In this document: positions 1-64,000 of the stretch, piece after piece
How the letters are laid out: each line of letters begins with the position of its first letter
How positions within the stretch are numbered: position 1 is the stretch's first letter
Notes under the pieces: generated by a model
The model's input: the letters and a program-made list of their open reading frames with translations, nothing else
Told to the model about the DNA's origin: nothing
Databases searched by the model: none
Translations under genes and position numbers: made by a program
NCBI GenBank assembly: GCA_043732185.1
Contig: JAYTHY010000050.1
Span: forward strand, 4,067-68,066
Reading direction: 5' to 3'
DNA: 64,000 nucleotides
Source of the DNA: Fibrobacteria bacterium
GTDB taxonomy: Bacteria; Fibrobacterota; Fibrobacteria; UBA11236

Positions 1-3000
1 AGCCCTGACTCGCGTGGCGCAAGAAAATCGGCTAAGGCGAGATTGGGTTCACTGCCGGCCTTATCGCTTTGTTGCCTCAGTGAATGCACGGTGGCTTTGA
101 CTGTCGAGCAGGATTCATCGGCATAGATTTCAATGTCATCGCCACGGCTCTTGGCGGGAAAAATTCCAAACACGGCCTGGGCAGTCAAATTTTTATCCGC
201 TACGATTTTTTTCAACAAGGCTTGCGCATCGGCAAACAACTTGGTCGCTTCCCCACCGACCGTTGCATCCTGAAGGATTTTCGGATACTGCCCGACCAAT
301 TCCCACGTTTGAAAAAAAGGTGTCCAGTCGATAAAGGGAACGATGTCTTCCAATGGATACGCTGTGAAATCCCGAACACCTAGAAAGGCGGGCCGCTTGA
401 TTTCCCCCCGTGCCTGCGCGCCACCCCAATCGATATTGAATTTGCGCTTGCGGGCTTCGGCGATGGAAATCGACTTGCGATCACTCATCTTCTGCTTATG
501 CTCTTGACGCACATTCTCGTAGCGCTCCCGAACCTTTACCATGAAGGCTTCTTGCGTGGCAGGATTCAGCAAGCTTCCGGTAGTGGGCACGCTGCGGGAT
601 GCGTCCAACACATGCACAACCGGGTACGAATATACAGGTGCGATTTTAACCGCTGTATGCGCCACGGAAGTGGTAGCTCCACCAATGAGCAAGGGAATTT
701 TGAGGCCAAGGCGTTCCATTTCACGCGCTACATGCACCATCTCATCCAGAGAAGGTGTGATAAGTCCGGACAGGCCAATAGCGTCCACTTTTTCTGCGAT
801 GGCGGTTTCCAAGATTTTATTGGCCGGAACCATCACGCCCATATCGATAATGGTGTAATTGTTGCAGGCCAAAACCACGCCCACAATATTTTTGCCGATA
901 TCATGCACATCGCCCTTGACTGTGGCCATCAGGATTTTTCCCGCTGCCCGGCTGGTAGAAGGGTTCTTTAATTTTTCCGCTTCGATATAGGGTAACAGGA
1001 CCGCTACGGCTTTTTTCATAACGCGGGCGCTTTTAACAACCTGCGGCAGGAACATCTGGCCGGAACCGAACAAATCGCCCACCACGCTCATGCCCGCCAT
1101 AAGCGGGCCTTCGATGACTTCCAAGGGTTTGGCGTACTTAAGGCGTGCCTCTTCCACGTCCTTGTCGATGAACTCGACAATGCCCTTGACTAGGGAATGG
1201 CTGAGCCTATCTTCTACCGTTCCCTTGCGCCAGGCTTCATCTTCCACCTTGCCCTTTTCGGTTTTCTTAACCGTATCCGCAAAGTTAACGAGCCTTTCCG
1301 TGGCATCGCTGCGACGGTTGAGCAGCACATCCTCGACCAATTCCAAAAGATCCTTGGGAATTTCATCGTACACCTGCAGCATTCCCGCATTGACAATGCC
1401 CATATCCAGTCCCGCCTTGATGGCATGATACAGAAATGCCGAATGCATGGCCTCGCGTACGGGGTTGTTGCCACGGAAGGAAAAGGAAATGTTGGACACT
1501 CCGCCACTGACATGGGCTCCAGGTAGATTGGCTTTGATCCAGCGCGTCGCTTCGATAAAGTCCACGGCATAATTGTTGTGTTCGTCCATGCCCGTGGCCA
1601 CGGTCAGGATGTTGGGATCGAAAATGATGTCCTGCGGGGGAAATCCCACTTCGTCAACGAGGATGCGATAACTGCGGCTGCAAATTTCCTTGCGCCTCTC
1701 CACAGAGTCTGCCTGGCCTTTTTCGTCAAAGGCCATGACCACGGCGGCGGCCCCATAGCGGCGGATAAGTCCGGCCCGTTCCCGAAACTCCTTTTCGCCT
1801 TCCTTAAGACTGATGGAGTTTACAATGCCCTTGCCCTGCACGCATTGCAGCCCTTTTTCTATCACGCTCCACTTGGACGAATCGATCATGACGGGTTTGG
1901 CGGAAATGTCCGGTTCACCGGCTACGAGATTCAGAAAACGCGTCATGGCCGCTTCGGAATCGAGCATTCCCTCGTCCATGTTGACATCGAATATTTGCGC
2001 TCCACCATCGATTTGTTGTTTGGCGATGGCAACACCGGCATCATAATCTCCGGAAAGGATGGCCTTGGAGAATTTTGGAGAACCAGTAATATTGGTGCGC
2101 TCGCCTACATTGACGAAATTGGTCTCCGGCCGAATAATCAGGGGCTCCAACCCGCTGAGCATGGTGTTCTTGGAGGTTTCCGGTATGGGTCGGGGCGGAA
2201 ACTTGGCCACCAAAGCATTGATTTTGGAAATGTGCTCGGGCGTAGTGCCGCAGCAGCCGCCGACAATATTGAGAAAGCCGCTGGCCGCGAACTCCTCTAC
2301 CAGGCGGGACATTTCATCCGCGGTTTGGTCGTATTGGCCAAAGGCATTGGGAAGGCCCGCATTCGGATGACAGCTCAGATGACAACCGGCGATGCGTGAC
2401 AGCTCCTGCACATACGGACGCATGTCTTCCGCACCCAAGGAGCAATTGATGCCTACGCTGAATACAGGCACATGCGAGATGGAAATCCAAAAAGCCTCCA
2501 CCGTCTGGCCGGAAAGCGTGCGCCCGCTTTTATCCACAATAGTCATGGAAATCATAACCGGCAACCGCATATCCTTTTCCGTGAAATATTTTTCCAAAGC
2601 AAAAAGGGCGGCTTTGCAATTCAAAGTATCGGTGATGGTTTCAATCAGCAGCAAATCGCTGCCGCCATCGACTAGGCCGCGCACTTGTTCGGTATAGGCA
2701 TCCACCAATTGCTGAAACGTTACCGAACGGAAGCCAGGATCGTTTACATCCGGAGACATCGACAAGGTACGCGTGGTAGGACCGATGGATCCGGCCACAA
2801 AGCGAGGCTTGTCCGGTGTGCGTAAAGTAAAATCCGCCGCGGCTTTTTTGGCCAGACGGGCGGCGGCCACGTTCAGTTCATAGACCAAGCCTTCCATATG
2901 GTAGTCGGCCATGGAAACGGCGTTGGAGTTGAAAGTATTGGTTTCCAGGATATCGGCACCGGCTTCCAAATACGCGCGGTGGATGCCATCGATGACATCG

Positions 3001-3200
3001 GGCCGGGTGATGGCCAGCAAATCGTTGTTGCCCTTCACATCGCAGGTATGGGTTTTGAAACGCTCTCCACGGAAGTCGCTCTCCCCTAGTGTGTGTCGCT
3101 GGATCATGGTGCCCATGGCGCCGTCCAGGATGAGTATGCGTTTTTGTGCCGCACGTAAAACAGGATGCTGGGCTGAATCGAGAGGGTTTTTAGAAAACAT
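1..3200 (-). CDS. metH: B12-dependent methionine synthase (partial; 3' end runs off the left edge)
   Basis: Hand translation of the minus strand from ATG 3200: MFSKNPL...[14 protein letters not shown]...KGNNDLL, plus the cobalamin-binding motif [13 protein letters not shown] near 890-930. It is absent from the ORF track because there is no stop in the window. Confidence 0.97.
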
Positions 3201-3249
3201 GTCTACTTTCCTTGTGCTTAATTCGAATTCCGTGGTGGGAATGGGTCGG

Positions 3250-4209
3250 TCAGGGTTTTTCAGCTTGCATCAACAAGCCTTCGATTTCAGGGTAGTCCTT
3301 GGTGGACCCGGTGATTTCCGCATGGAGCTTTTCAAATCCGCTTTCCTTGAGCCAGCTTTCCAAATCGCTTAAGGAAAAGCCCAACCAAAAATCACCGAAC
3401 TTAGTGCGCATCCATTCTTCGCCATGGGCAAGCAGATCCAGGATGAGAATTCGACCTCCCGGAACCAACAGCCGGAAAGACTCGGCGATGGCTTCCTTTG
3501 GCTTAGCAGCATGGTGCAGGGACTGGGACACGATAACCAGGTCAAAGTTCGCGGACGGCAAGCCGGTTTCTTCCATTTGCTTGTGTAAGAAAACAGGATT
3601 TGCCAAAGCCGATTTACCGGTTCCCGCATTGCCCAGCTCGCGTGCCAGGCGGATTTGCTCATCGCTCGTATCCACACCCGTGACCTTATTCCCGGATTGC
3701 GCCAGCATGATGGACAGGCGTCCATTGCCGCAGCCGAGATCTAGAATGCGCTTGCCTCCGATAAGGCGAATGAGTCCGTGGGAAAGCGCGCGCCAAGATT
3801 GCCCCGGCGAGGGCATGTTTTGCACCGCTTGGGAGTTGAAGAATTCACGGGACCGCATGCCGCGCTCTTCGAGAACTTTTTGCAGACTGCGGAAATCTCG
3901 CGCGTACCACTTAGCCAAGTGCGCGCTTTGCAAAGCATTGGCTACAATGGTTGTCCTGGGATCCTCTTTGACCGCAGTGGGAATGCGGTAGAGAACCTTT
4001 TGGCCTTCTTTGCGGCTGGCTACCAAATCTTGTTCTTTAAGTAAACCGAGCTGCGTGGACAGGGTGCTTTGGCCAAGACCCAGAACCTTTTGAAGCTCCC
4101 CCACCGCCAATTCATTTTCTTGCAACAAGGATAAAATCCGAAGCCGGGTTTCATCGCTTAAAAGCTTAAAAATGCCAGTCAGAACATCGATTTGCAGGAC
4201 ATTGGGCAT
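3250..4209 (-). CDS. ArsR-family regulator fused to a SAM-binding methyltransferase domain (SahR-type)
   Basis: N-terminal ArsR HTH ([13 protein letters not shown]...GQSTLSTQL) plus class I MTase motif LDLGCGNG and SLHH. Directly upstream of and co-oriented with metH. Confidence 0.9.
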
Positions 4210-4230
4210 GGTGGACTAAAGTATATCAAT

Positions 4231-4250
4231 ATATCGTGAAATAAAGATAT
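4231..4250. promoter_or_regulatory. Candidate SahR-type operator ATATC-N10-GATAT
   Basis: ATATCGTGAAATAAAGATAT, a 20-bp imperfect palindrome about 20 bp upstream of the regulator ATG. It resembles the 20-bp SahR box described in Proteobacteria. Confidence 0.65.
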
Positions 4251-4278
4251 ATTTTCCACTCAGGCAGTGGCGGCACCC

Positions 4279-4635
4279 TCAATTTGAAGCGTGGGTGACA
4301 AAAACCCCGAAGAAAAATAGCAGGAATCCCAAAAAATAAGCGCCATTGAACAGCGCACCCAGAGCCGCTGCTATTTTATGCTTTCCATAAAACATCTGTC
4401 GCAAGCTCCACCCCAATCCAAAAAAGGCGATAAAACTAAGCCCGAATACAATCGTAATCAGTACGCCGGCCTGCGTCTTTCGGGCAGGTTCAAAATTGGG
4501 AAAACCGATGTTCAGCAACCAGCACATGGCCAGGAATTGCAGCACCATCACTGCCGGTGGAATGCATAATGTGAAAAATGGGCTGTCCTGAAATGCCGGA
4601 AGTTTGCTGCTCAATCTAATCCTCAAGGATCCCAA
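4279..4635 (-). CDS. Small membrane protein (about 3 TM), unknown function
   Basis: 118-aa ORF with three hydrophobic segments; overlaps the dihydroorotase stop; start uncertain. Confidence 0.65.
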   Translation of the reverse strand: MGSLRIRLSSKLPAFQDSPFFTLCIPPAVMVLQFLAMCWLLNIGFPNFEPARKTQAGVLITIVFGLSFIAFFGLGWSLRQMFYGKHKIAAALGALFNGAYFLGFLLFFFGVFVTHASN

Positions 4636-5951
4636 GGCGCGACGATGTCCATTTCCTTGCCGAGATGATCGGTAAAGAATTCACCTTCACGAAAAACCAC
4701 ATGACCATTAACCATAGTCATAATCGGCCAACCCTTGGTTTTCCATCCATGGTACGGACTCCAATTGACCTTGGTCTGGAGCTTGCCGTTTTCGATGGTT
4801 TTTTCCTTCTCCATGTCAACGAGCACAAGGTCAGCAGCATATCCAACTTCTATCTTGCCTCGGCCTTGAATCCCGTATAGCCGCGCCGGGTTTTCACACA
4901 TCCAGCGCACCACGTCTTCCAAACTGCATAAACCTTGGTTGACGCGGTTCAACATCAGTGGCAAAGAGGTTTCCACTCCCGGCATGCCGGAGGGAGAACT
5001 CGGATAGCCCTTATCCTTTTCTGCGCGGGTATGCGGCGCGTGATCGGTGGCAATGCAGTCTATGACTCCGGTCTTAAGAGCGTGCCACAGTGCTTCACCA
5101 TGCCGGCGCTCGCGAATGGGCGGATTCATCTGCGCATAGGTGCCCAACGCATCATAACATTCCGGGGCCGTCAAGAGAAAATGCTGGGGACAGACTTCGG
5201 CGGTTACCGGCAGCCCCTTTTTTTCCTTGGCCAGGAATTCTGCTTCCTCCTGCGTCGTCATATGCAAAATATGCAAACGGCGCTGATATTTTCGGGACAA
5301 GGCTACAGCTGTGCGCGTGGCTTTAATAGCCACTTCCGGACTGCGGATAAGATTGTGGTCGTGCACGCGCGTGGTGTGAGGATATCGGGCCTTGTTTTCC
5401 TTGATCAGGACTTCATCTTCCGCATGCACGGCGATAAGCCGACGGCCGGTGGCGAATATCCGTTCCAAGTCCTCAAGTTTGTCGACGAGCAAAGAACCGG
5501 TGGAAGCACCCATAAAGATTTTTATGCCGCAGACATTTTTTACCGTCTGGAGATCCGGCAGGTTTTCCGGAGTGCCGCCGATGAAAAAATTGTAATTGAC
5601 CAAACTTTTGGCCGCTGCAATTTTTTTCTTAGCTTCCATGAGCGCAACAGTTACGGTAGCCGGTGTCGTATTGGGCATTTCCAGAAAGCCGGTAACACCT
5701 CCGGCTGCCGCGGCCCGGGATCCAGTGGCCAGATCCTCTTTCCATTCCATGCCGGGGTCGCGAAAATGAACTTGGGGGTCTATCGCACCTGGAATGAGGT
5801 GCAGCCCACGGGCGTTTATAATTTCGGCACCAGAGGCCTGGAGAGAATTCCCCATGGCACGGATAACCCCGTCAGCAACTAGAACATCAATAGATTGGGT
5901 GCCATTGGGCGTCACAACCTTGGCGTTTTGGATCCATTTTTCGGTTTGCAT
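4623..5951 (-). CDS. pyrC: Dihydroorotase (amidohydrolase superfamily)
   Basis: PGAIDPQVHFRDPG, AAAAGGVT..EMPNT, MNPPIR, IATDHAPH, SGMPGVET motifs. Start taken at ATG 5951 (ORF track extends to 5972). Confidence 0.88.
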   Translation of the reverse strand: MQTEKWIQNAKVVTPNGTQSIDVLVADGVIRAMGNSLQASGAEIINARGLHLIPGAIDPQVHFRDPGMEWKEDLATGSRAAAAGGVTGFLEMPNTTPATVTVALMEAKKKIAAAKSLVNYNFFIGGTPENLPDLQTVKNVCGIKIFMGASTGSLLVDKLEDLERIFATGRRLIAVHAEDEVLIKENKARYPHTTRVHDHNLIRSPEVAIKATRTAVALSRKYQRRLHILHMTTQEEAEFLAKEKKGLPVTAEVCPQHFLLTAPECYDALGTYAQMNPPIRERRHGEALWHALKTGVIDCIATDHAPHTRAEKDKGYPSSPSGMPGVETSLPLMLNRVNQGLCSLEDVVRWMCENPARLYGIQGRGKIEVGYAADLVLVDMEKEKTIENGKLQTKVNWSPYHGWKTKGWPIMTMVNGHVVFREGEFFTDHLGKEMDIVAPWDP

Positions 5952-5999
5952 ATCTCTCGCTAAGAGTAGCAATACCGGCTGCGAATTTCGAACCTGAAA

Positions 6000-6362
6000 T
6001 TACCGGCTGGCTTCGAGTAATTTGTTTTTTTCTTTATCGTCCCCGTTGATCTCACGGAGCACGACCTTCATTTCAAATTCTTCCCGGTCTACATTTTGCA
6101 TGAAAAAAGGATCTCGGGAAAAGTCCCGGTTGATAATCGAGCCTTTAATATCCTCGTCTCCGGAAGCACCGGGCATCAAAATATAAATGGCTGGAAGTTC
6201 GGTTTTTCCAAAGATCTCGATATTGGTCAACAAGTGATCTTTTTTCTTTGCTTCAGCATCCTCAGCGCGGGCATTTGTCCCTTCAAAAACCAGGAGCCCT
6301 ACGAAAATAAAAGCAGCTGAAATCCTGGCGTGCACGGGAACCTCCGGTAAAGCGGTGCTCAT
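6000..6362 (-). CDS. Small exported protein, GltF/CglF-like
   Basis: Signal-like N-terminus, then IEIFGKTELPAIYILMP...VDREEF, resembling the GxxELPxxxYIxP...DRxxF pattern of GltF/CglF-like proteins. Start taken at ATG 6362. Confidence 0.5.
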   Translation of the reverse strand: MSTALPEVPVHARISAAFIFVGLLVFEGTNARAEDAEAKKKDHLLTNIEIFGKTELPAIYILMPGASGDEDIKGSIINRDFSRDPFFMQNVDREEFEMKVVLREINGDDKEKNKLLEASR

Positions 6363-6403
6363 ACTATAAGTTGAGGACCAGGTATTGTCAATTGGTATCC
6401 TGC

Positions 6404-7405
6404 CTATGCCCAACGCAGCGAAGGTTGAACTTCAATATTGCCGGTTAAAAGGCCGTTATTGGCGCGCCATTGTGCGATTGCAGCTATCATTGCGCCATTG
6501 TCGCCACAATAAGATTGAGCAGGGAAAATCGCACGGAAACCGCGTTTCTTTGCTTCTATCTGCATTCTTTCCCGCAAATAAACATTCGCGCTAACCCCGC
6601 CTACCACCGCCAATGTTTCCAATTGCGTGGCAAAAAGTGCTTGCATGGTTTTCTTGACCAATACATCAACGATAGCGCCTTCAATGGATGCACAAATATC
6701 GATGAGATTACTTTGCAAAAATTCTGGGGTTTGCGTTTCCGTATAGCGCAAAACGGCGGTTTTTAACCCACTAAAGGAAAATTCGAAATTATCCCGCTGG
6801 TCCAGGGCCTTGGGCAAAGTGACGAAATTGCGTTTTCCAGTGGCCGCCAAGCGAGCCAATTGAGGTCCGGCTGGATATCCGAGGCCCAGGATTTTACCGC
6901 TTTTATCAAAGGCTTCACCTGCAGCGTCATCGCGGGTTTTTCCAATGAGCGTGTACTTGAGACCCTCATCCACGCGACAAAATTCCGTATGGCCGCCGGA
7001 AACGACCAAGCACAGAAACGGCGGTTTTAGACTGGGCTCCTCCAGAAAAATGGAAGCTAAATGCCCTTCCAAATGGTTCACGCCTTCTACCGGTTTGGAT
7101 AAATAGCGGCCTAGAGCGCGGGCAAAAGAAGCACCAACGAGTAAGGGACCCAATAGCCCTGGACCCCGGGTAAAGGCAATTTGATCCACGGAATCCAGTG
7201 TCAAGGAGGCATCTGCCAAGGCCAGCCGGACAATAGGATCGATTTTTTCTAAATGGGCCCTGGCGGCAATTTCAGGAACTACCCCCCCGTATTCGGCATG
7301 AATGGGGATTTGGCTGTAGACTTGATTGGCTAAAACCCGCATTTCGTCATCCACGAGTCCGCAGGAGGTTTCGTCGCAGGAAGTTTCAATGCCCAAGGTT
7401 ATCAT
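6404..7405 (-). CDS. tsaD: tRNA N6-adenosine threonylcarbamoyltransferase
   Basis: LGIETSCDET, YGGVVPEIAARAH, VNHLEGH, VSGGHT, TRDDAAGEAFDK, FSFSGLKT, DNGAMIA. Confidence 0.98.
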   Translation of the reverse strand: MITLGIETSCDETSCGLVDDEMRVLANQVYSQIPIHAEYGGVVPEIAARAHLEKIDPIVRLALADASLTLDSVDQIAFTRGPGLLGPLLVGASFARALGRYLSKPVEGVNHLEGHLASIFLEEPSLKPPFLCLVVSGGHTEFCRVDEGLKYTLIGKTRDDAAGEAFDKSGKILGLGYPAGPQLARLAATGKRNFVTLPKALDQRDNFEFSFSGLKTAVLRYTETQTPEFLQSNLIDICASIEGAIVDVLVKKTMQALFATQLETLAVVGGVSANVYLRERMQIEAKKRGFRAIFPAQSYCGDNGAMIAAIAQWRANNGLLTGNIEVQPSLRWA

Positions 7406-7475
7406 TTAATCAAATTAACATATCCCATGAACGAGCCCAATCTTCTCCTTCACAAATCGCCTGAATTGATGGAAA

Positions 7476-9383
7476 ATGAATTACGTGAATATGACTACAG
7501 CAAATATCAGCAAACAAGACCTGCTTAAAACTTTTTTACCGCTGGCCGATAGTGGTAAGACATTTCTGGAAATCCTACTGGTAAATCCTAAATCCATGAA
7601 AGTGGAGGGGCGTGGATTTTTCAACGATGTAGATTTTCTCATGGACACATGTAAACCACTGTTAGGTAGGTTTAATTTTTGTCTCAGCAATTTCGGATAC
7701 CCACATGACAAGGTTCCAAGCCGCGGCGCCTTGAACCAATTCGATCGAACTTTGTTGGACTCCTCCCTGCAGGATCAGGCCAAAGTGCATTCCTTGTCTA
7801 TAGCCATGTTGTTCAAGCCGGAACTGATCCGCGAAATGACTGAGCAAGGTGTGAGCCTGGACCAGTTTTTGAATATCAAATATCAAATCGATTCGATTTT
7901 CAGCCGTTTGAATATCAGCAACTACGGGCTGGATTATTTCCTTTCCGGAGTCGTCCTCCGCTTTCAACCGGCCGAAGCTTTGCAGCAACGACCTTTGAAC
8001 AAGGCTGCACTGATTTTGGTGGCCAAACATTTGATTGGGTTGGTCGAAAAGAAAATGAACGGGCAGGAAGTGAAACGCTTTTCCTTGACCTCTTCTGTAT
8101 TGGGAAAAGTATTGGACCCTATGCCGGGTCTACCTGGCATTTTCGCAGGTGAAGCCTCGGGAAGCATGACCGTCCTATCCTCCGGCTCTTTGGAACAGGG
8201 GGAGAACGCCATTTTCCAGTCGATATTAGAAGATGTTTTCGAGCCAAAAGGCAAGCCTGGTAAAGAAGGGCACACGGCTCCCAATACCACTGGACTCAGC
8301 CAAAACTGGCAGGAGACGGAAGAGGTCCAGTTTGAAACGAGGCCCGTTCACGACCTTGAACCGGATCACGAAACACATTCGTCCCGAGCTAAGGAAAGAT
8401 ATTCCGACCCCAAGGAACAACTTAATTCCAAAGAGTTGATGACCTTTTTTAATACTCGATCCCAAACTCCATGGCATTGGCCGCTTTATTCCAGCCTCTT
8501 CAACCGTATTTATGGGGGATTGGCTTGTGGCGAATTGCTCCTTTTGCAAAGCGACCCATTTGCCGCCGAACTCGCTTACCATTTTTTAATTCAAGGCGCG
8601 GAAGATTTCTGTAAGGAAGGCAAAGGCCAGTTTCTGATTTTTTCGAAAAAGCGATCCCTGGGAGAGCTGGCCCTCTCTTCCCTTTCTCGCCATTATAAAA
8701 CCAACCCCCTTACATCCACGGCTCCGTCCAAACCAGACAACGCAACTTTAGCCAAAACCTATGCGGCTCTCTTTCCAAACGCTCCGCAAATGCCTGTCTG
8801 TAACCGTGGCGATGGGTTGGAACAACTCTTAAAGTATTTGGAACATGATTATCTTTTGAAACAGAAGAAAAAAGGCGGTCAATTGGCGCCGTTGATCATC
8901 GTTGTGGACAACCTCAGCGAATTCAGCCAAGGCAACCCTGACGAAGACTTCCGTCGCCTCTCAGCCATGAAACTGCGTTTGGCTGAATTCAACAGTTCCT
9001 TGTGGGTTACCCAAATGCGGCCCGCAGATCCTCTGGCTCAGCAACCCTTGCTGGCCTTAGCCAATTACCTCATCACCGTGGACCACAATGGCGCGCAAGA
9101 GGGCAGCGCTCCGAGTAAGCTTGGACAACCTTCCAAGCCTTCTGATTGGGAGGCCGGATTCCACGCCGAATTCACAGCAGAAATGCTCATTAAGGAATTC
9201 TCCTTGTTGAAGATCCGCTTTCAATCCCATGGTTCACACCGTAATTTCCAAAGCCACTATGCCTACCACCGTCCGTCCTATTTGTTCCATGAGATCAATC
9301 CTGCCCCTGCCTCCGGGCAGAATGCATCCGTAACTGTAACGAGCGCATCCCCGCCGCAAACCCGTACGCCCGCCCAGTCCTAA
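7476..9383 (+). CDS. Hypothetical protein; degenerate AEP-primase-like N-terminus plus degenerate DnaB-like (SF4 helicase) C-terminus
   Basis: 635-aa intact ORF. The C-terminal half follows DnaB motif order (GGLACGELLLL, FLIFS, IIVVDNL, LWVTQMR) but lacks the Walker A GKT. The N-terminus resembles AEP primase scaffolds without DxD or His. Confidence 0.7.
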   Translation: MNYVNMTTANISKQDLLKTFLPLADSGKTFLEILLVNPKSMKVEGRGFFNDVDFLMDTCKPLLGRFNFCLSNFGYPHDKVPSRGALNQFDRTLLDSSLQDQAKVHSLSIAMLFKPELIREMTEQGVSLDQFLNIKYQIDSIFSRLNISNYGLDYFLSGVVLRFQPAEALQQRPLNKAALILVAKHLIGLVEKKMNGQEVKRFSLTSSVLGKVLDPMPGLPGIFAGEASGSMTVLSSGSLEQGENAIFQSILEDVFEPKGKPGKEGHTAPNTTGLSQNWQETEEVQFETRPVHDLEPDHETHSSRAKERYSDPKEQLNSKELMTFFNTRSQTPWHWPLYSSLFNRIYGGLACGELLLLQSDPFAAELAYHFLIQGAEDFCKEGKGQFLIFSKKRSLGELALSSLSRHYKTNPLTSTAPSKPDNATLAKTYAALFPNAPQMPVCNRGDGLEQLLKYLEHDYLLKQKKKGGQLAPLIIVVDNLSEFSQGNPDEDFRRLSAMKLRLAEFNSSLWVTQMRPADPLAQQPLLALANYLITVDHNGAQEGSAPSKLGQPSKPSDWEAGFHAEFTAEMLIKEFSLLKIRFQSHGSHRNFQSHYAYHRPSYLFHEINPAPASGQNASVTVTSASPPQTRTPAQS

Positions 9384-9446
9384 GCGCCTTTTCCGCGGTC
9401 CCTTCCAAGCAGCTTGGGCCTTGTTACTATCTTTTAGGGGCGAGGA

Positions 9447-10328
9447 TTGATGAAAAACCAGCTCGGCTATCTGTTCATCGAAGCCTTTCGCGGATTCCGC
9501 TCCGATAAGTTTCTATCCGTAACCTCCGTGATAACCATCGGCATTTGTACTTCCGTAGTGGCGGGATTGGTACTGACTTTTTATCTCGTCTGGTCCTTGG
9601 GTGGGGGCGGCACATCCGACAGTGTGGTCCGTGTTTTTCCTGGATCCAAATTTGAATCGCAGGAAGCCCTGGACGCCTTGGAAGCCAAGCTCCACCGTTT
9701 GCCGGGATTGGACTCCATAGTTTTTGTGAGCAAAGACGACGCCCTGGAAGAATTCAAACGGGATTTTGGGGATGAAATGGTCCGTTCCTTGGACTGGAAT
9801 CCGCTACCGCATTCCTTTTTGCTTTACTCGGCCAATGGATACCGGACGGCTTCCCAGAACCGGTTGCTCCTCGATCGCATTAAACTATTGGAAGAAGTGG
9901 AAGAGGCCAGTGCCAATTCACTTTACCTGGACTGGCTGGAAAAATGGCGTTTGCCGGTGGAAATGGGTTCAACCTTGCTGATATTGCTGGTAGGGGGAGC
10001 ACTCTCACTTATCATTCATAATTCCGTGAAGCTCAATCTCTATTCGCGCCGCATTCTGGTTGAGAATATGAAATACTGTGGGGCGGGAGAGTTTTTCATC
10101 CTGGCTCCATTCTTAATGGAAGGGCTACTACTGGGAATTTCCGGTAGTTTGATCGGCGTCACCACCTTGGCCTTTTTGCTTTGGCTAGCAAGGTTCATCT
10201 CGCCTACTATTCCCGCGTTAGTACCGTTTTGGACGTGTGCGACGATTTTGCTGGCATCCACGGCCGGTATTGCCGCCATCGCCAGTTTACGAACCGTGCA
10301 GTCTTTCCTCCGGGGTTCGACACATTGA
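9447..10328 (+). CDS. ftsX: Cell division permease-like protein FtsX
   Basis: TM1, periplasmic FVSKDDALEEF...NPLPHSF, then IHNSVKLNLYSRR...MKYCGA...PFLMEG, with 4 TM in total. Confidence 0.93.
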   Translation: MMKNQLGYLFIEAFRGFRSDKFLSVTSVITIGICTSVVAGLVLTFYLVWSLGGGGTSDSVVRVFPGSKFESQEALDALEAKLHRLPGLDSIVFVSKDDALEEFKRDFGDEMVRSLDWNPLPHSFLLYSANGYRTASQNRLLLDRIKLLEEVEEASANSLYLDWLEKWRLPVEMGSTLLILLVGGALSLIIHNSVKLNLYSRRILVENMKYCGAGEFFILAPFLMEGLLLGISGSLIGVTTLAFLLWLARFISPTIPALVPFWTCATILLASTAGIAAIASLRTVQSFLRGSTH

Positions 10329-11500
10329 TTCCATTTCTGTCCCGCGCCATACTGAGCCTGGGAATGCTTGTACTTTGGCGTGGTGGGGCTTTAGCAGCGG
10401 ACCGGAATAACTTCGATCGTGAAATAGCCAGGCAGCGCGGGGAACTGGAAGAATTGCGCTCTCGTTTGCTGAAAGAACAACGGGAGCTGGAAACCCTAAA
10501 AGAAAAAAAGGAAAGTACGCTGGGCCGATTGGATAAAATTTCCGCCAACATACAACATGCCGAGCAATATCTATCCGAACTGGATGCCACAGAAGAAACC
10601 TTGGGTCGTTCCCTATCCAAGGTCAAACACGATCTCGAAAAAGTGGAAGGTCGCATCCAGGAGCGCAACGGCATCATATCCCGAAGAGTGCGCACACTTT
10701 TTATCACTGGAGGTCCAGACCGGTTGGTGCTATCTGGCTGGCAATCCGGGCAAGGGGATTTCTTACGCAAAGTGTTTTTCATGAAACGTGTGATCCGCTA
10801 TGACAAATCCCTGGTCAAAGCCAGCCGCGAAGATATGGCGTTAAAAGGAAAAACTGTCGCCAAATTAGACAACCGCATGGCTGAACTCACCACCTTCCGC
10901 ACCCACAAATCTCATGAACGCGAAACCTTCAGTCGTGCCAAAGCCGAACAAGAGAAAAGCCTATCCGCACTGCAAAATGACGAAGCGGCCAAACGAGAAG
11001 CGTTGAAAGAAATGGAGGAAAACGCCACCCTGATCACCGAGATTATCGCAGCCTTAGAAAAACGTCGCCTGCAGGAAATCGCCCGGCATAAAAAAGCCGC
11101 GGAATTGGAGACGGGATCCAAATACTGTCTGCCGGTGGAAGGAGAGGTGATTTCAAAATATGGGCTTCAATACCATGCGACCCTTAAAACCACTACGAAA
11201 AATCTCGGCATTGAAATCCGTGGAAAGTTCGGAAGTTCCGTGCGCGCTGCGGTTAGTGGCGAGGTGGCCATGGTCACTCGCCTTCCCGGTTACGGCATGG
11301 GTGTCATCCTGGATAATGGCTCTGGATTCTTTACCATATACGCCAATCTGGCCGGGATAAAGGTTCGGCCGGGGGATAAGGTCAAAACCTGCCAAGATAT
11401 CGCCACTGTTTCCGTAGAAACTGAGCGGGTGTATTTTGAGGTTCGCAAGGGCACTCGCACTTTGGACCCAGTGGATTGGCTGCGATCCTCAGGGAAGTGA
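10325..11500 (+). CDS. envC: Murein hydrolase activator EnvC-like (coiled coil plus degenerate M23)
   Basis: TTG start overlapping the ftsX stop; signal peptide, long coiled coil, and an M23-like domain (PVEG...NLGIEI...YANL...VYFEVR) lacking the Zn ligands, as in EnvC. Confidence 0.88.
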   Translation: MIPFLSRAILSLGMLVLWRGGALAADRNNFDREIARQRGELEELRSRLLKEQRELETLKEKKESTLGRLDKISANIQHAEQYLSELDATEETLGRSLSKVKHDLEKVEGRIQERNGIISRRVRTLFITGGPDRLVLSGWQSGQGDFLRKVFFMKRVIRYDKSLVKASREDMALKGKTVAKLDNRMAELTTFRTHKSHERETFSRAKAEQEKSLSALQNDEAAKREALKEMEENATLITEIIAALEKRRLQEIARHKKAAELETGSKYCLPVEGEVISKYGLQYHATLKTTTKNLGIEIRGKFGSSVRAAVSGEVAMVTRLPGYGMGVILDNGSGFFTIYANLAGIKVRPGDKVKTCQDIATVSVETERVYFEVRKGTRTLDPVDWLRSSGK

Positions 11501-11544
11501 CCGGCTTCACCTGAATGGGTTTACCGGTTTACTAATTTGGTTCG

Positions 11545-12660
11545 ATGATTCATTTTAGCCGCACCCTGGGATTGGACGAAGCCAAAACGTCCCTGGCCCA
11601 CGCCCTGACCACCAATACCTTCCCGCATGCGTTACTCGTGCACGGACCGGAAGGGGTAGGCCAAAACGCACTGCTGTTGGACCTTGTCGACTTATTGATT
11701 TGCGAAGCTGAAGAGACACGTCCCTGCGGCCGATGTGCCGGATGCCTGGGTCGCAAGCGCAACAACTTGGATAACATCATTTTTATCATGCCATTGGAAA
11801 AAAAAGAAAAGGCTTCCTCGGAAGGAGAAATAGAAGGCAATCAGGTTGAGGAATTGACCCAGAAAGCTAAAGAATTCCACGCCGACCCATATGGATTCGT
11901 TCGCACGGAAAAAAGCCGCATCAACATTGCCCAAATACGCGACCTGAAATCCCGCTTGGCCTTTGCGGAAGTTTCCGGTCGTCCACGTATTGTTGTCCTC
12001 TTATGGGCCGAGACCATGCCGCAAGAGGCCGCCAATGCGTTGCTGAAAACCCTGGAAGAGCCGCCCGCCAACACCTTCTTTCTTCTCTCGTGCGAAGACC
12101 GATCCTCGTTGTTGCCCACCATTGTTTCTCGCTGCACTCAAATTGCCCTCTTGCCTTTTGAACCTGGACCTTTCGCGGCTCTTTGTACCGCGCATGGAAA
12201 GGCCTTAGGCCTCGACACCGCAGCCACTCGCCTATTGCCTTTTGCGGATGGATCAATGGGAATATTGCTTAATCTACACCGTAACGGTGGCGATACCCTA
12301 CTGGAAGAAGCGCGACTTTTCCTCGAGGCGGCCTTGGGCGGTGATTGGCGGAATTTTGCCGATTATCTGGAAAGTTCCGATGCCTTTGCCGATTTGGAGA
12401 CATCGGCAAGCTTGCTGCATTTTCTCCTCCGCTTGTTACGCTTGTACCACCGTTTAAAAACCGAGGAAAACCAAGGAATCGATCCCGAATTGGCCCACTG
12501 CTTCATTCCTTTAGCGACAGGTCCCAGCCTGGATGCCTTGGCCCAACTTGTGGAAGAAATCCTGGCAGCCGTCCAGTCCTATGCCAAACCTAAGGTAGCG
12601 GCCCTGGGACTCTTTCTCGACTTCGAAGCGAAATATGCCCGTAAAGAAACGCCAGCATGA
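11545..12660 (+). CDS. holB: DNA polymerase III subunit delta'
   Basis: HALLVHGPEGVG, Zn motif C..(PCGRCAGC), AANALLKTLEEPP, LLPTIVSRC. Confidence 0.93.
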   Translation: MIHFSRTLGLDEAKTSLAHALTTNTFPHALLVHGPEGVGQNALLLDLVDLLICEAEETRPCGRCAGCLGRKRNNLDNIIFIMPLEKKEKASSEGEIEGNQVEELTQKAKEFHADPYGFVRTEKSRINIAQIRDLKSRLAFAEVSGRPRIVVLLWAETMPQEAANALLKTLEEPPANTFFLLSCEDRSSLLPTIVSRCTQIALLPFEPGPFAALCTAHGKALGLDTAATRLLPFADGSMGILLNLHRNGGDTLLEEARLFLEAALGGDWRNFADYLESSDAFADLETSASLLHFLLRLLRLYHRLKTEENQGIDPELAHCFIPLATGPSLDALAQLVEEILAAVQSYAKPKVAALGLFLDFEAKYARKETPA

Positions 12661-14381
12661 TAAAGCCCCCGACGACGCTGCCCATCATCGTCAAACCCGA
12701 AATCTCCCTTCATCCCAAACGATTGGACTTGGCCGCCGCCATCAACGGTCCTCAATTTGTAGCCGATTTGCTTTTGTCAAGAGGCATTGAGGAAAAGGAA
12801 CTGGCCCGCGATTTTTTTCTGGCCCCGCTCGGCAATTCCCAAGCCGAACCGGACCCCATCCCTATGCTGGGCATGGAAAAAGCCATAGACATTCTGCTTG
12901 AAGCTTTGCTTCGAAGCGAAAAAATAATCGTGCATGGAGATTACGATGTCGACGGGGTAACTGCTACGGCACTGCTCTACCTGGGATTAAAAGCATCCGG
13001 ATTTGAGGTGGACTGGTTCATCCCCAACCGTTTTGAAGAAGGCTATGGCATTTCTTTCGCAAGCGTAGCCAAGATTCATGCACGTGGGGCCCGCTGGATG
13101 ATCTCCGTGGACACGGGGATTTCCGCGAATGCCGAAGTCGCACGCGCCAAGGAATTGGGCCTTGGAGTCATTCTGACCGATCACCATCAAGCCTCGGGTG
13201 AATTGCCCCCGGCTGATACCATCATAAATCCCAATCAACCAGGTTGTCCCTATCCCAATAAGGGGCTCTCAGGGGTTGGCGTAGCTTACAAGTTACTGAA
13301 CGCCTTGTCCCTGCGCATCAAAAATGAAACAGCCGAAAAATATCTGGATTTAGTCGCCCTCGGAAGCCTAGCTGATAATGTTCCCCTGCTGGGTGAAAAC
13401 CGCAGGTTGGTGAAAGCGGGTCTAAAGCAACTCGCGTCGACGCCCAGTCTCGGCGTGCGTGCTCTTTTAGAAAGGGCTGGTCTGGAAAGAGGCCAAGTCA
13501 CTTCTGGAGAGCTGCTGTTCAAAGTCACTCCAATGCTCAATGCCATGGGCCGCATGGGCAGTCCAGAAATCAGCCTCCGATTGCTCCTGGCTGAAAGCGA
13601 AGGCGAGGCCACTCGCTGCTTGGATTTGATGGAGACGGAAAACAAAAAACGACGAAAACTGGATCAGGCCATTACCGTCGAGGCTGTAAGCATGGTAGAG
13701 AACGATCCCAGCCTGCAGGCTTCCGGGTGCTTGGTCGTGGCGTCAGAAAATTGGCACGAGGGTGTCATTGGCATTGTTGCGGCGCGCATGGTGGAACGGT
13801 ACCTGCGACCGTCATTTGTACTGGCCATCGATGCCAAAACGGGTTTGGCCAAAGGCAGCGGCCGCACCATTCCGGGTTTCAATCTGCACAAAGCTTTGGG
13901 AACGGCACAGTCTCTTTTGGAAAAATGGGGCGGGCACTACTATGCATGCGGCTTGACCCTAAAAACTGAAAATATCGATGGCCTACGCAACCTCATGAAC
14001 GCCGCTGCGGCCGAGCATCTGGCCGAAAAAGATTTTACCCCCCGTATCTCGCCAGTGGTGGAAATCGCTTTAGCCGGTTTGAATGAGGAGTGTATGGCGT
14101 GGCTGCGACGCTTTGAACCTTTCGGACCTTTAAACGAAAGCCCATTATTCTATTCGGAAAATGTGGATCTCATGGCTATACCCCGTGTGGTAGGGGAAAA
14201 GCATTTGAAACTTTCTCTCGGTCAATCAGGCATACAATTTGATGCCATCGGTTTCAATCTTGGGTATCTAATGGATTACGTTTTGGATAGATCCAGGTTG
14301 TCCAAGCTGGCATATTATCCAGAATGGAACACCTTTCGTGGTGTTCGAAAAATTCAACTCAGAGTCGTCGCGCTGGAATGA
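12657..14381 (+). CDS. recJ: ssDNA-specific exonuclease RecJ
   Basis: GDYDVDG, PNRFEEGYG, VDTG, TDHH, WHEGVIGIVA, GSGR, EPFG; ATGA overlap with holB. Confidence 0.97.
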   Translation: MIKPPTTLPIIVKPEISLHPKRLDLAAAINGPQFVADLLLSRGIEEKELARDFFLAPLGNSQAEPDPIPMLGMEKAIDILLEALLRSEKIIVHGDYDVDGVTATALLYLGLKASGFEVDWFIPNRFEEGYGISFASVAKIHARGARWMISVDTGISANAEVARAKELGLGVILTDHHQASGELPPADTIINPNQPGCPYPNKGLSGVGVAYKLLNALSLRIKNETAEKYLDLVALGSLADNVPLLGENRRLVKAGLKQLASTPSLGVRALLERAGLERGQVTSGELLFKVTPMLNAMGRMGSPEISLRLLLAESEGEATRCLDLMETENKKRRKLDQAITVEAVSMVENDPSLQASGCLVVASENWHEGVIGIVAARMVERYLRPSFVLAIDAKTGLAKGSGRTIPGFNLHKALGTAQSLLEKWGGHYYACGLTLKTENIDGLRNLMNAAAAEHLAEKDFTPRISPVVEIALAGLNEECMAWLRRFEPFGPLNESPLFYSENVDLMAIPRVVGEKHLKLSLGQSGIQFDAIGFNLGYLMDYVLDRSRLSKLAYYPEWNTFRGVRKIQLRVVALE

Positions 14382-14736
14382 TTTCCGGCTTCCCCACTTT
14401 TTCTAAATCGGAACTGCTGCGTAATTTGCGGTACGACTCGCCCCATTTACTCAGGTGATCGAGCAATGGTTTAAGGGACGCGCCCGTTTCCGATAGACTG
14501 TATTCGACTTTGGGTGGAACAACGGGATACACCTTGCGGGTAACCAGCCCATTTTCTTCCAAATCACGCAGCTCCTGGGTCAGCATTTTCTGACTGATTC
14601 CATTGATCATCCGCTGCAATTCACCAAAACGCTTAACCCCACCCTCTTTCAAATTCCAAAGAATGACAACCTTCCACTTTCCACTGATAATCGAAAGGGC
14701 AGTGGTAACGGGACTTGGTTGGGTTGTTTTTTTCAT
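14359..14736 (-). CDS. HxlR-family winged-helix transcriptional regulator
   Basis: ISGKWKVVIL...RFGELQR...ISQKMLTQELRDLE...YPVVPPKVEYSL. Confidence 0.95.
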   Translation of the reverse strand: MKKTTQPSPVTTALSIISGKWKVVILWNLKEGGVKRFGELQRMINGISQKMLTQELRDLEENGLVTRKVYPVVPPKVEYSLSETGASLKPLLDHLSKWGESYRKLRSSSDLEKVGKPEIIPARRL

Positions 14737-14896
14737 GGTTAACTCACAAAAATATAGTTACTGTAAGATCCAATCCCCCTAGGTTGTCATAAATCCAATA
14801 ACCGAGGAAATGGATTGGATTTTACTTACCTTCTGTTATATGTATGCAGCCGCAGACAGTGATTCTCCAAGCAATGGCGCATGGCATAATCCACCC

Positions 14897-16312
14897 ATGA
14901 CACGTGCCGAATGGCTACGCAAGTTGGCCCATATGGCGGCCTTCTGGCCTGCGCTGTTACTGCCCTACGTAACTCCCGGGCAGGCCATGGGAATTTCCTT
15001 TGGTCTTGTCCTTATGAACGTGATCCTTTTGCCACGCTATGCGCCAAGTCTATACCGTGCGCGAGAAAAGGGCCGCGGTGCATTGGAAATCATCCTTTAT
15101 CCAATTGCAGTGATGGCAACTATCGCTGCCTTCGGATGGTTGCCATCGAACGCGGGAGACATGGTTGGAGAGAGTCTGCCAGGGAAACCTCCATGGTACC
15201 TACCCATCGCGATAGCCTGGTTTGGATTGGCATGTGTGGACGCATGCATCGGACTCGCGTGCAGACTTTTTCCTAATGGACCTACTTTCCCCTGGAACAG
15301 GCGCAAACCCATTCTAGCCGCTGCTATAGGAGCGATTGCGGCTTGTTTTCCTGCGTGGCTTCTGGTCCAATTCACTCTACCCTCAGCATTGAAATTATGG
15401 GGATGGGGATGGCCATGGTTTTTAGGATTGCTCATTTTTTGCGCCCTTGTGGAAACCGTATGGTTTGGCATTGCCGATAATATCGTGATCCCTTTTTCCT
15501 TAAGCGTGGTCATTTCCTTTCTTCCTTCCACTCCATTATTTTTGAGTAGCGGACCCGTTACGTGGGTGGAAATTTCCGGTTTTTGGAATGGACCCGTGTT
15601 TGCAATCTTGCTTTCCGTAGGTTTTGGACTTGCAGCGTATTTCGCCAGGTTACTCACGATGGGTGGTTCAATACTTGGTGGAATACTGGCACTTATTCTG
15701 ATGCATGGCAATCTTTGGCTCATTGCCTTTCTCAGTGGATTTTTCCTTTTAGGGAATCTGGCTACCCGACTGGGAATGGCACGCAAACAGGCTCTAGGGA
15801 TTGCGGAGCCAAGGTTCGGTAAACGTGGGGCAGCGGAGGTTTTCGGTGCCATAGGCGTAGCCGCTTGGATGACACCCCTTGTCCATCTCGTCCATGCGGA
15901 ACCGAGCGATACGCTGCACCACGCACTTCTGGTTTGCATAGCCCCACTCATTGCCAAAACCATGGATACGGTTTCTTCCGAAATTGGCAAAGCCCTGGCA
16001 GGTCGAACATGGTCTGTAAATACCTTTCGCCAAGTAGCGCCAGGAACGGATGGTGCAGTCTCCTTGGGGGGTACATTCTGGGGTCTGCTGGCCGCTAAAG
16101 TACTGGCTTTACCCATACTGGCATTGGGCTGGGGCAATGGTAAAGATGTTGCGGTGCTCATGGGAATTGCAATCCTAGCCAATCTTTTCGAAGCCTATTG
16201 GAAGGGTTGGGCTGGACCAAAGGGCATGGACCAGGGGGCACATACCAACGTGCTGATGACTTTGGTAGCGGCAATTTTGGCTTGGATCTGGTGGTTTGGG
16301 TTGGGAGGATGA
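14897..16312 (+). CDS. DUF92 (TMEM19) membrane protein with N-terminal dolichol/phytol-kinase-like domain
   Basis: EWLRKLAHM...PWN...DNIVIP (CTP-transferase/kinase-like), then DTVSSEIG...PGTDGAVSLGG (DUF92). Start taken at ATG 14897. Confidence 0.8.
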   Translation: MTRAEWLRKLAHMAAFWPALLLPYVTPGQAMGISFGLVLMNVILLPRYAPSLYRAREKGRGALEIILYPIAVMATIAAFGWLPSNAGDMVGESLPGKPPWYLPIAIAWFGLACVDACIGLACRLFPNGPTFPWNRRKPILAAAIGAIAACFPAWLLVQFTLPSALKLWGWGWPWFLGLLIFCALVETVWFGIADNIVIPFSLSVVISFLPSTPLFLSSGPVTWVEISGFWNGPVFAILLSVGFGLAAYFARLLTMGGSILGGILALILMHGNLWLIAFLSGFFLLGNLATRLGMARKQALGIAEPRFGKRGAAEVFGAIGVAAWMTPLVHLVHAEPSDTLHHALLVCIAPLIAKTMDTVSSEIGKALAGRTWSVNTFRQVAPGTDGAVSLGGTFWGLLAAKVLALPILALGWGNGKDVAVLMGIAILANLFEAYWKGWAGPKGMDQGAHTNVLMTLVAAILAWIWWFGLGG

Positions 16313-16432
16313 AAAGGTGGCTTGGGTCAGCCTGACGAATGCAGCATTAAATTCAAAATAAGATTCTGCATAAGCGAAAAGAACTCGATTTTGCTCTCTG
16401 TAGCAGCCCTACCCTTAGGTGGGAAATGGAGT

Positions 16433-17260
16433 TTACCTTAGTAGTTCCAGGGCGAGTGTAACACATTGTTCCCGAATCCGTAGGGATTCTTCTTCATACG
16501 CTGGATCGAGGTGTTGGTTATTCATTCGGAAGGCTGCACATGACAAGGGCCCCTGGGCATTCGCATCGGAAAAATGTTCCTGAAGTGACCTGAGTGCCGA
16601 TGGCATTCCCCGGTTTTCTGAGGCTTTTTCCAATTGGAAATTCTTAATGGCCATGGGAGTGCCATCCAAGTAATTCATGGCTAGGTAGAGAATGTCATGG
16701 ACATCCTTAGGAGCCTTGCGTGCTGTGGGCCCTCCAAATGCATTTAGCTTCAGAACTAATAAAGGGCCGACTTCGGCAACTCGAATGGAATGGGTTGATG
16801 GGGATCCAATCAAAGTTTTCCCAGAAATTGTAAGGGTACGATAGCATTCCAATGCTCGCTTTACTCCTGGAATTACGCCTACAGCTAAGCCTCCGTCAAC
16901 GGTAACCGTACTCGGGCGATACGGATCCGTTTCGGTTAACAAATCTATGAAGAGTTCTATTTTTCCGAAGGCCCGTTTAAAACGCTGACCCGTCCAGATA
17001 AAGCCGTGGCTGGAAAGGGTTTCCCGTATCGTTGAATACTGGCCTCCGGATGCGGCGATATTGATCCCGAAGTCGACATCCAAGGTTACAGGCCCGGGCA
17101 TGCCTTCCTTGGGCGGAATGGTTAAATATCGAATTGCTAATCCGCCAATCAAAACCAGATCGTCCCGGAAGCGCGTGAGACAGTCCCAAGCTGTTAGCAA
17201 GGCTTGCTCCGGCAGTGCAAGGCTATTGGACGGGTATCCCAAAAAGGTATCTGGCTTCAT
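16433..17260 (-). CDS. AbiEii-like nucleotidyltransferase (type IV TA toxin)
   Basis: LVLIGGLA...TLDVDF Pol-beta NTase motif, LKLNAF, KDVHDI; translationally coupled to the upstream antitoxin-like gene. Confidence 0.8.
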   Translation of the reverse strand: MKPDTFLGYPSNSLALPEQALLTAWDCLTRFRDDLVLIGGLAIRYLTIPPKEGMPGPVTLDVDFGINIAASGGQYSTIRETLSSHGFIWTGQRFKRAFGKIELFIDLLTETDPYRPSTVTVDGGLAVGVIPGVKRALECYRTLTISGKTLIGSPSTHSIRVAEVGPLLVLKLNAFGGPTARKAPKDVHDILYLAMNYLDGTPMAIKNFQLEKASENRGMPSALRSLQEHFSDANAQGPLSCAAFRMNNQHLDPAYEEESLRIREQCVTLALELLR

Positions 17261-18294
17261 TTATTAAAGCCTTTCCAATTTCGCAGGGCTTCCGCTTGAT
17301 CCGGACCTCGTTGTCCAACTTGGAGCAGATCCAGGTAGATCTGTATATCCGACACGAGCCGGAATCCATCCGCTTTTCTCGTTTCGAAAAACACACCTTT
17401 ATCCCTAGGAACAATAAGCCAGAAATTTCCACCTGCAAGTACTTTGCGGGCAAAATGAATTTCAGGAATTCGATCTTTACGGATATACGCCGAAACCACC
17501 GGCGGTGTGGTATACGGGAATCGCAAATACCCGGCGAACCATTGAGTGAAAGCCAGGTTCTCTTCGCCCAGCCCATCCTGCACGATTTTTGCGATTTCGG
17601 CAGGATCATTGGTGAGTAAGGAATACTGCTGGACATTAACGCGTTTATTCCAATTGTCGGCGGAACGCCAAGCATCCAGGAGTCTTTCACCATTTTTAAC
17701 AGTATAGAGCTCCTGCCTCTTGGATTTTGGATCAGGTTCTTTTTTCACATAGTCGTTTCGTAAAAGTGCTTTCAATATTCGGGAAACGAGGCCGGGCGAC
17801 GTTTGCGTTTGTTTTACCAATTCTCTCTGGTGCCAGGTTTTTACCCGATGACTAAGCAAGGTCCGAATGATTCGTGATGTTTTCAAGGAAAACAAATCCA
17901 CGTCTTGAGCCGGGCCACGGTACTGCCCATCACGAGGCTCCCGATCCAAGAGCAAATGCGGAGCCTTTATGAACAAGCGCCCGTTCAAATCGGCGTGATT
18001 AATTCCCTTTTTGCGCAAGTCCTTGGCCAATTCAACGGGAATATGCGGTGCCAGGAGCAAAATAGGTTTGTGGTTGGCATTTGTGGAACTATTCAAAACT
18101 TTTCGGGAGGGATACAAATCCACGAGTATGGACAAATGAGCCTTTCCACTTTGGGCCTCCACACGCAATTCAGGTCTATTTCCTGTGGGTGCAGATACCC
18201 GGATGACAAGGCCCTCAAACTCCGGATTTTTGAATAATCCGGCGAAGGTCAGAAGCAACTGTTGAGGATCATTAATCGATTTCATTTTACTCAA
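17257..18294 (-). CDS. AbiEi-like antitoxin / transcriptional regulator (type IV TA)
   Basis: Central wHTH (RIIRTLL...QRELVKQTQTSPGLVSRILKAL) and C-terminal VSDIQIYLDL...RGPDQAEAL, typical of AbiEi_2-like proteins. Confidence 0.8.
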   Translation of the reverse strand: MSKMKSINDPQQLLLTFAGLFKNPEFEGLVIRVSAPTGNRPELRVEAQSGKAHLSILVDLYPSRKVLNSSTNANHKPILLLAPHIPVELAKDLRKKGINHADLNGRLFIKAPHLLLDREPRDGQYRGPAQDVDLFSLKTSRIIRTLLSHRVKTWHQRELVKQTQTSPGLVSRILKALLRNDYVKKEPDPKSKRQELYTVKNGERLLDAWRSADNWNKRVNVQQYSLLTNDPAEIAKIVQDGLGEENLAFTQWFAGYLRFPYTTPPVVSAYIRKDRIPEIHFARKVLAGGNFWLIVPRDKGVFFETRKADGFRLVSDIQIYLDLLQVGQRGPDQAEALRNWKGFNK

Positions 18295-18302
18295 TTATAT
18301 AT

Positions 18303-18320
18303 ATTTACTGTACAGTAAAT
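18303..18320. promoter_or_regulatory. Perfect 18-bp palindrome, candidate AbiEi autoregulatory operator
   Basis: ATTTACTGTACAGTAAAT is its own reverse complement and lies just upstream of the antitoxin start. Confidence 0.7.
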
Positions 18321-18461
18321 CAATTGCTAATAGGCTACCAAATCATTATTTGATGTAGATATAGCCATATTTTAGCATTTAAGACAAAAAGAGGGGCGAA
18401 AGGAGTAGTCAAACCAAGAGGGTTTTGAGTAGAGCAGAGGACAACTTTGGACCTCTATTGC

Positions 18462-19787
18462 CTAATCCCCGTTTACTCTGCCAGCCAACGGCAACTTTTC
18501 CATTTCACGGACCAAATCAAAGATCGCCCTCTCTTGCGACTGTACCTTATTAGAATGGCCGGATTTCCCCCATACCTTCCATGGTGTAGTGCTCTCAGGA
18601 AACAACACCGTGACGCTTATAGAAGTGAAATACATTCCTTCGAGCGAATCTTGAACAATCGACTGAAGGTGAATATCTATATCGAGTGTGCCATCATGGG
18701 CAGGCACGATTCTGAAATAGGGACTGTGCAACGCCGCAATTTCACTTTGAATCCTCGCAGATAAATTCTCAGCAATTCCCAGACCATCGGCTTTAAAAAC
18801 CAGGGACAAATCGATTGGCTGCAACTTCACATCCACATCCAAATGCAAAGCGTATTCACCTGCCAGCCAGCCAAGCGTCCAAGTAGCTGGTTCCAGCTTA
18901 CATTCCAAAAACGGTTTGGAAAGATCCAATTGGCCCGATGTGTTAGTTTCCATCTGACACACGGGTTTCCTTTTGTGGAAGCGCTCCACTGCGTATAAAG
19001 AAATGGGCCCTTTCCATTTCTCCTTTGTACGCGAATCAACCAGATAAACTTGTGCGGAATAATGATTTTTCAATTTGTGATTGCAATCGATGCGGAAAAT
19101 CCAGGGTGACCCTTCAACAACCAATTCAGTGTAGTTGATAATCCGTTGTATTTTACTGGAAATCTCGGCATACTTAGCAGAAATGGACTTGGCGTATCCA
19201 GCTTGAACCGAATGGCTTGTTTCGAACTCCAAATAGGCATGCTGGATTTTGGAATATCGGTCTACAACACTCTGAATAAGCTTTGCTTCCAAATCGGAAT
19301 CCAGCGAGGCATCCTCAGTATTCATCCAAGTCGAGAATACTTTTTCTTTTTCTTCCTCGGTTTTTAAAAATGTGGTTTTATCCAAGGTATACAGGGCCCA
19401 GAACTCGTTTTCGGTTTCGTAAACATCTGCCAATTGGTATCCGGACAACTTGTTTTGACTGGCAGTCGTGATCTGCTGGTGATACGATTCTTCCCAAACC
19501 TGGGACATTTCACTTTGCTTCGAACTGTTTTCTGCTTTCACTTGGATGGAAATTTCTCGACTGATTTGTGCCAGAGCGGCAGCCTGGGCTATTTCCCGAT
19601 ACTCGCCGCCATGACTGCGCTTATCCACATGGCCGATACCGATATACTGATCTGGGTCGTGCGGAAACCGAGTTACCCATGAAGGTGAAAGTTCCGCCGC
19701 CCCGGGAACCGTGACCCATAAAAGTGCGGCCATCAAGTAGACCCATCCCAAGGCGGGACATGCGTACTGCCGACAGCCTGGAATCAC
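18462..19787 (-). CDS. Exported LPP20-domain protein
   Basis: Signal peptide; PSWV...YIGIG...AQAAALAQISREISIQV LPP20-like N-domain followed by a beta-rich C-terminus. Confidence 0.75.
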   Translation of the reverse strand: MIPGCRQYACPALGWVYLMAALLWVTVPGAAELSPSWVTRFPHDPDQYIGIGHVDKRSHGGEYREIAQAAALAQISREISIQVKAENSSKQSEMSQVWEESYHQQITTASQNKLSGYQLADVYETENEFWALYTLDKTTFLKTEEEKEKVFSTWMNTEDASLDSDLEAKLIQSVVDRYSKIQHAYLEFETSHSVQAGYAKSISAKYAEISSKIQRIINYTELVVEGSPWIFRIDCNHKLKNHYSAQVYLVDSRTKEKWKGPISLYAVERFHKRKPVCQMETNTSGQLDLSKPFLECKLEPATWTLGWLAGEYALHLDVDVKLQPIDLSLVFKADGLGIAENLSARIQSEIAALHSPYFRIVPAHDGTLDIDIHLQSIVQDSLEGMYFTSISVTVLFPESTTPWKVWGKSGHSNKVQSQERAIFDLVREMEKLPLAGRVNGD

Positions 19788-20420
19788 TTACATACCCTGA
19801 GTGGTTTGAGCTGATACTGGAGGAGCGGCTTCCTGCCTTTTCCATTCCTGAAAGGCAGCCACTTCGTCATTCAATTCCTTATAGGCTTTACTGGCGCGCC
19901 ACCGGTCGCGATTGGCCTTGTCTGCCTCCAATTCACCCGCCATCGCTTTCATATAGAGGTCGCTGTCCAGAACCATTAAACCATAAACGCGGTATGTCCC
20001 TTCGCTATTCTGTTCGAAACGGGTTTCCTGTAATGTAGAGCCCCGCAGCATTTGATCGGAAATGGTTTTTGCAGCTTGGCTGAAGTGATCGGAAAATTCT
20101 CGGCCCACTTCTTCCTGGAATTTCTTTTGCAGCGACGATGTTTTGGATTCCAAGGCGCGCGAAAGTTTGGCACGCGTTTCCAACTCTGTTTTGTCGATGC
20201 CGGCTTGCAGATTCCTGGATTCGCCGATGGCGACTTCCGCCAAGATGCCTTTCTCCCCTAACTTTTTCTTCTTGGTTTGGAGTTCACCAAAAATGTCGTT
20301 TTTAACAGGTTGGAATTTCGGTTTGTGTGAACAATTGAGCAGAGGCAAGGCGGACAACAGGCTTACGACAAGGGTTAGGGTGTTGGATTTGGTTTTCGGT
20401 TTTATAGGAAATCGATTCAT
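19788..20420 (-). CDS. LPP20-like lipoprotein
   Basis: ATG 20420 after a GGAGA RBS; lipobox LLNC; VAIGES...KTELETRAKLSRAL...LRGSTLQE...YRVYGLMVL. Confidence 0.7.
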   Translation of the reverse strand: MNRFPIKPKTKSNTLTLVVSLLSALPLLNCSHKPKFQPVKNDIFGELQTKKKKLGEKGILAEVAIGESRNLQAGIDKTELETRAKLSRALESKTSSLQKKFQEEVGREFSDHFSQAAKTISDQMLRGSTLQETRFEQNSEGTYRVYGLMVLDSDLYMKAMAGELEADKANRDRWRASKAYKELNDEVAAFQEWKRQEAAPPVSAQTTQGM

Positions 20421-20421
20421 A

Positions 20422-21351
20422 CTATTCTCCATGGTTGTGAATGTGGTAGGTAAAATCAAAGTCATTGAAATTGAACCAGCTTTCATGTGCCTGCATCTTG
20501 TATTGCAAGCCTGGACTATCGCCCTTTTGCACTTCAAATGAATAGGCTTTCGGCTGTTCTTCCAGTTCGCGAACCCAACGGCCGCGCTTGTCCACGGCTC
20601 CATGCACGAGGGTAAGCGTGTGTTTGCCCACCGGAATATTTCCTTGAAACAGCACATAGTAGCGGTTTAAGGCATCGACCACTCCGCTGACGCCCAATAG
20701 GGAATTGTCGAGATAGATACGCACCTTCTGATGGGGAATACTGGATTCGGACAAAAGGGAAACCATCATTTTGTATTCGATTTGCAAGGGACAACTGTCT
20801 ACCATAGGTTTAACAGCCACAGGAGAAATGGGAAGCACCGAATTTTTGCCTCCTTCTTTACCGAGTGCGAGTGCATTTAGTTTTAGGCGAAGCTGTTTTC
20901 CAATTTCAGGAATGATATCCTGAATATTTTGTTTGGGACAGGAGGCACTGGCGGCCACGTTTATTTTTCCGGTTTGCACATCGATGGCGCGGACATCCAA
21001 ACGGTATTGCTCTCCCACCCGGTTGAAGGCACCGAAAAGTATGCCATCCACTCCCAACCATTTTCCCAGTTCTAGATTGCGTTCCTGAGTCAGTCCAGAA
21101 GTTTCCAGCTTCAATGCTTTCATTGCGGTTTGCACTTTGGTGCGTTCCACTAATTTCACATCCCCCGATTCCATCAGTTCCGTAATAAGCATGTCCGGCA
21201 TTCCATCTACAAAGGCGGTAAACTCACCGGTATTGTTAACGATGTCCATCACGGCCAACATAGTCTCCGTTTTCGGAGGAGGTACCGTGGCGGCCAGACT
21301 GGTGGGCGCCAATCTAGAGAGGAGAAGCAAGATCAAAGTTGTAATGCGCAT
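20422..21351 (-). CDS. CsgG/HfaB/FlgO-like exported protein with C-terminal beta domain
   Basis: Signal peptide; LAVMDI.N...DMLITEL...VKLVER...LGKWLGVDGILFG...RLDVRAIDVQTGKI (CsgG/TolB-N fold signature). Start taken at ATG 21351. Confidence 0.8.
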   Translation of the reverse strand: MRITTLILLLLSRLAPTSLAATVPPPKTETMLAVMDIVNNTGEFTAFVDGMPDMLITELMESGDVKLVERTKVQTAMKALKLETSGLTQERNLELGKWLGVDGILFGAFNRVGEQYRLDVRAIDVQTGKINVAASASCPKQNIQDIIPEIGKQLRLKLNALALGKEGGKNSVLPISPVAVKPMVDSCPLQIEYKMMVSLLSESSIPHQKVRIYLDNSLLGVSGVVDALNRYYVLFQGNIPVGKHTLTLVHGAVDKRGRWVRELEEQPKAYSFEVQKGDSPGLQYKMQAHESWFNFNDFDFTYHIHNHGE

Positions 21352-21382
21352 GGTATTTCCTTTGGCCAAAGACAGGTAGCAG

Positions 21383-22447
21383 CTATTTCTTGAAGTAATT
21401 TTGGAGACGGTCAAAGACAGTAGCCATCGGAATCACACCAACAAAATTGGCATGCAATTTCATTTCATCATCATGGGTATCGATGTTGTAAAAATGGCGT
21501 ATTCCGGAATCCATGCACAACCAGTTTCGGATGTAGTAACGGATGCCAAGATTGTTTTCCATGGCCAAATCGGAATGGATTCGACCTGCGCTTAAGGAGG
21601 AAACATCGGTCGGGTGCAATACTTTGAATTCGTACATGAATAGGGTTTTTGGATGCGACTGCCATGACAAACCGAGCCTGGGATTTATTTTAGTGGTCTC
21701 AAAGCCTTTACCCATATCGACAACGCCGTCAATGGCAGTGACATGATCCCGGATAATCTGAGCGCCGGGATGCAGGCTTAGCATATTATCGCCAATATGG
21801 AATGACTTGGAAAAAACCACCTCATACAAATCTTCATTCATCGTGTACACAGGAAAATCAAGGGGTCGGAAGGAATTGCGAAGGTTTTTACTGGCGGAAA
21901 TGGAAGCAGCTGGAAGAAATTTGGATTCTTTCAGGAGAGACAATTTGAAATATCCCATGAGGATTTTGTCGGAAATATTCTGAACCGTATAATACTCCCC
22001 AAGTTCATACCCCAGCTCCATAATGCCTCCCAGGCCAAGCGATAATGAGGTTTTAAACTGTTGCGTACTGAAATTGGCCAAAGTGGAGTGAATGTTCCCC
22101 TGTCCGCCAAAACGCAGTTCATAGGATTGCAGGGAATAGGCGGTTGGCAAAGTAAATAACCGGGGAAGCAAGTAGGGATGCGATGTTTCAATACTCGCCA
22201 CTTCCCCGGTGCTGCTCTCTTCATCCACACTGGTGTTTAAATCTTTTTCCACAGTGGAATAATTCTTTTTAGTAGGGATTAGGCGAGACGGAGCCTGCTC
22301 TTCTCCAGAGTTTTCCGAATCGGATAATACCGAATTGGAACTGGCGGACTCTCGAAGGCCATCCTGCCTAGTCTGCGCCGAAAGGTGGGTTATGGTAAGA
22401 CCTGCGACGAACAGTGGAATAGAAAGTATGGTCGACAAATTTTTCAT
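21383..22447 (-). CDS. Putative outer-membrane beta-barrel protein (YjbH-like)
   Basis: Signal peptide, Ser/Glu-rich linker, RLFTLPTAYSL plug-like motif and alternating aromatic beta strands; GGAGA RBS. Confidence 0.6.
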   Translation of the reverse strand: MKNLSTILSIPLFVAGLTITHLSAQTRQDGLRESASSNSVLSDSENSGEEQAPSRLIPTKKNYSTVEKDLNTSVDEESSTGEVASIETSHPYLLPRLFTLPTAYSLQSYELRFGGQGNIHSTLANFSTQQFKTSLSLGLGGIMELGYELGEYYTVQNISDKILMGYFKLSLLKESKFLPAASISASKNLRNSFRPLDFPVYTMNEDLYEVVFSKSFHIGDNMLSLHPGAQIIRDHVTAIDGVVDMGKGFETTKINPRLGLSWQSHPKTLFMYEFKVLHPTDVSSLSAGRIHSDLAMENNLGIRYYIRNWLCMDSGIRHFYNIDTHDDEMKLHANFVGVIPMATVFDRLQNYFKK

Positions 22448-22497
22448 TTTATTCTCCTTGGTTAAATTTGTTGTTCTTTAGCATGCTATTTGACTAA

Positions 22498-22514
22498 TGC
22501 AATAGACATGCCAA
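22498..22514 (-). promoter_or_regulatory. Sigma54 (-24/-12) promoter
   Basis: The minus strand reads TTGGCAT-GTCTA-TTGCA, matching TGGCAY-N5-TTGCW, about 50 bp upstream of ATG 22447. Confidence 0.8.
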
Positions 22515-22549
22515 GGCGATATATGGGGTTTTAGCCCTGATCCTTCGGG

Positions 22550-23170
22550 ATGCTGCGCACGAGATTGCGCAGGATGCGCAGGTTGGACAGTTCCAAACCT
22601 CAGCATCGTTTTATGAAAACATGTTTTACATTTCATCCCTATATGCATAATATCAAATCCAGAGTGTCCGGTTACCTTTTCACATCGCGGAACGTATCCA
22701 ATCCATCGCTCAAAACTTTCCCTCTATTTTTTCCGCGTCGACTATTTTTCCTTTACTCTTTATTGGCAGTAGGCTTCCTATCGCTGGCACATCCCGCCAA
22801 AGCGGACGAGCGCATGAATGGAATGGTGGGACTGTTCTACAGTAGCTACAATAAAATTGGATTCGAGTATGATCTCATCGCTCAATTCCAAAAAAGCAAA
22901 GAATGGATGGGCAACATCTCCGGACTTTACGTCTCGGATGAAATCTATCCTAGGGCCAATCGCCTGGGATTGGGATTTGCCTTGGGCCAACGCGTGGATG
23001 AAAAGGGTACTTTTGCTGCGTGTGTGACAGGATTCGGCGAAAACCGATTCAGTCGCTTATCCAAAATTGATTGGGGCGCGGAAGCCAAGGTTACGCTAGC
23101 CATTTTTGGCATTAAGGTAGGCCTCATCAATAAGGAAACACTTTTCCTGGAAGCCGGACTAAGCTATTAG
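22550..23170 (+). CDS. Small exported beta-strand-rich hypothetical protein (true start probably downstream)
   Basis: Signal-like LFFLYSLLAVGFLSLAHPAKA followed by amphipathic strands ending in the aromatic residue Y (FLEAGLSY). Confidence 0.55.
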   Translation: MLRTRLRRMRRLDSSKPQHRFMKTCFTFHPYMHNIKSRVSGYLFTSRNVSNPSLKTFPLFFPRRLFFLYSLLAVGFLSLAHPAKADERMNGMVGLFYSSYNKIGFEYDLIAQFQKSKEWMGNISGLYVSDEIYPRANRLGLGFALGQRVDEKGTFAACVTGFGENRFSRLSKIDWGAEAKVTLAIFGIKVGLINKETLFLEAGLSY

Positions 23171-23174
23171 AGTT

Positions 23175-23774
23175 TTAGTCCTTGATCTCCTTTAAAGCTT
23201 TTTCAATACGCTGATCCGGTATCAGCCACATTATCGCGACCATAACATAGAGCGCACCAGAAATCCAAGTGGACACAAAGGCCGAAGGAATCGCCACTAA
23301 ATAGGAGAAAAGCGAAACCGTTCCTTTGATGTCCTTGCCCATGGCTTTTGCTAGCAGTGATTCACTGCCATGGTGTTTGATAAGACTTCGGCTGAGAATA
23401 TTAAAGGCGAATCCAGCAAGTAAGAGCACCACTCCATACAGGGCTACCGGCCATGCGGCGAAATGATTTTCACCCATCCAACCTGTGACAAACGGGACAA
23501 GGGACAGCCAAAATAACAAGTGCATGTTGGCCCATAGAATTTTGCCGTTGACGCGATGGGCCGCCTGCAAAAGGTGATGGTGATTATTCCAATAGATGCC
23601 GACAAAAACAAAACTAAGCCCATAGCCTAAAAAAATCGGTAGGATAGGCTTGAGCGCCGCAAGGCTGCCTTCATGGGGAATTTTCAATTCAAGTACCATA
23701 ATGGTAAGTATAATGGCAATGACACCATCGCTAAACGCTTCCAGTCGACCTTTATGCATACCCACTCTTTCCAT
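23175..23774 (-). CDS. TMEM175-family potassium channel
   Basis: RLEAFSDGVIAIILTIMVLE, YWNNHHH, LFWLSLVPF. Confidence 0.95.
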   Translation of the reverse strand: MERVGMHKGRLEAFSDGVIAIILTIMVLELKIPHEGSLAALKPILPIFLGYGLSFVFVGIYWNNHHHLLQAAHRVNGKILWANMHLLFWLSLVPFVTGWMGENHFAAWPVALYGVVLLLAGFAFNILSRSLIKHHGSESLLAKAMGKDIKGTVSLFSYLVAIPSAFVSTWISGALYVMVAIMWLIPDQRIEKALKEIKD

Positions 23775-23831
23775 AATTTTTCTTAAAAATTAGTTATTGT
23801 ATATTCAGGATTCATACCCGTGGAGAAATCG

Positions 23832-24848
23832 ATGTCCAAAGCAATTCTAAGCACCGCTCCCCTTGGCTTTCCCTGGCAACCGTCAGATCCTTTTTTATTC
23901 TGCGCGTACCACAATGATGCCTACCCCGCTGGCAATGAAGATATGGGTCCCACGGCTTCCCTGGCGGGACGCAATATCGGCAGTGACTTCGCAGGCAAGG
24001 ACGGCTGGCGGATGTATCACGGGGAGACCGTGCCGGGCTTTCCGCCTCATCCCCATCGCGGCTTTGAAACGGTGACGATAGTGCGGCAGGGTTTAATCGA
24101 TCATTCTGATTCCTTGGGAGCAGCAGCCCGTTTTGGAAATGGAGATGTTCAGTGGATTACTGCCGGTAAAGGAATCGTTCATTCGGAAATGTTTCCTTTG
24201 CTCAACCGTACGGCGCAAAATCCTGCGGAGCTTTTCCAAATTTGGATGAATCTACCCAAGGCCGATAAGATGACGGATCCTCATTTTGTGATGATTTGGA
24301 AACAGGATGTTCCTGTGAAAAAAGTGCTTGACGAAGCAGGCCGTAGCACAACAGTTACTGTCGTTTCTGGAAGTTATGCCGATATTGTGCCCCCGCCTCC
24401 ACCGCCGCACTCCTGGGCTGCGCATCCTGATTCCGATGTGGCCATTTGGACCATCCGCATGGACCCGTCCGCACAATGGAAATTGCCTCCCGCGACACGG
24501 GGAAGCAACCGAATGCTATTCTATTTCAAAGGCAAAACCTTACGTACCGAGGATCGGGACATCCCTTCGCAAACCAGTCTTACGCTAAACCCTGAGAGCG
24601 AATTGCTTCTGGTAAATGGATCCGAGGAATCGGAATTGCTGCTTTTGCAAGGCCGACCGATCGGGGAACCGGTGGTTCAACACGGGCCATTTGTCATGAA
24701 TACCCGTCAAGAAATCGAACAGGCTTTCGCAGACTATCAACGTACGCGTTTTGGAGGTTGGCCTTGGCCCAGCGAAGAACCCGTGCATCCGCGCGCAGAA
24801 ACCCGTTTTGCCAAGTTCCCGGACGGTCACGTCGAACGGCCGACTTAA
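23832..24848 (+). CDS. Pirin-family protein
   Basis: DPFLFC, GFPPHPHRGFETVT, HSDS, GIVHSEMF, QHGPFVMNT. Confidence 0.95.
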   Translation: MSKAILSTAPLGFPWQPSDPFLFCAYHNDAYPAGNEDMGPTASLAGRNIGSDFAGKDGWRMYHGETVPGFPPHPHRGFETVTIVRQGLIDHSDSLGAAARFGNGDVQWITAGKGIVHSEMFPLLNRTAQNPAELFQIWMNLPKADKMTDPHFVMIWKQDVPVKKVLDEAGRSTTVTVVSGSYADIVPPPPPPHSWAAHPDSDVAIWTIRMDPSAQWKLPPATRGSNRMLFYFKGKTLRTEDRDIPSQTSLTLNPESELLLVNGSEESELLLLQGRPIGEPVVQHGPFVMNTRQEIEQAFADYQRTRFGGWPWPSEEPVHPRAETRFAKFPDGHVERPT

Positions 24849-24861
24849 CGAAAGGGTCGTC

Positions 24862-25689
24862 TTATTTTCCTATTACTACCGAAGTCATGGACAAGGAACC
24901 GGCCACAGGGCCTTCGTTGAAAAGTTCCACGGCTTCGCCTTTTTCCTGTAAACCCAATATATACAGCAACGGATAATAATGGTCCGGTGTGGGGACGGAT
25001 AGGCGCGCCGGTTCTCCGAAATTCCGGTAGTCGATCAGCGCCTGATGGTTTCCGCTTAAAATGTTTTCTCGGCAATAATCATCCATTTTCACCGCCCAAT
25101 CAAAGCCGAAGGCCTCATCGATACGATTGAAGTCCACTCTACCCAAATTATGAACCATGTTGCCGCTACCAATGATAAGCACGCCATCGTTTCGCAGCAC
25201 TTGAAGCTGCTTTCCCAAGTCATAGTGAAATTGAGGCAGTTTTGCGTAATCGATACTCAATTGCACCACGGGAATACTCGCCTCTGGGTACATTTTATTC
25301 AATACAGACCATGTTCCATGGTCAAGCCCCCATTCCTCGTCCAATCCAACCACCGGTTGCTTGATGCGATTACAAATAGCTTCAGAAAGTTCCGGGCTTC
25401 CTGGAGCGGGATACTGGACATTGAATAGTTTCTGCGGGAACCCTCCGAAATCATGGATGGTTTTAGGATGTAACGCATGAGTGACGTAACTGCCCCGCGT
25501 CAACCAATGCGCGGAGATGCACAATATGGCTTTTGGGGTTGGGATAGATTTGGCCACCCGCTCCCATTCTTTGGTAAAGCGATTGTCCTCAATGGCGTTC
25601 ATGGGCGAACCATGGCCTACAAAAAGAGCCGGCATACGGGAAAAAGCCCCAGTGGACGGCACATTGAGTAAATTCCCTCCTAAATCCAT
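24862..25689 (-). CDS. ygiD: 4,5-DOPA dioxygenase extradiol (LigB family)
   Basis: LFVGHGSPMNA, ISAHW, IHDFGGFP, GLDHGTW, SGNMVHNL, PTPDHYYPL. Confidence 0.92.
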   Translation of the reverse strand: MDLGGNLLNVPSTGAFSRMPALFVGHGSPMNAIEDNRFTKEWERVAKSIPTPKAILCISAHWLTRGSYVTHALHPKTIHDFGGFPQKLFNVQYPAPGSPELSEAICNRIKQPVVGLDEEWGLDHGTWSVLNKMYPEASIPVVQLSIDYAKLPQFHYDLGKQLQVLRNDGVLIIGSGNMVHNLGRVDFNRIDEAFGFDWAVKMDDYCRENILSGNHQALIDYRNFGEPARLSVPTPDHYYPLLYILGLQEKGEAVELFNEGPVAGSLSMTSVVIGK

Positions 25690-25846
25690 GATTGTCTCCC
25701 CGTTGCAGTAAATTGTGACTATTTAGAAATTTGTTTTGACTCAATAGGCCCTGATACTATTGGCTATTTCGATATAAAAAGCTATTCTGCACGTTCCGCC
25801 AACGGTTCCATCGATTTCCGGTACGGCCAATTCATTTAGGAGCATC

Positions 25847-27538
25847 ATGTCTAAAGTCCTTTTCACTGCATTACCCCTTTCCAAGGAAACCCTCAAGAGC
25901 ATTGAGGAAATGGGATTCGAAATTGCCACCACTATTCAAGGTGAGGCCATTCCTCCCATCATGGAAGGCCGCGATGTCATTGGGACATCGAGCACGGGGA
26001 CTGGAAAAACCATCGCCTTTGCCGTACCCGCGGTAGAAAAAATTGATGCTACCAAGAATGTTTGCCAAGCCCTTATCCTCTGCCCAACGCGTGAACTGTG
26101 TATACAAGTGGCGGAACAAGTAGGAAAAATTGGAAAGCACAAACGCAATCTGTACGCGCTACCCATTTACGGCGGGCAGGCCTATGATCGCCAACTCCAT
26201 GGATTGAAGCGCGGCGCACAAATTGTGATTGGAACACCAGGACGACTGATTGATCATCTCGAGCGCGGGAGCTTGAAGCTCGACCAAGTTAAAATGGTGG
26301 TGCTGGATGAAGCTGATGAAATGTTGGACATGGGCTTCCAAGAGGATATGGAAAAGATTCTCAGCCATGTGCCCGGCGATCGGCAAACGGTGCTTTTTTC
26401 CGCAACCATGCAGCCCGGCATCCGTAGGCTCGCAACAAAATTCCTAAAGAACCCGCTTACCATTAAATCTTCCATGGAAGCCATGTCGGTTCCAGCCATT
26501 GAACAAGCTTATATGGAAGTGCGCGGGCCGATGAAACTCGAAGCTTTAACACGAGTTCTTGATTATCATCGCGTTAAACTCGGCATCGTTTTCTGCAATA
26601 CCCGAATTGGTGTAGATGAGCTCGTTGAGCATTTGCAGGCACGCGGGTATTCCGCTGAAGGGCTTCATGGCGAGCACAAACAAAACGTGCGCGATCGTAT
26701 CATGGCTAAATTCCGTTCCCGCACCGTGGAGATTCTAGTAGCCACCGATGTGGCTTCACGCGGGATCGATGTCAAAGACGTGGAAATGGTGGTCAACTAT
26801 GATCTGCCTAAGGACACGGAAGACTATGTCCATCGCATTGGCCGCACCGGAAGGGCAGGCAAGAAAGGTTTGGCTTTGAGCTTCGCCTCTGGGCGGGATC
26901 TATTTCGTCTGCGCAATATCGAAAGTTTTTCAAAAATAAAAATCCCCCGCCGCGCGGTACCCACTTTGGATCAAGTGGAAACGGCCCAACATACCATTTT
27001 GCTCGATAAAATCCGGGAAATCATTTCGGCTGGAGGATTGGACCGGTATTCCGTTTTGGTCGACACATTAGTCGAAGGGGATATTACCGCTTCGGACGTC
27101 GCCAGCGCATTACTCAAATTGACGTTGCCGGAAGCGATTGTTCCTCAAGAGGAATCTTTCCAGAAAGAACGCGGATTCGAAGGCGCTGGGAATTTCAGCC
27201 CCGATCGCAAATTCAATAAGGAAAAACGCTTTGAAGGCAGCGAGGATAGACCGGCCTTCAAACGCGGAGACAAGGAATCCCGTAGCTTTGATACGGGAGG
27301 CCCCTCGGCCAAATTATTTCTCAATGTGGGGCGCATGCAGGGTGTCTTGCCCAAGGATATTCTAGGAGCCTTGGCCGGCGAAACCGGGATTCCCGGCAAA
27401 TCCTTTGGGAATATCAGCGTGCAGTCCAAGCACACAGTAGTCGATGTTCCAGAAGACAAATTCGATACCATTGTCGAGGCTTTTAAGAAGGTGCGCATCA
27501 AGGGTGTGCCCGTTAAAGCCCGGCGGTTCGAAACCTAA
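25847..27538 (+). CDS. deaD: DEAD-box RNA helicase with DbpA-type C-terminal RNA-binding domain (DeaD/CsdA-like)
   Basis: TGTGKT, PTREL, TPGR, DEAD, SAT, HRIGRTGRAG and a C-terminal LFLNVGR...DILGA domain. Confidence 0.9.
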   Translation: MSKVLFTALPLSKETLKSIEEMGFEIATTIQGEAIPPIMEGRDVIGTSSTGTGKTIAFAVPAVEKIDATKNVCQALILCPTRELCIQVAEQVGKIGKHKRNLYALPIYGGQAYDRQLHGLKRGAQIVIGTPGRLIDHLERGSLKLDQVKMVVLDEADEMLDMGFQEDMEKILSHVPGDRQTVLFSATMQPGIRRLATKFLKNPLTIKSSMEAMSVPAIEQAYMEVRGPMKLEALTRVLDYHRVKLGIVFCNTRIGVDELVEHLQARGYSAEGLHGEHKQNVRDRIMAKFRSRTVEILVATDVASRGIDVKDVEMVVNYDLPKDTEDYVHRIGRTGRAGKKGLALSFASGRDLFRLRNIESFSKIKIPRRAVPTLDQVETAQHTILLDKIREIISAGGLDRYSVLVDTLVEGDITASDVASALLKLTLPEAIVPQEESFQKERGFEGAGNFSPDRKFNKEKRFEGSEDRPAFKRGDKESRSFDTGGPSAKLFLNVGRMQGVLPKDILGALAGETGIPGKSFGNISVQSKHTVVDVPEDKFDTIVEAFKKVRIKGVPVKARRFET

Positions 27539-27596
27539 GTTACCCGGAATACTTAATCGTCCCAGCTACTCCGAATGGAATCATGCCTGATGGCAG

Positions 27597-28520
27597 TCAT
27601 GATGGACACAAATCCTTCAGCGCGTCGGGAAGGTTTGCAAATCGGAATTTGAATCCCTCCTGCAAAAGGCGCGCGGGCAAAACCCAGTGGCTGTTTACAA
27701 TTAATTCTGATTCCGTCCGCAAAAGTCTCGTTCCCAATTCCAGAATAAATAAGGGCGCAGGCAAACCAATAGGCATGCCAATAACCTGCCGCATTTCCCG
27801 CATGAATTCCGCATTTGTAACCGGGTTCGGCGCGGTACAATTGACAGCCCCTTCTACAGGATGGCTTTCCAGAAATCGGACGATCTCAAAAAAATCCATT
27901 TCATGTATCCAGCTGAACATTTGCTTTCCACCCGCTTGTTTCCCACCCAATCCGAATTTCGTGATATTTCGAAGCGGAATCATGGCGCCGCCCTGTTTCC
28001 CTAGTATGATGGAAATGCGCAATGCAACTCTGCGAGTACTGGGTAAATCACTTTCAAAAAAAGCCTGCTCCCATTTTTTGCCGACTTCAACGGTAAATCC
28101 CGTTCCAATTTCTCCGGTCCATTCATCCATGGGTTTATCGAAAGCCTGTCGATACAAGGACGCTGTGCTGGAATTGACCCACAGAGCAGGCGGCCGTTTG
28201 GATTGCTGGATGGCCTTAGCGAGCACAGCCGTTGAGTCGATTCTAGAATTCAATATTTCGCTGCGGTTGGTTGAATTAAAACGGCAATTTATGCTTCGAC
28301 CGGCCAAGTTGACTAATACGTCCGCTCCATCAATTTCATTTATCCAGCTTCCAAGGTTTTTTCCATCCCAGGTCACGAATCGTGTGCCATTTGATATTCG
28401 CGATGCACCTCGGCCTAATACCACAACTTCGTAGCCTACCTTTTGGAACTGTTCGCCCAAAAAGGTTCCCAAGAATCCAGATCCACCGGCTAGAACAATT
28501 CGCTTTTTGTGTTGTAACAT
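27597..28520 (-). CDS. TIGR01777-family NAD-dependent epimerase-like oxidoreductase
   Basis: AGGSGFLG, VNLAG, SRIDST, LGG...G.Q.FSWIH, PNPVTN. Confidence 0.92.
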   Translation of the reverse strand: MLQHKKRIVLAGGSGFLGTFLGEQFQKVGYEVVVLGRGASRISNGTRFVTWDGKNLGSWINEIDGADVLVNLAGRSINCRFNSTNRSEILNSRIDSTAVLAKAIQQSKRPPALWVNSSTASLYRQAFDKPMDEWTGEIGTGFTVEVGKKWEQAFFESDLPSTRRVALRISIILGKQGGAMIPLRNITKFGLGGKQAGGKQMFSWIHEMDFFEIVRFLESHPVEGAVNCTAPNPVTNAEFMREMRQVIGMPIGLPAPLFILELGTRLLRTESELIVNSHWVLPARLLQEGFKFRFANLPDALKDLCPS

Positions 28521-28635
28521 GATGAACCCTGTTCAAATAATAACTTGACAGACCTTGGAGATCACGGGATATTTTGAACATGCTCAAAATTGAACATCCT
28601 GGAAATGCCTCCAAGTAAATTCCCAGGAAAATAAA

Positions 28636-29046
28636 TTGCTCATATATGCACAAGTACTGATGGGCGCTTCCATAGTTGTGGGCGGGATAGCTTCCGCAAT
28701 GGCTTTGTTTGGGCGCTATCGGACGCTTCCAGGCTTCCTAACTGGCCCCACCATCTGCAAATTAGAAGCGGGAGGATGTCAGGCGTTGTTTCGCACACGT
28801 AATGCGGCACTGCTAGGCATCCCTAATTCCGCTCTAGGTATTGCGTACTATGGCATGATGGCGGTGGGACTGCGAATGCAATGGCCACTTTGGATTTTAT
28901 GGATCGGATCTTGTCCAGCTCTTGTAATGTCGATCGTGTTAGCGTGGGTTCTTTTGCGTAACCGATTGGAATGCCGGATTTGTTGGACAAGCCATTGTTG
29001 CAACCTTGCAATATGGACAACGTTACTTTTCCAACTACATCTGTAG
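28636..29046 (+). CDS. Vitamin K epoxide reductase (VKOR) family protein
   Basis: C..(x6)..C loop pair, LLGIPNSALG, and the CRIC CxxC motif in a 4-TM protein. Confidence 0.85.
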   Translation: MLIYAQVLMGASIVVGGIASAMALFGRYRTLPGFLTGPTICKLEAGGCQALFRTRNAALLGIPNSALGIAYYGMMAVGLRMQWPLWILWIGSCPALVMSIVLAWVLLRNRLECRICWTSHCCNLAIWTTLLFQLHL

Positions 29047-29547
29047 GTCAATGGAATTGTCGATCAGCTCGCGTGGCCGGCTCATAGAAAAATTGACTCT
29101 TTGGATCAGATCAATTTTAAGTTGGGCCAACTCTTCCCATCGGCATACCACCGCATATCCGCTGTCAAAATTCCTCTGCATGCGATTGGGTAGCACGGGT
29201 TGATGGTCGCTCTGAGATGGATTATCAGGAAGGATGACGCCCAGTAGCCCCATGCCTAGATCCAAAGCGGCTTTGATTTCCCAGTCCACATATTTATCCA
29301 AGTGCGTGCCGGAACCACACAGCAGGACCATGCAAGCCACCTCTTCAAGTGGACCCTGAGAAAGGTTTGTGACAAAGGACTCTGCATCGCCAGAACCGAT
29401 TTCCCTTTCCAAGGACTGATCCCTTTTCATCTCACTCAGCCAGGAAAAGAGTTTCTGAAAGGCTTCGAAAGCGGCCGCATCCCGGTAGTGATCGTAGCTG
29501 ATATAAATCCTTCGTTTGCTTCTTTGAAACAGTGATTGTGAATCCAT
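29035..29547 (-). CDS. ThsB-like / MTH538 TIR-domain protein
   Basis: RRIYISY, VLLCG..T..DKYVDWEIKAAL (catalytic Glu retained), GLLGVILP, LP.R, IDNS. Start taken at ATG 29547. Confidence 0.85.
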   Translation of the reverse strand: MDSQSLFQRSKRRIYISYDHYRDAAAFEAFQKLFSWLSEMKRDQSLEREIGSGDAESFVTNLSQGPLEEVACMVLLCGSGTHLDKYVDWEIKAALDLGMGLLGVILPDNPSQSDHQPVLPNRMQRNFDSGYAVVCRWEELAQLKIDLIQRVNFSMSRPRELIDNSIDLQM

Positions 29548-29674
29548 GCCGATAATATCCGAAAAAAGCTTGTCCTTGTCCGGTCCGAATAACTTTGGGC
29601 CTCGCCTGATACGGATTCGCCCAAGAAATTGGAGTATAATTCGTCTATATTCGGTACATCGTACTCCCACCCTT

Positions 29675-30577
29675 GTGCATCTGGAGCCTATTAAAATCAA
29701 CTTCAAGCTCAAACCGTTACTGGCGTTCACGCGCATTCCCGGGAACGCCTTTTCCTTTTGGATACGGCAGACCTTACGTTGGTCGCGAGGCACACCTACT
29801 CTTTTCCAGGAACCCAAGGATACTCTATTCGCCTATTTGAAAGTGGATCGAAAGGCCGCGGAAGCACGAGAGTCCGATTTCCGGGAACGATATGGACTGG
29901 AACCTCTTGCCCAAATGTCGACTACGGCACTCTATCGAAAAAATCTTTATCTGTTGCATACTCTGGAAAATGCCACGGAAGGACTTGATTTTTCTCCCAT
30001 GCTCGGTTCTGCGTGCAAAGCCTTGGATGTCGGCTCACAAGATTGGCATTATGTCTTTGGGCTGGAAAGGTGGTTAAAATTCTACCAGAGTTCGCGCGGA
30101 AGATCAGTTGCGCTGGATGGAATTGAATTGGACGGATATGGGATCTATTCCGATTTTCATTCCCGGAGGGATTACGCCCATGCGTATGCGGCCCAAACCG
30201 GTAATGCTAATGTCCGATACTGCATTGGCGATTTCTTGAAAATGCCTGTCGCCAGTTATGATTTCATTTCCATCTTCTATCCCTTTGTAACCCGCTACCA
30301 ACTGCTGCTCTGGGGACTTCCGCTGCGTTTCTACTCGCCTCCCAATTTTCTGTCCCAATCCGCGGCACTATTACGTTCCGGTGGATGCTTGCTGGTCTTT
30401 TGTCATTCACAAGCTGAACAGGATGTATTTCTGGAATTGGGACGTAAATCTGGAAAGTTTACGCTCTTGCGCCATGGGCCGGTATTGAGCGATCTAGTCG
30501 ATTTCCACCAAGACATCCGCGACCGGCGTTATTCCATTTGGCAGAAATCCAGCTTCAACGCAAATAGTTCAGTATAA
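29675..30577 (+). CDS. Class I SAM-dependent methyltransferase-like protein
   Basis: LDVGSQDW motif I, GIELD, GDF, LRSGG; start uncertain (GTG 29675 chosen). Confidence 0.7.
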   Translation: MHLEPIKINFKLKPLLAFTRIPGNAFSFWIRQTLRWSRGTPTLFQEPKDTLFAYLKVDRKAAEARESDFRERYGLEPLAQMSTTALYRKNLYLLHTLENATEGLDFSPMLGSACKALDVGSQDWHYVFGLERWLKFYQSSRGRSVALDGIELDGYGIYSDFHSRRDYAHAYAAQTGNANVRYCIGDFLKMPVASYDFISIFYPFVTRYQLLLWGLPLRFYSPPNFLSQSAALLRSGGCLLVFCHSQAEQDVFLELGRKSGKFTLLRHGPVLSDLVDFHQDIRDRRYSIWQKSSFNANSSV

Positions 30578-31019
30578 TTCCCTGGAGTCGCGTCTGTTCC
30601 TGTTTGGGCAGGTCACAGTAACTCTGAATTTTTCCGCGACAATTTTTCGAACCGCAAGCACACTCGATTTGCCATCCGGCTTCATTGATGGACGTGCTGT
30701 AATCCCAGAAAAGTTCCTCGTCCTTTTGAATGTCCCGCAGCGAGAATAAAATCAGAGATCCGCCTGCAAAGCCGACATTGGGATCGCAACTGTGGTTGAT
30801 GAAGTCGTCCATGCGCGGATGATCTGGATCTTCCGCCAGAAATGTGTCCGGGCCCACTTGCAAGGCCCGCATGCCCTCCACCACTTCATCCTTATGGCGA
30901 AGAATACCTCGACACTCAATAACCCGCGTTCCCTTGGATATAACCTCTCCAGCATAGATTCCACGGCCATGCGCCGGGGATTCACCGATGTAGAGGAGGG
31001 ATTCTGCAGTGGCTTCCAT
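30555..31019 (-). CDS. SET-domain protein-lysine methyltransferase with post-SET
   Basis: HGRGIYA, FINHSCDPN, EELFWDY, CACGSKNCRG. Confidence 0.95.
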   Translation of the reverse strand: MEATAESLLYIGESPAHGRGIYAGEVISKGTRVIECRGILRHKDEVVEGMRALQVGPDTFLAEDPDHPRMDDFINHSCDPNVGFAGGSLILFSLRDIQKDEELFWDYSTSINEAGWQIECACGSKNCRGKIQSYCDLPKQEQTRLQGIILNYLR

Positions 31020-31388
31020 GATGTGTCCTTTGGTTGGCGGAAAGAGAAATTAGCAATCCATATACTTGGATCAAGCCCAATTGAATCTAGCTTTCAAGAC
31101 ACCATAGAATTGGGTGAACATGGTCAAACCGGTTTCAGACACATCCTTCCAGAGTCCTATTTCAGCACTTCGATTGCTCGGGCTAGTATTGGCCTGGATC
31201 CGTGTTGCCGCCATGGCGTAAGGCGGCTACCCTTTTTTGGAAACCAAAATATTGGGCGTTCCATTTCGAGCCAACCCTCATTTAACTGCCGGCAGGCGTC
31301 GGATCCATTCTCCAGCAGGGATTAGAGAAGCCCGGGAATCCATGTTTATTAATATTGCGCTGTAATGAATTAAAGGCAATTATAGGAT

Positions 31389-32963
31389 TCAGACAGGAAT
31401 CAAAAATCCTTCCTCCACCAATTGCCTCACTATTTCCGCCGTCTCATTAGGAATTTCATCCACCTCCATACCCAAATCGGCAGCCGCTTTTTCAACCGCA
31501 TCCTGTAGCGTACGATAGCCGTCGCATGCGAGTATCAAGGAGGAGAACCAATCATCGATCTCTTCGACATAAGCAAAGCCTTCCATAACTTGAATGAAAA
31601 TTGCTTCCGCTTCCCCAGCCTCCGCAGCCTCCGCAGACACATGCCCGTCGGCCGGGAAGCCTTCTTGTGAAAACCGCATTTTTTCTGACATTCGGAAAAC
31701 GGACACCATAAGGATTTGGTCCTCCTTGGCGTGACGAGCCAGAAAATCAAGCGCCTGCATTCTTTCCGAAACGATGTCACCGCAGGGTCCAGCAATTTTC
31801 CTGGGGCCATCAAATGCCCGATACCAGTTTTCAACTCCGGATCGTTTACGCATAGTTACCGTACCCGCGCCTATCGAGGCAATATTCTCCTGCCGATAAT
31901 AGTCCAGCCACCGTTCCAGCCTGACCCCATCTTCAGTTGTTGCGCTAGCAAACGAATCCATATCTGTGTTCGTGTCTGTGTTCGCGTTCACATCCGCATC
32001 CACGCGACCCACGCGCATCCAATTTTTGGCATACAGTATCGGGTCCGTAGTCGAGGAGCGGATGACCCAGGTATCACAGCCGCTACCTATGAACCATTCC
32101 TCCAGCCCTTGTTGCCAATCCGTTCCTTCCTTTTCAACCCAGTTGCAAAGCATTTGAAGCGAGCCGCCTTCAACCAAATAGGCCGGTGCTTCTGCTGCAA
32201 TGCGCTTGCAAAAAGCATCGGCCGGCATTCCGCCATTCAGATAAATCAGTCGATCCTCGGGTGAAATCACGAATGGTGGATTGGAAATGATGAGATCGAA
32301 TTGCTCTCCCTCCACCGGCTGAAACAGGTTTCCAGTGCGGGCTTCCACGTTTTCTATTCCATTGATCGCCGCATTAAATTCTACGAAGGCTGCGGCGCGA
32401 GGATTGAGATCGGTTGCGATGACCCGCTTATTGGTTTTGGAGGCCAGAAAAGCCAAGTAGCCGCACCCGGATCCAATATCCAGCGCAGCACCTCCATCAG
32501 CTCGTATGATCAAGCTCGCTAACATTCTAGCCGTATCGCTTGGGCCCATCACATGATCCGGCGCTTCCACCTTGTCCCCAATCCAGGAACGATCAAATGC
32601 AATCAGCAATCCATGGATGGGGGTGATCTTTATTGCAGCGAATAGACTGCCATGTCTTTCCTCCAGTAAGCCTCCCGCCAACAATCCATCCAGAGGTAAA
32701 CCTGGGAAAGCCTTACCAATGGCCTCTGCGGGTACGGGAACCCCTATAACGAACAGACGAATCAGGGTGTTCTGGGCCGATACCATGGCAGTCCGTTCCA
32801 GCGCCTCCTCAGCGGAAAGATTCCGTAGGGCGGGAATACCTTTTACCCCCAAAGCGGCAATCAGCCCTGCTTCATTGAAGTGCGCATCTTTAAAGACTTG
32901 ACCCACCTGCCTGGTTTCCTGTTTGGAAAAGGAAAAAGGTCGGTGCCTAGGATGTTGGGACAT
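31389..32963 (-). CDS. Large class I (NPPF-type) methyltransferase with C-terminal winged-helix/PqqD-like domain
   Basis: LDIGSGCG, DLNPRA, ISNPPF, and C-terminal LILACDGYRTL...VRQLVEEGFL. Start taken at ATG 32963. Confidence 0.85.
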   Translation of the reverse strand: MSQHPRHRPFSFSKQETRQVGQVFKDAHFNEAGLIAALGVKGIPALRNLSAEEALERTAMVSAQNTLIRLFVIGVPVPAEAIGKAFPGLPLDGLLAGGLLEERHGSLFAAIKITPIHGLLIAFDRSWIGDKVEAPDHVMGPSDTARMLASLIIRADGGAALDIGSGCGYLAFLASKTNKRVIATDLNPRAAAFVEFNAAINGIENVEARTGNLFQPVEGEQFDLIISNPPFVISPEDRLIYLNGGMPADAFCKRIAAEAPAYLVEGGSLQMLCNWVEKEGTDWQQGLEEWFIGSGCDTWVIRSSTTDPILYAKNWMRVGRVDADVNANTDTNTDMDSFASATTEDGVRLERWLDYYRQENIASIGAGTVTMRKRSGVENWYRAFDGPRKIAGPCGDIVSERMQALDFLARHAKEDQILMVSVFRMSEKMRFSQEGFPADGHVSAEAAEAGEAEAIFIQVMEGFAYVEEIDDWFSSLILACDGYRTLQDAVEKAAADLGMEVDEIPNETAEIVRQLVEEGFLIPV

Positions 32964-33039
32964 GAAAAATCTCCGAATGGAATAGAAACAATTTAAATCC
33001 GCATGGATAGGATTTCCAGTTGCTTCATGGATCCCAACC

Positions 33040-33629
33040 TCACTGCGTCTGTAGCGCTTTCCTATTTGAAAGCAATTGACGGTAAAAGGCATAGCCTACT
33101 AAAACTGCCAGAATGGAAACGAGCACAAGACTGGAGCCTATGGTACCGAAGTTCAGTCCGCCTTTCTCGTGCGATTTGGTCAGGACATCGCCCATCGTCG
33201 CACCAAATGGCCGTGTCAAAACAAAGGCGATCCAAAAGAGCAATACATGGGATATTTTCGAATAGTAATAGGCTAAAATCGTTAGTCCGATAAGCCCGCC
33301 GATTAGCATAGCACCGCCGAAAAAGCTCAGGCCGGAATCATCGAGCCGGTGGCATATCCAAGATGCAAGGTTCGATCCATATAGTCCGACATGGTTGTTC
33401 CTGCCGTGCTTGTAGAAAGAATGACGGCCCAGTACAAAATTGGATTGTACGATTTCACGGAAATCTGACCAATTAAAGTGGCAAAGAAAAAACTGATCAG
33501 GATGATCGAACTTATGGCATACCCGACATTTAGTGTCATGGATAATAGATCGCCGGCCGTTTCTCCAAGCGTGGTCGCACAGATTTTCATTATCCAGAAG
33601 GCCAAAGTGATTTCGGGTAGTTTTCTCAT
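33040..33629 (-). pseudogene. COG4705/DUF347 membrane protein, internally deleted and frameshifted
   Basis: The N-part (KLPEITLAFWIMKICATTLGETAGD...DYMDRTL.LGYATGSMI) stops early. The C-part (DDSGLSFFGG...FWIAFVLTRPFGAT.GD) continues in another frame, and the intervening segment is missing. Confidence 0.85.
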
Positions 33630-33651
33630 GTTCTGCCTAGGTAAAAAAGTC

Positions 33652-34920
33652 TTACTCCTTCCAAACCTTCCCTTTAGCATCGACGGATTTTCCGGAAGCA
33701 TCAAATCGTGGTCCTCGGCCAGTGACTCGGTCGCTCACCTTTTCAGCCTCCATGGCATTCCTATCTTCCGCGGAATTGGAGTTCGAGACCGTCACTGGTT
33801 TTGGTTTAATCAGCAAACCGGAAATTTCCTGTGCATACCAGCGGTGCAGAAAGTCGTTAGGATGATTGACGTTATTGCCGGTCATATCCCTAAACAGTTT
33901 GAACTTGAGAAGTTCCTGATGCACTCCGGTCATGTCCACCATTTCCACTCCAAGGCCGACCAGCGTCTGCAACTTGGCCTTATAATTTGGTTGTTGGCCG
34001 GCGAAACCGGTTTCCGGATTGGCCAGGGTCGTGGCAATCAGGATGAATTCAACGGCAGGATTGCCCGCCTTTACATCCGCCATGATGGCTTTGATCCGAG
34101 TTAAAAAGAGGTCCGGAGCCACGTTCCCGGTTCCATCATTCATCCCGAAGGAAATAACCACCAGGTCGGGATTCTCAGCTGTTACCAAGGTATGGACATT
34201 GGCAGCGCCCCAAGCCGCATCTGTTCCTGCAACAGCCACATTTTTAAGGGTAATCACGGACGAATAATTGGCCCGGAGATTTTCGGTTACCAGCCCGGCA
34301 TAAGGAGGCATGTTGGGCGCGGCCCCCGTGTATGCACTGGCATTGTATCCCGCCGTGATGCTGTTTCCAATCAGAACAAATTTTAAAGGCTGGCCCTTGT
34401 TTAATTTTGCCAGCGTGTTGGGTAAGTTGGTTTCCGCGTAGGTTGGAACAGGTCCTTTCCACACATTGCGGAGGTGGGTATAAGTAACCGACAATTGGCG
34501 ATCGTGGAAGAAATGACCTTCGGTCCAATAGACAAAGCCTCCACCAACTTTGGTCTGCGTTGCCCCTGCGGTTGTGGGATATAAAAAGTCCTTGGTCAGA
34601 AAAGCAGCTTTCGAACCGGCCATCAATTGCAATCGGCCGTTTGCGAAGGTCCAGTCCACACCCTGTTTGAAAATGGTATCCAGGCCGGCACTTTTAACGG
34701 ATTGAATGACGAGGGGCGAAAACAACAGCTTCGCCTCGGGTAGTTTTCCCGCTGAATCAGAAACCATCAAAACGGATTCATTGTATAGGGTATCCGAATC
34801 CCAAAAGGGAGTCAAATACTCTTTGACGGGATAAGGCGCTGCCGCTGTAGGAGACGCGGTTAGCAACCATGCAAACGGAAATAAAAGGGATAGCCACAGT
34901 GATTGGAAAGAATTTTTCAT
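33652..34920 (-). CDS. Secreted SGNH/GDSL hydrolase
   Basis: Signal peptide; GNSIT, FGMND and NHPND blocks; short C-terminal tail FDASGK. Confidence 0.88.
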   Translation of the reverse strand: MKNSFQSLWLSLLFPFAWLLTASPTAAAPYPVKEYLTPFWDSDTLYNESVLMVSDSAGKLPEAKLLFSPLVIQSVKSAGLDTIFKQGVDWTFANGRLQLMAGSKAAFLTKDFLYPTTAGATQTKVGGGFVYWTEGHFFHDRQLSVTYTHLRNVWKGPVPTYAETNLPNTLAKLNKGQPLKFVLIGNSITAGYNASAYTGAAPNMPPYAGLVTENLRANYSSVITLKNVAVAGTDAAWGAANVHTLVTAENPDLVVISFGMNDGTGNVAPDLFLTRIKAIMADVKAGNPAVEFILIATTLANPETGFAGQQPNYKAKLQTLVGLGVEMVDMTGVHQELLKFKLFRDMTGNNVNHPNDFLHRWYAQEISGLLIKPKPVTVSNSNSAEDRNAMEAEKVSDRVTGRGPRFDASGKSVDAKGKVWKE

Positions 34921-35124
34921 TGTAACCTAACTTTCAATGCGAGAGACAGCCATTTTTGCACTTTCGAACTTCCAGAACGTAGAAAATTGACCCAAAAATG
35001 GGTTCATTGGCCTATTTGAAGCCATTCACGGGCCTGGAAGCCATTCGAATTATCAGAATTACACGCGCTCAAATAAAACCAAAATCGCTTTACGCACAAT
35101 TGGATTTACGCCTATATTCGAATT

Positions 35125-36888
35125 ATGCAAAACCCAAAAATTGTCACTCGTCTTATATCTGTGATCACGGTCCTTTCCACTTTTACACTTGCCCAAAAAG
35201 CCTGGGTGTCCCCGTCGGCTTTTGGAACCGCCGCATCGGAAACGTCCATCAATCCGAGTCTCGATCTGGTTGACCTTTTACCAGCAGGCATGACGCAAAA
35301 TATCAGTGGCTGGGACTGGCTAACGGACGACAAAATTGTTTTCACCAATTGGGTTTGGAACTATACAGTAGAACCACTCGGCAATATCTGGGTGCTCTCA
35401 GGCATGAAGGCCCAAGACAAAGCAAAAATTACGGTAACTCGCTATTACCCCGGAAATCTACGAGAACCCTTGGGCGTAAAGGTGGTGAATGGAGACGTGT
35501 ATGCCGTAGTCAAATTCGGTTTGCTCAAATTTATAGATGCCGACAAAAATGGTATCGCAGAAGATACGGTGCAAATCGCGCCTTTCCCATATAAGCCAGA
35601 ACCCGATGACGGCTGGAATCAGTATTCCTTGGATCTGAAATATCGGGGAGGATTTTTCTACGTGGGACTGCCTTCGGAAACGGTAGCCGGAGGCTATCCT
35701 CGTTATCCGGTTACACCAGGTAGAGGCACGGTCGCGAAAATTGACCCTATAAATAAAACCCTCGAGTTTATGGTCACAGGCCTACGCACCCCGGATGGAC
35801 TCGGATGGGGTCCGGACTCCAACCTGTTTGTCACGGACAATCAAGGCGCCTGGCTACCAGCCAGCAAACTTATTCATGTAACGGGCAAACGATTCTTTGG
35901 ACTTCAATCCGTGGAGCTTGGCAATCCAGCCTTGATGGAATCTCCTCCTGCCATTTGGATGCCCCACCAGGAAGCATCCAGCTCTCCGACCCAGCCCATG
36001 ATGCTTGAAAAAGGTCCTTACATGGGGCAGTTTATCGTGGGGGATAACGTTTACGGCTTTCTCAACCGAATCGCCCTGGACAAGGTCAAGGGTGAATTCC
36101 AGGGCGCTTTATTCCATTTTACCGGCGGCTTGACCTGTGGCAACCATCGCCTGTTGCAGAACGCCAATGGCGACGTGTATTTTGGTGGGCTGGGAAGCCC
36201 TATCAATTCATGGAATGAACACGGAAAAATGTTCGGCATCCAAGTGGCCCGTTTCAACAATAAGGCCAATTTCGAAGTCAAGGAAATCCTTTCCCGCGCC
36301 GATGGTTTTACCCTGCATTTCTCCGAAGCGGTAGGCGTTACCGCTGAAGACACCGCTAATTATCACCTGAGGCAATGGAGCTACAAACCCACCAAGGATT
36401 ATGGTGGTCCAAAACTGAATAATGTGGCGTTAACCTTGGGAGCTATTTCCGTAGACCCAACTAGAACCTACGTCCATATCAAGGTGAACGGCCTCACTGC
36501 TGGGCGAGTGGTTGATTTCCAGTTTCACAAAGACCTTTCCTCCCAAGCCGCCCGCCCAATTTGGACCGGAGAGGCCTGGTATACCTTGAACCAGATTTCC
36601 GATGTCACCGATTTCTTTCCAACTGCCATTGGTGCACGCACCGGTAAAGGTTCAGAGAACCACATCAAACTCTCGAAAAGCCTGGGCAGCTATAGACTGG
36701 AACTGCCCAGTGGGGGTTATACGAACCTGAGCATTATGCATCTCGACGGTAAAATAGCTTGGGAAAAATCCTTGACGGGGGAAAGCGCCGTTTTCTTTTC
36801 CTCAGCACAAATCCGACCCGGAGTGTACATCGTCGTTCTGCGCAATCACTTGGGAGCTTCAGTCAGCAAACGCATCGCCGTTCCCTAA
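35125..36888 (+). CDS. Secreted beta-propeller protein (sorbosone/glucose dehydrogenase-like) with T9SS-like CTD
   Basis: Signal peptide; EPLG, GLRTPDGLG, TDNQGAW, SPTQP; CTD ...LDGKI...PGVYIVVL...KRIAVP. Confidence 0.75.
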   Translation: MQNPKIVTRLISVITVLSTFTLAQKAWVSPSAFGTAASETSINPSLDLVDLLPAGMTQNISGWDWLTDDKIVFTNWVWNYTVEPLGNIWVLSGMKAQDKAKITVTRYYPGNLREPLGVKVVNGDVYAVVKFGLLKFIDADKNGIAEDTVQIAPFPYKPEPDDGWNQYSLDLKYRGGFFYVGLPSETVAGGYPRYPVTPGRGTVAKIDPINKTLEFMVTGLRTPDGLGWGPDSNLFVTDNQGAWLPASKLIHVTGKRFFGLQSVELGNPALMESPPAIWMPHQEASSSPTQPMMLEKGPYMGQFIVGDNVYGFLNRIALDKVKGEFQGALFHFTGGLTCGNHRLLQNANGDVYFGGLGSPINSWNEHGKMFGIQVARFNNKANFEVKEILSRADGFTLHFSEAVGVTAEDTANYHLRQWSYKPTKDYGGPKLNNVALTLGAISVDPTRTYVHIKVNGLTAGRVVDFQFHKDLSSQAARPIWTGEAWYTLNQISDVTDFFPTAIGARTGKGSENHIKLSKSLGSYRLELPSGGYTNLSIMHLDGKIAWEKSLTGESAVFFSSAQIRPGVYIVVLRNHLGASVSKRIAVP

Positions 36889-36958
36889 AGTGTAAGAGAT
36901 CAACTGCCATTAGCTTTAATGTTCTAAAGTTTCATGATACCCCAGGAAAGGCCCTGCC

Positions 36959-38779
36959 ATGTTTGCACAAAAATTCAAAGAATCCTTTTTAAAAAGCCAT
37001 TCCTTCTACTTTAAATTGGGGTGCCTTTGCGGCATCTTATCCGGATTCTCGCTTGCAACCCAAGCCGCGGTAACGCTTACCATCAACAATCACGATGCCG
37101 CTGGAAACCAGTTCAGTCGCTTTGATGTGGACGGCAATTCCCTGGATGCCCATGACGGAGGGCTCTACCTGTTTGGCGATACGTACTACCTGTATGGCAC
37201 CAGTTATAGTTGTGGCTATCAATACACGATCAATTCCACTTTTTGTGGGTTCAAAGTGTACAGCACCCAGGATCTGGTCCACTGGACCGACAAGGGTTTT
37301 GCTGTGCCTCCCACTTCATGCCAATACTGTTTTCGTCCCCATGTTATGTACAATACCACAAGCAAACTCTATGTGATGTGGTCGGATGCCGGAGGTGCGT
37401 ATCACGTTTATACCAGCCCCACACCCACCGGACCGTTTACCCGTAAGCCGGACCCTAAACTGACGGTTGGAGGAGCGGTGGATGAAGCCACCTTCCAGGA
37501 TGAGGATGGCACTGGCTGGCTTATCCACAACAGCGTACTGCCCCCGGCTATTTGTTGCGATATGGTGGTTGAAAAATTGACCGCAGACTATTTGAACACA
37601 ACGGGAGAATTCGTAAAACTGGGGCTCGGTGATGTCGAAGGCTTCGCCGTATTTAAACGTGATGGTGTTTTTCATGCAGTCATGTCCGATCCTAGCTGCG
37701 CCTACTGTGGAGGCGGAACCGGCGAAATGACCGCCACCTCCATGCTAGGCCCATGGGCCGGTGCCTGGTACGATCCTAATGGACTGCATCAAAGCGGGAA
37801 TAAAGAACCGCGCATGCGCGCCCGTATCGTCAATCCCAATAGTTGTGGAGGACAACCTCTGGTGACCATGCCCGTGCCGCAGCCCAATGGATCCACAGCC
37901 TATTATTTCATCTCCGATCGATGGAACAATCGTGCTCCCAATGAATCGATGGCAAACTTTTTTATTGGACCCATGTCCTTCAATGCCCAAGGAGTACTCG
38001 ACAGCATCAAATGCGTAAGTTCCTTTGAAGCCTCTTTAGCCGTGGGTACTTTAGGTTCCTATAAAGCGTCCGCCGACCTCGATCAAACCAGTGGCTTTGA
38101 AGGTTTTCGGCACCATTGCGATATCAATGGCAACACCCAGCGGCAACAAAGCTTTAAGCCTTCGCGCTCCGGTAAGCTGACGGCCGCGACGTTAACCACC
38201 TTCCGATCCGGTACACCCACCGCGCCGCTCACCATTGACCTTTTGGATGCCGGTGGTGCAGTGCTCCATACCACAAGCCTACCGGTTTCCGCCATTCCTT
38301 GGGCGCCACATGTCATCACCATAAATCCCAACGTGTCCGTGGTAGCAGGACAGACTTATTTTCTGCGTATGCATTCCTCCACTCCTGCAGGCGCGGCCTG
38401 TTACGGAATGGAATACAATCAAGCCAATGTCTATTCGGGTGGAAACGAAAGTTACAGCACCAATAACGGCACCACATTCACCCAAGAAGCTTTGCGAGAC
38501 CTCAAATTCACCGTGGACATCCCGGGCGCCACCGCCATTCGAGGCAATCCTACCCGACAAAATGGGGTAAGTCCGTTCCCGTCCTTGCGAGGCATCCTCG
38601 TCCTGATGGAAGATTTCCAAACTGTGACCGCACCCACCGGCATGACCGGATTCACCCTATTCAATTTAGCGGGCCAAAAAGTTTGGGAAAGCGGACCGCT
38701 GCATTCCGGAGTCACATTTACGTTACCCCAGGGACTGAAAAAAGGAGCCTGGCATTACAGGTGGACTGCCGACCTTTAA
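36959..38779 (+). CDS. Secreted GH43-family glycoside hydrolase with T9SS-like CTD
   Basis: LDAHDG...YYLYG, VYSTQDLVHW, RPHVMYN, PTGPF, FQDEDG, VEG, SDRW; CTD FNLAGQKVW. Confidence 0.85.
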   Translation: MFAQKFKESFLKSHSFYFKLGCLCGILSGFSLATQAAVTLTINNHDAAGNQFSRFDVDGNSLDAHDGGLYLFGDTYYLYGTSYSCGYQYTINSTFCGFKVYSTQDLVHWTDKGFAVPPTSCQYCFRPHVMYNTTSKLYVMWSDAGGAYHVYTSPTPTGPFTRKPDPKLTVGGAVDEATFQDEDGTGWLIHNSVLPPAICCDMVVEKLTADYLNTTGEFVKLGLGDVEGFAVFKRDGVFHAVMSDPSCAYCGGGTGEMTATSMLGPWAGAWYDPNGLHQSGNKEPRMRARIVNPNSCGGQPLVTMPVPQPNGSTAYYFISDRWNNRAPNESMANFFIGPMSFNAQGVLDSIKCVSSFEASLAVGTLGSYKASADLDQTSGFEGFRHHCDINGNTQRQQSFKPSRSGKLTAATLTTFRSGTPTAPLTIDLLDAGGAVLHTTSLPVSAIPWAPHVITINPNVSVVAGQTYFLRMHSSTPAGAACYGMEYNQANVYSGGNESYSTNNGTTFTQEALRDLKFTVDIPGATAIRGNPTRQNGVSPFPSLRGILVLMEDFQTVTAPTGMTGFTLFNLAGQKVWESGPLHSGVTFTLPQGLKKGAWHYRWTADL

Positions 38780-39765
38780 TCCCGGGCCTTGGCGCCCAAC
38801 CTATCCAATCCCATCGCACCGATGATGATGACTCCGACCACTATGTTCTGCATATAATTGGGTATTCCCGCCATATTGCAACCATTGCGCAAAACGGCCA
38901 TCAGCAAGGCTCCAACCAAGGAACCGGCAGCCCGGCCCTCTCCACCGCGTAAGGAGCCTCCGCCAATAACTACTGCGGCTATGATATCAAGCTCCATCCC
39001 CTCAGCGGCGGTGGGGTCACCGAGCGTCAAATTGGCGAATTGCATAATGCCGGCCATGCCCGCAAACGCACCCCCGACTGCATAGATCCAGATGCGACGC
39101 CTAACCACGGGAATGCCGCAAAGCCTGGCGGTGGCCTCGTTGGAGCCCAGGGCATAGGTATGCCGCCCGAATACCGTATACCGTAACACAACAGATACTG
39201 CCACGGTCAGAGCCAGTAGTAGCCATACTCCAGGAGCCAAAACCAACCAGCCCGGAGTGGGATCGATATCCATCAGGTAATTAATCCAGGAAGCCGGTGC
39301 CATAACGGTTTGTTCTTTTGCCAGCCATTTGGCTCCACCCCTGAATATCTGCATGGTTCCCAAAGTCACGATAAAAGGGACAATCCGGAGGCGCGCGGAT
39401 AGCAGCCCATTGCATACTCCACCCAAAGCCCCAAGGGCAATGGCGGATGCACCGGCTATCCAAGGTAACCACTGGGGTAACGGAACTGGAAAGCTACCCA
39501 AGAGCCGGGCAATCAATACGGTGGACAAGGCAATCAGGGAACCCACACTCAAATCAATGCCGCCGCTAATGATGACGAATGTCATGCCCAAGGAACCAAT
39601 GCCGACGATGACGCTTTGCGTGAGGATGGTCTTGAGATTGTAGACGCTATGGAAAGCCGCCGGTCCAAGTCCCATGAACAGCATGAATGTCAACCACAAT
39701 CCCAGGTAAGGAGCCACCACCCGAAAATTCCCGCGCACGGGCCGCCTCTTCAAGGTTCCACTCAT
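38776..39765 (-). CDS. Sugar (ribose-type, CUT2) ABC transporter permease
   Basis: GGIDLSVGS, PFIVTLG, GSNEATARLCG, ELDIIAAVVIGGGSL; ATGA overlap with the ATPase stop. Confidence 0.93.
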   Translation of the reverse strand: MSGTLKRRPVRGNFRVVAPYLGLWLTFMLFMGLGPAAFHSVYNLKTILTQSVIVGIGSLGMTFVIISGGIDLSVGSLIALSTVLIARLLGSFPVPLPQWLPWIAGASAIALGALGGVCNGLLSARLRIVPFIVTLGTMQIFRGGAKWLAKEQTVMAPASWINYLMDIDPTPGWLVLAPGVWLLLALTVAVSVVLRYTVFGRHTYALGSNEATARLCGIPVVRRRIWIYAVGGAFAGMAGIMQFANLTLGDPTAAEGMELDIIAAVVIGGGSLRGGEGRAAGSLVGALLMAVLRNGCNMAGIPNYMQNIVVGVIIIGAMGLDRLGAKARD

Positions 39766-41303
39766 GGCTGGACTCCCTGCGTGGCGTAAGCCATCACAGA
39801 CGCTTCCGTCCAATCGTTCACGGGCTGTATGCCACTGAGCTCCCCCCGATGCATGACCGCCAAGGAATCACAAACTCCAAACAATTCCGGAAGGTAGGAC
39901 CCAACCCATATCACGGCCTTGCCTCGTTCTGCCCAGGCGGAAATGAGACTGTAGATTTCCGCTTTGGAGGCTACGTCCACACCGCGGGTGGGTTCATCCA
40001 GAAGCCAGACTTCCGTTTCCCCCAATAGCAATCGGCTCAAAGCGACTTTTTGCTGATTGCCTCCGGATAGAGTGCCCACCGGCTGGTCGACTTCATAAAA
40101 CTTAACTTTCATCTGCTGACACAGCTGCGCGACCCGCTTTCCCTCCGCGCCAAACCGAATCAATCCCATCCGGTTCGTTTGGGTGTGCAAATCGGCCAAG
40201 GTAACATTGGCCCTGATGGACAAGTCCATTGCCAGGCCTTCTTCCTTCCTATTCTCACTTAAGAATCCGAGGCCCAATGCCATAGCTCTTTTTGGATTTA
40301 AGGTGCCGGCTCTAAACCGTCCATTGTTGGCAAGAGTCAATGTTCCAGACGTCGCGGCATGCAGCCCAACCAAGCTCCTAAGGAATGTACTGCGACCCGA
40401 TCCCACCAATCCGGCAATGCCTAGAATCTGACCGCCGTGAATGGACAAGGTTACGGAAGGCGCACCTGCATGCACTTGCCAGGCTTCCAAGTCCAAAACC
40501 ACGCTCCCGGATTTCCGCGTGGAGGCAGGGTAAATCTCGTTGACGGGCCTCCCCACCATGGCCTGAATGATTTCATCCACTGGTGTGGAACCGGGTAACC
40601 CAGCGGATACGGTCTCCCCATCGCGGAGGATTGTGATTCTATCCGCGATTTTGGCTACCTCGTCCAAAAAATGGCTGATGTAAACAACCGAAACCCGCTT
40701 GGCCTTGAGCTTGCCGATTACGGTGAAAAGTTTTTCGGAATCTCGGGCGGTTAGGGAACTGGTGGGCTCGTCCATGAGTATCAACCGGCTGTCCAAAAAC
40801 AAAGCTCTGGCGATTTCGACGATTTGACGCTCCGCAACCCCCAGGTTACCTACCCGTTCCTGGGGATCGATTTCACCGAAGCCCAGCCACTCCAAAGTTT
40901 CCCGAACTTTTTCGGATGGATCGAGTACAAAACCAAAACGGGAAATTTCACGTCCTAAAGTGATATTCTCGGCTACAGTCAAATGGTCTGCCAGGGCCAG
41001 CTCCTGATGCACCAGAGAAACACCTAAGTTACCGGCCTCTCGAGGTGAACGGGGATGGTACCCGACTCCCAGGAATTCCATGGAACCGGCATCCGGAGCC
41101 AGCGCACCTCCGAGGATGGCCACCAAGGTGCTTTTACCAGCGCCGTTTTCGCCAATCAGGGCATGGACCTCGCCTTGGGAAATATCCAGATCGACCCCGC
41201 GCAAAGCCTGTGCAACACCGAAGGCCTTTCGAATTCCCCGCAATCGCAACAGAGGTAACATTGGCAACTGAGGCAACGGCAACGGCAGCGGAATATCGGC
41301 CAA
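39762..41303 (-). CDS. Sugar ABC transporter ATP-binding protein (double NBD)
   Basis: GENGAGKST, MDEPT, LSGGNQQKV, LDEPTRGVDV. Confidence 0.95.
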   Translation of the reverse strand: MADIPLPLPLPQLPMLPLLRLRGIRKAFGVAQALRGVDLDISQGEVHALIGENGAGKSTLVAILGGALAPDAGSMEFLGVGYHPRSPREAGNLGVSLVHQELALADHLTVAENITLGREISRFGFVLDPSEKVRETLEWLGFGEIDPQERVGNLGVAERQIVEIARALFLDSRLILMDEPTSSLTARDSEKLFTVIGKLKAKRVSVVYISHFLDEVAKIADRITILRDGETVSAGLPGSTPVDEIIQAMVGRPVNEIYPASTRKSGSVVLDLEAWQVHAGAPSVTLSIHGGQILGIAGLVGSGRSTFLRSLVGLHAATSGTLTLANNGRFRAGTLNPKRAMALGLGFLSENRKEEGLAMDLSIRANVTLADLHTQTNRMGLIRFGAEGKRVAQLCQQMKVKFYEVDQPVGTLSGGNQQKVALSRLLLGETEVWLLDEPTRGVDVASKAEIYSLISAWAERGKAVIWVGSYLPELFGVCDSLAVMHRGELSGIQPVNDWTEASVMAYATQGVQP

Positions 41304-42356
41304 TCATTCCCCCAGCCATTTCTTAAGGTCGGCATGGAGCAAGGCCACCACGTCCGGCTCTTCCAGGTTGGTGGCGAGAATCAAGCGGGCCCCGGTATCC
41401 AGCCGGGCGTCTACCTTTTCCCCGCGCTTGGCAGCCAATGCGGTTTTAACGCCCAGGTAACCCATGCGAAACGGGTCCTGCACTACCAAGCCGGCTACTT
41501 CTCCGGCCTTTAGCGCTTGGAGCAGCGGCTCAGTGGCGTCAAAACCCAACAAATGCACTTTGCCAGCCCGGCCCGCCACCTGCAATGCGCGCAGCATGCC
41601 AAAGGTGGTGGGAGCATTAGGCGTAAACACGCCTTCCACATCCAGAAACTTGTTCAACAAATTCTGCGAAGTCTTGAGGGCGGACTCGGCTGTTACTCCG
41701 GCATATTGATTCGAGGACACCACTTCAACCTTCGGCGCGTACTCTTTGAGACCCTCCAGAAAACCGTTTTCACGATTGCTGTTGCTGGCAGAACCTTCCA
41801 AATATCGCATGACCATCACCTTGCCGGTGGGCTCCTTTGCTTTCCCGGAAGCGGGCCCGCCGCGCGCCTGTAAAAGATCCGCCATCTGCCGGGCTGCCAG
41901 TTTTCCTGCAGCAAAGTTGTCCGTGGCCACGAAGCTGGAAAAAGATTTGGACTTGAGATCGGAATCAATAATGACGACGGGTATTCCGCGTTTCACAGCG
42001 GCTTCCACCGGACGGGCCAATGCCGTCTCATCTAAAGGGGCAATGACGATAGCATCCAATCCCCGGCTGGTGAAATTCTGCACCACTTCGATTTGGCCTT
42101 TGCGATCGTCTTCTTTGGCCGGGCCTTGCCAGATGATGTCGGCGCCTTCCTCTTGACCGGCCTTCATGGCTCCGGCATGCACCGTTTTCCAGAATTCATG
42201 CGTCGTGCCTTTGGGAATGACGGCAACCACTGGCCGAGTAGGTTTTCCAGAACCTGCCGCCTGGACCGAGCCGAGTAAAAACGAAGATATGAGGAACAAT
42301 GCGTTAAAAACCGACTTCTTGATCAAAAAAATCCCCCTGAGAATGTTTAAGGTCAT
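41304..42356 (-). CDS. Sugar ABC transporter substrate-binding protein
   Basis: VIPKGTTHEFW, IPVVIIDS, VATDN, GFD, QDPFRMGY; an alternative TTG start at 42326 is possible. Confidence 0.93.
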   Translation of the reverse strand: MTLNILRGIFLIKKSVFNALFLISSFLLGSVQAAGSGKPTRPVVAVIPKGTTHEFWKTVHAGAMKAGQEEGADIIWQGPAKEDDRKGQIEVVQNFTSRGLDAIVIAPLDETALARPVEAAVKRGIPVVIIDSDLKSKSFSSFVATDNFAAGKLAARQMADLLQARGGPASGKAKEPTGKVMVMRYLEGSASNSNRENGFLEGLKEYAPKVEVVSSNQYAGVTAESALKTSQNLLNKFLDVEGVFTPNAPTTFGMLRALQVAGRAGKVHLLGFDATEPLLQALKAGEVAGLVVQDPFRMGYLGVKTALAAKRGEKVDARLDTGARLILATNLEEPDVVALLHADLKKWLGE

Positions 42357-42385
42357 GGCCTCATGGCCTCATAGCCTCATGGTCT
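42354..42385. repeat. Four imperfect tandem 8-bp units (CATGGCCT) at the ABC operon start
   Basis: CATGGCCT CATGGCCT CATAGCCT CATGGTCT. Confidence 0.8.
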
Positions 42386-42536
42386 AGAGGCCGGGCGGGT
42401 ACCACCAATGCCCTATAAAGTTACAAATTTAGGCCATAAATGTGGGTAACGGGAAGGTCACCCTAGCCTTCCAAAACCCAATTTTACCCGGGCCAATGCA
42501 GGGGGAAAATCGGCCGGTTGGAGTTAGTTTTAGGCA

Positions 42537-44414
42537 GTGGTAACTACAGGAGGCTTCTGGATGCCGGATTTTCTGCCTAGCCTAGCACAATGTGCGTGTC
42601 GCGCTTATCGCCGATTTTACCGTTTGGCCTTTTTATGTTTCGTTTTTGGATTTGGATTTGGAATTGGTTCAAGCACTAGCATTGCTCAACCACAGCAGAT
42701 TCGCATCACCAATCCTGAGGCTGATTCCGTTTTGTTGGGCACTTACAATCCGGCCCGTTATGGCACATCGGTTATGCCAAAAGATATCGGCGGGATTCTC
42801 AAAAACATGGCGACGGAGATTTCTCGGGATTCTCTCGAATCCTACCTAAAGCAAGTCGTAACCTTTTATAACCGGAATACGGGATCCGATACACTTTCCA
42901 ACACACGCGGCATGGGCGCAGCAAGGCGTTGGGCATTCAAAAAATTTCAGGACTTCAGCGCCAAAAACAATGGCAGGATGCTTGTCACCTATCTTCAATT
43001 CAATCAGGCTGTTTGTGGAATGAATCAGCATCGCAATGTATTAGCCGTGTTACCGGGTCAAGACACCAAGAATCACGCCTTGGTCGTTGTGGAAGCACAT
43101 TTGGATACGCGCTGCGAGACCGGCTGCGACATTACCTGCAAATCCGAAGGGGCCGATGACAATGGGGCCGGTGTCGCACTAGTGCTGGAAGCAGCGCGGG
43201 TGCTGAGCAAATACCAATTCCAACACACTTTGGTTTTTATGCTGACCACGGGTGAAGAGCAAGGGCTTTACGGTGGTGCGGCCATGGCCAAATATTCTAA
43301 GGACCATGGCATCAGCATCCGCTCGGTACAGAACAATGATGTGGTTGGCGGTATCGTCTGTGGTCCCACCTCTTCCCCACCCGGCTGTCAAATACCCAAT
43401 AGCATCGACAGCAACCATGTGCGCATTTTTTCCGCCGCCATAAACTTTTCTATGAACAAGGCTCTGGGCCGCTTTATCAAAGGCCAATACGAGCAATGGA
43501 TTAAACCCACTGCCAAGGTTCCCATGGAAATTGTCCTAATGGATCCCATCGACCGCACCGGGCGCGGAGGGGATCATCAGCCCTTCAGCGATTTGGGATA
43601 TGCGGCCATAAGGTTCACGGAGTCTTTTGAATACGGCAATGGCAACAGCAATCCCGAACAAGGACGACAGCACACTGTCTTGGATGTCATCGGCAGAGAT
43701 ACCAATGGAGATGGTGTGTTTGACAGCCTTTTTGTGGATTACAATTATCTGCATCGGAATACCCTCATCAATGCCGTGGGGTTGGTGGGCGCAGCCTCGG
43801 GTCCGCAAGCACCTGAATTCGATACTGCCACAGCAGCAAAAGGATATATTAGCATCAGCCTAAAAACGGCTACTTCCCTACCCGGCATTTATAAAGTGGC
43901 AGTGCGGACAAATTCCAATGATTTTGCCGTGGTGTATACTGTGAGTGACACGGCATCCTTTATTTTGCCAAGCACCAAAACGGGAACAACTTATTATTTA
44001 GCCGTCGCCTCGGTAGATGCAGCCGGTGCGCAAAGTCTCTATTCACAGGAAAAAGCCATACTGGCCAAGGTGGATGGTCCACCCGTTTCTATTTCCGCTT
44101 TCCACCCCCATGATACTCATGGGCATACTGCCTGGCGGCTCTCTCCGACAAGTATTTTTATGGATCACATTTCCTGGACTATTTTAGGAGATTCGAAAAA
44201 ATCCGCGCGTTCACTGGTACTGTGCATTGCCGATGCCAAGGGCCGAACTCTACGGAGTCAAACCTTCCCCTTCCAGGGTGTGGGACAGATTCTAGAAGTA
44301 ACCTTGTATTCCAAGACTATTCCTCCAGGTACCTACCAAGTTACCCTGCAGGCTGACGGGAAGTACGTCTCTGCACAGACATTGAATATTCCCAATCAAA
44401 TCAAAATCCGCTAA
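42537..44414 (+). CDS. Secreted M28 metallopeptidase with T9SS-like CTD
   Basis: AHLD, GADDNGAG, GEEQGL, NNDVVG, GDH; CTD DAKGR...PGTYQV; start uncertain. Confidence 0.9.
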   Translation: MVTTGGFWMPDFLPSLAQCACRAYRRFYRLAFLCFVFGFGFGIGSSTSIAQPQQIRITNPEADSVLLGTYNPARYGTSVMPKDIGGILKNMATEISRDSLESYLKQVVTFYNRNTGSDTLSNTRGMGAARRWAFKKFQDFSAKNNGRMLVTYLQFNQAVCGMNQHRNVLAVLPGQDTKNHALVVVEAHLDTRCETGCDITCKSEGADDNGAGVALVLEAARVLSKYQFQHTLVFMLTTGEEQGLYGGAAMAKYSKDHGISIRSVQNNDVVGGIVCGPTSSPPGCQIPNSIDSNHVRIFSAAINFSMNKALGRFIKGQYEQWIKPTAKVPMEIVLMDPIDRTGRGGDHQPFSDLGYAAIRFTESFEYGNGNSNPEQGRQHTVLDVIGRDTNGDGVFDSLFVDYNYLHRNTLINAVGLVGAASGPQAPEFDTATAAKGYISISLKTATSLPGIYKVAVRTNSNDFAVVYTVSDTASFILPSTKTGTTYYLAVASVDAAGAQSLYSQEKAILAKVDGPPVSISAFHPHDTHGHTAWRLSPTSIFMDHISWTILGDSKKSARSLVLCIADAKGRTLRSQTFPFQGVGQILEVTLYSKTIPPGTYQVTLQADGKYVSAQTLNIPNQIKIR

Positions 44415-44520
44415 AACCCACGGCCCTTACCCCAAGTAAATAAAAATACCCGGATCCAAGGATCCGTGCTAGAATATTTTGCCCGCCTGGCTAGGCTCTG
44501 GCTAGGCTGTAAGGAGAAAT

Positions 44521-47052
44521 ATGCGAATTCATTCCGAAAATATTTTCAATCGATCTCCGTCTATTATTGGTCTTAGTGTGGTCCTTGTAGTTTCCAACCT
44601 ACTCGCAGTGCCACCCGTTAATTTCGCTCGAGGAGCCTTCGGTATTCTCAACTGCGGATCCCAAGAAGGATTGACGCAATTGCCTGATGCCTATTTTGAT
44701 TACCTCCAACGCATGAATATGCAATGGGTTGACATTGGCGTTACCTTGCAGGTGGACAATTCCGTGGACAGCACCGTCGAGCGGTTTTATTCAACGGACT
44801 ATGTGAATTACGTGCCTACTTTCCCGGATGCCAGCATCATCAAAATGGTTCAGCAACTCCATGCCCATGGCTATAAAGTGCTCATCAACCTTTCCTTGGA
44901 CGAGCCTTGGCCGGAAGACGGTTCAGTCAACCCCGCCCTTGTGCCCGGCAAAGCCGCCTGGCGTTATCAAATTGGCGATCCCGCCACGCCAGTCGGTTAC
45001 ACGCTGGCAGAATGGCCCTGGAACCCAGCCAACACCAATCACACGGCTTTTGTAAAATCCTTTTGGGCCAGCTACACGCGTGAGGTCGTCCATTACGCCA
45101 CCCTTTGTGAACAGGAAGGCGTGGAAGTTTTACAAGTCGGCGCTGAAACCCAGGAACTGTTTCGAACCCGTGCCATCGGAACAAAAACCAATCACTTTCG
45201 CACTCAAATCCAAGCCTTGATGGACTCGACTCGCGCCCATTACACCGGTAACGTCGGCTACTATATGCATGCCGGTACTTGGAAAAAGGCCTATCACAAT
45301 GTGGACACTCTGTACCATGAACTCTGGGGCGATGTGGGATTCGATGTCATTGGAGGCAGTATTTACGGCTTGGTAACCCCCAAAACCACGGTGGCCACCA
45401 ACACCTTGGCCTACATGAAGAGCCAATTCACCACTATTTTTAGCACTTATTTTGGACCGGTCGTTCGCAAATACCCAACTAAAACCGTGGCCATTCTCGA
45501 ATGTGGTATTCCTGTGTGGAACAAAACATCGGTTTTTGCGGAACCGGATGGAAGCGTACTCATGAATCGGGAAGATTTGAATTCAAATGGCGTGATAGAT
45601 GCGGAAGAAGTGCAGACAAATATGTTCGACGCCTATTACAGCGTGATCGACAGCTTAGGTTATCCTCAGCCGGGATTCATTTTCGGTGATGAAGCCTCTA
45701 CCGATGCCATTGCACATCTAGGTTCCGCCTACCCTGGATATGGAGTACGAAATCGCAATGCCGAACTCAGCTTGATGCGCCGTTTTCGAAACGTCACTTT
45801 TACATCCGGACAAAATACAGTGCCGCGACTGCTCGCCAAAAGTGATTCCAACTATGTCGCCATCATAGGCCAGGACTTCTCAACCAAACCATTTAGCGCC
45901 GTCGATGATGATACAACCAAAGGGGATATCGTGCGCTATCGGACCCTCTGGTCCAACTACCCCTGGTTCGGCGCCGCGCCCTCGCGCGGGACCGTCACCG
46001 GCATCCCCCAAGACGATGACGCCGGCTGGTGGCAGGCTAAACTGTTCGCCCAGGATATTTATGGAAAAGGCACTGCCGACACAGCTAGTTTCATACTGTG
46101 GGCCATCCACCCCCGTTCCACCGAGGTTACCTCGGTCCCGCCCACCACCATGGTTCCCGGCCAGGCCGTAAATTACCAGGTCAAGGTTGTGGACGGCAGT
46201 GGCGTTCAAATTACCACAGGACTTACTTATACATTGTTGGTCAACCCGTTTTTCCTTTCCGTGAGCAGTACCGGGAAGGTTACGGGAATGCCTACATTTG
46301 CTGTAGCGGGAACAACGCGGGCGGCAGAAGTGAAAATCACCAAAACCACAGCCCCCACGGCAGTGTATTACGATTCCTGGCAAATCCGAGTGGAAAACAC
46401 CAATGACCCACCCACCTGGGGAGGCGACGGCAAATTGCTGGATCCTAAAAATGGCCAAACCTATCCTACCACCACACCCATCCTATTCCGCGTCGGATAC
46501 AGCAATGATCTCAATGACGACACCCTCTCCTATGTCTACCGAATTTTTGGACCCGGATACGATACCACTTTCATCCGTAAATCCGGTGTCATCAGCCGTA
46601 ACGGCTCACAAAAATGGGATACCACCAATATTCGCTTTTCCTTGAATCTGGCGGGACGCTTGACGCCAGGACAGACTTACTCCTGGTATGTCAAGGTTAC
46701 GGATAAAAAGGATACCTTGACCTCTGAGACCTGGACATTCAAGGCCCAAGACGGTGCCACGCCGGTTCAGAGTTTTTCGGGGTTGCCAACTCGATATTCC
46801 CTCGGCCAGGCAAAGTTCAATCCGTACAGTCGGACTTTCACAATTCCCTTCGCTTTGCCAAAAGGCAGCCAAGTCAGCTTGAAATTATTTGATGGACTCG
46901 GAAATCAAGCCGGTGTGCTTTCCAAAGGATATCGGAAAGCTGGATATTATGGCCTAAGCTTTGATGCCAGCCCCTATCGCGGTCAGCTCTATTTCTATAA
47001 GATGGAAGCGGGCGGATTTTCAGCAGTTCGGAAAATGGTCCTGATCAGGTAG
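44521..47052 (+). CDS. Secreted GH113-like TIM-barrel glycoside hydrolase with Ig-like domains and T9SS-like CTD
   Basis: AAGGAG RBS; HAHGYKV, WR..IG, FWASY...VGAE, ILECG; Ig/cadherin-like repeats; CTD LFDGLG...LYFYKM...RKMVLIR. Confidence 0.7.
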   Translation: MRIHSENIFNRSPSIIGLSVVLVVSNLLAVPPVNFARGAFGILNCGSQEGLTQLPDAYFDYLQRMNMQWVDIGVTLQVDNSVDSTVERFYSTDYVNYVPTFPDASIIKMVQQLHAHGYKVLINLSLDEPWPEDGSVNPALVPGKAAWRYQIGDPATPVGYTLAEWPWNPANTNHTAFVKSFWASYTREVVHYATLCEQEGVEVLQVGAETQELFRTRAIGTKTNHFRTQIQALMDSTRAHYTGNVGYYMHAGTWKKAYHNVDTLYHELWGDVGFDVIGGSIYGLVTPKTTVATNTLAYMKSQFTTIFSTYFGPVVRKYPTKTVAILECGIPVWNKTSVFAEPDGSVLMNREDLNSNGVIDAEEVQTNMFDAYYSVIDSLGYPQPGFIFGDEASTDAIAHLGSAYPGYGVRNRNAELSLMRRFRNVTFTSGQNTVPRLLAKSDSNYVAIIGQDFSTKPFSAVDDDTTKGDIVRYRTLWSNYPWFGAAPSRGTVTGIPQDDDAGWWQAKLFAQDIYGKGTADTASFILWAIHPRSTEVTSVPPTTMVPGQAVNYQVKVVDGSGVQITTGLTYTLLVNPFFLSVSSTGKVTGMPTFAVAGTTRAAEVKITKTTAPTAVYYDSWQIRVENTNDPPTWGGDGKLLDPKNGQTYPTTTPILFRVGYSNDLNDDTLSYVYRIFGPGYDTTFIRKSGVISRNGSQKWDTTNIRFSLNLAGRLTPGQTYSWYVKVTDKKDTLTSETWTFKAQDGATPVQSFSGLPTRYSLGQAKFNPYSRTFTIPFALPKGSQVSLKLFDGLGNQAGVLSKGYRKAGYYGLSFDASPYRGQLYFYKMEAGGFSAVRKMVLIR

Positions 47053-47108
47053 GACCATCTAGGCGGCTTGAACCGAGTCGGGGGGTTCGGCCCATTTAGA
47101 GGCTCTCT

Positions 47109-47783
47109 TTACTTCGGAGCCATGCGGAAAATATGGTTCTCGGAACCCTGAACCATGAGGTACACGCCTTCCGGAAAATTGTGTGACGGGATTCGACCTT
47201 GCTGCGATTTACCTGTCCAGACTGGTTTTCCTATCACATTGTAAATGGTCGTGGGTACGGCCACCAATTGCGTAAAAGGAGCCTGCCAGGAAAAAGGCTT
47301 TATCACATAGGTACCTGGACGACAGCCCGCGATAAAAGTTGTGTCCGTTTTAGGATGGAGATCTACATACATGGAAGAAATGCGCATTTCCTCAACGGCT
47401 GGTAGCTTATAAAAAGAAACCAATGGGTCAATCCATGTGACCAAGGAAAAAGGTGTTTTGAGTATCGTGACCGTATCCGTCAATTTAAATCCATAATAAG
47501 CCTTTAGAGAATCGCCTGGTCTAAGATAATGTTTGGCGATGGAAAGCGTGTCGACTTTGATTTCCACATAAAGCAACGGCGTCGTACCCTTGTTGTAATA
47601 GGTAGTGTCCCCGGCATTATAAACATAGACTTGGACTTCTACCGTATCCCATTTGACGTTTTTCCCGCTAAGGAGTTTTGTGCCAAGGGGGGAAACGGCA
47701 AGCTTCAATGTGGCATAGGAAGATTCAAACAGTGCTGCGATAAAAGCGAATACCAAAATGGTTTTGGGAATGCGAAACTTCAT
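47109..47783 (-). CDS. Exported CARDB-like protein with T9SS-like CTD
   Basis: Signal peptide; VYNAG...LRPGDS...WIDP; CTD IYNVIGK...PEGVYL. Confidence 0.6.
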   Translation of the reverse strand: MKFRIPKTILVFAFIAALFESSYATLKLAVSPLGTKLLSGKNVKWDTVEVQVYVYNAGDTTYYNKGTTPLLYVEIKVDTLSIAKHYLRPGDSLKAYYGFKLTDTVTILKTPFSLVTWIDPLVSFYKLPAVEEMRISSMYVDLHPKTDTTFIAGCRPGTYVIKPFSWQAPFTQLVAVPTTIYNVIGKPVWTGKSQQGRIPSHNFPEGVYLMVQGSENHIFRMAPK

Positions 47784-48259
47784 GGGGCCGCCTTGGGCAG
47801 ATTGCCGCAGTTTTTACCGGTGTACAAAGTATCATGAATAGTTTTTCTGTGAAAATTGTAGGTCTTGGTAATAGCATTATTACCGGTACTTGCCACCGGT
47901 TCACCCGACACCCCTGCGGGATCGGCATAGCAAATAATCGAGAACGCCTTCTTCTCGATCAACATCGGAATGTCATAGGAATAGTTAACGCCGGAATTAA
48001 AAACTTGTAAAGAGTCTACGCCGCCGCGCGCCTTCAAAACGCCTTCAATACTGATATCAGCCGAAACCCATGGCGCCTGCGGTTTGGTGGCTCCACCCTT
48101 AGGCGTAATGGTGAAAGACACGCTGACGGAATCCATTTCCAGATTGGAAACCGAGTCGATCATTTTTACAACCAATCCAGATGGAACGACATCCACGGCC
48201 GCAAAGCCGGCGCCACTGAGTATGGCCCCGATGGCCACTACAATTATGAGCTTAATCAT
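47780..48259 (-). CDS. Exported CARDB-like protein without CTD
   Basis: ATG 48259 after a GGGGG RBS; signal peptide; ADP..V.GE....NN CARDB-type ending; ATGA overlap with the next gene. Confidence 0.6.
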   Translation of the reverse strand: MIKLIIVVAIGAILSGAGFAAVDVVPSGLVVKMIDSVSNLEMDSVSVSFTITPKGGATKPQAPWVSADISIEGVLKARGGVDSLQVFNSGVNYSYDIPMLIEKKAFSIICYADPAGVSGEPVASTGNNAITKTYNFHRKTIHDTLYTGKNCGNLPKAAP

Positions 48260-48468
48260 GTTTCCCCCAATCATGAATGGAAACATAATAAAAACGGTTT
48301 GAATACCTACAAAATCCGGGCTGCCTGACCCCGAAGAAGCCTTAAATCCCGTGATTCGAGGCCGTTGGCAATGGCCGGAGAATGAGCAAGTGCACTGAAA
48401 AAAAAATGGTGGTACGCTTTATTTCATGAAAACTTTTTTTGAAAATCCCGTCACAATAGGCCCCTTAT

Positions 48469-50895
48469 ATGCCGCGGCGTAACCCGTTTCTTATTGGTGT
48501 ATTCCTTATATCGTTCGCCGTATTATTGTTCCAGGTGGTGCAAACCCGTATTCTGTCGGTAATTGCCTGGTATTATCTGGCCTTTTTTGCAATCAGTGTC
48601 GCGATGCTTGGCATGACGGCGGGCGCCGTCTGGGTATATCTCAAGCGCGCTCAACTGTCTCCGGATAAGTTGTCTACGTTGCTAGCTGACACTTCTCTAC
48701 TGACTGCCGTATCAATGCCCGCCTCGGTCATGGTACAATTTTGTTTAATAACCACCTTAGTTCCAGCAATTACTTCGCTTTTCGCATGGTCCTTGTTGAT
48801 GACGGCGATGGCGTTACCTTATGTTTTTGCCGGCATCACCCTTAGCTTAGCCCTGACCCGAAGCCCTTTTCCCGTTAGCTTGGTTTACGGTGTCGATCTA
48901 TTGGGCGCTGCACTTGGCTGCGCGGCAGTGATCGGTGTTTTGAACGTACTTGACGGACCTTCAGCGATTCTCCTTGCTGGCTTGTTTGCGGGCATTGCTG
49001 CGTATACTTTTGCACTTGGTGCCACCGCATCCGAGAAAGCGCTCTTCGCACAACGCGGACGCTGGCGCCGCCCGCTGACGGTTAGCCTCTTTATGGCCAT
49101 TTTGATTCCACTTAATGTAGCGAGTCCTTACGGCTTCAAGCCGGTGATGGTTAAGGACGCCTTCGAATGGGGCTTTCACTCGCGTACAGAGCGTTGGAAC
49201 TCTTATTCCCGCATCCTCGCGTACCCGCCGGTGATCGCACCACCGTATTTGTGGGGCCCTTCTCCCCTGCGCGACAGCACAATTTTTGTTCCACAAGCCT
49301 CGATGAATATCGACGGAGCCGCCGGCACCGCCATGCACCACTTTGACGGGACGAAGGGGTCCATCGACTTCTTAAGGTATGATCTTGTCAATCTGGCTTA
49401 TAACTTACCGGGTATCGAAAAGTCCGCCGTCATCGGGGTCGGTGGTGGCCGTGATTTGCTTGCCGCTCATTTGTTTGGCGTAAAGGATATAACCGGCGTA
49501 GAGTTGAACAGCATATTCATTGATTTGCATACCAAGGATCCTTTCTACGCGCCTTTCTCAAATTTAATGGCGGTGCCCGGTTTGAAACTACATGTGGATG
49601 ACGCTCGGTCTTGGTTCGCTGCGACCCATGAATCCTTCGATCTGATCCAGATGAGCATGATAGACACTTGGGCGGCTACAGGCGCAGGCGCTTTTACCCT
49701 TAGCGAGAACGGTCTGTATACTTTGGAAGGATGGCGTGCTTTTCTGAGTCGGCTTACCGGCGATGGCATCTTTACGGTAAGTCGATGGTATAGTGCCGGA
49801 AACATCAACGAGTCTGGCCGCATGATTTCCTTGGCAATGGCGGCACTGTTCGACCTCGGCGTCAAAGCTCCACGCCAGCACATATTCGTAGCGAGCGCTG
49901 ACAAGATTGCCACACTTGTGTTGTCGAAGAGCCCGCTTACACCGGACAAACTGATCCTGCTTAAAAACCAGACGGAGAAACTCGGTTTCAAAGTGCTCGT
50001 CACGCCGGATGCGGAACCGGAATCCGCCATTTTACAACAGATTGTTACTGCAACGGATATAGCGAGCATCAACCAAGTTACCAGCAAGACATTTCTCGAT
50101 CTAAGCGTCCCAACTGATAACAAGCCGTTTTTTTTCAACCAACTGCGCTTTAGAGATATTCCTCATTTTATTAAAATGAGGCAAAGCAACCAGTTGGGCA
50201 GCGGCGTACTCGGTGGCAATCTACGCGCCTCCATGGCATTGGTATTGATTCTTGTGATTGCGTTCATGGCCGTAGTTTGCACAATCGTGCTGCCTCTTCG
50301 TGCAACGGCAAAATCAGCGTCACGTCGCCTTATAGCAATCGGAACAAGCTATTTCTCCCTAATCGGAGCAGGCTTTATGCTCACGGAAATTTCCTTGCTC
50401 CAATTTTTCAGCGTGTTCCTTGGTCACCCAATCTATGCGATGGGCGTATGCCTGTTCAGCCTGATTCTATCAAGCGGTCTGGGCAGTCTGGCTTCGGGTC
50501 GATTTCCACTCAACACCCCTCGCCGCATTACCTTATGGGGGGCGAGTGTCGGCGGGTACCTACTGCTGGCTCAATGGGGGCTGACTCACCTCTTTGAGCG
50601 GACGACGTCACAACCATTATCAGTGCGCATTTTAATTTCGCTGGCGATCGTGATTCCAGTCGGATTTCTGCTGGGATTCGCCTTTCCTACGGGGATGTCA
50701 CTGGTAAAGAAATTGGACTCTGAACCAACACCCTGGTTTTGGGGCATCAATGGTGCGACCGGTGTGCTCGCCTCGGTTCTCGGCGTAATGGTGAGTATGG
50801 CATTTGGTATTAATGTAACGATGTTCCTGGCTGGGCTGTGTTACTTGCTGCTGGTGCCTACTGGACGATTACTGCTTGCAGAGTCAGGACCTTAA
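48469..50895 (+). CDS. Polytopic membrane protein with spermidine-synthase-like SAM-binding domain
   Basis: N- and C-terminal TM bundles (YGVDLLGAALGC; FWGING..SVL) flanking VIGVGGGRD, GVELN, DDARSW and SENGLYTLE. Confidence 0.85.
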   Translation: MPRRNPFLIGVFLISFAVLLFQVVQTRILSVIAWYYLAFFAISVAMLGMTAGAVWVYLKRAQLSPDKLSTLLADTSLLTAVSMPASVMVQFCLITTLVPAITSLFAWSLLMTAMALPYVFAGITLSLALTRSPFPVSLVYGVDLLGAALGCAAVIGVLNVLDGPSAILLAGLFAGIAAYTFALGATASEKALFAQRGRWRRPLTVSLFMAILIPLNVASPYGFKPVMVKDAFEWGFHSRTERWNSYSRILAYPPVIAPPYLWGPSPLRDSTIFVPQASMNIDGAAGTAMHHFDGTKGSIDFLRYDLVNLAYNLPGIEKSAVIGVGGGRDLLAAHLFGVKDITGVELNSIFIDLHTKDPFYAPFSNLMAVPGLKLHVDDARSWFAATHESFDLIQMSMIDTWAATGAGAFTLSENGLYTLEGWRAFLSRLTGDGIFTVSRWYSAGNINESGRMISLAMAALFDLGVKAPRQHIFVASADKIATLVLSKSPLTPDKLILLKNQTEKLGFKVLVTPDAEPESAILQQIVTATDIASINQVTSKTFLDLSVPTDNKPFFFNQLRFRDIPHFIKMRQSNQLGSGVLGGNLRASMALVLILVIAFMAVVCTIVLPLRATAKSASRRLIAIGTSYFSLIGAGFMLTEISLLQFFSVFLGHPIYAMGVCLFSLILSSGLGSLASGRFPLNTPRRITLWGASVGGYLLLAQWGLTHLFERTTSQPLSVRILISLAIVIPVGFLLGFAFPTGMSLVKKLDSEPTPWFWGINGATGVLASVLGVMVSMAFGINVTMFLAGLCYLLLVPTGRLLLAESGP

Positions 50896-50907
50896 GCCAC
50901 AACCAGC

Positions 50908-51366
50908 CTACTTCACTTCTCCGTGTAAAAAAGCCATTCCTTCCACGCAGCGGATATACTCTGTCAAAGCCTGCTTGTCATCCATCTGGCCAGAGGCCAA
51001 ACCCACCTCCAAGATTTCCAACTTGGCGCTACAGATTTGGGCTTGAGCCACATTCTCGTCCAAATTGTGAGATTTCAAAAGCTGTAATGTCACAGTCGCG
51101 ATCAAGGAAGAAACTGCCGCTGCGCCACAGAGAATTTGCCAGCTGGGAGAACTAAGTCCAAATATCCCGGACAGCCATGCCGTGAAAGATTTGCCGCCCA
51201 GAGCTGGGCCTGCAGTAAGCAATGCGGAAAGGCTGCCTGCAAAAATAGATGTGTTGACCAAATGCCGTTTTCGAGGCTTGGCTTTCGCCAGGTAGGTACT
51301 CACCTGAAGATTTTTGTCCTTGATGCGCGCATTTAAATCCAGAAGAACGCTGGCTTTATCTATCAT
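50908..51366 (-). CDS. Two-TM hypothetical protein, SLATT-like
   Basis: N-helix, two hydrophobic helices and a C-terminal helical tail (AKLEILEVGL); start ATG 51366. Confidence 0.55.
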   Translation of the reverse strand: MIDKASVLLDLNARIKDKNLQVSTYLAKAKPRKRHLVNTSIFAGSLSALLTAGPALGGKSFTAWLSGIFGLSSPSWQILCGAAAVSSLIATVTLQLLKSHNLDENVAQAQICSAKLEILEVGLASGQMDDKQALTEYIRCVEGMAFLHGEVK

Positions 51367-51516
51367 AGGCGGCCACTTTCTTTTACTTCGTCCTGTGCAA
51401 AATAAAATTAAATCCGAAGTGTTGGAGCGAGTAAAGTAGGCCGTGGGCGATATGGTTTTTATAGCCGACATGGCCATCACAAATACGATGATGTCTGATT
51501 GGAAATAGCGAAAAAG

Positions 51517-51593
51517 TGGGGTGGACGACGGGACTTGAACCCGCGGCCAGCGGAACCACAATCCGCTGCTCTACCAACTGAGCTACGACCACC
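51517..51593 (-). tRNA. tRNA-His (GTG)
   Basis: G-1 GTGGTCG TA GCTC AGTTGGTA GAGC A GCGGA TTGTGGT TCCGC TGGCC GCGGG TTCAAGT CCCGT CGTCCAC C CCA; G-1, C73 and CCA are encoded. Confidence 0.98.
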
Positions 51594-51625
51594 ACGAGAT
51601 GGCCAAACTTAGAAAGGACGGGTAC

Positions 51626-51880
51626 TTATGCCAAGGCAGTTGCTTGAAGTGGCATTAGCGGGGACATTTGCTTGTCCGCATTGTCGATTTCCGGACGGTT
51701 CATACTCGCCTCATTGCCATTAGCTTCCATTCCAAACGACGCCGGACGGGGAGGTGGGAGAAGTTTTACGGTAAACTGGTTGTCATCAAACTTTCGGTTT
51801 TCGAAGTACATAAAGACAGAAAAGCCCAATAGAAACAGGGAAAATCCGGACAAATAGATGTATAAAACGGAGGCCAGCAT
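51626..51880 (-). CDS. Small single-TM hypothetical protein
   Basis: ATG 51880; N-terminal hydrophobic helix then a Pro-rich polar tail. Confidence 0.45.
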   Translation of the reverse strand: MLASVLYIYLSGFSLFLLGFSVFMYFENRKFDDNQFTVKLLPPPRPASFGMEANGNEASMNRPEIDNADKQMSPLMPLQATALA

Positions 51881-52114
51881 TTCGCTAGTATAGCACCTGG
51901 AATTTTTGCCTGTCCAGGGGTAAGGGGAAAATACCTGTCCCTTTCGGTACAACGATACCCGAATCAACGGCTCGGATTCTGCAATAAACTTTGAGAATCC
52001 CAGGCCTTTTGGGAAAGTGTAGAGTATCTTTTGAGTCATTCTGGCGCTATGCAGAAACGGGAACATTGGCTTTCCGCTGCCTCCAAAATTGTCCAGAGAA
52101 GGGGTGAGGGGATT

Positions 52115-54163
52115 ATGCCTTCCAGCGTTTTTCGGCTACCTGCCGTTGTCAAGGTTGCGGTCTTTGTGGCCGCGTGCAGCGTCTGGTTACTGACCAGTTG
52201 CAATATTTTTTCGCCGCTCGCCGCGGACAGCCAAAAGGACTTGAACTACCACGGTTTGATTCTGCGAGGCAATCAGGCCATCAATGACAAAGACTATGCC
52301 GCAGCCGAGAGTTATTTTGCCGATGCCATGGCCATGAATCCAAAGGGTTCCGAGGCCTATTTGTACCGATCCAAGGCGCTGGTCAATAAGTACAAGATCG
52401 ACTACAACTCCCTCAATGATGAATTCAAACTTCGACGGGGAAACGATCCGGATACAACCAAACGCAAGAAGGGCATACCCTTTATCGACTCCAACACCAC
52501 TATAGAGGGTATCGATAGCATCTATTACCCCATCGCTCAGTCGGTTGAGGATCTGGAACATATCATCCGCAAAAAAAGTACGACCATCGCGTTGGAAGCG
52601 GGATTTTCCTTGACACCAGACGGGGATACTGCCAGCGATGGTGTTATATCCGAAGGCGTGGCTCGATTGGACTTGGGCTTATTGGAAGCCGTCAAGGCCA
52701 TGCTTGGACCTTTGGATTTGGACAATGACAACCATATCAGCAAAATTTGCGGCAAGAACATCTGCCCTAATTTGGATGCGACCTGCAAAGCTTCCACAGC
52801 GTATCTGAGTCATTGCAAAGAGGGTGAAAGATCTGAAATCATCCGGTTCGATAATTTCAAACTGCTGACCAAAAATCTCGACATCAACAAGCTGAGTAGC
52901 GATGATGTGCGCGCTCGCCAGGTTTCTTCAAACCCTAACGACATCAATGCCTTTCTGGATAAAATGGCGGGTCCGGTAGCGGGTTCTAACTTTAATCTAG
53001 ATTCCGTTACTGGAGCCATGGATCAGCACAATGAAGCGAAACTCAGTTCAAATTTGGCCGAGATAGTCGGCAACATCAAGGACCTGAGCTTCTTCTTAGC
53101 CTATATGCGGTATAACGATGGCATCGACAATGACTATGACGCTTCCTCCCTATCCGGCATAGGCCCACCCATGATTTGGCATGACTATGACCGCGATGGC
53201 CATGTGCGCTGGGATTATGATGATGTCACGACTCTCGTGGGATACGAAACCGCTGCAAATCCAGAAGTACACAATTTTGGCCATCCGGTTCATCGCCGTT
53301 TGCATCCTGAGCTCTATGTAAAGTTTACCGACACGGATTGGACAAGGCGCGCTGTAGCCAAGGACACTTCCAAGAATTCACGAAAAGCCAGGATGATCCA
53401 ACACTGCCAGGATATCGTTGACGGGCTGGCTACCGCTCCTTCCTCTAAAATCGATGACATTTTCAAGCTGAAATTGAAAATGGAAACCTGTTCCACTACC
53501 ACTACCATCCTAAAGCCTGGTATCAAGCCTCCTGCTCGCAGCGATTGGATTAGCGGCACTTATGGAATCGATGAGGAGGAAGTGGATGATCGAGACAATG
53601 ACTATGACGGCATACAAGATGAAGACGCACGCAATTCCAAGGGGATGGATGATGACGATGACGCCTTGCTCGATATGACTATGATCGGTAAGGTGCCTCA
53701 GCCAATGGTGTGGGCGGATGTGGCCGGACATATGAACGCCTGTCCGGATATCGACGTGACCAAACCGATGCTGGATGCCCCGCTATCCCGGCAGTTTTGC
53801 ATTGGCTCCCTGGAACACCGACTATACCTGGCTCAGCACGGCACAGGCTCCAACCCGCTACAATCCGCTAAAGACACCTTGAAGCTTTATTATTCGGAAT
53901 TCATCGGAGAAGGGCCTAACAAAAACTGCTTGGAGGACTATGACAAGCTGGACTCGGCATTTAAGACAAAAGTTGGCCTGGGTGCCCGCACGGAGTCTGC
54001 CACCAAGCAGATTGTGGATCTAGCCTGTCACTTTAAACATATTTGGATCCGTGTCCGTCCCGCCAATTCAGAATGGACAGCGGGTGTATTGGGCATTGAT
54101 GAAGAAGTAGCGGACGGAATCGATAATGATGGCGATGGCTGGATTGACGAGGATATAAAATGA
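52115..54163 (+). CDS. Lipoprotein with TPR and DGIDNDxDG-type acidic repeats
   Basis: Lipobox LLTSC; TPR (GNQAINDKDYAAAE...NPKGSEAY); NDGIDNDYD, DEE..DDRDNDYDGIQDED, DEE.ADGIDNDGDGWIDED; many Cys residues. Confidence 0.8.
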   Translation: MPSSVFRLPAVVKVAVFVAACSVWLLTSCNIFSPLAADSQKDLNYHGLILRGNQAINDKDYAAAESYFADAMAMNPKGSEAYLYRSKALVNKYKIDYNSLNDEFKLRRGNDPDTTKRKKGIPFIDSNTTIEGIDSIYYPIAQSVEDLEHIIRKKSTTIALEAGFSLTPDGDTASDGVISEGVARLDLGLLEAVKAMLGPLDLDNDNHISKICGKNICPNLDATCKASTAYLSHCKEGERSEIIRFDNFKLLTKNLDINKLSSDDVRARQVSSNPNDINAFLDKMAGPVAGSNFNLDSVTGAMDQHNEAKLSSNLAEIVGNIKDLSFFLAYMRYNDGIDNDYDASSLSGIGPPMIWHDYDRDGHVRWDYDDVTTLVGYETAANPEVHNFGHPVHRRLHPELYVKFTDTDWTRRAVAKDTSKNSRKARMIQHCQDIVDGLATAPSSKIDDIFKLKLKMETCSTTTTILKPGIKPPARSDWISGTYGIDEEEVDDRDNDYDGIQDEDARNSKGMDDDDDALLDMTMIGKVPQPMVWADVAGHMNACPDIDVTKPMLDAPLSRQFCIGSLEHRLYLAQHGTGSNPLQSAKDTLKLYYSEFIGEGPNKNCLEDYDKLDSAFKTKVGLGARTESATKQIVDLACHFKHIWIRVRPANSEWTAGVLGIDEEVADGIDNDGDGWIDEDIK

Positions 54164-55296
54164 GCAACGTGAAATCTACTTTTTCCACTTCACGTCTTTT
54201 GCTGAGTGCCTTGCTAGCTGGCGCATCCCTTGCCGCAGCAGAAGCAGGTCCACAGTACCGCGATTTACAATCACAAGCCATGGGCCGCACGGGTGTGGCT
54301 TCTTCCAAAGGTGTGGGCTCCTTGTTTCTCAACCCGGCAGCCCTGGGAGGCGAGAATAAACTCGGTGGTGGCTTTGTCGCGGATATTGGACTGAATTCCA
54401 TTCTCTTGGACTATGCCGCTTGGGCTGCCAAGAATTACAAGTATTTAAATAGCACCGATTCCCTGTTGACTCGAATTGGCGAAGTGGACAACAAGTGGGC
54501 GCCCTTCTCACAGACCAGCATGCTGTACGGAAATTTTCAGGGGACTTCCGTTGCTGCGCTGATCGACACGCGCTATGATTTGACCATAGGCAAAGCGGTA
54601 GTAACACCTGTTCCCGGAGTGGGTGCGCTTTCGGATTTGATCGTAACCGTGGGGCGTGGATATCAGGCGCCGGAGGGCTATAATTTCGGATTCGCCCTTA
54701 AATATTACTATCGACTGGCATTACCCAGCCGCCTGGTTGGAACCACCGATGACGCCTTCTACAAAGTCAAACAAGCCTGGGAACAACCGGACCATGGCTG
54801 GACGGACAAGCTCAAAAAAATCGGTGTAGCCGGCGACATTGCCGATACCAAGCAAGCCTTTGGCGTAAATCTGGGAGCGGAAAAGGCTGTGGACGAGAAT
54901 TGGACCGCGGGCATTTCCTTGCTGGATTTTCCCACTATTATGGACGCCAGCTTTGTTCGGCCCGATATCAATCTTGGATTAACCTATCATCGTAATCTGG
55001 ATCTGGTCGAGGACTTGGAAAACAAACTCATCGTCAATCTGGACTTCCAACGCTTTCTCCTGCCCGGCACGCCATGGTTCAAGCAGATCAAAACGGGTGT
55101 GGCCATTGAAGGCTATATGCACAAGCGACCGGTCAGCTATGTGGCAATGGGCTTTAACGATGGGTACCCGACCTTCGGCCTTCGATTTGGGTATATCCTT
55201 TACTTCAGCTATGTATACGTAGCCGAAGAAATCGGCACCTATCCCGGACAGGAAAAGCTCAGCTTCCATAAGCTTGCTCTGCAATTGGAACTCTAA
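54160..55296 (+). CDS. Outer-membrane beta-barrel, FadL/PorV/TraF_2-like
   Basis: Signal peptide; AMGRTGVA...SLFLNPAAL plug motif; GFNDGYPTFG...EEIGTYPGQ C-terminal strands; ATGA overlap with the lipoprotein. Confidence 0.75.
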   Translation: MSNVKSTFSTSRLLLSALLAGASLAAAEAGPQYRDLQSQAMGRTGVASSKGVGSLFLNPAALGGENKLGGGFVADIGLNSILLDYAAWAAKNYKYLNSTDSLLTRIGEVDNKWAPFSQTSMLYGNFQGTSVAALIDTRYDLTIGKAVVTPVPGVGALSDLIVTVGRGYQAPEGYNFGFALKYYYRLALPSRLVGTTDDAFYKVKQAWEQPDHGWTDKLKKIGVAGDIADTKQAFGVNLGAEKAVDENWTAGISLLDFPTIMDASFVRPDINLGLTYHRNLDLVEDLENKLIVNLDFQRFLLPGTPWFKQIKTGVAIEGYMHKRPVSYVAMGFNDGYPTFGLRFGYILYFSYVYVAEEIGTYPGQEKLSFHKLALQLEL

Positions 55297-55312
55297 GCCG
55301 GGAATTCAGGCG

Positions 55313-56182
55313 TTACCTGGACGTCGCCGCCAATTTATCCAAAATGGTGCCATGGGTCACGCCGTTGGAAGCGATAATTCCATGCGTCATCACAAGGTTG
55401 GGATCCCGAAAATTTAGTGGGTGACCCTTGAGGTCCGTAACCCGACCACCCGCCTCTTCCAGAATCACTTGCGTAGCTCCTAAATCCCATAAGGCCATGG
55501 GGTTTTGTGGCGGGGAAACAAAGGCCGTGTACTCGCCCCTAGCAATTTCGTTGATTTTTAAAGAGCCGTTCATTCGATGGCAAGAGGGATTGCCCAGTCG
55601 TTTTAAGAGATCGAGCAATTCGGGCGTCTTCTGCCGTCCATGCGAAAGGATAAGATTCAGTTTGGTCAAAGGGGAAACTTTAACCTGCAAAACTTTCACA
55701 AGATCAGGTCGCGGTCCTGCAAAGGCCCGATAGGCGCCTTCGCCCTGCGCTGCAAAATAGAGTTCGCCCAGCTCCGGCTTATAGGTCATGCCAACCACCG
55801 GTTTTCCATCCAAAGCCAAGGCAAGCAGGATGCCATAATGCTGGCCGTTCAGTATATAACTCGAAGTGGAATCCAATGGGTCCAGAAGCCAGCAGCGCTT
55901 AGCGACCAGCCAGGGTGCGCTAGTTTTGGTTAGGGTGTAGGTTTCCTCGTTGAGAATGGCGTCATCGGGAAATTTTTTTTCGATTTCTGCATCTAGAAAA
56001 ACAGCGCAGGCATGGTCGACTTGAGTGACAATGGAGTTGTCGGACTTATAGGCGATCTCCGGGCCCGTTTCCTTGCCTGCCAAAAGGATTTTTCCTGCCG
56101 CCAGAATGGTCGAATACATGAATTCCAATTCCGTGGCATAACGGGACGCTGCAAAAACCTTTAACATATTTGAATGATACAC
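55313..56182 (-). CDS. Inositol monophosphatase family (CysQ-like)
   Basis: ILNEE, WLLDPLDST, WDLGA.QVILEEAGG.VTD. Confidence 0.9.
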   Translation of the reverse strand: MYHSNMLKVFAASRYATELEFMYSTILAAGKILLAGKETGPEIAYKSDNSIVTQVDHACAVFLDAEIEKKFPDDAILNEETYTLTKTSAPWLVAKRCWLLDPLDSTSSYILNGQHYGILLALALDGKPVVGMTYKPELGELYFAAQGEGAYRAFAGPRPDLVKVLQVKVSPLTKLNLILSHGRQKTPELLDLLKRLGNPSCHRMNGSLKINEIARGEYTAFVSPPQNPMALWDLGATQVILEEAGGRVTDLKGHPLNFRDPNLVMTHGIIASNGVTHGTILDKLAATSR

Positions 56183-56252
56183 TTTCTAAAGTCGAAAGGG
56201 CCCTTTCTAGAGCTGAAAGGGTTTAAAGGGCCTAAAAGCCTATGTCTTTGAC

Positions 56253-57311
56253 CTATAATCGGCGGATGAAACGGTGAAAACGTCCCAGAAAATCAAACTT
56301 TTCGTGGAAGGTGCCTGGCGAAGTGGCGAGAGGCTTTCCAGTCACAAGGGGTTGCGGATGCAATGCAGTTGGCACTGTTAACATCCCCTGATTTCTTAAC
56401 CAGGCGGCACATAACCAGGGCCAGGAGGCTAGACCAGTGTCCAGCTTCGCATTACCAATGTAGCCACCCATTCCAAATCCATGCGGCCCATGATCAAAGA
56501 GATTCAGCTGCGCGGGTACCTTGGCTTTAAGGCATGAGTCGTAATACATCTGGCTGTTGGCCACATTCACAACACCATCGTCCCTGCCATGCACTAAAAA
56601 GGCTGGGGAGGTTTTAGCCGTTACCTGCTTTTCATTGGAGAGAAGATTAATCAAAGCGGCACTGGGCGCATTTCCGAGCAGGTTGTCGCGCGATCCTACA
56701 TGCGTAAAAGGATCGGTCATCGTGATGACGGGATAAATCAAAATGGAAAAGTCAGGGCGGCAGGAGTACCTGTCGATGGGATCCACAGCACCCGGCGCTC
56801 CGGAATCAAAATGAGTCGCGGCCGTTGCTGCCAAATGGCCACCAGCGGAAAAACCCATGATGCCAACCCGCTTGACATCGATTTTAAACCGTGTGGCATT
56901 GGCCCGCACCCATCTTAGCGCGCGCTGTGCATCATTCATTTCAATCGGATGATGATACTTGGGGCCCAATCGATATTTAAGCACAAAGGCGGAGACGCCC
57001 AAGGTATTCATCCAAACGGCTTCATCCACGCCCTCATAACTTGTAGCCAAAGACCAATAAGCACCACCAGGACAAATCACTACTGCTGCGCCGTTAAGTT
57101 TGGCTCCAGAAGCAGGATAGACCAGGACGGAGGGTTTATCGCCGTCGGCAGTGCCCAAAGCGCCCGGCGCCCCCTGCGGCCAGAGCAATTCGGCTGTCTG
57201 GGCATTTAATCCTGATACGAACAGAGCTATACCCAGTGCCAGAACCTTGAAGGCCTTAAGGCTGAATCCAACCATCGGACGCTTTACTTCTCGGTTTTTC
57301 AGAAATGGCAT
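56253..57311 (-). CDS. Secreted alpha/beta hydrolase (carbohydrate esterase-like)
   Basis: CPGGAY, GFSAGG, VHGRDD, HGFG; signal peptide; short tail FDFLGR. Confidence 0.9.
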   Translation of the reverse strand: MPFLKNREVKRPMVGFSLKAFKVLALGIALFVSGLNAQTAELLWPQGAPGALGTADGDKPSVLVYPASGAKLNGAAVVICPGGAYWSLATSYEGVDEAVWMNTLGVSAFVLKYRLGPKYHHPIEMNDAQRALRWVRANATRFKIDVKRVGIMGFSAGGHLAATAATHFDSGAPGAVDPIDRYSCRPDFSILIYPVITMTDPFTHVGSRDNLLGNAPSAALINLLSNEKQVTAKTSPAFLVHGRDDGVVNVANSQMYYDSCLKAKVPAQLNLFDHGPHGFGMGGYIGNAKLDTGLASWPWLCAAWLRNQGMLTVPTALHPQPLVTGKPLATSPGTFHEKFDFLGRFHRFIRRL

Positions 57312-57424
57312 TTTAACCCCCTAGCCAAAAAATAGGACTAAAGACAGAAAAGGGAAGGTCAAAAATAGTGAATATGGTAGCCTTGAGGCGGAAGCATCCG
57401 CATTCCGTCCTGCTTGGCCTGCAT

Positions 57425-57799
57425 TCAGCCTCGCTGAATGAACTTTAAGGCACAAACAATGAGCGCGCCCAATGCAGCTAAAAACAAAAAAGCCTTTGCT
57501 ACCATGGGCATTTTCTTTGGACCGTTCTCCTCATTGAGCCAGTTCGGGTTAGTTGGGGGCATTTCCTCCCCTATTTCGGCATCAGCGTCCGTATCATTTT
57601 CCTCGACAACATCAGGCACTGCGGGTGCGGTTTCCAAATTCGCCTCTAGGTCTTCCAATCCGCGCGATTTGGCTTCCGACAATATCATTTTCACGGCTAT
57701 TTCAGGCCCATCGCGGCGGCTCGCAGCGAGCATCATCAACAATTTCGCATCCGTAACGGTGGCTAATTTGGCTTCAAATTCAATCTCCGTCATCGGCAA
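57425..57799 (-). CDS. Hypothetical protein with acidic linker and C-terminal TM anchor
   Basis: 124-aa ORF; helical N-domain, D/E-rich linker, hydrophobic C-terminus. Confidence 0.65.
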   Translation of the reverse strand: MPMTEIEFEAKLATVTDAKLLMMLAASRRDGPEIAVKMILSEAKSRGLEDLEANLETAPAVPDVVEENDTDADAEIGEEMPPTNPNWLNEENGPKKMPMVAKAFLFLAALGALIVCALKFIQRG

Positions 57800-57994
57800 T
57801 ACCCTTTCGAAGAATCGATTTCCATTGGTTATAGTTTAGCAAACAACTCTAGTGTCGCGCAAAGACTTTAATTGCTGGTGCATCGACTTTTGGATTTCCA
57901 ACATAAGGCCAAACACTTTTTAGCCTGCCGGGTTTTTGTTAGCTTCTATAAGTGGAATACCACTGTTTTCAATTCAAATCCAAAGGAGCAAGCC

Positions 57995-59050
57995 TTGGCC
58001 GCTAGCAAAAAATCTCTTGGTGTCCGTTTCATAAAAAATGTTTTTGCACTAATCGTCTCCACCGCCTTGCCTTCCATGGCTGCTGCTGCGGACTCTCCCC
58101 CCAAAGCAACCACCGCGGCCTTGCCGGCCGGACTGTACGCGGAGTTCTATACGAATAAAGGAAAAATAACCACGGCTCTCGAATTCGAGAAAGTGCCCTT
58201 GACGGTGACCAATTTTGTGGGTCTGGCGGAAGGCACCAAAAAATCGAATAAACCAGCCGGTACGCGCTTCTATGATGGACTCTTGTTCCACCGTGTAATC
58301 GCCAATTTCATGATCCAAGGCGGTGACCCGGAAGGTACCGGAACCGGTGGACCGGGCTACCAATTTCAAGATGAGTTTGATGCCAGCTTGAAACATGACA
58401 AACCGGGTGTCTTATCCATGGCCAATGCCGGCCCCGGAACCAACGGTAGCCAGTTCTTCATCACCCACGTACCCACTCCCCATCTCGACGGAAAGCACAC
58501 TATTTTCGGCCATGTGGTAAGCGGTCAAGACGTTGTAAACGCCGTTGCCCAGAACGACCGTATGGACAGTGTTCGCATTGTCCGAGTAGGCCCCAAGGCC
58601 AAGAAATTCAAGGCAGATGAAGCCAGTTTCCAAGCCCTGATTGGCAAAAGTGCATCAGCTTTGGCAGATAAGAAAAAGAAAACCGAGGCTGAATTAAACG
58701 CATTGTTGAAAACCGCCAAAGCCACGCCCTCTGGCCTGAAATATATTGTGACACGTCCTGGCACCGGCCCCAAACCCAAGTCCGGCACTTCGATTCAGGT
58801 TCACTATGCAGGCCGTCTCACGGATGGTACGCCCTTCGACAACTCTTACACGCGAGGAGAGCCCATTGAATTCGCAGTCGGAACCGGCATGGTCATCCGC
58901 GGATGGGATGAGGCGTTATTGGATATGACTAAAGGCGAAAAACGCACTCTGATTATTCCGCCAAACCTAGCCTATGGCCCTGATGGACGCCCTCCTGCCA
59001 TCCCTCAGAATGCAACACTTATTTTTGATGTTGAACTGGTGGGATTCTAA
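57995..59050 (+). CDS. Bifunctional cyclophilin plus FKBP peptidyl-prolyl isomerase
   Basis: [29 protein letters not shown]; VHYAGRL, VIRGWDE, LAYG, LIFDVEL; AAGGAG RBS before TTG 57995. Confidence 0.95.
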
Positions 59051-59063
59051 AGGAGTGGGTACT

Positions 59064-60527
59064 ATGCTGGTAATGGGAAAAATGCGCCAGGGGCTGACTT
59101 TCGCCGCGGTTTTAACTCTGGCTTTGCTCGCAACGGCCGCGCGAGCAGATACGCTGCGCGACCACCTCTCCGTATTTTTTGAATTCAATGCATTGGATTC
59201 GGTCATCAGCTTGGAACAAAAGTCCCCGACCACTTTGCAGGTAACCGTTGCGGATGGAGCGACGGGTGGAACGCGCAGTTTAAGTGAAGAAGTGGGGGCC
59301 AAACCCATGCAGAAGTTTCTGAATGAAGCCAATGATTTGGGTCTCAAGGTTCTGCCTTTTTTATCAGTAGCCGAGGTTAAAGCGGAAAAGTCTTCCATGC
59401 CCGCAGCACCTGCCACGTCTTCGGTATCGGAAAAAACAAAAAGTAAACGCTCGATAAGTTCCGAGCGCAAAAACCGGATGTGGTATATCGCCTACCAAAG
59501 CGCACTTTCTACCTATGTTTATGGTATTTCCATTCCCATTGCCTTGGACGCGAGTAGCGCCAAGGTTCAAATCGCCACACCCATGATCATCGCCCCCTTT
59601 GCATTTGGAACGCACTTTTGGTTCGCCAAAAACCGGCCGTTCGAGGACTCGCACCGTAAAGGAACTTTTTACCTGAGCTCGGCCGCACTGTATGCTTCCT
59701 ACGCATTGCCTTTCTCACTCATGAACCTTGATGACAATCCTTTCCGGGTCGCCAGCTTCCTTTCCCTTGCCGCTTATCCCGCTGGAATTTATGGTGGCTA
59801 TCTGCTTGGGGATAAATACGTGGACTTACCGGGCCGCATTGATACGGAGGAAAAGTTCGCCATCGGATTTGGCACTATGGGTTTTTTCTCACCCTTTCTT
59901 TACTTCGAAAAACTTGCGGGCCATGAAAAACCAATTCTTCGTCTGGCTCTAGGACAATCCGTAGTCATGGCCACACTTGGGCATTTTCTTGCCGACCACT
60001 ATCGCACCGGTCAGAATATTCCGGACGGTGTCAATACTGGCATAATGGATCACACCTTCCTCGGCGCTGGACTCGGATTGGAAGTGGCTGCACTGGCGGA
60101 TGCCGACATCGGTGCCGTGAGGCCCTGGATTGGCGCGGCTTTGCTGGGGGGCACATTTGGCTTTATGGAAGGATTGTTCTATTACCGGAACAGCTACGAC
60201 AGCCAAGAACGTGGACTGTACAATACCTTGGGTGGTATGGGGGGGACTTTGCTTGGAGGCGGTCTCGCTTTCTTATTTTATGATGACCATGCCTCTGCCT
60301 ACGCGCACAAAACCACTATAACCAGCCTGCTGGTGGCCGGTACGCTTGTGGGCTATATAGGCACTAACTTTTTGACAATGGGAATGGAAGACCGCGGTGC
60401 ATCCAATGGGCCGCCGTCCTGGACCGATCACTTAGCATTCAATCCAATTCCAGTGCCTGAAGCCCAATTTCGAGATCGCGAACTGTACCTTCGCTATCAT
60501 ATTCCCGGTTTTAGCTACCGATTCTGA
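59064..60527 (+). CDS. Gly-rich multi-helix membrane hypothetical protein
   Basis: AAGGAG RBS; signal peptide; many Gly-rich hydrophobic helices; C-terminal FSYRF. Confidence 0.7.
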   Translation: MLVMGKMRQGLTFAAVLTLALLATAARADTLRDHLSVFFEFNALDSVISLEQKSPTTLQVTVADGATGGTRSLSEEVGAKPMQKFLNEANDLGLKVLPFLSVAEVKAEKSSMPAAPATSSVSEKTKSKRSISSERKNRMWYIAYQSALSTYVYGISIPIALDASSAKVQIATPMIIAPFAFGTHFWFAKNRPFEDSHRKGTFYLSSAALYASYALPFSLMNLDDNPFRVASFLSLAAYPAGIYGGYLLGDKYVDLPGRIDTEEKFAIGFGTMGFFSPFLYFEKLAGHEKPILRLALGQSVVMATLGHFLADHYRTGQNIPDGVNTGIMDHTFLGAGLGLEVAALADADIGAVRPWIGAALLGGTFGFMEGLFYYRNSYDSQERGLYNTLGGMGGTLLGGGLAFLFYDDHASAYAHKTTITSLLVAGTLVGYIGTNFLTMGMEDRGASNGPPSWTDHLAFNPIPVPEAQFRDRELYLRYHIPGFSYRF

Positions 60528-60616
60528 TCGGAAATCCTCCGTATCCCCCTGCCTGGTTGCGAAATCGATCCTATTATAAGGATGTGGAACTGTAACTTTT
60601 CCAAAGGTCTTGCAGC

Positions 60617-61930
60617 ATGAATCTGGTCGAGGTCATTAAGCCGACTCCGGAGGTGATTCGCCTCTTTCAGGACCCCCATGTGCGGCCGGGAAATTTTGTA
60701 CAAAGCCTGCTCAACTCACTAGGCCAGGAAAAGGCCAGCAACTTTACCAATGTAAATGCCTACCTGGAATCCTCTCTGGGAGACGCCTTTCAAACCTTGG
60801 AGGATTTGAACACTTTTCAGTTCGGATTAGAGGAGACAAAAAGTCGATTCATCAATCAGGAAATGCAAGAGGGGTACGATTACCTCAAATCTAAAGCACA
60901 GTTCTGCCAGATTGAACTCCATCGCGCCAAAATCAAACTGAACGACCTAAAAATTGCCCTGTGTCGATTTATCATTCTATACGAATCCCCGAATAAAACT
61001 GCGGTTCGTCCATACCATTCCGTAGAGGAATGGATGGATGCCGCCGCGCTGGCGGAAATGCGTTTGACCCGATCGCTATCCGATGGAGTCGATCGCAACC
61101 TCCAAAAACTCCTGGCACTTTTCATGACCTTCCGTTCCATAGTTTGTTCGTATGACGGGCCTTCCATGTATATCCGTCAAATCGAAAATTCTTTCGCCTC
61201 CCTGGACGCGCTCTACGAAAAAGTCCAATTGGAAATAGAAGTTCTTAATGCCAAACGAACGCTGGTAGAAACCCGGCAGGAATTGTCCACGGCCAAAATA
61301 AACCTGTCCAGCCTGCAAGAAGAGTTCAAAGAAAAATGGGCTAAGGATCAAAAACTGGCCAAGTTGATGTCCCTCCAAGAAAAATCTTCCTTTACTCAAG
61401 TGCTGACGCTCATCTCTGCCCTCCTAATGCTTATGGGTGGGCTGGGGTATTTCTTCATGTACCATCTTCAGCCTGGAGCAGCCAAGTCCGTCGATGCCTT
61501 ATCCCAGCGCGCCTGCTTGGAAATAGCCAGAAAATTGGAGAAGTCGCCACGCTATCAAAGCCAAGTTTTAATCTTCAAGAAGTATGCGCAAAATATTTAT
61601 TTCCGTGCCAATAGCCAGACTTGCGAAAAGCTACACCGATTGGACTCTGCACAAATTTTTTCTTTAGGAGAGTTGCTCAAGGCAGATTATTCGGCAGGCA
61701 ATCAAACGGTTGCATCCTATAACGGCAATCGTGTGCTTCAAGTCAAAGGCGTCGGCCAAAACAAGTTGGTGGTTAAATTGGTAAATAGAACCACCGGGAA
61801 TATCCCTTATAAAATGAAAGTTTTGGAAGAAGCCAATGCACTGCGCGCGACACTGGAATCGGACAAGCAGGGTTTGACGGATGACCTGCTTATTGTGGAT
61901 TTGAATTCAAGACGGGCTTCAGCCGAGTAA
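60617..61930 (+). CDS. Bitopic coiled-coil hypothetical protein
   Basis: Helical/coiled-coil N-terminal domain of about 255 aa, one TM (VLTLISALLMLMGGLGYFFMY), C-terminal domain. Confidence 0.75.
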   Translation: MNLVEVIKPTPEVIRLFQDPHVRPGNFVQSLLNSLGQEKASNFTNVNAYLESSLGDAFQTLEDLNTFQFGLEETKSRFINQEMQEGYDYLKSKAQFCQIELHRAKIKLNDLKIALCRFIILYESPNKTAVRPYHSVEEWMDAAALAEMRLTRSLSDGVDRNLQKLLALFMTFRSIVCSYDGPSMYIRQIENSFASLDALYEKVQLEIEVLNAKRTLVETRQELSTAKINLSSLQEEFKEKWAKDQKLAKLMSLQEKSSFTQVLTLISALLMLMGGLGYFFMYHLQPGAAKSVDALSQRACLEIARKLEKSPRYQSQVLIFKKYAQNIYFRANSQTCEKLHRLDSAQIFSLGELLKADYSAGNQTVASYNGNRVLQVKGVGQNKLVVKLVNRTTGNIPYKMKVLEEANALRATLESDKQGLTDDLLIVDLNSRRASAE

Positions 61931-62353
61931 AGGCTCCGGACCGAATACACTTTCCAAGGTGGCTGCCACGGTTTTCAAGCTATAGGGTTTGGCGAGCAGT
62001 TTGGAAAATATCGACACGTCTCCGATATTAGAATCGGTTTCATTTTCATTTTTTTCTTGCGCCATCATCCCACTGGATAAAATCCCTTTGATGGTAGGAT
62101 CCAGGCGCTTTAAGGTCTCAAAAGTTTCCTTACCATTCATTCCATTCGGAACAATCCAATCGACAATGACAGCATTAAAAGGGTTGCCTTGGTCCAAATG
62201 GGATTTAAACACCTTTACTGCTTCTTCACCGCTTTTAACTCCAACGCCTCGGTATCCCAAGAATTCCAGCATTTTCAGCAACATACTGAGTATCAGCTCT
62301 TGATCGTCCACCACCAAGATCCACTGCTTTGGGGCGCTCGCATGTTGATTCAT
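61919..62353 (-). CDS. Single-domain response regulator
   Basis: ILVVDD, phospho-acceptor in VIVDW, GMNG, LSSG, KPY. Confidence 0.93.
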   Translation of the reverse strand: MNQHASAPKQWILVVDDQELILSMLLKMLEFLGYRGVGVKSGEEAVKVFKSHLDQGNPFNAVIVDWIVPNGMNGKETFETLKRLDPTIKGILSSGMMAQEKNENETDSNIGDVSIFSKLLAKPYSLKTVAATLESVFGPEPLLG

Positions 62354-62925
62354 TTTACCGCCTGAAAAACAGCCGTTTGCGCAAATGCGGAGGCCAAAAA
62401 CAGCGTAAAAATGAATCCCGGCACCCGTATGCTAGCCCAAGCCCACTTGCCCCAATTTGCCGCTGCATAGATAGTGATTAAGGAGTGCAGGATGAGCCAG
62501 GCGGGCAACTGATAGCTCAAAACTCTAAAGGTTTCCGACACCGTTTCCTTATCGAGGGCGGGATTGATGGCAATTAGTTTATCGAGTCCTATGTATTTAT
62601 TAGCCATATCCAAAAGCAAGGCTTTATGAAAGATATACCACGCTCCAAGCATGATAACCGCAATGAGAATATTGATCAGCGCCCCATGAATTTTGAAATA
62701 GAAATCGTCCTGCGTGCGCAAAGAAGCCGCTATAAAACCCACCATGATGAAAAAAGCCACCAAGCTCAAATAGTCGAAAGCGCCAAACTGAACCACACTA
62801 TAAATCGCCTCACCGGCACCCAGGCTCAAAGCTCCCCAAAGGGCTTTTCGCTTGCTGGCATAGGTATCCAGGACCAAAAAAGCGATTACAGGAAGGAAAC
62901 CGAACCAGACGAGATTTGAATTCAT
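62350..62925 (-). CDS. YciB/IspZ-like inner membrane protein
   Basis: FLPVIAF..., QDDFYFKI, five TM helices, W.KWAW; start ATG 62925. Confidence 0.7.
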   Translation of the reverse strand: MNSNLVWFGFLPVIAFLVLDTYASKRKALWGALSLGAGEAIYSVVQFGAFDYLSLVAFFIMVGFIAASLRTQDDFYFKIHGALINILIAVIMLGAWYIFHKALLLDMANKYIGLDKLIAINPALDKETVSETFRVLSYQLPAWLILHSLITIYAAANWGKWAWASIRVPGFIFTLFLASAFAQTAVFQAVK

Positions 62926-63031
62926 GCTATGACTTTTTCCATTGCGACTGTTTCCGTTCTGACTATTTCCATAAAAACCTAAATATAGCAATCGCTGAAA
63001 GCGGGCCTATATTGTTACTTTCTCTTATAGT

Positions 63032-63886
63032 ATGAAAACCAAAAAAACCCCTTTAGTCTCCATTGCCGATGTCCAAAATTTTGCGGACACTAGGCGCATT
63101 GATATCAACAAAGTAGGTATAAAAGGTATCCGTCACCCGGTTCGCGTCAAGGACCGCTCAGGAGGCGAGCAACACACCATTGCCACCTTCAACATGTACG
63201 TGTATTTGCCTCACAATTTTAAAGGCACGCATATGTCCCGCTTTGTGGAAATCCTGAACAACCACAATGGGGAAATCACAGTAGAATCCTTCCAAAAAAT
63301 GCTGCCGGAAATGACCGAGAAATTGACTGCGGAATATGGCGATATTCAAATGAGCTTCCCTTACTTCGTCAATAAAGCAGCACCCATATCCGGCGTCAAA
63401 AGTCTGATGGATTATGATGTCACCTTTATTGGTGGGGTCTCCAAAAACAAAACCACCACCACTCTTAAAGTGGTTGTACCCGTAACCAGTTTGTGCCCTT
63501 GTTCCAAAAAGATTTCCGATTATGGCGCCCACAATCAGCGCTCGCATGTCACTGTACAAGTCAGTATTGCTCCAGGGGCCCATTTTGTGTGGATCGAGGA
63601 TATCATCGACTTGGTCGAATCGGTCGCATCTTGCGAGCTCTACGGTTTATTAAAACGTCCGGATGAAAAATACGTGACCGAGAGGGCGTACGACAACCCC
63701 AAATTCGTAGAAGATATGGTGCGAGACACGGCCCATTTGCTGAATATCGACAAACGCATTTCCCATTACATTGTGGAATCGGAGAATTTCGAATCCATCC
63801 ACAACCATTCGGCATACGCTATGATCGAAAAGGATAAAACCAAGAATCGAGCTAAGGTTAAGGAAAAACCCCGATCGCGCAAATAG
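63032..63886 (+). CDS. folE2: GTP cyclohydrolase IB
   Basis: [51 protein letters not shown]. Confidence 0.97.
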
Positions 63887-64000
63887 TCGGTTTTGTGCCT
63901 TGCCGACGTAGGATCGTGCATTTTCTAAAAATTCCCTCGTTATAAATGTGATTTTTTGCATATCATATGGATAGTGTAAAGGGGGGAAGTCTGGGTGGAC

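Follow-up and report, generated by a model that had tools for sequence, protein, structure and literature searches.

Primase-helicases, whether of the Prim-Pol plus AAA_25/DnaB-like or of the T7 gp4/Twinkle kind, are built from an N-terminal domain, a linker and a RecA-type C-terminal domain. In many bacteria, ftsE lies immediately upstream of ftsX. RecA folds that have lost the nucleotide site are known from eukaryotes, where the pseudo-ATPases Elp4/5/6 and the Rad51-paralogue Shu/Psy3-Csm2 act as scaffolds for binding and oligomerisation. Here we analysed a 64,000-nucleotide stretch (the window) of contig JAYTHY010000050.1 from a Fibrobacteria bacterium (GCA_043732185.1), in which a protein, P0001, is encoded directly upstream of ftsX. 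The original prediction had described P0001 as an apparently catalytically dead primase-helicase fusion of mobile-element origin sitting in the place of ftsE. We hold with moderate confidence that P0001 is, judging by its sequence, a lineage-specific pseudo-ATPase accessory protein, the function of which we infer.

Re-reading of the window confirmed an intact, uninterrupted frame of 635 aa (Table 1). M6 is the first residue in at least 90% of the homologues, so the ATG encoding it is probably the real start. A homologue search covering proteins of 133-1112 aa retrieved 48 sequences at E ≤ 1e-3, with identities of 36-91%, and the family falls into two clades of ~590-650 aa that share only ~24% identity. 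Purifying selection on the gene is strong. In comparison with an orthologue of 91% identity, whole-gene dN/dS was 0.084 (housekeeping neighbours, 0.011-0.115), with the lowest value in the N-domain (0.040), followed by 0.088 in the C-domain, 0.12 in the linker and 0.54 in the 23 codons of the tail; 63 columns were invariant in an alignment of 46 family sequences (A1). That the frame might be a decaying, non-functional remnant or a mis-called ORF, an outcome for which the prediction had proposed a check, is practically excluded. Nothing in its favour was found, syntenic orthologues exist, every complete copy is intact with stops confined to low-quality or fragmented MAG matches, and the dN/dS together with the invariant columns refutes it. 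P0001 is a soluble protein, its highest 19-residue Kyte-Doolittle mean being 1.15.

Table 1 Features of P0001 and its neighbourhood in the window
Feature	Position	Strand	Basis or remark
tsaD, divergent, 70 bp from the ORF	6404..7405	-	TIGR03723 405 bits, cut-off 296
Whole ORF, P0001, 635 aa	7476..9383	+	Probable start ATG 7491; 48 homologues; dN/dS 0.084
N-terminal domain, residues ~6-262, orphan by sequence	7491..8261	+	dN/dS 0.040
Acidic variable linker, residues 263-324	8262..8447	+	pI 5.03, GRAVY -1.54, dN/dS 0.12
GLSQNW, conserved motif within the linker	8292..8309	+	Conservation over 81 sequences
C-terminal P-loop-less RecA-superfamily core (KaiC/RadA/DnaB-like), residues 325-612, by profile	8448..9311	+	hhalign, rank test, Atlas
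Walker A-homologous site, QSDPFAAE vs GxxGxGK[ST]	8547..8570	+	Alignment; 0/81 GK[ST]
FSKKRS, residues 389-394, at the SfEE catalytic-glutamate site of KaiC/RadA/DnaB-type ATPases	8640..8657	+	Alignment
Walker-B-like strand IIVVDNL, residues 474-480	8895..8915	+	Alignment
Variable P/Q/S-rich C-terminal tail and stop codon	9312..9383	+	Alignment; dN/dS 0.54 over 23 codons
ftsX, 63 bp downstream	9447..10328	+	PF18075 E 1.8e-11; TIGR00439 139 bits, below cut-off 255
EnvC-like coiled-coil/M23 (LytM)	10181..11500	+	PF01551 E 1.1e-16, PF24568; NF008644 72 bits, below cut-off
holB (DNA polymerase III delta')	11545..12660	+	PF13177 E 2.5e-40
recJ	12657..14381	+	TIGR00644 493 bits, cut-off 397

The predicted architecture of two domains joined by an acidic linker was recovered as two blocks of conservation flanking a hydrophilic segment with many indels in alignment A1. 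Within this segment G273, L274 and W278 were conserved in at least 97% of 81 sequences from both clades, and the GLSQNW motif to which they belong might conceivably serve for docking.

To assign the C-terminal block, a 78-sequence profile of the C-half was aligned by hhalign with template profiles hand-made from Fibrobacterota genomes. Merged KaiC-like, DnaB_C and RadA templates gave a probability of 90.8% (P 1.2e-6, score 52.8, 177 columns) and merged KaiC and RadA templates 83.7% (P 8e-6), with colinear alignments to the KaiC/RadA/DnaB templates spanning 177-187 columns. The reversed-template control reached P 0.042, and nine control profiles of unrelated families gave P of at least 0.018 over 11-63 columns. 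The strong signal emerged only when template families were merged; one at a time they matched weakly (P 0.013-0.017; DnaB_C alone, P 0.013). About 25 combinations of query, template and mode were tried, so the corrected P of the match is ~3e-5. When the C-half profile was ranked against 175 single proteins of its own genome, RadA came first and a KaiC-like protein second, with RecA 99th and the DnaB C-domain 109th. Language-model features of the homologue P0023 pointed the same way, as DnaB_C/KaiC/AAA_25 clusters made up 15 of 30 Atlas matches (scores 0.91-0.92). None of the 46 family members scored against a Pfam family at E ≤ 10, and neither PF03796 nor TIGR00665 was matched. The fold call is one from sequence profiles and language-model features, and on these the C-terminal ~290 residues are firmly assigned to a KaiC/RadA/DnaB-type core of the RecA superfamily.

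The profile alignment also reproduced, by an objective route, the DnaB-like motif order that had been read by eye. It placed GGLACGELLLLQSDPFAAE on the strand and Walker A, FSKKRS on the SfEE segment with the catalytic glutamate, IIVVDNL on Walker B and LWVTQ on the following strand. At the Walker A position GK[ST] occurred in none of the 81 family members, which read QSDPFAAE or ESNSY instead, and the FSKKRS columns held K/T/S and R/K, never E; both predicted losses, of Walker A and of the catalytic glutamate, thus hold across the family. The Walker-B residue D478 was retained in 79/81 members, followed by N or G instead of E. By sequence, no KxRxG-type arginine-finger motif was conserved. 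Taken together, the hhalign matches, the rank test, the Atlas neighbours and the missing GK[ST] support the predicted RecA-superfamily C-half without a P-loop. Since the P-loop is absent, the C-domain should be unable to bind or hydrolyse NTP canonically and would be a pseudo-ATPase; it may still bind nucleotide in a non-canonical way. Rather than as a motor, such a protein would work through contacts with other proteins or with nucleic acid, and possibly with itself. A two-copy complex prediction of residues 265-612 (ipSAE 0.01 and 0.01) speaks neither for nor against this.

The N-terminal domain was searched in the same manner. Family, Atlas and PDB profile searches detected no relatives of the N-half outside the P0001 family; the PDB search returned one chance match, to a capsid protein (E 0.23), and the N-half of P0023 alone gave no usable match in Atlas. 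The family likewise had no match in Pfam, NCBIfam, PHROG or PADLOC, and whole P0001 gave 0 matches in a PDB profile search. A second RecA-like domain, as in a KaiC-style duplication, was rejected (P 0.19-0.5), and a similarity to a radical-SAM ORF (P 0.0023, 48 columns) was judged to be chance.

The prediction had read this half as an AEP primase which, fused to a DnaB/SF4 helicase and captured from a mobile element, lost both active sites and was kept as a scaffold. The RecA/DnaB/KaiC-type C-half without a P-loop fits that view, as does the domain order, which matches Prim-Pol/AAA_25 and T7 gp4-type proteins; the Atlas clusters nearest to P0023 include phage DnaB_C/AAA_25 proteins. A permissive hhalign run even laid the N-half colinearly on the LigD Prim-Pol over 200 columns, pairing GFFND with FFQK, LSGVVLRF with SGxxGLH and DP with the motif III Asp. 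However, this alignment scored P 0.068-0.11 against the LigD Prim-Pol profile (PF21686), while the best unrelated control reached 0.046. Eight LigD Prim-Pol sequences ranked only 58th to 173rd of 178, and the Prim-Pol profile PF09250 gave P 0.17-0.55 in an assay of low power, in which two true AEP families, LigD and Prim-Pol, matched each other only at P 0.0085. A Toprim/DnaG or DnaB N-domain was rejected as well, there being no signal in the N-half, and no primase match at E ≤ 10 was found in Pfam or PHROG for the 46 members. The AEP parallels first proposed, drawn from a consensus motif pattern, lack support, with no score above the controls in this weak assay.

Capture from a mobile element fared no better. 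In tblastn, neither half of P0001 found anything relevant among 50,697 phage records, the GC content of the gene (0.487) is that of the genome (0.492), and the gene is single-copy, with no paralogue of either half among all ORFs of its own genome (hmmsearch, best E 0.55). P0001 diverges together with its neighbours: across loci the P0001/FtsX identities dropped in parallel (91/99, 64/81, ~53/77, 43/54, 39/60, 35/53, 30/44 and ~25/33). With these results we regard the captured primase-helicase as decidedly improbable. P0001 is vertically inherited and specific to some Fibrobacteria. The family was seen in Fibrobacterota MAGs only (32/296 genomes of the phylum), in uncultured Fibrobacteria of freshwater and sediment. 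The sequencing-run listing comprised 20 DNA runs from sediment and freshwater metagenomes, with no RNA run among those listed. The gene was missing in 10/12 genomes of genus g6 and in 6/6 of family f2, and no remnant was found at the locus of relatives lacking it (best E 0.15). Genome tallies of P0001 and DciA include the unpublished genome G254, on which the g1 counts (14/14; DciA, 13/14) partly rest. P0001 is probably accessory and non-essential, having been lost in several relatives, mostly those with small genomes. Among the listings and opening parts of abstracts covered by a literature search, there was no description of a P0001-like protein.

Within the N-domain, E32, L35, G47, F49, D51, D53, N87, Q88, F89, R91, R144, R162, D214 and G218 were conserved in both clades, the polar E32, D51, D53, N87, Q88, R91, R144, R162 and D214 at 97% or above despite the ~24% identity between clades; D51-x-D53 and D214 were invariant, and H105 was invariant in clade 1 only. 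By this pattern, E32, D51-x-D53, N87, Q88, R91, R144, R162 and D214 would form the likeliest functional site of the domain, for a ligand, a metal or a partner. P0001 could thus be an enzyme rather than a scaffold. In that case the N-domain would represent a new family of modules, enzymatically active or ligand-binding, that use the invariant D51-x-D53, D214 and the three arginines, and no more than oligomerisation or regulation would be left to the dead RecA-like domain. The nine polar residues and the lowest dN/dS of the protein speak for it, but the searches assigned no family, fold or ligand, and conserved polar residues would equally fit an interface with protein or nucleic acid; we consider both this active module and its use of those residues unlikely.

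Profile matches verified all the neighbours named in the prediction, namely tsaD, ftsX, the EnvC-like M23 gene, holB and recJ. The listed TTG start of the EnvC-like gene, which overlaps ftsX, is probably too far upstream. The P0001 gene opens a conserved gene-ftsX-envC(-holB-recJ) cluster: tsaD lay upstream in 17/18 related loci, and ftsX and envC followed directly 3' in all 11 loci with downstream DNA, in 3/3 loci of the ~24%-identical clade and in the f3 locus. No convincing terminator was found in the 63-bp gap before ftsX. P0001 would probably be co-expressed with the FtsX-EnvC module of septal cell-wall hydrolysis as an accessory, non-essential factor, a connection suggested by gene order alone.

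The position before ftsX had been called the ftsE slot, which proved wrong. In loci without the P0001 gene, ftsE adjoined ftsX in 0/10 and ftsX headed the cluster in 10/10, and tsaD lay directly beside ftsX in 4/5 relatives without the gene; a replacement of ftsE by P0001 was rejected accordingly. The proposed survey for canonical ftsE, dnaB and dnaG found all of them elsewhere in the genome, together with RecA, RadA and DciA. A genuine FtsE is encoded among envelope genes on another contig (G000:C88:52872-53525; TIGR02673 272.5 bits, cut-off 264.85), and DnaB on contig C95. P0001 itself had no match to ABC_tran (PF00005); with an ABC profile, a stretch of 63 columns around Walker B was all that aligned (P 0.023).

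The same neighbourhood could be read differently, with P0001 acting in DNA replication or repair together with DnaB, HolB or RecJ and standing before ftsX by inherited order. Its RecA/DnaB-type domain would suit such a role, and holB and recJ were clustered with it in 9/11 loci of clade 1 and 3/3 of clade 2. For holB and recJ, which keep the same conserved order, no functional connection with ftsX is known, and mere inheritance of gene order could also account for the P0001-ftsX association. Against a replication or repair role, the complete genome G274 (L022/L029) carries gene-ftsX-envC only, without holB and recJ following, as does the shorter f3 locus L028 as far as its sequence reaches. 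DnaB, DnaG, RecA and RadA are all present, and the idea that P0001 stands in for DciA, the helicase loader, was rejected because DciA occurs in 116/121 genomes of the class, with or without the P0001 gene. A replication or repair role is a minor possibility in our estimation.

A lineage-specific pseudo-ATPase accessory protein remains our preferred reading. For such a protein the originally proposed ring-scaffold or DNA-binding role is purely inferential. In a bolder variant, P0001 would go back to an ancient protein resembling a primase-helicase. Its ATPase site would have died before two families of Fibrobacteria diverged, and the protein would have been retained over a very long period as a novel cytoplasmic part of the FtsX-EnvC machinery that splits the cell wall, docking for example through the GLSQxW linker motif or the N-domain. 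We think this very unlikely; were it true, it would bring to light a hitherto unrecognised kind of divisome accessory derived from a replication-enzyme fold. If the link of the preferred pseudo-ATPase to FtsX is real, a bacterial RecA/DnaB-type fold would have been retained as a pseudo-enzyme tied to FtsEX-EnvC septal hydrolysis, and P0001 would contribute an orphan domain not described before, in which an acidic/arginine site is invariant. A link of this kind touches on FtsX regulation in a phylum in which ftsE does not adjoin ftsX at any examined locus. As a well-defined family with one solid domain assignment, P0001 and its homologues are of use in annotation and of moderate biological interest.

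Compared with known systems, P0001 resembles FtsE, the ABC ATPase that partners FtsX, only in its position directly upstream of ftsX; the fold class differs, and P0001 has neither an ABC_tran domain nor a Walker A. With the mobile-element primase-helicases (Prim-Pol plus AAA_25; T7 gp4/Twinkle) it shares an N-domain of ~260 aa, a flexible linker and a RecA-type C-domain, whereas its N-domain did not match Prim-Pol, LigD Prim-Pol or DnaG/Toprim significantly, and P0001 is chromosomal, vertically inherited and apparently incompetent at its ATPase site. The strand-loop-helix, the SfEE segment, the Walker B strand and the strands after it are common to its C-half and the KaiC-like, RadA (Sms) and DnaB_C ATPases (PF06745, PF03796, PF13481), but P0001 lacks their P-loop, catalytic glutamate and a recognisable arginine finger, and its N-domain stands, unrelated, where the DnaB N-domain, the RadA zinc finger or the second KaiC domain would be. 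Elp4/5/6 and Shu/Psy3-Csm2 belong to another domain of life and another context, and P0001 is like them in concept, as a RecA-like fold without a nucleotide site.

The original prediction held that an intact 635-aa ORF stands in the ftsX-envC-holB-recJ region, and both the unbroken frame and the neighbours it named (tsaD, ftsX, envC, holB and recJ) agreed with the ORF listing and family searches. In the alignment of 46 homologues (A1), residue M6 was nearly invariant as first residue, which makes the ATG at 7491 the probable true start. Compared with a 91%-identical orthologue in locus L008 (Nei-Gojobori), dN/dS was 0.084 overall, with 0.040 for the N-domain, 0.12 for the linker, 0.088 for the C-domain and 0.54 for the C-terminal tail (23 codons). 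The identical measure gave 0.037 for tsaD, 0.011 for ftsX, 0.115 for envC and 0.068 for holB. GC content was 0.487 (genome, 0.492), and no membrane-like segment was found in the protein. The gene is real and constrained, and its product was shown to be soluble, to have two domains and to be under purifying selection; with the gene-ftsX order also kept, a decaying remnant lacking constrained syntenic orthologues does not describe it. Beside this gene, a 137-aa ORF without Pfam match (6000-6413, minus strand) lies between an amidohydrolase gene and tsaD and is kept at the equivalent place in 17/18 related loci (48-91% identity). The EnvC-like ORF as listed has a TTG start and overlaps the ftsX end by 148 bp (10181-10328); because no homologue aligns before about residue 29, and most begin to align at residue 42-117, its real start is probably downstream.

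Features of the 635-aa gene, its neighbourhood and its C-terminal half
Feature	Position	Orientation	Evidence or placement
635-aa ORF	7476-9383	+	Uninterrupted frame (ORF listing, translation)
tsaD	6404-7405	Divergent from 635-aa ORF	TIGR03723, 405 bits vs cut-off 296
ftsX	9447-10328		FtsX_ECD, E 1.8e-11
EnvC-like coiled-coil/M23 gene			Neighbour of 635-aa ORF
holB			Neighbour of 635-aa ORF; PF13177, E 2.5e-40
recJ			Neighbour of 635-aa ORF; TIGR00644, 493 bits vs cut-off 397
QSDPFAAE	Residues 358-365		Over Walker A loop (profile-profile alignment)
FSKKRS	Residues 389-394		Over SfEE segment (profile-profile alignment)
IIVVDNL	Residues 474-480		Over Walker B (profile-profile alignment)
LWVTQ, ANYLITVDH			Over strands after Walker B (profile-profile alignment)
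Genuine ftsE (outside window)	G000:C88:52872-53525		Locus L112:4846-5532

The family is covered by no Pfam or NCBIfam model: the 635-aa protein had no match at E<=0.01, no primase, helicase or ATPase family appeared in more than one of the 46 homologues (Pfam, PHROGs, PADLOC, E<=10), and the family profile matched no PDB sequence at E<=10. Among 5.8 billion proteins, searched by word index, 48 homologues were recovered (36-91% identity), all unnamed or 'hypothetical protein' and none with a Pfam domain. Exhaustive phmmer against 1.84 billion cluster representatives gave 21 matches, each a family member or fragment, and a full-text literature search found no description of such a protein. Among one-genome-per-species contigs, the gene occurred at 18 loci, all from MAGs, 17 with Fibrobacteria, Fibrobacterota or Fibrobacteres in the title and one with 'uncultured bacterium'. 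Profile search placed the family in 32/296 phylum genomes, tallies that take in the unpublished genome G254: 21/31 in family f1 (14/14 in the genus of the window's genome, only 2/12 in genus g6), 1/1 in f3, 9/12 in f8, and none in the two largest families (f6, 0/151; f13, 0/46). Proteins from f8, about 588 aa long, make up a second clade (35 members found), only ~24% identical to the first but clearly homologous along the full length (hhalign 98.9%, 554 columns). A1 contained 63 invariant columns, with motifs including EGRGFFNDxDF, NQFDR, DPxPGxPG, GLSQxW, WxWP, GxxCG and NxxLW. Over 81 sequences of both clades, 26 positions were >=97% conserved, namely E32, L35, G47, F49, D51, D53, N87, Q88, F89, R91, R144, R162, D214 and G218, followed by G273, L274, W278, W333, G348, G352, E376, R405, D478, W510, W558 and F604. 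GLSQNW (8292-8309) is kept in both clades within an otherwise variable acidic linker, a placement between N-domain and RecA-type core that may recall the Rad51/RadA polymerisation motif.

Since Pfam-level searches of the C-half were empty, profile-profile tests were built with templates from Fibrobacterota genomes (KaiC-like ATPases, DnaB and RadA). Single-family templates matched weakly (P 0.013-0.017), merged KaiC-like and DnaB_C gave P 4.2e-4 (157 columns), KaiC and RadA only gave 83.7% (P 8e-6), and KaiC-like, DnaB_C and RadA cores together reached 90.8% probability (P 1.2e-6, score 52.8, 177 columns). Controls gave P 0.04-0.32 with reversed templates and 0.06-0.17 with reversed queries, and nine unrelated family profiles gave P>=0.018 over just 11-63 columns. 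With about 25 combinations tried, a conservative correction brings P to ~3e-5. When the C-half profile was set against 175 single proteins of the own genome, RadA took first place and a KaiC-like protein second, with a second KaiC-like protein 15th, RecA 99th and DnaB_C 109th. Language-model neighbours of P0023, the homologue standing in for the protein, were DnaB_C/KaiC/AAA_25 clusters in 15/30 matches (scores 0.91-0.92; 173-179 of 256 features in common) and unnamed clusters in the remaining 15. GK[ST] occurred at the Walker A site in 0/81 members, and D478 was retained in 79/81. Profile match, motif placement and these two counts support the C-half reading of the original prediction, and show a RecA-type core without P-loop. 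As a refinement, these results do not place the domain with DnaB in particular rather than with the KaiC/RadA branch.

The N-half had been read as an AEP primase, for which we found no support. Prim-Pol (PF09250) gave P 0.17-0.55 and LigD Prim-Pol (PF21686) P 0.07-0.11 over 80 columns. A permissive setting made the LigD alignment colinear over 200 columns and reproduced the predicted motif pairings; unrelated controls scored equally well (best P 0.046), and the ranks of eight LigD sequences lay between 58 and 173 out of 178. This assay has limited power, a comparison between two genuine AEP families yielding just P 0.0085, so the reading is not refuted. Nor did the N-half match DnaG, the DnaB N-domain, RecA-like profiles or the C-half of the same protein; all 7/7 matches of an N-half-only profile were fragments of the same family, and the language-model Atlas and PDB gave no usable match. 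The invariant D51-x-D53, D214 and N87-Q88, along with three arginines, point to a polar site with a function. As for primases elsewhere, a LigD-type Prim-Pol gene occurs in 3/3 sampled same-genus genomes (G251, G252, G255), and none was detected in G000, the genome that the window belongs to. A second, weak DnaG-like match in G000 (C88:41377-42363, outside the window; E 1e-9 and 6e-5), about 8 kb from true dnaG, carries an in-frame TAA and is possibly a primase that is degraded or belongs to a mobile element.

Gene order was then compared across loci. tsaD was upstream in 17/18 loci, ftsX then envC followed directly in 11/11 loci reaching downstream, and holB was present at 9 of these 11. Clade 2 kept gene-ftsX-envC-holB-recJ in 3/3 loci, the f3 locus read tsaD-gene-ftsX-envC as far as it reached, and complete genome G274 had neither holB nor recJ after gene-ftsX-envC. 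Identity of the protein dropped in step with that of FtsX, locus by locus, which fits vertical co-descent; mobile-element origin was not supported. In five gene-less relatives, tsaD and ftsX abutted divergently in four (gaps about 0-160 bp); the fifth had 1.4 kb between the two genes, including two ORFs encoded on the same strand as tsaD. None showed a remnant of the gene or, in 13-14 kb, an FtsE-like match. Five further genomes (f6, f13, f15) had no ftsE upstream of ftsX-envC within 1.5-kb flanks, and ftsE adjoined ftsX in 0/10 other Fibrobacterota loci examined. In f6, a ~330-aa membrane-anchored ORF and tsaD take up the other side of ftsX. This f6 gene (L115:2379-3386, L116:372-1394, L117:454-1434), directly upstream of tsaD and co-oriented, faces ftsX at the 635-aa gene's place; its product has an N-terminal hydrophobic helix and is unrelated to the 635-aa protein. 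A search of G000 for ftsE and canonical dnaB and dnaG located all three, together with RecA and RadA, the genuine FtsE (272.5 bits vs cut-off 264.85) on another contig. Clustered with ftsE there are two SurA/PPIase-like genes, one gene each for a methyltransferase, a YbjQ-like protein and a MurA-type member of the EPSP-synthase family, and a PBP4 (S13)/AmiA-like fusion. Because gene-less loci have no ftsE at ftsX and a genuine FtsE is encoded elsewhere, the gene is an addition at the front of an ftsX-led cluster and not an ftsE replacement, contrary to the proposed 'ftsE slot'.

The gene leads a conserved ftsX-envC cluster and is absent from several relatives; the gap to ftsX is 63 bp with just a weak hairpin. 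It would be co-expressed with ftsX-envC, its product probably acting as an accessory factor by binding rather than by NTP-driven work. A substitute for the helicase loader DciA was ruled out, DciA being present in 116/121 class genomes. RecA-fold pseudo-ATPases are known in other systems, and the 635-aa protein is best regarded as a novel one among them, fused to an orphan domain.
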